Assembly: GCA_964010765.1 (NCBI GenBank)
Contig: CAXGMD010000040.1
Span: 1-30,990 of the forward strand
Source of the DNA: an uncultured bacterium
GTDB taxonomy: Bacteria > SAR324 > NAC60-12
Length of the DNA: 30,990 nt
Direction: 5' to 3'
Shown here: in pieces, positions 1 to 30,990 of the stretch
How the letters are laid out: each line of letters starts with the position of its first letter
How positions within the stretch are numbered: position 1 is the stretch's first letter
Made by a program: the position numbers and the translations under genes
The notes under the pieces: generated by a model
Told to the model about the DNA's origin: nothing
The model's database searches: none
What the model saw: the letters and a program-made list of their open reading frames with translations, nothing else

Positions 1-487
1 GAATGTCTGTGGCGAATGTAGGGAGTTGATTTTTGCGGGCAAGCTCAATCAACTTGAAGTAAAAACTCCATTCTTCATCTGAACGATGATCCCAACTTAG
101 AGCTTGGCGAAGAACTGACTCAGGATTGTGGTCGTTCGACTTCATGTTCATTATTGGTGCAGAGGGTTGGGTGAAATCCATCAACAAACTTGTCTGTCCA
201 GTTGTGAAAAATTCAAAACCTATCGAAGGGCGTTTCCCTTTGCTGATCAAGGCTTCAAGTATCTGTAATTGTATTTCATGTTGACGCGCGTTGTCATGCT
301 TTTCCCCTAGATAAATCACTTCTGCGCCAAGAAAATGCTCAATAAGTTCTTCCTGTTCGATAACTTTTCTGGACTGAATATTCCAAATTGTTTCCAAGAG
401 CGGATCTTCTGAGGCTTGACTAGAAGTAAGACCAAAAAGATAGAATATGAAACTGAAGAGGCAGAATTTGGGAACTAGTGAATTCAT
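1..487 (-). CDS. ChaN-family (haem-binding uptake-like) exported protein, 3' end truncated by window edge
   Basis: Not in the ORF track. Manual translation from ATG at 487 is open to the edge: MNSLVPKFCLFSFIFYLFGLTSSQASEDPLL...AEVIYLGEKHDNARQHEIQLQILEAL...IGFEFF. Hydrophobic signal-like N-terminus and GE-x-H-D-N..H..Q motif typical of ChaN. Confidence 0.75.
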   Translation of the reverse strand, partial: MNSLVPKFCLFSFIFYLFGLTSSQASEDPLLETIWNIQSRKVIEQEELIEHFLGAEVIYLGEKHDNARQHEIQLQILEALISKGKRPSIGFEFFTTGQTSLLMDFTQPSAPIMNMKSNDHNPESVLRQALSWDHRSDEEWSFYFKLIELARKNQLPTFATDI

Positions 488-543
488 GAATCGGGTTTCA
501 GATAAGGTTGAAAACGCAATTAAACTCAAAAAAAATCTTAAAA

Positions 544-1725
544 ATGTCTCAAGAAATCCCAATTGAAGATTTATCTCAAGGTCTTTCTGCTATTGAAGTC
601 AAAAGATATAGCAGACATCTCAGTCTTTCTGAAGTTGGGCCAGAAGGGCAGCAAAAGCTCAAGAAAAGTAAGATTCTGATCGTTGGTGCTGGAGGTCTGG
701 GATGCCCTGTAGGACTTTATTTGGCTGCAGCAGGTATAGGTCAATTGGGGATAATTGATCATGATGTCGTCGAAATTTCTAATCTGCAAAGGCAGATTGG
801 CTATTCCGAAAAAAATATTGGGTTACCGAAAACTAAATCTTTGGCTGAGACTTTAACCAATATTAACCCTCAATTGAGAGTGGAACAGATTTCGGAAAAG
901 TTGCAGCACAACAATGCTCTTCAAATTGTTCAAAGGTACGATGTCATCGTGGACTGTTCTGATAATTTCCCCACTCGATATTTGGTTAATGATGCGGCGT
1001 TCTTCGCCAACAAGCCTTTGGTCTCTGCATCAGTACACAAATTTCAGGGGCAACTCACTGTATTTTGGCACAAATCAAAGGGAGGGTGTTATCGTTGTCT
1101 CTACCCTGTAACTTTACCTGAATCAATGGCTCCTACCTGAACGGAATCAGGAGTCCTGGGCGTGCTCCCAGGCACAATGGGTCTACTGCAGTCAACTGAG
1201 GTGCTGAAGTTGGTTTTAGGGATTGGGAGTGAGATGGTAGGTCAACTTTTGCTGTATGATGCCTTGGAAGTAGATTTTCGAAAGATACATGTTCCCAAAG
1301 AGAAAACTTGCCAGCTTTGTGGCGTAAATCCAACAATCAAAGCATGGTCGGATGCTGGGGAAGTCCCTGTGATTGAGGAAGTTGGATCTGACGAGAGAAA
1401 AAATAATTCTGATCAAGTTTCTGCCCATTGGTTGAGTGATGCACTACGAATTGGGAAGCAAATCAGGTTGGTTGATGTTCGAGAGCCTCATGAATGGGAT
1501 ATTTGCCGATTGAAGGGAGCCGAGCATCATCCGGTAAGCAAAATTCAAACAGATAAATTTTCTAAAGACTTAAAGACAATAATCGTCTTCTATTGCCATA
1601 GAGGTGTTCGATCTGAGAGGACTTTAAGGATTTTCCAAGAACTTGGCTATGAAAATTGTCGAAGTCTAATTGGAGGCATTGACGCTTGGGCTGAAGCAAT
1701 TGAATCAGAAATGCCCCGCTACTGA
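544..1725 (+). CDS. moeB: MoeB/ThiF-family adenylyltransferase fused to C-terminal rhodanese (MoeZ/MoeBR/Uba4-like), probable selenoprotein (TGA 1138-1140 read as Sec, residue 199 of 393)
   Basis: ORFs 508-1140 and 1162-1725 share a frame. Read-through gives RYSRHL, GAGGLG, SNLQRQ, DCSDNFPTRYLVND, CYRC, MAPT(TGA)TESGVLGVLPG, CQLC, then rhodanese DVREPHEW...FYCHRGVRS...GGIDAW. ATG 544 preferred over TTG 508. Confidence 0.9.
1153..1175 (+). promoter_or_regulatory. Candidate bacterial SECIS hairpin
   Basis: Perfect GC-rich stem CCTGGG (1155-1160) / CCCAGG (1167-1172) with loop CGTGCT containing a GT. Extendable by GT/AC around a bulged C. Loop begins 20 nt after the in-frame TGA. Confidence 0.65.
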
Positions 1726-1739
1726 AGGATTCTTCAAGA

Positions 1740-2246
1740 CTATCTGTATGGAACATCCCAATGCGGCATCATAGGTTCTAAGCCGGCATTCAAACCATCA
1801 ATTTGCTCAATAATAGAAGTTAGTACCTCAGAAGCAAGCACACCATCTGGATAAACAAGCAACAACGGGAAATGTTCAGTTTGTCCAAAGTTCCTTTTGA
1901 TCTCCTTGTTGAGGCGATCGACTCTCAATAAATAGGATATGAAAACAGGGTTTTCCCCCTTTACTTCCCTGAGTAAATCCTCTAAGGCAATCCTTTCTTC
2001 TCTATTGGAGAAAAGGTTGTAATACTCTATATAGTCGCCAAGACATTTGATGTAGATAGGTTCTACATACTCTGGCGCACCAATCCATTCAAACTCAACC
2101 TGACGCTTTTCAATTATCTCATCGGGAGTAAAGCGGCTTATTATCAAAAAACTGATTGATAGGAATGCTAATACTCCCATTGTGCTCAGCAGAACACTGA
2201 GAAACGGAAAGAGTGGAACTGAAGGATTTGGTGCTCTCCTTCGCAT
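1740..2246 (-). CDS. Single-TM protein, probable ExbD/TolR-like partner of the upstream MotA/TolQ/ExbB protein
   Basis: Basic N-terminus MRRR, then PLFPFLSVLLSTMGVLAFL TM helix and a soluble domain. Start overlaps the upstream stop (TAATG). Confidence 0.55.
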   Translation of the reverse strand: MRRRAPNPSVPLFPFLSVLLSTMGVLAFLSISFLIISRFTPDEIIEKRQVEFEWIGAPEYVEPIYIKCLGDYIEYYNLFSNREERIALEDLLREVKGENPVFISYLLRVDRLNKEIKRNFGQTEHFPLLLVYPDGVLASEVLTSIIEQIDGLNAGLEPMMPHWDVPYR

Positions 2247-3496
2247 TATACTTCGGGTTTGTTGAGGCTGAAATCTCGCTGCTTCGAATCTGATGGTATT
2301 TCTGCAGATTTTTCAGAAATTTTTATTCCAAGTTCCATATCATTTGATGAAATCAGATCAATTTCAACTTCAGATGTTTCAACTTCAGATTCCAAGGCTT
2401 CTGGTAAATCTGATTCGTTATCAGGTTCTGAGGTTGATTTATGAATTATTTCATCACTATAATCTCTGAGCAGAGGTTGCATGCCCTGAATTTGAGCCTG
2501 AAGTACTTCTGAGTTTTCTGAAACTGAGGTCAAAACTGGGGCGATTCTTTTAAGCCAGTTTTCTGTGAAATCATTAAGTGTTGAAAGATGTTCATTCGTT
2601 CTATCTTTCAGTTCTTCATCACCAGGATTAACATGAAGATTTGGTAATAATTCATCTAAACAATACTCTTCAACTTTAAGCAGAAGATCCTCCTGACTTT
2701 TTCGCAGTAGAGAAGAAAGAAGCATAATTGGAATAACGCTTACAAGAGCCAGAAATGTGGTATTGAAAGCGATAGAGAGACCACTTGTTACCCCACCCAG
2801 AGCGGATCTCATCTGGCCACCAATTGCAGCTGTATCCATACTGCGAACAAAGGTTGAAAACTCTCCCACTGACTGCCCAATACCAAAGACAGTTCCTATG
2901 AATCCAAGAATGGGAATTGCCCAAATGAGGACATTGATTAGGGTATATCCGTTCTGAAGCCTGTTGAAATCGATTTCTGCTTGGTAATTCAAGATTTGAT
3001 GCAACTCTTCTTTTTTGGGAACAACCCTCAGATAGTGAAGAATTCTGCGGACTCTTATGAAAAGAACGCTTACTTGAAAGCGCTTGATCCGTTCTTTTGC
3101 TAGATAAGTTCCGATCTGCTCAATCCTACTATCAACATCTTTGACAAATATTCCCTCAGATAGGGAATCAGTTAATTCTTTCTGGCGAAAGGCTAAGTAA
3201 GTTTTGAGTTGGAGCCGATGATGTCTCCATTTGAAGAAAACCAGAAATATGGCCCAGCAACTCAGGCCGAAAATTAGTTCTGATATACGACCATCTAGAA
3301 GTTCATGAATGTAGTCGCTTTTGATCTGAGGAAGAGGAAAAACTAGATAGAAAACTGAGGTGAAAATTAGTGCAAGCACCAGTGATCTTAGAAGATCTAT
3401 CAGATCTGAGGAGGAGCGTTCGGCTAGATAAGTCCCACAAATTTGGCAGTAGATCGCTTCATCAGGGTTGTTCCGGGAACAATTCAAACATTTCAT
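2246..3496 (-). CDS. MotA/TolQ/ExbB proton-channel family protein with N-terminal zinc ribbon and acidic C-terminal tail
   Basis: CxxC-x10-CxxC N-terminus (CLNC...CQIC). Channel motifs WAIPILGFIGTVFGI and GLSIAFNTTFLAL. Confidence 0.85.
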   Translation of the reverse strand: MKCLNCSRNNPDEAIYCQICGTYLAERSSSDLIDLLRSLVLALIFTSVFYLVFPLPQIKSDYIHELLDGRISELIFGLSCWAIFLVFFKWRHHRLQLKTYLAFRQKELTDSLSEGIFVKDVDSRIEQIGTYLAKERIKRFQVSVLFIRVRRILHYLRVVPKKEELHQILNYQAEIDFNRLQNGYTLINVLIWAIPILGFIGTVFGIGQSVGEFSTFVRSMDTAAIGGQMRSALGGVTSGLSIAFNTTFLALVSVIPIMLLSSLLRKSQEDLLLKVEEYCLDELLPNLHVNPGDEELKDRTNEHLSTLNDFTENWLKRIAPVLTSVSENSEVLQAQIQGMQPLLRDYSDEIIHKSTSEPDNESDLPEALESEVETSEVEIDLISSNDMELGIKISEKSAEIPSDSKQRDFSLNKPEV

Positions 3497-3807
3497 CCAG
3501 TTCCTTTATTTTTCAATTGCTGCAGATATTCCTCCCATTCCAGTGGAAGTAAATAGCTTTTCTGGGTATTGCAGCTTTTGCAACTAGGAACGAGATTTGA
3601 CTTGGTGGTGAATCCTCCACGAGCTAGTGGAATAAGGTGGTCCATCGTTAACTCCTTTGCTGGAAAGGATTGCTCACAATAGTAGCATTTGTTTGATGCA
3701 CGACGATTTTTCCACCACTGTGATTTTCGAATTTCCTGAGCTTTTCTTCTTTCCTTTTGAATATGTTCTTCATCCGCAGGCTCAAACCAAATCTCTAATT
3801 TTTTCAA
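3493..3807 (-). CDS. Small HNH endonuclease-family protein
   Basis: CYYC...LTMDHLIPLARGG...NLVPSCKSCN. TTG start at 3807 overlaps the tolB stop and follows GGAGGGAGG; the track's longer start is 3837. Confidence 0.85.
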   Translation of the reverse strand: MKKLEIWFEPADEEHIQKERRKAQEIRKSQWWKNRRASNKCYYCEQSFPAKELTMDHLIPLARGGFTTKSNLVPSCKSCNTQKSYLLPLEWEEYLQQLKNKGTG

Positions 3808-5066
3808 GATCCTCCCTCCAAGACCCTTCGACTCCAAGAGGCCCCTGTCTCTTCAAATCCTCTAGGAGTAGTTGTCAGTCGCCTCACCCCTGTTCCGTCA
3901 ACAAACATCACATATAACTTAAAGGCACCGGTACGGTCTGCTGCAAAGACTATTTGTCGGCCATCCGGAGACCACGTTGGTTTTTCTGAGTCGTATCTTC
4001 CAAAGGTTAGCTGTTGGTAATCATCACCAAATGGATCCATCAGAAATATTTGATTTCTACCATTTATACTTCGAGAGAAGACAATGCGCGTACCATCCGG
4101 AGACCAGACGGGGTCACTATTGCTGTAGCCATCAAAAGTCAGGCGGTAAATCGATCCAGATTCCATATCTCTCATGTAAATCTGTTCTCTACCAGTTCGG
4201 TCAGAAACAAAAACAAGGTTTCGGTTATCAGGGGAAAGCGTAGGGGCTGTATCAATGCTGCTGTGCCGTGTGAGACGTTGGGTTTTGCCTGATTCGATAT
4301 CAATGTCGTAAAGATCTACATTGGCATTCACACTGATGGTTGCGACGACCCGGTTCCCATTGCTATACCAGGTACCACCACTCGTTACACCATCTTCACC
4401 TCTTCTAAGTTCATCCGCTTTATTGTTGAGCACATTGTGCATCCAGATGGTTGTACCTCTGTTTCCAACCGTTGTGTAAAGCAACTTGGTACTGTCAGGA
4501 GACCATCTGGGCAATAAACTGATATCCTTGTTGTTGGTCAGACTCCTCAACCCCATTCCATGAGTGTTCGTCAGTGCAATAATTTTTTTTCGACCAGGTT
4601 GTTTGAGAGTAAAAGCGATGGACGTCCCGAGGATCCCCTCCACTCCGGTCAATCTTTCGGTAATCTGGTTTACACCACGAATGATATCATCCTCACTAAT
4701 TTCATTTTCCTTGATCAGTAGCATCTCTCCCAATAAAACATTCCCTTGCAGATCTGCCACAGCGAATTCCAGCCCATTTTCACGTTGATTAAGCTGGATT
4801 TGCATTTCAGCTTCACGTTTGGCGTGACAATAATCATAAGTTGAATTTATAAGGGTAAAGACACCACTCCAGCAAAAGTTCCTCTCAATATTTCTGGCCC
4901 ATCTTTTCGCAAGAGTTGTATCGAGGTTTGGATCTACATTTAGCTCTGCAGAAAATCTGGAAAAGTCTATACCGCTGACGACGACTTCCTCACTGGAATA
5001 GGTCTGCGCAAGTGTCGGGGAGAGTGATCCCAAAAAGATTAGGATCGAAAACATCCAATGTTTCAT
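3804..5066 (-). CDS. tolB: TolB-like periplasmic beta-propeller protein
   Basis: Signal peptide, repeated PD40 motifs (PRWSPD, PTLSPD, PVWSPDG, PTWSPDG), FVSDRTG, adjacent to a tolA-like gene. Confidence 0.85.
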   Translation of the reverse strand: MKHWMFSILIFLGSLSPTLAQTYSSEEVVVSGIDFSRFSAELNVDPNLDTTLAKRWARNIERNFCWSGVFTLINSTYDYCHAKREAEMQIQLNQRENGLEFAVADLQGNVLLGEMLLIKENEISEDDIIRGVNQITERLTGVEGILGTSIAFTLKQPGRKKIIALTNTHGMGLRSLTNNKDISLLPRWSPDSTKLLYTTVGNRGTTIWMHNVLNNKADELRRGEDGVTSGGTWYSNGNRVVATISVNANVDLYDIDIESGKTQRLTRHSSIDTAPTLSPDNRNLVFVSDRTGREQIYMRDMESGSIYRLTFDGYSNSDPVWSPDGTRIVFSRSINGRNQIFLMDPFGDDYQQLTFGRYDSEKPTWSPDGRQIVFAADRTGAFKLYVMFVDGTGVRRLTTTPRGFEETGASWSRRVLEGGS

Positions 5067-5078
5067 CTCTTTCCTTCC

Positions 5079-6695
5079 TCAGGGTTGAATTCTGATAGTC
5101 ACGATGTAAGGTGGATTTTCACCTAATTTTTGGGGGAGTCTCGGAAACTTGATAGCCTTCATACCGGTCATCACAACCAAATCGAATTGTTTAGATCCGC
5201 TACTTTCCTTGATTCGGTAAGCACTCACTCTTCCATCCAATTCAATTTGGATCTCAATTGCAACTGAGAGTTTTTTGTCAAACTGTGGACCTGCATTGAT
5301 CTGTCCACGTAACTGCTCATAAAGCAAAGAATTGTACTGTCGCTCTACCAATCTGCGTTTGTTTTCTTGTTCCTTAAGTTTCCTTAATAGTAGTGTATCC
5401 TGAACTTGAATTCCTATGATTGCTGTTTCAGTGAGTGTGGGTGGTGGATTTTTTGGGTCAAAAATCGAAGGTTGATCCTTGACAGATGGTCCATTGGTGA
5501 CACCAGCAAATAAGTTGTCAGTCGGCGGTGCTGGAGGTGGCGGTGCTGGAGGTGGCGTATTTCTTAGCTTTTTTGGGTTCAGTTCAATTGCTTTAGGTCC
5601 ATCGTTGGGAGTGCCAGGCACAATAGCAGGTGGAATAGGACTTTCTTCAGGAGTAGGTAACTTGTTATTTGAATTTTTAGGTTCAGGTGGTAGATCCACA
5701 ACTTCTGGTTTAGTAGGCAGATTGGGTGTTGGCACTGTTAGATCCTGCGTAACCCGATCAGGCAAAATTGGCTTCTGATCACGTTCCAGTTTAGCTACTG
5801 ATTGGCGGAGCACAGGAATTTCTATCTCCTCAGGTTTAGCCCGGTATTCCGCAATAGGTGCAGTGACGGCACTGAAGTCACTTTGAGGTATCTCAATTTT
5901 GGAGGTGTCTCTTAAATCCTGTTCTAATCGAGGGCTAGTCAGTACTTGAGGTGAGTTTTGGTCTGCCAGATTGACTTTGAGTTCGGGTAATCTTTGATTT
6001 AATTCTGGGATTGATTGTTGAGTTTCTAAGCGTTTTTGCTGGGGGGCTTCAACCCTGGCTAGATTTGTTCTAGGTAGAGAATTAACGGGCTTTTTTGCAT
6101 TAATTCGAGGCAGCGAATCTTGTACGCTTTCTTTAACAATTGGAAGTTTTGGGGAGTCTATCTGACTTTTTGGTAATTTTAGCTTGGGAACTGAAATCTT
6201 CGGATCTGGCAGAGTCGGAACTTCTGATACTTTTTTGGGACGCTGTACCTTAACATCAGGAATTGCCGCAGTCTTGGAAATTTGTGGAGCACTCAACGAA
6301 GGTATTTTAGGTACATTGATTTTCGGCTCCAGGCTAGGTTTTTCAGGCTTTTGAGAGGTGATTGTTGGTACTTTGACTTCAGGTGCTAAAGGTATTGGGC
6401 GCTCAGTGATCGTTGGTCTTTCTGGTAAATCGTTGATCGACGTAGGGGGACGTGGTGGATCGAGGGGGTTCAGTGCAGCTTGTAAAGAAATCGGTTCAAT
6501 AGAAGGTGGCAAGATGGGTTTTGGGGGAGGTGGAGGTACTGCCCGAACCAGTTGAATACTAACACGCGCAGGTTCTTGTTTGGCTTTAGGCTTTTTTTCA
6601 AGTTGTTCTACCATCGCTAAGCCAAAAACTGCTGTTGCATGGGCGACACACATCAAAACAAACCAATTAGTGAAAGCTTTATCTGAATTTTCCAT
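5079..6695 (-). CDS. TolA/TonB-like energy transducer with long Pro-rich linker
   Basis: N-terminal TM helix containing His (CVAHATAV), long Pro/Lys-rich linker, C-terminal IEIQIELDGRV...ESSGSKQFD...FPRLP domain. Confidence 0.75.
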   Translation of the reverse strand: MENSDKAFTNWFVLMCVAHATAVFGLAMVEQLEKKPKAKQEPARVSIQLVRAVPPPPPKPILPPSIEPISLQAALNPLDPPRPPTSINDLPERPTITERPIPLAPEVKVPTITSQKPEKPSLEPKINVPKIPSLSAPQISKTAAIPDVKVQRPKKVSEVPTLPDPKISVPKLKLPKSQIDSPKLPIVKESVQDSLPRINAKKPVNSLPRTNLARVEAPQQKRLETQQSIPELNQRLPELKVNLADQNSPQVLTSPRLEQDLRDTSKIEIPQSDFSAVTAPIAEYRAKPEEIEIPVLRQSVAKLERDQKPILPDRVTQDLTVPTPNLPTKPEVVDLPPEPKNSNNKLPTPEESPIPPAIVPGTPNDGPKAIELNPKKLRNTPPPAPPPPAPPTDNLFAGVTNGPSVKDQPSIFDPKNPPPTLTETAIIGIQVQDTLLLRKLKEQENKRRLVERQYNSLLYEQLRGQINAGPQFDKKLSVAIEIQIELDGRVSAYRIKESSGSKQFDLVVMTGMKAIKFPRLPQKLGENPPYIVTIRIQP

Positions 6696-6885
6696 AAATT
6701 GTAATGATTAAAAAAGATAATTAAATATTTAATCAATAATTAATATTTTTTTCAAAAAATGATGCTTTATTTTGAAATTTTAAGTGAAAAACTAGATTTT
6801 ACTTTTTCAAAAATTCCTAGATAAAGAAGTACGTTCCTCTTAGGGGGCATCTGATTTGCAACCTACAACATTCTTGTTCAGATAG

Positions 6886-6900
6886 CAGTCACAGTGACTG
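6886..6900. promoter_or_regulatory. 15-bp inverted repeat, possible operator upstream of hup
   Basis: CAGTCAC-A-GTGACTG, ending 33 bp before the hup ATG in the tolA/hup divergent spacer. Confidence 0.35.
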
Positions 6901-6933
6901 TTTGACTCTTCAACACCACGATAGGATATCAAA

Positions 6934-7209
6934 ATGACTAAATCGGATTTGATCGATAAGATTGCAGAAAAAGCTGGACGTTCTAAATCAGATGCTGAGC
7001 AATTTTTGAATGCTACTCTTTCAACAATCCAGGATACTTTGAGTTCAGGTGAGTCAATTCCACTGGTAGGCTTCGGGACTTTCTCTGTTGCATCACGTGC
7101 AGCTAGAACAGGAAAAAATCCCCAGACTGGAGCGGCTATTCAAATTCCTGCTTCCAAGACAGTTAAATTTAAAGTTGGTAGCAAGCTCAAAGATGCCGTA
7201 AATAATTAA
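6934..7209 (+). CDS. hup: DNA-binding protein HU
   Basis: MTKSDLIDKIA...LVGFGTFSV..RAARTGKNPQTG..IQIPA..KFKVGSKLK. AGGA ribosome-binding site upstream. Confidence 0.97.
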   Translation: MTKSDLIDKIAEKAGRSKSDAEQFLNATLSTIQDTLSSGESIPLVGFGTFSVASRAARTGKNPQTGAAIQIPASKTVKFKVGSKLKDAVNN

Positions 7210-7220
7210 TCTGTATTGAG

Positions 7221-7247
7221 GAGGATCCCATCAGACTGGGATCCTTC
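7221..7247. terminator. Hairpin, probable (bidirectional) terminator between hup and mrcA
   Basis: AGGATCCCA-TCAGAC-TGGGATCCT perfect 9-bp stem between convergent genes. U-tract is weak. Confidence 0.6.
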
Positions 7248-7295
7248 ATTGCCAACCAGCATTGGTCAGGCTCCTGTCCAAAAAAAGCCCTTCCT

Positions 7296-9686
7296 TCACA
7301 ACTCCAATTTGTTTTCCGCCTCAGATGCAGCGAGACGTTGCTGTGAATCACACAGATTATGAATTAAATTGTCCGTTGCAGGTTCTGTCCCAACCCGATA
7401 GTGCTCATAAAATGTTTGTTCTGGCGGGTCACAGGGTGCCGCCCGTCTCCCTGATTCGTGAACTTTAACAGTAATTACCCCTGGGGGTTGAGAAAATTGC
7501 TCTGTAGCAAGATTTGCAACTGCATTCTTCATAAAGTCAACCCAGATCGGTGCGGCAGCTCGGGAGCCAGTCTCAGTACCTCCCATTGATTTGGGGTTGT
7601 CATAACCAACATATACCCCTGTCAACAACTGAGGGATGAAACCAATGTACCAAGCATCTTTACTATCGTTTGTGGTTCCAGTTTTGCCCGCTGAAGGTCT
7701 GCCAATAGCTTTTGCTCGAACTCCAGTTCCATGATCAACGACATCTCTCATAGCATCAGTTATCAAGAATGCGGTTTCCTCTGATATTATTTTTTCAGTA
7801 GGATTACCATTTTCTTCTAGTATGTTGCCGTGGACATCCTCAATTTTGATTACAAAAACCGGATCTACTCTTTGACCCCGATTAGCCAAAACCCCATAGG
7901 CTTCGACCATCTCTTCCAAAGTTACGGAGAAGGAGCCAAGACCAATGGTAAGGTTCTTATCCATGCTTGCTGAAATTCCCAATTTTCTGGAATAACTAAT
8001 TAGACGCTGCGGGCCCAGGTCTTCTACCAGGCCAATAGTGGGTAAATTCAGACTTTTCACTAACGCGCTTCTGAGTGTGACACTCCCCTCAAGTTTATTC
8101 CCATAATTCTTGGGTTTCCAAATTTCTTGTTCTCCTAAAATACGGTTGTCAGTTTTATATGCCCTTGGTGAGTCAACAAGTCTACTGTTCAGTGTGTAGC
8201 CGGTATCAAGAGCTGCCGCATAGACAATTGGTTTGAAGGCTGAACCAGGTTGTCTGACAGCTTGGGTACTGCGATTAAATTCGCTGGCAGTGTAGTCGTA
8301 ACCACCTGACATCGCGTAAACGTGGCCGTTAATGGGATTCAGGGCGATAATCCCACCGTTCACTTTTGGTACTTGATGGAGTTTCAAACGAAACAGACCT
8401 TCAGAACTAGCATAATCTTGAAGTTCCACCTCAATCACATCCCCAACAGCGAGCATATCGCTCATTGATTGAACCCAAGTATAGTTTTGTGTTTCAGATT
8501 GCCATGTCCGTTGCCATTCCTTCAGATGTTCCCATTCAAGCAACCCAAATTGCTCCCCACGTAGTTGAATTTGAGCAATTTCTTTTTCTGCATCAACCTT
8601 TCTGACAACCCCACGGACGACCGTTCCGATTGAAAGTGGAACATCACCTATATATTCAGCCATTTCAGTTTGGGCTAGTTGACCATCTTCTTGAGGAAGA
8701 ATTGATTTGATTGGGCCTTGATATCCTTGACGGTGGGTTAGATCTTCAAGACCACGTCTTAATGCCTCTTGAGCATATAGCTGATAGTCGAGATCCATTG
8801 CCAAATGGACCTTCAAGCCCCCGGTATAAAGAGTGTCATAACCATATTTCTCAATTAAATATCTGCGAACATGTTCAACATAGTGCGCTGTTGCATCTGA
8901 GGTTGAATCGCTCATTCTCGAAAGGTTTAATGGTTCTGCTTGCGCTTCAATCATCTCTTCATGACTGATGAAACGCTCTTCAGCCATTCTGAATAAAACC
9001 TGATTTCTACGTTGTATTGCGAGTTCCGGATTTTTATTGGGATTGTAGCGAGAGGGTGCTGGAAGAAGGCCTACCAAGAGTGCGCTTTCGGAAAGTGTCA
9101 ATTCTTCGGTATGCTTGCCAAAGTAACCCTGTGTTGAAGCTTCTACTCCTTCAGCATTACCAAAAAAGACTTTGTTCAAATACAGGGTAATGATTTGTTG
9201 TTTGTCAAACTTACTTTCCATTTTCAGCGAAAGCAAAATTTCTCTAATTTTCCTAACCAGCTTTTTTTCTTGGGTCAGAAGAAAAAGACGTGCTGTTTGC
9301 TGGGTAAGAGTACTGGCTCCCTGAACAAAGTCTCCTGCTTCAAAATTAACGATTGCTGCCTTCAACATCCGGATTGGATCGATTCCAAAGTGGGAGAAGT
9401 AACGTGAGTCTTCGCTGGCCAATAATGCTTGGATCAGATGCGGAGGAAAAGACTCATAGGGAATTACAACTCTTCGCTGCAGAAAAAGTTCACCAATTTG
9501 CTTGCCATCACGATCAAATAGAACAGTGGGTAAGACGTCATTCCTTTTATCCAGTTCAATATCAATATTCTCTGGAAGACCTTGGCTAAGATGCCAAAGA
9601 TATGAGCCAATGGCGATCCCAGTTACCAGACTCACTACTATTCCACTAAAAAAAAACCACTTGAGGGTCTTAAGAAAAATATTCAT
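7296..9686 (-). CDS. mrcA: Penicillin-binding protein 1A (transglycosylase/transpeptidase)
   Basis: Glycosyltransferase motifs EDSRYFSHFG, GASTLTQQ, RKIRE, YLN. Transpeptidase motifs SAFK, SLN, KTG. OB-like insert. Confidence 0.95.
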   Translation of the reverse strand: MNIFLKTLKWFFFSGIVVSLVTGIAIGSYLWHLSQGLPENIDIELDKRNDVLPTVLFDRDGKQIGELFLQRRVVIPYESFPPHLIQALLASEDSRYFSHFGIDPIRMLKAAIVNFEAGDFVQGASTLTQQTARLFLLTQEKKLVRKIREILLSLKMESKFDKQQIITLYLNKVFFGNAEGVEASTQGYFGKHTEELTLSESALLVGLLPAPSRYNPNKNPELAIQRRNQVLFRMAEERFISHEEMIEAQAEPLNLSRMSDSTSDATAHYVEHVRRYLIEKYGYDTLYTGGLKVHLAMDLDYQLYAQEALRRGLEDLTHRQGYQGPIKSILPQEDGQLAQTEMAEYIGDVPLSIGTVVRGVVRKVDAEKEIAQIQLRGEQFGLLEWEHLKEWQRTWQSETQNYTWVQSMSDMLAVGDVIEVELQDYASSEGLFRLKLHQVPKVNGGIIALNPINGHVYAMSGGYDYTASEFNRSTQAVRQPGSAFKPIVYAAALDTGYTLNSRLVDSPRAYKTDNRILGEQEIWKPKNYGNKLEGSVTLRSALVKSLNLPTIGLVEDLGPQRLISYSRKLGISASMDKNLTIGLGSFSVTLEEMVEAYGVLANRGQRVDPVFVIKIEDVHGNILEENGNPTEKIISEETAFLITDAMRDVVDHGTGVRAKAIGRPSAGKTGTTNDSKDAWYIGFIPQLLTGVYVGYDNPKSMGGTETGSRAAAPIWVDFMKNAVANLATEQFSQPPGVITVKVHESGRRAAPCDPPEQTFYEHYRVGTEPATDNLIHNLCDSQQRLAASEAENKLEL

Positions 9687-10246
9687 CGATCAGCAGAAGT
9701 GGGTTGGTCTTTTGTAGCAATCACGCCAATATTTTGCTCAGTTGACTGTATTGCTTGATTAATTATAGGTTCCATTTTTTCAGCAAACTTTGAATGGGCG
9801 TTTTCAACAAAAAGGTGGGAAATGATTTCAGATGATTTCAATGGATTGTCAGGCTTTTTAACCATGAGAAGTCCCTTCTTCAATAACTTAGCTTCTTCCA
9901 AAGAAATTGTCCCGAAAACATTATGATCATGAGTCTCATTGGAAAGTTCTTCCTGGAAAAGGGTATCTGAAGAATATTGGATTGGCTTGATTCTAAAATT
10001 GCATTTATTGGGTAACCCAATTTCTTCCAAGGATTTGTATCGAAATTGCTGACCAAATCGAACTCCATCAAAAGCGAGATGCTCGATGGGAGTGTTGTAG
10101 TCAAGAAAAACTTGAACCTCTTGACCAGAAATCTTGTTGACCACCTTACTTACTTTGGGTGGCTTCTTAAAAAAGCCTCGTCGACGTAATCTCAGTAACC
10201 AATAGATCAAGCCGATAATGACAATTAAAATTGAAAGATTAAGCAT
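9683..10246 (-). CDS. Hypothetical membrane-anchored protein
   Basis: 187-aa ORF with N-terminal TM helix followed by a basic patch. Stop overlaps the mrcA start (ATGA). Confidence 0.65.
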   Translation of the reverse strand: MLNLSILIVIIGLIYWLLRLRRRGFFKKPPKVSKVVNKISGQEVQVFLDYNTPIEHLAFDGVRFGQQFRYKSLEEIGLPNKCNFRIKPIQYSSDTLFQEELSNETHDHNVFGTISLEEAKLLKKGLLMVKKPDNPLKSSEIISHLFVENAHSKFAEKMEPIINQAIQSTEQNIGVIATKDQPTSADR

Positions 10247-10313
10247 CCAGCTGAGAGTGTTAAAAGTCTCTGATATTAAAGAATTTGTTTTTCAGGAAAG
10301 TTTAACCAAATTC

Positions 10314-10670
10314 GTGCAGATTCCGTTCCGTGCATTATTTATCTGTAAAGTAATCCTAGTCATTTTGATTGGACTGATCTTCCCTCAGTTTGGTTTTTTT
10401 GTAACAGAGGCCAAGGCGCAAATGGAAGGCAATTATTCTCAACCAGCATGCCAGGAATTTTTGGAACCAACAAATCCTGCTGAATTGAAACTGTTGAGAG
10501 AGTGTGCAAAACAACAGCGAGACACAAGAGTTAAAGGGAGAAAGGAGGAAATAAGAGTGCTTAGAACCGCTTCAGCTTCGTTTTTGAGCGAATCTCTGGG
10601 AGGCCCTTCTGGAGAGATAATGCCAGTTGCTAAACCAGATGACGCTAATGCTACAGCAGCCAGTCAGTGA
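10314..10670 (+). CDS. Hypothetical exported protein
   Basis: Track start 10218 overlaps the divergent gene, so in-frame GTG 10314 is more plausible. Hydrophobic stretch ending AKA-Q, and two Cys in the mature part. Confidence 0.55.
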   Translation: MQIPFRALFICKVILVILIGLIFPQFGFFVTEAKAQMEGNYSQPACQEFLEPTNPAELKLLRECAKQQRDTRVKGRKEEIRVLRTASASFLSESLGGPSGEIMPVAKPDDANATAASQ

Positions 10671-10679
10671 TTAAGAGGT

Positions 10680-11426
10680 ATGAATCAGCAACTCAAAAGC
10701 GTACTTGAAGAAGTTATCTTTGGACCACTTTTTTTTTCCATTCTTATCTTCATTCCCTACATCTTTTTGAGAAAGCAGAAGAAAATCTCAGATCCAAGAT
10801 GGTGGGGACTCACGATGCCATTATTGTTGTTGATATTTAGTAGCGATTTGTTTTATCAAGTCTTCTCAGCACCATTAAAATGGATCACGCCGGTCAGTGA
10901 GAAAAAAAAAGCGGAGGCTATTATTGTTGCTTCAGCAGGTGTTCATCCTTCGGGGGCACCAACTCATTCTTCAGCAATCAGGGCTCATGCAGCAGGACTC
11001 CTCTACTTGGAAGATTGGGCGCCTGAGATTTTAGTGGCGGGAGGAGTCATGGAGCCATATGATCCACCACTAGAGATCAAAGGCATACGGCTAATTTTGA
11101 GAGGCATGGGTATTCCCGACGAAGCAATTTTAGTAGAAACAAAATCAAAGAACACTCATGAGAATGGATTTGCAATATCTGAAATTCTCTCTGAAAAAAA
11201 TATAAAGCGGGTATTGGTTGTTTCTCACGATTACCATCTTTTTCGGCTTGTATCCGTTCTCCAGAGATACAACCTAGAAGTTATACCTTTCAAAGCAAAT
11301 CGTACTTACCCCCATGAACCAAATGATTGGTGGCATCAATTCGAGTGGGAAAATTTCAATAGATTGAAAACCGTAGCACATGAATATGTTGGAATCTTAA
11401 TTTACAAACTTACAAATAAAATTTAG
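10680..11426 (+). CDS. YdcF/ElyC (DUF218) family membrane protein
   Basis: Two N-terminal TM helices, ETKSKNTHENG, VSHDYHLFR, HEYVG. GAGG ribosome-binding site. Confidence 0.88.
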   Translation: MNQQLKSVLEEVIFGPLFFSILIFIPYIFLRKQKKISDPRWWGLTMPLLLLIFSSDLFYQVFSAPLKWITPVSEKKKAEAIIVASAGVHPSGAPTHSSAIRAHAAGLLYLEDWAPEILVAGGVMEPYDPPLEIKGIRLILRGMGIPDEAILVETKSKNTHENGFAISEILSEKNIKRVLVVSHDYHLFRLVSVLQRYNLEVIPFKANRTYPHEPNDWWHQFEWENFNRLKTVAHEYVGILIYKLTNKI

Positions 11427-11429
11427 GTA

Positions 11430-11867
11430 ATGGAATTGAGTGGTGTTAGGTTGTTGGCAGACCGTCTACTAAATGAGCATGAGTTATTTGAAAAGGGTTG
11501 GAGTTTTAGTTTTGACAGAGCAAAAAGAAGAGCAGGTTCCTGCAAATTTTCAAAGAAAGAAATTACCTTAGCAAGAGCTTATGCTGAACAAGAAGACTTT
11601 AAGGAAATCAAAAATACAATTCTTCATGAGATCGCGCACGCTTTAGTTGGGCCAAAACATGGTCATAACGAAATTTGGAGGCAGAAAGCACTAGAAATTG
11701 GCTGCGATGCTGAACGGTGTCATTATGTTGTATTTTCAAAGCCAAAATATAAATTGACTTGTATAAACAGGTGCTTTGAGGTTGCTCGATATCGAGTAAA
11801 TCAAAATTTTTTACACTCAAGAATTTGTTCTAAATGTAAAGGTAAACTACTAATTTTTGATATTTGA
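11430..11867 (+). CDS. SprT-like zinc metalloprotease domain protein
   Basis: FDRAKRRAGSC, TILHEIAHAL (HExxH), GHNEIW, C-terminal Cys cluster (CINRC...CSKC). Confidence 0.88.
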   Translation: MELSGVRLLADRLLNEHELFEKGWSFSFDRAKRRAGSCKFSKKEITLARAYAEQEDFKEIKNTILHEIAHALVGPKHGHNEIWRQKALEIGCDAERCHYVVFSKPKYKLTCINRCFEVARYRVNQNFLHSRICSKCKGKLLIFDI

Positions 11868-12405
11868 ATTAGAATTACGAATGATCAGTATCAACCGAAG
11901 ATTCATTAATTTTCCTGTAAGTCAACTGGTTCTTTTACTTATTTTATTTTCATTAATGATTATTGTTATGATCCGTCAATTTTGGTGGAAACCATTAGAA
12001 TGTGAGATTAAATTTTTAGAGAAGAAAATATCAAGTAATCAATCAGAATTAAATAACTTACCCCCAAAAAGATTTTCTAAAGATTTGATTCAATACGAGA
12101 CCAGCCCTGAATCCCCAGCAAAATCTTTACAAGCACTTCAAGAATCAACTAAAAATTTTGAAATTCAAATACTCCAACAAAATTTGAATTCAATCAATGA
12201 TTCACGAAAAAACGATGGATTTGAAATTATCTTATCACTCAAAGCAACTTACCAAAATTTAACAAAATGGCTTGAGAGGTTGGATTCACAAAAAAATATC
12301 CTGCATATACCAAGGATAAATGTAAAAAATTTGGATACTTCTGAAATTTCTCCAAAAATTCAACTTGATTTGACTGTCAATGGATTTCAAATTCCAGAAA
12401 AATGA
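11857..12405 (+). CDS. PilO/GspM-like pilus assembly protein (divergent)
   Basis: N-terminal TM helix, coiled coil, then LSLKATYQNLTKWLERLDSQKNILHI resembling the PilO ferredoxin-like domain. True start may be ATG 11881. Confidence 0.55.
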   Translation: MIFELELRMISINRRFINFPVSQLVLLLILFSLMIIVMIRQFWWKPLECEIKFLEKKISSNQSELNNLPPKRFSKDLIQYETSPESPAKSLQALQESTKNFEIQILQQNLNSINDSRKNDGFEIILSLKATYQNLTKWLERLDSQKNILHIPRINVKNLDTSEISPKIQLDLTVNGFQIPEK

Positions 12406-12821
12406 CCAAAAACTTCATATTATGTCTCTATGTTATCATCTTTAACCCTTCGTTAGTTTTTGGAAATAACCCATTTTCAACGAAATTGACCTCCAATCAA
12501 AAGAAAGTTGAATTAGCTGAAAAGAAATTTGATTTCGACACAGCTAAATCACTTGGCAGTGTGCAAACAACTTCAGATGTTGCTCCTGGAAATTTAAACT
12601 TTAGGCTAGTTGGGATTGTTTCGAATAATGGAGAATGTTCAATACTCATCCAGAGTCAAAATTCGTATGAATGGGTTGAATCAGGTAACTCTTGGAAGGA
12701 TTGGAAATTTGATTCTTGCGAAAAATCTCTTGCCTTGTTTTCTAATGGAGATCAACTAAAAAGGCTAAGTCTGGGCCAGGCCTCGATCGAAGTCAAAAGC
12801 AGCAAAACGTTTGCAAAATGA
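12402..12821 (+). CDS. Exported protein, weakly PilP/GspC-like
   Basis: Signal-like N-terminus, NPF motif, FRLVGIV...ILIQ...VESG pattern, ATGA-coupled to the pilO-like gene. Confidence 0.45.
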   Translation: MTKNFILCLYVIIFNPSLVFGNNPFSTKLTSNQKKVELAEKKFDFDTAKSLGSVQTTSDVAPGNLNFRLVGIVSNNGECSILIQSQNSYEWVESGNSWKDWKFDSCEKSLALFSNGDQLKRLSLGQASIEVKSSKTFAK

Positions 12822-13111
12822 ACTCTGAGGCAGATGCCACACCAATTTTTTTGGCGAAACATTAGATAAAGTAAAATTAATGAAATCCCAATTCCAACAA
12901 CTAATATAAGGGTTAGGATTTTATAAAAAAAAACTGGTTCTTTTAGAAGAAATAAGCTTAAGCAAAATATTGAGAGAAAATAGATACTCCCAACAATTGG
13001 TAATAAAGATTTCTTCTTAAGATTTAGCGCAATGCTGATGGAACTCTGTAAGCCTAACAAGCTTCCCCCCCAAACAAGCCAAACTAAACTTCCTAATTCA
13101 ATTTCTGGCAT
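12752..13111 (-). CDS. Small VKOR (vitamin K epoxide reductase)-like membrane protein
   Basis: About four hydrophobic segments and SLILLYLMFRQKNWCGICLRVH, a CxxC at the start of the last helix as in VKOR. Confidence 0.6.
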   Translation of the reverse strand: MPEIELGSLVWLVWGGSLLGLQSSISIALNLKKKSLLPIVGSIYFLSIFCLSLFLLKEPVFFYKILTLILVVGIGISLILLYLMFRQKNWCGICLRVHFANVLLLLTSIEAWPRLSLFS

Positions 13112-13151
13112 TTCACAGGCAATAGATATAGGCTAATTGAAGAATAGTTAA

Positions 13152-13192
13152 TGACAGATCAAATTAATCTAACTGATTAGATGTATCTGTCA
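13152..13192. promoter_or_regulatory. Nested inverted repeat in divergent promoter region
   Basis: TGACAGAT (13152-13159) / ATCTGTCA (13185-13192) enclosing ATCTAA-CTGA-TTAGAT (13167-13182). Confidence 0.4.
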
Positions 13193-13229
13193 AAATTCGA
13201 TTAGCTGCTAAAAGGTTTTGGATCCTCTT

Positions 13230-14621
13230 ATGACAAAGACGAATGTAGATGTAGCCATCATAGGTACAGGTACAGCAGGGATGACTGCATATCGTGCAGT
13301 CCGAAAATATACCAACAAAATTGCATTAATCGAGGGTAATAAATATGGAACTACCTGTGCGAGAGTAGGGTGTATGCCCAGCAAGCTTTTGATTGCCGCT
13401 GCAGAAGCATCCCACTCAATTCAGAAAAGCTCCAAGTTTGGTGTATATGCCAGTGAAACTCCCGTCATTAATGGCAAAGAGGTAATGCAGCGTGTTCGTG
13501 ACGAACGTGATCGATTTGTCGGTTTTGTTTTAGAATCAGTTGCCGAATTTGAAGCTGAACACAAAATTTGGGGCATGGCGAAATTTGTTGATGATAATAC
13601 GTTGGCTGTTGATGAAAAATTAATTCATGCCAAAACCTTTGTAATTGCGACGGGTTCTTCTCCCAAAATCATGCCTCAATTCTTTGGTTTGGGAGATAAA
13701 TTAATTATTAATGATGATATTTTTGAATGGGTTGATCTTCCCAAATCAGTTGCTGTTTTTGGTTCTGGTGTAATCGGGTTGGAATTGGGTCAAGCTCTTC
13801 ACCGCCTTGGAGTGAAGGTCAAAGTTTTTGGACGTCCCGGTAGAATAAGACCAATTTCAGATCCTGAAATTGTCTCTTACGCAAAGGAAACATTTCAATG
13901 TGAATTTTATCTGGATTCAGAATCAACGATTGAAAAGATCTGGCGAGATGGTAACGAAGTCGTTGTCCAGTATCTTACCAACGGTGAGCAAAATATTGAA
14001 AGATTTGAATATCTATTGGCTGCGACAGGACGAAAACCAAATATCGAAAATCTAGATTTATCCAGAACTTCATTGCAATTGGATTCCAATGGTATTCCTG
14101 TTTTTGACCGTTTGACGATGCAGTGCGGCAACAGCCATTTCTTCATTGCAGGAGATATTAATAATGATCTCACTTTGCTGCATGAGGCCTCAGATGAAGG
14201 AAAAATTGCAGGTGAAAATGCTGCAACCTTTCCAAATGTAAGTCGAGGAATCCGCCGTTCAATGTTGAGTGTTGTTTTTACTGATCCCCAAATAGCAGTA
14301 TTGGGGGAAACTTGGGAGGATCTACACAATTCCAAACCTTTTATTACAGGCAGAGTTTCGTTTGAAAGTCAGGGTCGCAGTAGAGTTATGTTAAAGAACA
14401 AAGGACTAATGCATGTCTACGCGGATCCTCTTACAAAAAGACTTCTTGGTGCAGAAATTTTTGGACCTGATGCCGAGCACCTGGGCCATTTATTGGCGTG
14501 GTCACACCAGCAAGCCATGACGATTCCACAAATTCTTGAAATGCCTTTTTATCATCCAGTAGTGGAAGAGGGTCTTAGAACAGCTCTTCGTGATGCTGAT
14601 TCTCAACTAAAGAATAATTAG
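13230..14621 (+). CDS. Dihydrolipoamide dehydrogenase-like pyridine nucleotide-disulfide oxidoreductase
   Basis: GTGTAG FAD motif, TTCARVGCMPSK redox disulfide, GSGVIG NAD motif, C-terminal HPVVEE. Confidence 0.92.
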   Translation: MTKTNVDVAIIGTGTAGMTAYRAVRKYTNKIALIEGNKYGTTCARVGCMPSKLLIAAAEASHSIQKSSKFGVYASETPVINGKEVMQRVRDERDRFVGFVLESVAEFEAEHKIWGMAKFVDDNTLAVDEKLIHAKTFVIATGSSPKIMPQFFGLGDKLIINDDIFEWVDLPKSVAVFGSGVIGLELGQALHRLGVKVKVFGRPGRIRPISDPEIVSYAKETFQCEFYLDSESTIEKIWRDGNEVVVQYLTNGEQNIERFEYLLAATGRKPNIENLDLSRTSLQLDSNGIPVFDRLTMQCGNSHFFIAGDINNDLTLLHEASDEGKIAGENAATFPNVSRGIRRSMLSVVFTDPQIAVLGETWEDLHNSKPFITGRVSFESQGRSRVMLKNKGLMHVYADPLTKRLLGAEIFGPDAEHLGHLLAWSHQQAMTIPQILEMPFYHPVVEEGLRTALRDADSQLKNN

Positions 14622-14624
14622 ATC

Positions 14625-15317
14625 TTGGTAAATCACATCAACACTAAAGCAAGAGTTGTTCGAGAGATTCTTGAGCAAAATGATTTATCAATCACTGACG
14701 AGCAATGGCAGCGTTTAGAAACTTGGGTCGATCGTTTGGTTGAGATCAATAGAAGAATTAATTTGATTTCACGTAAGCAAACTGAAGTAGTTTGGTTACA
14801 TCACATTCTTCACTCAATTACCCCACTCGTTTTAATTGATTTTCCAAAAAATATTGAGCTCTGCGATTTTGGTACAGGCGGAGGATTGCCTGGGGTTCCA
14901 CTAGCTATTTTGAGACCTGATTGGCAAGTTTTTTTGTTGGATTCGCGTCAAAAAAAGATTTCAGCTATCAAGGAAACCACAGATGGACTCGGTTGTGTTA
15001 ATTTAAATTTTATTGTGGGACGTGGGGAGGAAGTCGGTCTGGATCCAATGTACGATAGTAGATTTCAATGGCTGACTGCGAGAGCAGTATCAGCTATTGG
15101 GAACCTTGAAAGATGGACAAGAGATTTGCGTAAAAAAGAAGCTACTTTAATCGCATTTAAAGGGGGTAGTTTGGAGAATGAAGAAGTTACCCCTAATCAA
15201 CTTCAAAATGTTGCTAATTTAATTGAACACCCAATTAAATTAAATGGATATTCTGATTTTTACTTTGGCGAAAAGAAATTAGTGGAAATTAAATTCATTA
15301 ATCAACTATTCCGGTAA
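14625..15317 (+). CDS. rsmG: 16S rRNA m7G527 methyltransferase
   Basis: NRRINLIS, HILHS, DFGTGGGLPGVPLAI, LLDS..KK, TARAV, FKG. Confidence 0.93.
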   Translation: MVNHINTKARVVREILEQNDLSITDEQWQRLETWVDRLVEINRRINLISRKQTEVVWLHHILHSITPLVLIDFPKNIELCDFGTGGGLPGVPLAILRPDWQVFLLDSRQKKISAIKETTDGLGCVNLNFIVGRGEEVGLDPMYDSRFQWLTARAVSAIGNLERWTRDLRKKEATLIAFKGGSLENEEVTPNQLQNVANLIEHPIKLNGYSDFYFGEKKLVEIKFINQLFR

Positions 15318-16502
15318 AAAAGTATTAAGTTTTTCTTTGTGGTAAATATCACGATTTTGATAGATTTCTTTAACCTTTGCTCTAACTTGGGTCAAAATCT
15401 TTGCAGTTTGACTTCCTTCTTCAGGTTTGTTGGATGTATCAAAATTATCAATAAATTTCATATATTTTCCAAGTGTATCTATATCACCAAAATATACTGA
15501 AATTGCTACCAGTAGCTGGGCTCCCATCAATCCCTGAATTTCATTTAACGTTTCGAAGTTGTCATCTAAAATTAGCTTGGCTTCCTTCAACAAATTTTCG
15601 GATTTTTCCCTTGTAAATTCAGCACTTTTCCCAAGATTTGTTATGCATAATTGAGCATGTCTTGCTTTGTTCATTGATTCAAGCCTTACGAAAACTCCAT
15701 TCTCAGGGTTCATCTCACGCAAAATCTTGAATCCAAGAGCAGCAAATTCATAGCTCAGATTAGCCTGTTCGATATTTCTTGATTCCTCACCAATCCCCTC
15801 TTTATTTTGATTGTATTTGGCAGATAATTCAGCTTTTTCTGTGTTCCATTTCTCTGAGAACTTTGAAACATCAAATGATGGCTCATCTTCTTGACTAAAC
15901 TTGAAAAACTCCTCCCCGGGAGCAGTAAAATTACAATTTGGGCAAATGGTCAAATAAAGTAAATTATAGTCAATTGGGTCTTTACCATCAACAGGTTCTC
16001 CAAAGGTAGGAATCCCAAAAATATTGTTCTTTATATGTACGGACTTACTTCGAAGCGAATATTGGTGCACTTTATCTTGTCCACAAACAAAACATTCAAC
16101 GTAATGTCCTAAAAGCGAGGAATTTTGGCAGACCAATTTGTCAACAGTATTACTCTGATCACTCTGAAGAAGGTGATTAATCCCATGGTTTTCTCCTGGC
16201 CTTGTACTAAATTGTAGACCAATAATAAAGTACCCGTGCTGTTTACTAGGTTTTGCCCATCGAACAACCACACTGCCAATTGGATCACAAACCGTGTATT
16301 CTCCTTTTTTCGAAGAGGATGGAATGTAAATCTGGAGCAAAACTTTTGAAAAAATATTGACAGGTCGCTTGCATCTGATCCGACAACCTCCCTCTGAAAG
16401 ATCAAGACCAACTACATTTTCGATATGGTTATGAACATGTAAACGAGCAGGAAACACAATTCTGCGACGTTCGTGGACTCGAATTTCTGACATATCTGAC
16501 AT
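15306..16502 (-). CDS. PilZ domain fused to DUF2225-like Zn-binding/helical domain
   Basis: RVHER (RxxxR) and DLSEGG c-di-GMP motifs, GLQF end of PilZ, then CFVC...YNLLYLTICPNCNFTA and a helical C-terminus. Confidence 0.75.
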   Translation of the reverse strand: MSDMSEIRVHERRRIVFPARLHVHNHIENVVGLDLSEGGCRIRCKRPVNIFSKVLLQIYIPSSSKKGEYTVCDPIGSVVVRWAKPSKQHGYFIIGLQFSTRPGENHGINHLLQSDQSNTVDKLVCQNSSLLGHYVECFVCGQDKVHQYSLRSKSVHIKNNIFGIPTFGEPVDGKDPIDYNLLYLTICPNCNFTAPGEEFFKFSQEDEPSFDVSKFSEKWNTEKAELSAKYNQNKEGIGEESRNIEQANLSYEFAALGFKILREMNPENGVFVRLESMNKARHAQLCITNLGKSAEFTREKSENLLKEAKLILDDNFETLNEIQGLMGAQLLVAISVYFGDIDTLGKYMKFIDNFDTSNKPEEGSQTAKILTQVRAKVKEIYQNRDIYHKEKLNTFLPE

Positions 16503-16595
16503 GACTGCCTTTGCTTTGAGAGTTTTCTGGTATTTTTTTAGTTGCTGATAGTAGTTCGCTAAGAATTGTACTTCCAGTCGAAATCTTGTGTTTGC

Positions 16596-18680
16596 TCAAT
16601 TATTCAAGATTTGCATAATAAGACTTTTTAATGATGGGAGATCATAAACTGGAGCATGGCATAATTGTCCTTGGCATACATGAATCAATAATTTCTCATC
16701 TGAAGATGCTCTGCCCTCTGCAATTGGAACCTGTTGGCTAACAGGATCTGGATCATCGGAAGGAATAAATGCCACGACAACTTCAGGTAAAAAAGTCTGT
16801 CTCAACCACTGAAGAACCTCCTTCGTTTCTGATTTTGATTCTTCGCCAGAAACAACTACCTCAATACCACCTTTTCGAGCCCAAATCAGGGCGCTCAACA
16901 TAGCTGAAAAATTTACCCCTGCTTGGTGCAGATGAGGTGAAAAGCTATGAAGGATTCTCTCTGCGTCGCTCAGAAGCCCTAAGCCCATTCCAAAGCTAGC
17001 TAATTTTAGAAAAAGCAATGCTGTTGAGGTATTGCCTGAAGGTTCGACTCCATCATGTCCATCAGCTTTCCTGACTAGAACTTCTTCTGCATCAAACCCC
17101 GTTTCATAGTAAGCCCCGTCAGGATTTAAGAAGAGTCGATTGATTTCATTAGCCCAGTGATGAGCCTTTAATATATACTGGGGTTCATAATTCCAAGCGT
17201 AGATATCCAAACACGCTAACCCAAGTTGCGCGTAGTCACTTAGATAAGCAGGAAAATTTGCGTCCCCATCTCTGTAGCGGCGTAATAGGCGCCCATCTTC
17301 AGTAATGAGATTTTCTTCAATGAAAGCCAAGGCGTTGGTTGCTGTTATTCCATATTCATCATGGTCCAGAATTCTTGCAGCTTGTGCAAACGAGCTGATC
17401 ATCAAAGCATTCCAAGAGACTAGGACTTTATCATCTTTTAAAGGGCGAATTCGTTGAGCTCGGACATCAAGTAATTTTCTACGTGCTTTAATGATTATCG
17501 ATTGCCATTCATTTTCATCCAGTCCCAATTGTTCGCTAAAAGCGTTTGATGGTTGGGAAACATTCAGAATATTTTTTCCTTCGAAGTTTCCCTCGTGTGT
17601 TACATTCCAATAATTTGCAAGGATATCAGAATAGTCCTTTTGGACAGTCTTTTTGAATTCATCCGGGGACCACAAATAGAAGAGTCCCTCATGTCCCTCG
17701 CTGTCAGCATCTTCTGCAGAGCAAAAGCCGCCATCCTCAGCCAACATATCTCGTTTAATGTAATGAAAAATATCTTCAGCTATTTCTTTGTGGAATGGAT
17801 TTTTGGTCACTTGGAAGCATTCTAAAGCTACTTGAGCGAATAGTGCGTTGTCGTAAAGCATTTTCTCAAAGTGAGGTACAAGCCAGCGATAATCTGTGCT
17901 GTAACGACAGAGGCCCCCACCCACCTGGTCATAAATTCCTCCATTTCGCATCCTTTCCAATGTAAGTTCAACCATATAAAGATCAGAAGGATTTCCAGTT
18001 CTCAGATGATACCTCAACAGCAGTTGCAGACCCATGCTCGGTGGAAATTTATTAGGTCTTTGGAGTGCAAATCCGCCATCTTCTTGATCAAAAACCTGCC
18101 GATACGCTTGTACGGTTTTTTCAACACAATCCCATTGTGGTAAGGGTTCATCCAAAGGTTCAGGCGCTGGAGCTCTTCTTAAGTAGGTGGTTAGTTGTTC
18201 TGCTGTGTCATGAATTTTTTCTTTTTCCTCATGCCAATAGAATTGGAGACTTTCCAAAACTTGACGAAAACTTTGGCGCCCATACATGGGCTTGGGAGGA
18301 AAATATGTTCCACCAGTAAAGGGCCTACCATCTGGGGTAGCAAACATATTTAGAGGCCATCCTCCTTGTTCACCAAGTGCATGCAGAGCATCCATGAAAA
18401 CCTGATCGATATCTGGTCGCTCTTCTCTGTCAACTTTTATCGCAACAAAATTTCTATTCAAATAATCAGCGGTTTCTCTGTCTTCAAAGGATTCCCTTTC
18501 CATCACATGGCACCAATGGCAGGTTGCGTAACCAATACTAACTAGAATGAGTTTTTGTTCTTTCCGTGCTTTGTCAAAAGCTTCTTGGGACCAAGGAAAC
18601 CAATCCACAGGATTATGAGCGTGCTGAAGTAGGTATGGACTCTTCTGATCAATTAATCGATTGGTATTAGGAGACAACAT
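16596..18680 (-). CDS. YyaL/SSP411 (SPATA20)-family thioredoxin domain-containing protein
   Basis: NRL...[62 protein letters not shown]. Confidence 0.95.
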
Positions 18681-18811
18681 GAACCTTTAGTTTGAAAGTT
18701 AGTTCATTTTTTTCAAAATTTTTTAGATTTCAAAAAATAAACATGTACTAATTATTGATGAACTGGTTGAATTCAAAATATTAAAATCTTTTAAAATTTT
18801 AATTGAAAAAG

Positions 18812-19654
18812 TTAGATTGGCTTAATCCAAGAAAGCAAATCATTTAGAATATTTGATTGATCTTTTGGAGAGAATTCTTCCCAATTAAATAATGGTTTAT
18901 CCCAATTATTTGACCTCTGAACATTAGCAATTTCGGGTCGTTTTTTCTTCCAATCATGAATTATCCTTTTCCAATGTCTCTTGCGGCGTGCCCAGCGAGA
19001 ATTTTCTTCTGGTGGTGCTAGTAAGCCAATTGAGTAGAAAGCCTTGTCAAGATCGAGAGACTGGTAAATCGGAATGCCCCACCATGAGGATGACTGGGGA
19101 AAACATTTGTTTTCTCCAATGATCCAAGCAGAAGTTAATTTCTTGGAAACAGGGTGTAGACAAGGAGCCAGCAACATAATCTCTGACTGGTGTGATGCTT
19201 TTAATTTACTGATATCAATAATCCAAATATAATTCTCTGTGTCATTCAGTTGTTTGAAAAGAGAATGGCAACTTTGAATCCACGATTGCCTACTAGGGTA
19301 AGAAATCCAAGTGTCCAACACAATCTTGCCTTCCACAAAAGATCTTAGACACCAATTTATACTACCTATGTTAGCCGAAATATTTCTAAAATGATGTGTC
19401 TCAATTATAGAAATTTCTCTACTGCCTTGATTCCAGGCAATTTCAAATGCTTGTTTTGTAAAATTAATTTCATTCTCTTTTTTATCATGGTGTAACTTTT
19501 CAATAATTTTTGAATTTTCAATAATTTCTCTTTTTATTTTGTCAGCAATTTCTTGCTGGATTGGATCTTTAAAGAGATCCTTTTGCAATGAATGAATCAA
19601 CCAATCAGAGAAATGAATTGAATTCATGATTAGAAATTTCTGTACATGGGACAA
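18812..19654 (-). CDS. Hypothetical Trp-rich protein
   Basis: 280-aa ORF filling the gap, no recognised motif. Start may be ATG 19627. Confidence 0.6.
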   Translation of the reverse strand: MSHVQKFLIMNSIHFSDWLIHSLQKDLFKDPIQQEIADKIKREIIENSKIIEKLHHDKKENEINFTKQAFEIAWNQGSREISIIETHHFRNISANIGSINWCLRSFVEGKIVLDTWISYPSRQSWIQSCHSLFKQLNDTENYIWIIDISKLKASHQSEIMLLAPCLHPVSKKLTSAWIIGENKCFPQSSSWWGIPIYQSLDLDKAFYSIGLLAPPEENSRWARRKRHWKRIIHDWKKKRPEIANVQRSNNWDKPLFNWEEFSPKDQSNILNDLLSWIKPI

Positions 19655-19708
19655 TTTGATTTGATATGACTTGTGGTGAGAAATTTACCAAGAATCAAAT
19701 TCATAAAA

Positions 19709-20266
19709 ATGATTAAAATTAGTTCAGGAAATCTTAAAGGGACAAAACTTCTTGTGCCAGATGGTCAATTGGTGCGTCCGAGTTCAAGTCGTTCAAGATC
19801 AGCCGTTTTTAATACACTTCAGCATAGTTTTGATCTGTATGATTTTTTGATTTGGGATGCCTATGCTGGAAGTGGCTCACTTGGTTTGGAGGCATTTAGT
19901 CGAGGCGCAAGGCCAGTAGTTTTTACTGAAAACAACCATTCTAATTTCAAAATATTGATTAAAAATCTGAAAAAATGTGCTCTTTCTCAAAAATGTGCTC
20001 ATCAAATCAGTGCTCAGCAGTGGCTTGATTCTTCAATCGAACCAGCAAAGATTATGGTGTTTTTAGACCCACCCTATCAATCAGATGAGTTAAGCAAAAT
20101 CATTCCAAAGCTTGCCCTATCCAAAATTATTTTGAATGGGAGTTTGGTCATTGCTGAAACAGATTCCAAGATCATGCTGAACTGGCCAAGCCAATTTGAG
20201 TTGTTCTTTTCAAGAAAGTACGGGCGCACTAAAATTGAGATTGCTGAAAAACTGGAGATGGCTTGA
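19709..20266 (+). CDS. rsmD: 16S rRNA m2G966 methyltransferase
   Basis: MIKISSGNLKG..L, RPSS, DAYAGSGSLGLEAFSRGA, FLDPPY, KYGRT. Confidence 0.92.
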   Translation: MIKISSGNLKGTKLLVPDGQLVRPSSSRSRSAVFNTLQHSFDLYDFLIWDAYAGSGSLGLEAFSRGARPVVFTENNHSNFKILIKNLKKCALSQKCAHQISAQQWLDSSIEPAKIMVFLDPPYQSDELSKIIPKLALSKIILNGSLVIAETDSKIMLNWPSQFELFFSRKYGRTKIEIAEKLEMA

Positions 20267-21579
20267 TTAAAAATTCAGTTTGGGAAGAAAGGCGCTCTGG
20301 AAAGTCTTTGAATCGTAAAGACGATCCACGTACCCCGTTTGAGCGGGACCGAGCCAGGGTGATTCATTCTGCCGCCTTTCGTCGATTGCAGTCTAAAACC
20401 CAGATTCTTGGTACTACTGAAGGTGATTTTCACCGAACAAGACTAACACATTCGATGGAGGTTGCTCAAATCAGCAGAGGTTTGCTGTTGGTTATCGAAA
20501 GGAATCAACCTGAGTTCCAAGAATATTTACCATCCTCTGCCTTGCTTGAAACGATTTGTCTCTCACATGATTTGGGGCATCCACCATTTGGTCATGGTGG
20601 TGAGGTCGCTCTAAATTCGATGCTACACAAGCACGGTGGTTTTGAAGCAAATGGACAAACTCTTCGCCAGTTGACAAAACTCGAAGCACATACCCCAGAG
20701 TATGGTCTAGATCTTACGAGGAGATCTTTACTAGGTGTGATTAAGTATCCAGTTTTTTATAAGGAAGTCTGTAAGTCCACATGGCCCAAAGAGAATTCCC
20801 CAACACCAAGGTATGCTTGGCTTCCTCCAAAATGTATTTTTGAAACGGAAGAAGAAATTCTAGAATGGTTGCTTAGCCCGTTCAATTCATCAGATAGAAA
20901 AATTTTCCGCGAATATCTTCCCCCTAATGAAAGTGAACATGGTTCTTCAAAGTACCTCTCCTTGGATACATCGTTGATGGAATTGGCAGACGATATTGCC
21001 TATGGAGTACATGATCTTGAGGACGCAATCGCTCTAAAATTAATAACCAGAGAGCACTGGCAGGAAGTCCAAGAAAATTTTGATTCTAAATGGTGGGAAG
21101 CTCAAAACATTGGTCACCTAGAGAATCAACTTTTTTCAAGCTTCGATGACAGCAGTTCATTGAGGAAACAAGCAATCGGTGGAATCGTACATTTGCTGGT
21201 CAGCTCTTTGGAAATTGTGAAGCAGAAGAAATTTGATAATCCTCTGTTGGATCTCAATGCGAAACTGTCTATCGAATCTTCGAGATTTATTTCCCTCTTG
21301 AAAGATGTCGTCTTCAAACACGTAATTCAATCAAACAGTGTCCAACTATCGACTTACCGAGGACATCATATTGTTAGAAAACTATTTGAAATTTTTCTGC
21401 AAGAGGGGGCATCAATCCTTCCAGATCCGTTCAGGAGAAGATTTACTACCTCCTCATCGGAAAAAGAGGCTGCTAGGATTGTCGGTGACTATATTGCCGG
21501 AATGACAGATTCCTTTGCTAGCAGAACATATGAAAAGCTTTTTGAACCTGGTAAGGGTTCTGTGTTTGACAGAAATTGA
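20263..21579 (+). CDS. dgt: HD-domain dGTP triphosphohydrolase
   Basis: RDRARVIHSAAFRRLQSKTQ, RTRLTHSMEV, HDLGHPPFGHGGE, FEANGQ, ADDIAYGVHDLED, DYIAGMTD. Confidence 0.95.
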   Translation: MIKNSVWEERRSGKSLNRKDDPRTPFERDRARVIHSAAFRRLQSKTQILGTTEGDFHRTRLTHSMEVAQISRGLLLVIERNQPEFQEYLPSSALLETICLSHDLGHPPFGHGGEVALNSMLHKHGGFEANGQTLRQLTKLEAHTPEYGLDLTRRSLLGVIKYPVFYKEVCKSTWPKENSPTPRYAWLPPKCIFETEEEILEWLLSPFNSSDRKIFREYLPPNESEHGSSKYLSLDTSLMELADDIAYGVHDLEDAIALKLITREHWQEVQENFDSKWWEAQNIGHLENQLFSSFDDSSSLRKQAIGGIVHLLVSSLEIVKQKKFDNPLLDLNAKLSIESSRFISLLKDVVFKHVIQSNSVQLSTYRGHHIVRKLFEIFLQEGASILPDPFRRRFTTSSSEKEAARIVGDYIAGMTDSFASRTYEKLFEPGKGSVFDRN

Positions 21580-21589
21580 ATCCAATGAA

Positions 21590-21619
21590 GGAGGAGCAAC
21601 GATGCTCAGTTGTTCCTCC
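21590..21619. terminator. Hairpin between convergent dgt and csp, probable bidirectional terminator
   Basis: GGAGGAGCAAC-GATGCTCA-GTTGTTCCTCC, an 11-bp stem with one G-U pair. Confidence 0.6.
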
Positions 21620-21630
21620 ATGTTGCTTCT

Positions 21631-21825
21631 TCAGATCGTCCGAACATTCACAGCACATGGCCCCTTGCGGCCTTCGCCAATTTCAAATTCGACAATCTCC
21701 CCTTCTTTAAGGTATTTGCCTTGAACCTGAGAAAAATGAACAAACAGATCTTCACCTGACTCTTGAGCAATGAACCCATAACCTTTGCGTTCATTGAACC
21801 ACTTGACACGCCCTTGTTGTTGCAT
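21631..21825 (-). CDS. csp: Cold-shock protein
   Basis: GRVKWFN, KGYGFI (RNP1), LFVHFS (RNP2), [12 protein letters not shown] ribosome-binding site. Confidence 0.96.
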
Positions 21826-22148
21826 GGTTGGCCTCTACTCGGTGATGAAGAATTCACCCCAACTTTTGAGGTCAGCCAAGAGTATCCTTTTTAAACCAGT
21901 AAGCAAGCCTTCAGTTTTGATAGAAAATATAAAATTTAATTAAAACAGCTATTTGAGCAGTTAAATTTTGCATGACAAATATTCGATGCAAATAATTTCA
22001 TAAATTTTTAATCATGATCAGTACTAATTTCGTGATCTTGCAGATATAATTTCGTTCTTGCATGGAATATGCGTTTCATATCAAAGCTTTGATGGTAAGG
22101 ATTAGAAAAAATTCATAAAATCATGTACTGAACCTGAGTTATACTAGA

Positions 22149-24101
22149 ATGTCACAACAGCAATTTAAATTTAAAGAACGTCTTCGTTATCGGCTAGATA
22201 ATTTCTTTTCCAAAGGCGGTACTGCAGTATTCCTAGCATTGCTCTTCTTATTTTTCATCGCGTTTGTTGTCATGGGATCTCTACGACTACTAGCTTTCGT
22301 GCTATTCCCAGATGAAAATATTGAAGAGATGGGATTTTTGCTTTGGCATGCTTTCTTCCAAATCATTGACTCCGGCTCACTTGCAGAGTTAGACGCGCAA
22401 TCTAATCTTGCTGGGAAATTGGTTGCTATAGCTACCATTTTCATGGGACTGGTGTTGTTTTCTAGCATGGTTGCTTTCATTACTCAGCAATTTGAAATGC
22501 GACTATCCATTCTTAGAAAGGGAAAGAGCAAAGTTCTCGAGAAAAACCATACAATCATTTTAGGATTTGATATTCGTTGTCTGGAAATCATCAAAGAACT
22601 AATTGAAGCAAATGCATCTGAAAAAGATGCAGTTGTAGTTGTGATGGCTGACCGTGAGAAAGAAGAGATGGATGATTATTTTCACGAACACCTTCCAGAC
22701 ACACAAACCACTCGCATAATTTGCAGAACTGGTTTGGCCTCATCGCCCCAGGCTTTGAGAAAAATAGGAGTGGATAAAGGGAGATCCGTTATCTTGACAA
22801 ATCCCTCTCCTCAGGTTGCAACCAACACTGTGAAAATGCAGGGGGATTACCAGATCTTGAAAGCCATCATGGCAATTTCTTCTGTGACTGGGGAGGAGAA
22901 GATGCCCCCAGTTATTGCAAAATTGTTTTTTGAGCGGAATCGAGATCTTGCTCGTGGAATAGCACCAGGCAAGGTGGTTGTTCTTGATGAAGATCTCATC
23001 CTTGCAAAAATCCTTGTGCAGACTTCAAGAATTCCAGGCTTGTCACTGGTTTACTCCCAGTTGGTTGGCTTCGTTGGTGACGAAATTTATTTCTCCACGA
23101 TTCCTCAATTTATTTGTGGGAAAACTTTCGGTGAAATGCAGTTTCATTTTCAGAGAAGTGTCCCTATCGGAGTCAGGCGATCTGATTTGATTATGCTCAA
23201 TCCAAAGCCTGAAACTGTCTTGGAGGAGGGGGATGAGGCTATAGTAATTGCTGAGGACGACTCAACAATTCACTTTTTTGAACAACCAGTTGTTGAGCCA
23301 ACAGAACTCTCTTACTCCGAAAACAAAGTTCTTCCAAAGATTGAAAAGTACCTGATCTTCGGATGGAACAGGAAGCTACCAATATTGGTTGACGAATACA
23401 GCGGTTACATACACGATGGGTCTGTGATAGATATAATCGTGCCGAGAAAATCAGATGCGATGGAGAGAATTTTTCAGCAACTTTCCAGTAAGCACCCAAA
23501 GGTGCGGATGACTTTGCAGCAAGTAAATCCTTCCATGTCCAACTTCCCTGGTCGACTCTATCCCCACCGTTACGATAACGTAATTATCATGGCAGGAGAG
23601 AATGGTACTACTGAGGAAATTGATTCTGAAACAATTTCCATGTTGCTCAAATTCCGCCACTTTTTTAGAGAAGTTAGAAACAAAGGGGAGGAAGTCCACA
23701 CCCAACTAATCACCGAAGTAATGGACTCAGCTAATGCCCAAATTATTCAGCAATCTGGGGTTAAAGATTTTCTTGTAAGCAACCAATTTGTTTCCAAGAT
23801 GATGGCTCAGATCTCTGAAGACCCAGATGTTAATTTGGTCTATGAAGACCTTTTTCGCGAAGATGGCAGTGAGACATATCTTAAACCAGCATGGCTATAT
23901 TTTGAAAATTTACCGGCGGAATTATCTTTCGCAGATGTAATGCTTGCTGCACAGAAAAGAAATGAGGTTTGTTTTGGTTTGAAAATAAAATCCGAAGAAT
24001 ATGAACCAAAATTCGGTATTCACATAATTCCTAAGAAAGATGAAGTTTTCAATCTTGAAGAGGGCGATATGCTAATTGTCCTTGCTGAAGACGAATATTA
24101 A
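22149..24101 (+). CDS. CASTOR/POLLUX(DMI1)-related cation channel with tandem RCK domains
   Basis: [15 protein letters not shown]-pore-TM with [28 protein letters not shown], second RCK (IFGWN), [21 protein letters not shown]. Confidence 0.85.
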
Positions 24102-24130
24102 TCTTCGATAGACTCATTCCCCACCCTCCC

Positions 24131-26113
24131 ATGTCGGAAGTCTTTCAGATTCAGGCTGATTACCATCCTACAGGTGATCAGCCTGAAGCAATCGAATTCC
24201 TCTGCAATAATCTTGATTCAAAAGTCAGAAACCAGATTTTACTAGGTATCACCGGATCTGGGAAGACTTTCACGATGGCCAGCATTATCGCAAGATTACA
24301 GCGGCCCGCCTTAGTCCTGGCTCACAACAAAACTCTTGCAGCACAGCTTTACAACGAATTCCAACAGTTTTTTCCAGAAAATGCGGTCGAATACTTCGTG
24401 AGCTTCTACGATTACTACCAACCGGAAGCCTATGTTCCCCAAAGAGATTTGTTTATTGAAAAGGATACTGCGCTTAACGATGAATTAGACCGTCTCCGCC
24501 TTTCTGCTACTCGCTCAATACTGGAAAGGAAGGATGTTGTCATTGTCAGCAGCGTCTCATGTATTTATGGATTGGGCGATCCTGAAGAGTATGGACAAAT
24601 GTTGCTCTATTTGCGTCAAGGCGATCGTTACAGGAGAGGGCAACTCTTAGAAAGATTGGTGGAGATCCGCTATGAACGGAACGATTATGACTTTCATCGT
24701 GGAACATTTCGCGTTCGTGGAGATGTCATCGAGATTTACATGGCCGAAGCAGAATATGCCGTGCGGGTAGAACTTTGGGGGGATGAAATTGAAAATATAA
24801 GTAAATTTGACCCACTTACGGGAAAGAGAATTGCGGGTCTTCGTCACTTTGTAATCTACCCGGCTTCGCACTACGTTACAGGTTCAGAAACGATTCCAAC
24901 CACAATCAGTATGATCCGTGAAGAGCTTCAAGAACGATTGGAAGAGCTACATTCCCAGGGAAAGTTGGTCGAATATCATCGCCTGAAGCAAAGAACAGAA
25001 CATGATATTGAAATGATTGAGGAAACTGGGTTTTGCCAAGGAATTGAAAACTACAGCCGCATCATTCAGCGCAGGCCTCCAGGTTCTGCTCCAACTACTT
25101 TACTTAATTATCTGCCAGACAATGCAATTATCTTTGTAGACGAAAGCCATGCTAGCCTTCCTCAAGTTCGAGGCATGTACATGGGCGATAGAAGTCGCAA
25201 AACCACATTGGTTGAGCATGGATTTCGACTGCCATCCGCAATCGATAATCGTCCGCTTACTTTTGAGGAATTCGAAAAAGTAGACCTCCCCTTCATCTAC
25301 GTTTCAGCTACTCCAGGTGATTACGAATTGCAGAAAGCTGGACCGCAAGTGGCTGAACTGGTGATTCGTCCAACTGGACTAGTAGACCCACCCATTGAAA
25401 TACGGCCTGTCATCGGGCAAGTCGATGACATGCTTGAAGAAATTCGTATTCGCGTTGAGAAAGAAGAAAGAGTTTTGATTACAACCCTGACAAAGAGGAT
25501 GGCAGAAGATCTGACAGATTATTATAAAGATCTTGGTGTAAGAGTGGTCTACATGCATTCAGATGTGGATGCTGTGGAACGAACCCAAATTCTTCATGAT
25601 CTAAGAATGGGCAAATACGATGTTTTAGTAGGAATCAACTTGCTTCGCGAAGGACTGGATTTGCCAGAAGTTTCCCTTGTTGGGATTTTTGATGCCGATA
25701 AAGAGGGGTTTCTTCGGTCTACACGTTCATTGATTCAGACTTGTGGTCGGGCAGCAAGAAATGTTCATGGACAAGTGCTGATGTACGCGGATCGAATTAC
25801 AAGATCGATGCAGGAGACGATTGACATCACCGAAGCGCGGAGAACAAGGCAACTAGATTACAATCAGAAAAACAACATAACTCCAAGAACCGTAAAACGT
25901 TTTGTGGCGCCTTCCTTACGCACTGAAATGGCTGAAGAAGAAGTCGTTGAAGATGCAGCGCCAGTTTATCAAAATCATAGTAAAATTGAGGATAAGATCA
26001 CTGAGCTTGAATCGGATATGCGAACAGCCGCAAGTAATCTTGAATTTGAATTTGCTGCAAAATTGCGGGACCAGATTCAAAAGTTAAAATTGTCAATTGG
26101 TACAGTCGATTGA
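24131..26113 (+). CDS. uvrB: Excinuclease ABC subunit B
   Basis: [45 protein letters not shown]-terminal UVR domain ([11 protein letters not shown]). Confidence 0.99.
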
Positions 26114-28032
26114 GAATACTCAATCAATTCCTCAGTCATAAAATAAGATTCCCAAAGTATCCTTCCCCACTTTGGATTTTCTTTACTGCTTCATTCTGCC
26201 TCCCATCATTAATTCGCACCTCTCTCCTATTAGAACAAACGGAACTCCATCCTAGAATACTAAAGACTTTTTCATTAGGTCTTGGCTATGACCTGATGAA
26301 TGCCGCATTGATTACTCTTGTATTCGGGCTAATTCCATTTCCAAATCGTTTATTCAAAATTTTCAGTACTTTGCTCTTTTTTGCGCTAGCAGTCTTTTCC
26401 TTCATTGATTATCAATATTTACTTCAATTCGGCTCGCATCTTCCTTTTCATACGCTTGAGTATCTTCAGGCACCTCAACACTTCTCATCAACTGTTATTG
26501 CTGCGCTGCTTCACCCCAGTTTCATAATGATTGTCTTTATACCTATCACAGGTTTTGTCTTTCTAGCCTTCCATTTCCGTAAAGATTCACATTCATGGAA
26601 GCGAAAGTTACTGATTCGGATTGTAAGTCTGATTACTTTATTTGTGATAGGTGGGAGCGCAGGCAGTTACAGTAATTCTTATGTTGGAAAAAATATTGAT
26701 GATCCACTTACCACAGCGGCATTAAATTATTTTTTTTGGACTCAAGACCGTGAAAAAGAAGTTACTGTTGAGAAACCCACCGAAGCGTTGGAGTTGATTC
26801 AAACCGATTTACTAGGAAAGATTCCTACAGATCCAGTTTATCGTGAATATCCTCTTGTCCGAGCACACGCCGCTAGTGGGTGTTCAATCAAAGCAACCGA
26901 ACTAGCCACCTTGCTTTGCCAAGATCCTTCCAAAAAGCTCAACATCATTTTACTTTTGATGGAATCCTTCAGAGCAGCCGAAATTGGGGTCTATGGTAGT
27001 AAAATAGATTTGACTCCTAGATTTGATGAGTGGTCCAAGAAGGGCATTCTTTTCAAGAATTTTTACGCAAATGGCTTTCAAACTCGCCACGGTGAAATCG
27101 CAACCTATTGTTCAGTGATGCCAAATTATGGTGCGGCAGTGCTGAAACGCTATGCGAAAAACCATTTTCTCTGCTTGCCAGCTGTACTTCAGTATAATGG
27201 ATATTCAACAACTTGGATTCATGCTGGAGATGCGAGTTTTGATGGACAAGCAACGTTTTTTCAAGAAAATGGTTTTGAAAAAATCATTGATAAATTTGAT
27301 TTTCCAAGTGACACAGAAGAATTAGGTTGGGGGTATTCTGATGGAGCTCTCTTCCAAAAAATTCTGACTACCCTACCATCACTGGAAAAACCTTTTTTTG
27401 CTTCAGCCCTTACGATTACAAATCATCATCCATTTGAAGTTCCAACTGAATATGAATTAGGACTGGGGACTCAAGATCTCCATAATTATTATAATTCTGT
27501 CCATTATATGGATTCAAAATTGGGGGAGTTTCTATCGCTTGCTGAAAAAGAACCTTGGTTTGAAAATACGCTGATCTTCATCACTGCGGACACTTCTAGC
27601 TTTCAGCCACCCCAATCAGAGCCCAAGGACTTTGGTGAATTTGTTGCGCTTCGATCTCGGATTCCTTTGTTAATTCTGGGAGGTCCAATTAAGCAAAATG
27701 CTGAAATTAATGAGTTCGCAAGTCAGATAGACTTAGCTCCTACAATAATGGATTTACTTGGTTTAGCCTGGACCAGTCCATGGGTTGGAAAATCTCTGAT
27801 TGCTAAACAAGATCTTCTGATTGCCTACACGAATAGACCTGGAAGCTACTGGGCGGTAATGAGTGAAGAAGGAAGCGTTTTTTCAGAAAATGATCATAAA
27901 TTCCACGTGGATGATCTGATTAATACCCAAATGGAAGATAGATTGAAATCTTTAGGAAGTTCTTGGCTAAGAGTTACCAGTTGGCTACTCCAAGAAGATC
28001 TCAATTGGCCAAAATTGGCCAAAAATAATTAG
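26110..28032 (+). CDS. LTA synthase-family (membrane sulfatase-fold phosphoglycerol transferase-like) protein
   Basis: About five N-terminal TM helices, [10 protein letters not shown], putative nucleophile Thr in [23 protein letters not shown]. Confidence 0.88.
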
Positions 28033-28075
28033 ATGGCTTCTCCAATAAAAATAACAAAATCAAATAGATGAAAAT

Positions 28076-29152
28076 ATGTTTCAGAAATTATTTCTTTTGT
28101 TGATCAGTCTACTGCTGAGTTTTGAGTTCTCCTTAGCTCGTCCAAAAATTTCTCTAGATGAACGAGAAAACATCCGGATTTATGAGGATGTCAGCCCTGC
28201 TGTTGTCAACATCAGTTCTATTGCAGTAAATTATGATTTCTTTTATCGCCCGATGCCCTCACAAGCAGGTTCCGGGACGGGTTTTTTTATTGACCGCGGA
28301 GGTCATATTGTCACTAATTATCATGTAATTGAAGGGGCCCAAGAATTAATTGTCACCATGCTTGATGAGAGTCGATGGGAAGCCAGTATAGTTGGAGTAG
28401 ATCCCAATAACGACTTGGCTGTGATTAATGTCGATATTCCAGATGAAAGGATTAAGACTTTATCGATGACCGATTCCGACGAAGTCTTCGTTGGCCAGAA
28501 AGTCTTGGCTTTAGGAAATCCTTTTGGCCTACAACACACTCTTACAACTGGAATTATTAGCGCTTTGGGCAGAACGATTGAGGCCCAGAATGGTAGAAAG
28601 ATTGAGGGTGTGCTACAGACCGATGCGGCAATCAACCCAGGAAATTCGGGCGGACCTTTGCTGAATAGTGAGGGGCGGGTCGTCGGAATCAACTCTGCAA
28701 TCATTGGTTCTGCAGGAAGCGTGGGGATTGGTTTTGCGATACCTAGTAATACTGCCCGAAGAATCATCCCCGATTTGATTGAGCATGGGTACGTTCAACG
28801 ACCGTGGTTGGGTGTTGAGCCTATTCCTACTCGTTACTTACGTAGAGCTGGGTTAAATGTCCCAGATGGGTTATTGGTAGCTCGAGTTGTTGCCGGAACA
28901 GCTGCTGGGAATGCTGGTTTGCGGGGGGCTGACAGAGAAATCATTGTTGGTCGTTATCGAGTTCCCTGGGGTGGCGATATCCTGACAAAACTGGATGGAG
29001 AATCCCTGAGTAATGTGGAAGATCTGGCGCGAATCATTGATGTTCGACAACCAGGAGAAATCTTGAACATCACATTCGTGCGAGACAGTAAGACCTACCG
29101 AACCAAAGTTAAGTTAACTAAACGTCCTCGCCCCTCTTTAACAAATCGATAG
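28076..29152 (+). CDS. HtrA/DegQ-family serine protease with one PDZ domain
   Basis: Signal peptide, GSGTGF, TNYHV (His), DLAV (Asp), TDAAINPGNSGG (Ser), C-terminal PDZ (WLGV). Confidence 0.95.
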   Translation: MFQKLFLLLISLLLSFEFSLARPKISLDERENIRIYEDVSPAVVNISSIAVNYDFFYRPMPSQAGSGTGFFIDRGGHIVTNYHVIEGAQELIVTMLDESRWEASIVGVDPNNDLAVINVDIPDERIKTLSMTDSDEVFVGQKVLALGNPFGLQHTLTTGIISALGRTIEAQNGRKIEGVLQTDAAINPGNSGGPLLNSEGRVVGINSAIIGSAGSVGIGFAIPSNTARRIIPDLIEHGYVQRPWLGVEPIPTRYLRRAGLNVPDGLLVARVVAGTAAGNAGLRGADREIIVGRYRVPWGGDILTKLDGESLSNVEDLARIIDVRQPGEILNITFVRDSKTYRTKVKLTKRPRPSLTNR

Positions 29153-29254
29153 TTTAAATTAAATAAAAACAGATAGTTGTGAGAGTGTGCATACATTTTG
29201 AAAATATTATAGAGATTCAAATGGAATTGATAACTCTTTCACTTCAATTGCTTC

Positions 29255-30061
29255 ATGACACGCTTGCTTGTCATTGGCGACGTTCACGGTTGCCTTATCG
29301 AATTGGAAAACCTTCTTAGGAAATTGCGATACCAAGTTCAACAGGACAAGCTGGTTTTTGTTGGAGATCTCCTGAATAAAGGGCCTTTGGGTGCCGAAAC
29401 ATTATCATTCGTCAACGATCTCAAAGATGACGGCGGCGAAGTGATTTATGTGAGGGGGAATCATGATGAGAAATATCTGCAATTCTACCATCAATTTTCC
29501 AAAAGACTTCGAAACGGGGAAAAACCACCCCGCAGATTGTGTCAGGGATGGTTGGGGCCAGATGGTCAGAGCACCATTAGTAAAATGAAAAGTCGTGATT
29601 GGAGACTCCTTTTAGAGACACCACTTTCTTTTCAAACAGGTAATCTAACTGTTTTACATGGAGGATTGTCATCAAAAATTCACTGTAAGCCCAAGCATCT
29701 TTTGGACTCAAAGAGCTTTACATCTAAGCGCAGAGCTGAAATCAAATCTTTGATGTATATTCGGAAATTGCGTAAGGATGGTTCAGTCCCCATTCAGAAT
29801 GAGACAAGAAGCTTGGTGCCTTGGCAAGATCTTTACGATGGCCGATTTGGCTGGGTCGTTTATGGTCATCAACCCACATCGCATGTCCATCACAGAGGGC
29901 ATACTATCGGTATTGATACAGCGTGCTGCTATGGTAATCGACTAACAGCGCTAGTTCAGGAGCCAGGATCACAAATTTATTGGGAATCTGTTTCAGCACG
30001 ATCCTATTATGCGAATTGTCCTCCGCCCAAGCGCCTCAAGTATGCAGCCACCGCAGTTTGA
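29255..30061 (+). CDS. Metallophosphoesterase (ApaH/PrpE/PPP-like)
   Basis: GDVHG, GDLLNKGP, GNHD, HGG, YGH, GIDTACCYGNRLTA. Confidence 0.92.
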   Translation: MTRLLVIGDVHGCLIELENLLRKLRYQVQQDKLVFVGDLLNKGPLGAETLSFVNDLKDDGGEVIYVRGNHDEKYLQFYHQFSKRLRNGEKPPRRLCQGWLGPDGQSTISKMKSRDWRLLLETPLSFQTGNLTVLHGGLSSKIHCKPKHLLDSKSFTSKRRAEIKSLMYIRKLRKDGSVPIQNETRSLVPWQDLYDGRFGWVVYGHQPTSHVHHRGHTIGIDTACCYGNRLTALVQEPGSQIYWESVSARSYYANCPPPKRLKYAATAV

Positions 30062-30458
30062 TCCTCATGATGACAAGACCTTCTCGAATGTAGAACATCC
30101 ACTCCCGGTCATAAAACGCGACAAAAATTGGAAAAAATTACAGGATTGCTGGGAGTTGCAAATTGAAAAATGGATATCTCCTAAAATCAAGGAAAAATCC
30201 CCTTTGAATGATTGGGAAAAGCTTGTTCTACTTGGAACTTGTATTGGGTTTCACCAACGAAATCTGAATTGTAATGATCCAGCACATCAATATATCTACC
30301 CAAAAATTCTGTTCGATGTGCAGAATCTTTTTCCAGAATTTATTACGGAAGGAGCAGATCCAAATCATCCGGATGTCCTTAACCAGGTAATCGATTTTGG
30401 GATTCAATGGGTCTATTACATGGACTGGGATTTGTATATGTCACAGGAGTTGTATTAA
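30042..30458 (+). CDS. Hypothetical protein
   Basis: ORF overlapping the 3' end of the phosphoesterase. ATG 30042 or 30009 possible. No recognised motif. Confidence 0.55.
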   Translation: MQPPQFDPHDDKTFSNVEHPLPVIKRDKNWKKLQDCWELQIEKWISPKIKEKSPLNDWEKLVLLGTCIGFHQRNLNCNDPAHQYIYPKILFDVQNLFPEFITEGADPNHPDVLNQVIDFGIQWVYYMDWDLYMSQELY

Positions 30459-30493
30459 TTCGGCTATGAACAGTCCTCCGTGACCAAAACTCT

Positions 30494-30990
30494 GTGAAAC
30501 ATCCCTTTCCCTTCCTGGTTTTTCCCTCTCTCCTACTAATCCTCTTCAGCAAATTTGCTATTGCTGAAGAATCTTACAGCCAGCATTATTCCGTTCAAAT
30601 TACCACAACTTCGATTGGTGATGGATTTTGGACAGGGTCATTCGTCAAGGAAGATTTTTTGGTGGGTTTACAATTCACCAACCACTCAACAAATGTTACC
30701 AAACAAAAAATTTATGAACATAATATCAACCAACGGAGTCAGGTTTTTCTCATCTTTAATCGTTGGAACCCACTAAGTAATAACTCGTTTTTTCTTCAAA
30801 GTGGCATTGCTCATCGTAAGCAGTATGAGGAAACTGTCTTCAGGCGGGATCGCTATCAAGGAGACACATTAGTTGCTTACGGCCGATTTGGAAGTGTCAA
30901 GCTTGTCTGGCCGGAGTGGGCAGTTAATCTGGGTTTAGGGTGGCATTGGCGCTCAGATCTTGGATTTAGCGGGGGTTTGGGTTATGGACT
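30494..30990 (+). CDS. Probable outer-membrane beta-barrel protein, truncated by window edge
   Basis: Not in the ORF track. Open from GTG 30494 to the edge: MKHPFPFLVFPSLLLILFSKFAIA-EE (signal peptide) ...FFLQSGIAHR...NLGLGWHWRSDLGFSGGLGYG, with alternating amphipathic strands. Confidence 0.6.
   Translation, partial: MKHPFPFLVFPSLLLILFSKFAIAEESYSQHYSVQITTTSIGDGFWTGSFVKEDFLVGLQFTNHSTNVTKQKIYEHNINQRSQVFLIFNRWNPLSNNSFFLQSGIAHRKQYEETVFRRDRYQGDTLVAYGRFGSVKLVWPEWAVNLGLGWHWRSDLGFSGGLGYG

What the first reader, a model, noticed from the sequence alone, without database searches (positions are those of the whole stretch)
544..1725. Hidden selenoprotein: E1-like MoeB-rhodanese fusion with UGA at the conserved active-site Cys
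Seen: one continuous frame broken only by TGA 1138-1140 in MAPT*TESGVLGVLPG. All other motifs on both sides are intact (GxGGxG, both Zn CxxC, rhodanese CHRGVRS), and TGA acts as a normal stop elsewhere in the window. Known: MoeB/ThiF/Uba4/TtuC carry P-x-C-x-E-x-G-V here, and this Cys forms acyl-disulfide or thioester links to the ubiquitin-like sulfur carrier in ThiF, Uba4 and TtuC. Inference: the TGA encodes Sec, giving a 393-aa enzyme with Sec199. Standard gene callers would split it or call it a pseudogene. From recall (unverified), Sec-containing MoeB sequences were listed in marine metagenome selenoproteome surveys, so the family may not be new, but I know of no biochemical characterisation.
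Basis: partly seen in the sequence, partly recalled or inferred. Interest (0 to 1): 0.9.

Follow-up and report, generated by a model that had tools for sequence, protein, structure and literature searches.

The report
Selenocysteine MoeZ-type sulfur-carrier activating enzyme
The apparent stop codon inside this marine bacterium's sulfur-carrier-activating enzyme gene almost certainly encodes selenocysteine at a catalytic cysteine position, a correct call that adds a well-documented member to a selenoprotein family predicted in 2005 but never studied at the bench.

Summary
Frame 544-1725 (+) has one internal TGA, at 1138-1140. Read through, it gives a 393-aa ThiF/MoeB domain fused to a rhodanese domain, with every motif intact.

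The TGA very probably encodes selenocysteine (Sec):
- The genome has tRNA-Sec, selA, selB and a Sec-containing selD.
- 52 of 56 orthologues in one order of the phylum (SAR324-like) carry TGA at the same column. The other 4, and all 120 listed outside homologues, carry Cys.
- A 6-bp hairpin 14 nt downstream (1155-1172) has frozen synonymous sites in the Sec forms only.
- Both halves of the gene are under purifying selection.

Sec199 aligns with E. coli MoeB Cys187, ThiF Cys184 and the crossover-loop cysteine of Uba4, which forms a thioester in yeast.

The family is not new. "MoeB" selenoproteins were listed in the Sargasso Sea (2005) and GOS (2008) surveys, and this scan has already found the family in soil Rokubacteria. 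I found no biochemical study.

New here:
- The Sec form is fixed across a whole order.
- In 22 relatives the gene sits directly behind a CysO/SAMP-like carrier gene.
- The window's own genus lacks that carrier, which leaves MoaD as the likely client.

Public gene calls split the gene in two.

The parts
544..1725 (+). Whole gene: 393-aa MoeZ/MOCS3/Uba4-type enzyme (ThiF/MoeB adenylation domain plus C-terminal rhodanese) with Sec199; terminal stop TGA 1723-1725
   Evidence: The ATG 544 start is the one used by public gene calls: the exact 198-aa piece is in the collection, the TTG-508 version is not.
607..1314 (+). ThiF/MoeB E1-like adenylation domain (residues 22-257). It contains the nucleotide loop GAGGLG (685-702) and the two zinc CxxC motifs (1087-1098, 1309-1320).
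   Evidence: Pfam PF00899, 270.7 bits, E 1e-80; motif positions; alignment to E. coli MoeB 1JW9 and ThiF 1ZUD
1138..1140 (+). UGA codon read as selenocysteine (Sec199), at the crossover-loop cysteine of E1-like enzymes
   Evidence: TGA at this column in 52 of 56 orthologues, TGC/TGT in the other 4. Aligns with MoeB Cys187, ThiF Cys184 and the Uba4 crossover-loop Cys.
1155..1172 (+). SECIS hairpin: stem 1155-1160 (CCUGGG), loop 1161-1166 (CGUGCU), stem 1167-1172 (CCCAGG). It starts 14 nt after the UGA and lies inside the codons for VLGVLPG.
   Evidence: All six pairs form in 49 of 52 Sec forms, 0 of 5 Cys forms of the phylum and 1 of 33 Cys homologues elsewhere (G017 counted by hand). The loop is identical in 51 of 52. 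Codon entropy at residues 204-209 is 0-0.97 bits, against a mean of 1.76 over 80 comparable columns. Core hairpin -9.2 to -10.5 kcal/mol.
1420..1695 (+). Rhodanese domain (residues 293-384) with the active-site loop CHRGVRS (Cys351; 1594-1614)
   Evidence: Pfam PF00581, 62.9 bits; motif position; dN/dS 0.15-0.28 downstream of the TGA

Best explanation
Positions 544-1725 are one intact gene for a selenoenzyme. It is an E1-like adenylyltransferase of the MoeZ/MOCS3/Uba4 architecture (ThiF/MoeB domain plus C-terminal rhodanese). Its crossover-loop cysteine is replaced by selenocysteine.

Decoding. UGA 1138-1140 is read by Sec-tRNA(Sec), which SelB delivers after binding the small hairpin at 1155-1172. 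That hairpin is written into the codons of the conserved VLGVLPG motif.

Inferred chemistry, by analogy with yeast Uba4:
1. The enzyme adenylates the C-terminal glycine of a ubiquitin-fold sulfur carrier.
2. Sec199 attacks the acyl-adenylate and forms an acyl-selenoester.
3. The carrier passes to a persulfide on Cys351 of the rhodanese domain.
4. The carrier is released as a thiocarboxylate.
Sec would act as a better nucleophile and leaving group than Cys.

Client. In this organism the client is most likely MoaD, for molybdenum cofactor synthesis. In sister genera the same enzyme is also encoded in an operon with a CysO/SAMP-like carrier, which is linked to CysM-like or MetY-like enzymes and so to thiocarboxylate-dependent cysteine or homocysteine synthesis.

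Shown here by computation: conserved UGA, SECIS signature, Sec machinery, purifying selection, gene contexts. Inferred: actual Sec insertion, the selenoester step, the identity of the client.
For: Sec machinery in the same genome:
- tRNA-Sec at 60.1 bits, anticodon TCA
- selA at 514.8 bits
- selB at 366.7 bits
- selD at 378.4 bits, itself carrying one TGA

Conservation:
- Of 88 genomes of the phylum, 56 (families f1 and f2) have a full-length orthologue. 52 carry TGA and 4 carry Cys, all at one column.
- The stop is never TAA or TAG.

SECIS:
- The 20 nt around the hairpin are almost invariant in proteins only 44-50% identical.
- The five lowest codon entropies among 80 conserved degenerate columns are residues 204-208. 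Residue 209 ties for sixth.
- Cys forms use other synonymous codons.
- The genome's own selD has a hairpin of like size and distance: +13 there, +17 here.

Translation beyond the UGA:
- dN/dS is 0.15-0.28 downstream against 0.13-0.17 upstream, in 4 congeners.
- One Pfam ThiF domain spans the TGA.

Evolution: the 55 orthologues in the tree form one clade (SH-aLRT 99), and only 2 state changes are needed.

Residue role: the column equals MoeB C187 and ThiF C184. In yeast Uba4 the crossover-loop Cys225 forms the thioester needed for thiocarboxylation (PMC6007339, passages read).

Client:
- The genome shows only two ThiS-family carriers. ThiS sits in a thiS-thiG-thiE-thiF cluster with its own Cys-type ThiF. 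The other is an 81-aa MoaD ending in GG.
- moaA, mobBA and moeA are present.
- No other MoeB-like gene turned up.
- 74 of the 120 closest Cys homologues are fused to a ThiS/MoaD-family domain.
- A CysO/SAMP-like carrier gene lies 30-45 nt upstream of the Sec gene in 22 relatives.
Against: - No direct evidence of selenium in the protein, and none is possible with these tools.
- The hairpin is short (6 bp). The 81-nt region around it folds no better than shuffles: z = +0.74, with 156 of 200 shuffles folding at least as well. The case therefore rests on conservation, not stability.
- No pair shows a change on both sides. Only one-sided changes occur (U-A/U-G, C-G/U-G), and 3 of 52 Sec forms carry one mismatch.
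- Two of the six pairs are forced by the amino-acid motif alone.
- Four orthologues use Cys although 3 of them keep selA, so Sec is not indispensable.
- No carrier gene is next to the gene in this window.
- MoaE was not found in this 92%-complete genome, though three congeners have it.
- RNA-library contigs that bridge the TGA do not prove transcription, let alone read-through.
- Rfam gives nothing.
Confidence: 0.88

Rival explanations
1. The enzyme does contain Sec, but in this organism its main client is not MoaD. It might serve ThiS or an undetected carrier, or do carrier-independent sulfur or selenium trafficking through the Sec and rhodanese-Cys pair.
For: The gene is never adjacent to moaD in any genome I looked at. 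Its operon partner in 22 relatives is a CysO/SAMP-like carrier, not MoaD. MoaE was not found in this genome. From recall, MoeZ-type enzymes of Mycobacterium and Thermus serve several carriers.
Against: The CysO/SAMP-like carrier was found in 0 of 9 genomes of the window's genus and 0 of 3 of genus g2. tblastn of it against this genome gave no hit at E<=10. The ThiS-family HMM finds only the MoaD-like gene in 5 of 5 genomes of these two genera. ThiS has its own ThiF in its operon. moaA, mobBA and moeA are present, and no other MoeB candidate exists.
Confidence: 0.3
2. UGA 1138-1140 is recoded, but to cysteine or another standard residue rather than selenocysteine. Routes could be a mischarged tRNA-Sec, a Cys-inserting tRNA-Sec-like tRNA, or near-cognate read-through.
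For: Homologues have Cys here, and Cys forms are viable within the clade. From recall, Cys-inserting selC-like tRNAs have been described in some bacteria.
Against: The genome has the full Sec-synthesis set, including selA and selD, so tRNA-Sec should carry Sec. Only one tRNA-Sec-like gene with anticodon TCA was seen; the second Rfam hit over the cut-off is tRNA-Cys GCA and tRNA-Leu TAA by ARAGORN. A plain TGC/TGT codon would serve for Cys without the cost of a SECIS kept in 52 genomes.
Confidence: 0.04
3. The gene is truly split. Translation ends at UGA and restarts (GTG 1162), giving a 198-aa N-terminal piece and a 187-aa C-terminal piece that assemble into one enzyme.
For: Public gene callers annotate exactly these two pieces. 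A GTG lies at 1162.
Against: The cut would fall in the middle of one ThiF domain, exactly on the codon that is Cys in every homologue. It would delete 7 conserved residues (TESGVLG). The stop is always TGA, never TAA or TAG, in 52 genomes. The GTG lies inside the conserved hairpin. The synonymous-site freeze is what a SECIS predicts and a restart site does not.
Confidence: 0.03
4. The TGA is a nonsense mutation or sequencing error, so this is a pseudogene.
For: A single in-frame stop is what a fresh pseudogene looks like.
Against: The same codon occurs in 52 species-level genomes. It is unchanged in independent metagenome assemblies. dN/dS downstream is 0.15-0.28. There are no other stops or frameshifts.
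Confidence: 0.01

Closest known systems
Predicted 'molybdopterin biosynthesis MoeB' selenoprotein family of marine metagenomes: Zhang, Fomenko & Gladyshev 2005, PMC1088965; GOS 2008, PMC2398784; listed in reviews PMC9312934 (2022) and PMC13188914 (2026). Passages and table rows read.
   Same: A ThiF/MoeB-family protein with one in-frame UGA paired with Cys in homologues and a bacterial SECIS directly downstream. Marine origin. GOS files the family under the MoeZ/MoeB domain (pfam05237).
   Different: The papers give counts only (11 and 19 sequences). In the text I could read they give no position of the Sec, no taxon, no client and no mechanism; figures are not held. Here the lineage (SAR324-like order, 52 of 56 genomes), the exact residue, the SECIS and the gene contexts are worked out.
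Yeast Uba4 / human MOCS3 (E1-like domain plus rhodanese), PMC6007339; structure 6YUB
   Same: Same domain order. The Sec column is the crossover-loop cysteine (Cys225 in yeast), which forms a thioester with Urm1 and hands it to the rhodanese persulfide (Cys397). Chaetomium Uba4 aligns over residues 12-225, E 1e-53.
   Different: Uba4 uses Cys and its client is Urm1 for tRNA thiolation and urmylation. Here Sec replaces Cys and the clients are bacterial MoaD/CysO-type carriers.
E. coli MoeB (1JW9) and ThiF (1ZUD)
   Same: Adenylation domain, zinc CxxC pairs, and the conserved Cys (MoeB 187, ThiF 184) at the Sec column.
   Different: These have no rhodanese domain. From recall, MoeB Cys187 is dispensable in E. 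coli, whereas ThiF Cys184 forms an acyl-disulfide with ThiS.
Mycobacterial MoeZ with CysO-CysM, and Wolinella HcyS-HcyF-MetY thiocarboxylate-dependent Cys/Met synthesis (both recalled; no paper read)
   Same: A MoeB-rhodanese E1 that serves a CysO-like carrier encoded next to a PLP-dependent sulfhydrylase. Relatives here show carrier-moeZ-X-MetY-like and CysM-like-carrier arrangements.
   Different: Those E1s use Cys. The NCBIfam MoeZ equivalog cut-off is not reached (376.4 against 647). The window's own genus lacks the CysO-like carrier.
Sec-containing rhodanese-MoeB genes of soil Rokubacteria, found earlier by this scan (e1-1178258, e1-2511176, e1-5090788)
   Same: UGA at the catalytic Cys column of a MoeB fused to rhodanese, with a conserved hairpin after it. 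Gene calls split it in two.
   Different: By those notes the rhodanese domain is N-terminal there, and the phylum is different. I did not compare sequences, so one origin or two is open.

Membership tests
ThiF/MoeB/HesA E1-like adenylyltransferases (Pfam PF00899) | Profile match over the curated cut-off across the whole domain | tested here: met
   270.7 bits against a cut-off of 28.1; residues 22-257 on profile positions 1-237 of 238
ThiF/MoeB/HesA E1-like adenylyltransferases (Pfam PF00899) | Nucleotide-binding GxGxxG loop, two zinc CxxC motifs, conserved crossover-loop Cys | tested here: met
   GAGGLG 48-53, CYRC 182-185, CQLC 256-259. These align with MoeB C172/C175 and C244/C247 (counted by hand). 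The crossover-loop position is occupied by Sec199.
MoeZ / MOCS3 / Uba4-type MoeB-rhodanese fusion | C-terminal rhodanese domain with an active-site Cys loop | tested here: met
   PF00581 at 62.9 bits, residues 293-384; CHRGVRS 351-357
MoeZ / MOCS3 / Uba4-type MoeB-rhodanese fusion | NCBIfam equivalog scores (MoeZ NF005902; MoeB NF006444, NF005646) | tested here: not met
   376.4 against cut-off 647, 407.5 against 449, and 343.9 against 633. Only the subfamily model NF004281 passes, 297.1 against 266. So this is a MoeB/MoeZ-like enzyme by architecture, not a curated equivalog.
Bacterial selenoprotein | In-frame UGA aligned with Cys in homologues and conserved across species | tested here: met
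   52 of 56 orthologues TGA and 4 Cys. Cys in 39 of 50 non-TGA homologues from other phyla (no comparable motif found in the other 11) and in 120 of 120 database homologues.
Bacterial selenoprotein | SECIS stem-loop just downstream of the UGA, with a small apical loop containing G | tested here: met
   6-bp stem and 6-nt loop CGUGCU, starting 14 nt after the UGA. Kept in 49 of 52 Sec forms, with frozen synonymous sites. [quoted passage not shown] There is no double-sided covariation, and the overall fold z-score is not significant.
Bacterial selenoprotein | selA, selB, selC and selD in the genome | tested here: met
   All except the tRNA are over curated cut-offs; the tRNA is over Rfam's gathering score.
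Bacterial selenoprotein | Selenium shown in the protein | not testable with these tools
   Needs 75Se labelling or mass spectrometry.
MoeB selenoprotein family of Zhang et al. 2005 | Sec at the same residue as in the published family | tested here: inconclusive
   The text I read gives no position, and figures and sequences are not held. The GOS assignment to pfam05237 (MoeZ/MoeB domain) is compatible with it.
MoaD-activating enzyme (MoeB function) | A MoaD carrier and the rest of the molybdenum cofactor pathway in the genome, and no other candidate E1 | tested here: inconclusive
   MoaD-like 81 aa ending in GG (TIGR01682 at 46.4 against cut-off 66.15). moaA, mobBA and moeA present. MoaE not found here but found in 3 congeners. 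The only other ThiF-like gene is in the thi cluster. Binding and activity were not tested.

The most novel reading that the evidence does not exclude
In a whole order of abundant SAR324-like ocean bacteria, the only E1 for MoaD and for CysO/HcyS-type carriers is a selenoenzyme that works through an acyl-selenoester. If so, molybdenum cofactor synthesis depends on selenium supply, and in most genera so does protein-thiocarboxylate-dependent cysteine/homocysteine synthesis. In addition, the VLGVLPG motif that follows the catalytic Cys in E1-like enzymes is 'SECIS-ready'. Two of the six stem pairs are fixed by the amino acids, and the other four each need only one synonymous choice. That would explain how Cys-to-Sec switches could arise more than once in this family (here, and in Rokubacteria with the opposite domain order).
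Probability: 0.3. Interest if true: 0.55.

Novelty: new member of a known kind. Interest (0 to 1): 0.33.

Why it matters
The finding corrects a systematic annotation error. The exact 198-aa and 187-aa pieces sit on 69 and 61 public contigs, in clusters of 184 and 97 members.

It also offers a concrete natural test case for what selenium does at the thioester-forming cysteine of an E1-like enzyme. That question can now be put to the bench with a defined enzyme, a defined SECIS and candidate carriers. The mechanistic role of this cysteine is itself debated for Uba4/MOCS3 (PMC6007339).

Ecologically, it ties molybdenum cofactor synthesis to selenium in a widespread deep-ocean lineage, and in sister genera it ties thiocarboxylate-based sulfur assimilation to selenium as well.

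It does not reveal a new kind of system.

Tried and rejected
1. A selenium-specific link between selD and the carrier. moaD lies 200 nt after selD in 8 of 9 genomes of the window's genus, and 2.7 kb away in the ninth. In 0 of the 21 other genomes where both genes were found are they on the same contig. MoaE-X-selD occurs in 3 of the 6 selD neighbourhoods I fetched (G010, G014, G022). I judge this a lineage-specific arrangement, not evidence that the enzyme handles selenium.

2. Thermodynamic support for the hairpin. The 81-nt fold is no better than shuffles, so I dropped stability as evidence.

3. Covariation. There are no double-sided compensatory changes.

4. Rfam with permissive thresholds on 1100-1260 gave only two chance-level hits, E 2.3 and 2.8.

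5. Window neighbours give no hint. Upstream is a ChaN-like gene, downstream an unknown 168-aa ORF, and there is no carrier, JAMM or PLP gene.

6. Loss of the Sec trait as the reason for the 4 Cys forms. selA is present in 3 of the 4; G012 had none.

7. Literature on biochemistry. 'moeb + selenoprotein + selenocysteine' gave 12 papers, none on enzyme work judging by their titles and my passages. 'moez + rhodanese + selenocysteine' gave 0. 'SAR324 + selenoprotein' gave 1 paper, which holds no 'MoeB'. Subscription journals are not searched.

8. Earlier scan notes by sequence and on selD/MoaD: nothing.

9. RNA-library contigs. One bridges the TGA, but contigs cannot show transcription or read-through, and gaps in their cover mean nothing.

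10. I did not run structure or complex prediction. Alignment to solved MoeB, ThiF and Uba4 structures already places the residue, and E1-carrier pairs are a poor use of that job.
Full report
**Observation.** The + strand frame from ATG 544 to TGA 1723-1725 is open except for one TGA at 1138-1140, in the context MAPT*TESGVLGVLPG. Read with TGA=U it gives a 393-residue protein with U199.
- Pfam finds a single ThiF domain, residues 22-257 (270.7 bits), which spans the TGA, and a rhodanese domain, residues 293-384 (62.9 bits).
- NCBIfam's best models are MoeB and MoeZ. Only the MoeB subfamily model NF004281 passes its cut-off; the MoeZ and MoeB equivalogs do not.
- TGA ends 14 of the 26 long ORFs of the window, so this is not a genome that reads TGA as sense throughout.

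**Is the TGA real?** Thirteen DNA runs from seven studies hold 98-100% of the sampled words of the stretch.
- A contig of run X13 covers 544-1603 with one difference, at 802.
- A contig of X4 (possibly the source) covers everything with no difference.
- A 321-nt contig from an RNA library (X14) bridges 1047-1367.
- No difference is listed at 1138-1140 or in 1155-1172 in any of the four runs.
- Contigs cannot prove transcription.

**Selenocysteine machinery.** The window's genome has 3.86 Mb in 266 contigs and is 92% complete. It carries:
- tRNA-Sec (Rfam 60.1 bits; ARAGORN anticodon TCA)
- selA (514.8 bits)
- selB (366.7 bits)
- selD (378.4 bits) with its own in-frame TGA

The nearest named records for this gene are 'Deltaproteobacteria bacterium' MAGs (88-89% identity) and a 'SAR324 cluster bacterium' MAG (45%, also TGA).

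**Conservation of the codon.** All 88 genomes of the phylum were searched.
- 56, all in families f1 and f2 of one order, have a full-length orthologue: 52 with one TGA and 4 without.
- After fetching all of them, the TGA sits at the same alignment column in all 52. The four others (G012, G015, G016, G017) have TGT or TGC there.
- G024 has the TGA, but its 3' part is out of frame in the fetched stretch, so I left it out of the entropy and tree analyses.
- G011 has an extra Cys-type paralogue (42% identity). G042 has a second, partial TGA copy.
- In family f7, 7 of 19 genomes have only a short (~280 aa) MoeB without rhodanese and without TGA.

Outside the phylum:
- Of 53 genome-contig loci, 3 are TGA (the SAR324-type ones) and 39 have Cys at the column. 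In 11 distant or short ones my motif search found nothing comparable.
- All 120 listed full-length database homologues (at most 49% identical) have Cys.

**The SECIS.** Fourteen nucleotides after the UGA lies a hairpin: CCUGGG (1155-1160), loop CGUGCU (1161-1166), CCCAGG (1167-1172). It is written in the codons of V204-G210.
- In 52 Sec forms the loop is identical in 51, and all six pairs form in 49.
- The variation seen is one-sided: U-A/U-G at one pair (20 against 32), and C-G/U-G.
- None of the 5 Cys forms in the phylum forms all six pairs (4; G017 counted by hand from the string). Only 1 of 33 Cys homologues from other phyla with the same amino-acid motif does.
- Across 51 Sec forms, 80 alignment columns have a conserved 4- or 6-fold degenerate residue. 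Mean codon entropy there is 1.76 bits.
- The five lowest values (0 to 0.53) are residues 204-208, and residue 209 (0.97) ties for sixth. This freeze of synonymous sites, in proteins that are otherwise only 44-50% identical, is the strongest sign of an RNA element.
- The genome's selD has a hairpin of similar size and position (+13, loop GGUC, -9.6 kcal/mol) against +17 and -9.2 here.

Against this: the wider 81-nt region folds no better than shuffles (z = +0.74), there is no double-sided covariation, and Rfam has no match.

**The downstream half is translated.** In four congeners (83-90% identity), dN/dS is 0.15-0.28 downstream of the TGA and 0.13-0.17 upstream. Public gene callers nevertheless split the gene. 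The exact 198-aa piece is on 69 contigs (cluster of 184, named 'HesA/MoeB/ThiF family protein'), and the exact 187-aa piece is on 61 contigs (cluster of 97, 'rhodanese-like domain-containing protein').

**Which residue.** On the HMMER alignments to solved structures, U199 falls on E. coli MoeB Cys187, on ThiF Cys184, and on the Cys of QTSCGEAG in Chaetomium Uba4 (positions counted by hand and checked against the known zinc cysteines). In yeast Uba4 the corresponding crossover-loop Cys225 forms a thioester with Urm1. That thioester is required for thiocarboxylation and hands the carrier to the persulfide on the rhodanese Cys397 (PMC6007339, passages read). By analogy I propose:
1. adenylation of the carrier;
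2. an acyl-selenoester on Sec199;
3. transfer to Cys351-persulfide;
4. release of the thiocarboxylate.

This is inference.

**Evolution.** I built a tree of 83 rows: 51 Sec, 5 Cys of the phylum, and 27 of the 50 non-TGA loci as outgroup (full-length ones only).
- It puts the 55 orthologues in one clade (SH-aLRT 99).
- The four Cys forms are one subclade (100), sister (94) to the Sec forms of G010, G013, G014, G022 and G023.
- Two state changes suffice.
- Together with the identical hairpin, this fits one Cys-to-Sec switch at the base and one reversion. The base of the clade is unresolved, however.
- Three of the four Cys-form genomes keep selA.

**Which carrier.** In the window itself nothing helps. 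Elsewhere in the genome the ThiS-family HMM finds two carriers.
- One is ThiS, in a thiO-thiS-thiG-thiE-thiF cluster. Its ThiF paralogue (37% identical) has Cys at the column and no zinc CxxC.
- The other is an 81-aa MoaD-like protein ending in GG, just after selD.
- moaA, mobBA and moeA are present.
- MoaE was not found here but is present in three congeners and in seven other genomes of the order.
- In other genera this MoaD gene sits beside moaA/mobBA/moeA, or beside pheT-dgkA.

A second carrier type appears in relatives. It is 92 aa and ends GG plus one residue. NCBIfam scores it as SAMP1 at 58.3 against cut-off 60.
- It is found in 47 of 63 other genomes of f1 and f2.
- It is found in 0 of 9 genomes of the window's genus and 0 of 3 of genus g2.
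- tblastn against this genome finds nothing.
- The HMM finds only MoaD in 5 of 5 genomes of those two genera.
- In 22 genomes (g11 17 of 17, g4 3 of 3, g12 2 of 2) this carrier gene lies 30-45 nt upstream of the Sec gene on the same strand (places).
- In G057 the operon continues with a 93-aa ORF and a MetY-like PLP enzyme.
- Where the carrier is elsewhere, it follows a CysM/CysK-like PLP enzyme in 4 of the 5 loci examined.
- 74 of the 120 closest Cys homologues are fused to such a carrier domain.

So the orthogroup is the E1 of a CysO/HcyS-type thiocarboxylate pathway and probably of MoaD too. In the window's organism MoaD is the remaining candidate. I put about 0.65 on MoaD.

**What is known.** 'Molybdopterin biosynthesis MoeB protein' is one of the 15 selenoprotein families newly reported from the Sargasso Sea (11 sequences; PMC1088965). 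It recurs in GOS (19 Sec against 2,262 Cys; PMC2398784) and in review tables of 2022 and 2026, which cite only the 2005 paper. My three searches found no biochemical work, but subscription journals are outside the library. This scan found the same family before on other DNA (soil Rokubacteria).

**Verdict.** This is a correct and very well supported selenoprotein call, and a new member of a known kind. It adds modest new detail: order-wide fixation, a SECIS written into the conserved motif, and the carrier context.

Noticed in passing
own genome contig C141, 3695-5055 (loci L019, L042); L111, L112, L114: The Sec-containing selD is followed 200 nt later by moaD in 8 of 9 genomes of the window's genus. 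In G010, G014 and G022 the order is MoaE, an unknown gene, selD, then an ankyrin-repeat gene. Selenophosphate synthetase thus sits beside molybdopterin-synthase subunits in four genera, in two different arrangements.
   Followed up: partly
L112:4984-5982 (-), L114:5064-6023 (-), L111:3334-4560 (+): A conserved 320-409-aa protein lies between MoaE and selD and has no Pfam hit (E<=1e-5) or NCBIfam hit (E<=0.01).
   Followed up: no
own genome contig C103, 1861-5421: A thiO-thiS-thiG-thiE-thiF cluster. Its 335-aa ThiF has a C-terminal rhodanese-like tail, Cys at the crossover column, and no zinc CxxC motifs. The same genome therefore runs one Cys-type and one Sec-type E1.
   Followed up: partly
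L169 (G057:C2:503000-513500) 2761-6541 (-); L164-L166, L168: In relatives, a CysO/SAMP-like carrier (ending GG plus one residue) sits in operons with Sec-moeZ and a MetY-like enzyme, or behind a CysM-like enzyme with a class-V aminotransferase nearby. This looks like protein-thiocarboxylate-dependent Cys/homocysteine synthesis in SAR324-like bacteria. No JAMM peptidase was looked for.
   Followed up: partly
window 10668-10670 (+), 16596-16598 (-), 5079-5081 (-): Three further TGAs separate long ORFs that lie in the same frame: an unknown ORF and DUF218, DUF255 thioredoxin-like and PilZ, TonB-like and TolB-like. They look like ordinary ends of neighbouring genes, but I did not test them for recoding.
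   Followed up: no
window 3496-3837 (-): A 114-aa HNH endonuclease ORF sits between a MotA/ExbB-family gene and a TolB-like beta-propeller gene, where an ExbD/TolR-type gene would be expected.
   Followed up: no
G013 (single-contig genome): It has the TGA form of the enzyme and selA, but no selD match at E<=1e-40. This stands as 'not found with this query' and is unexplained.
   Followed up: no
window 544-1725 in runs X14-X19: Six metatranscriptome libraries labelled salt marsh (5 studies) hold about half of the stretch's words. Their contigs are 90-99% alike, so close relatives of this gene are present there, possibly as RNA.
   Followed up: partly
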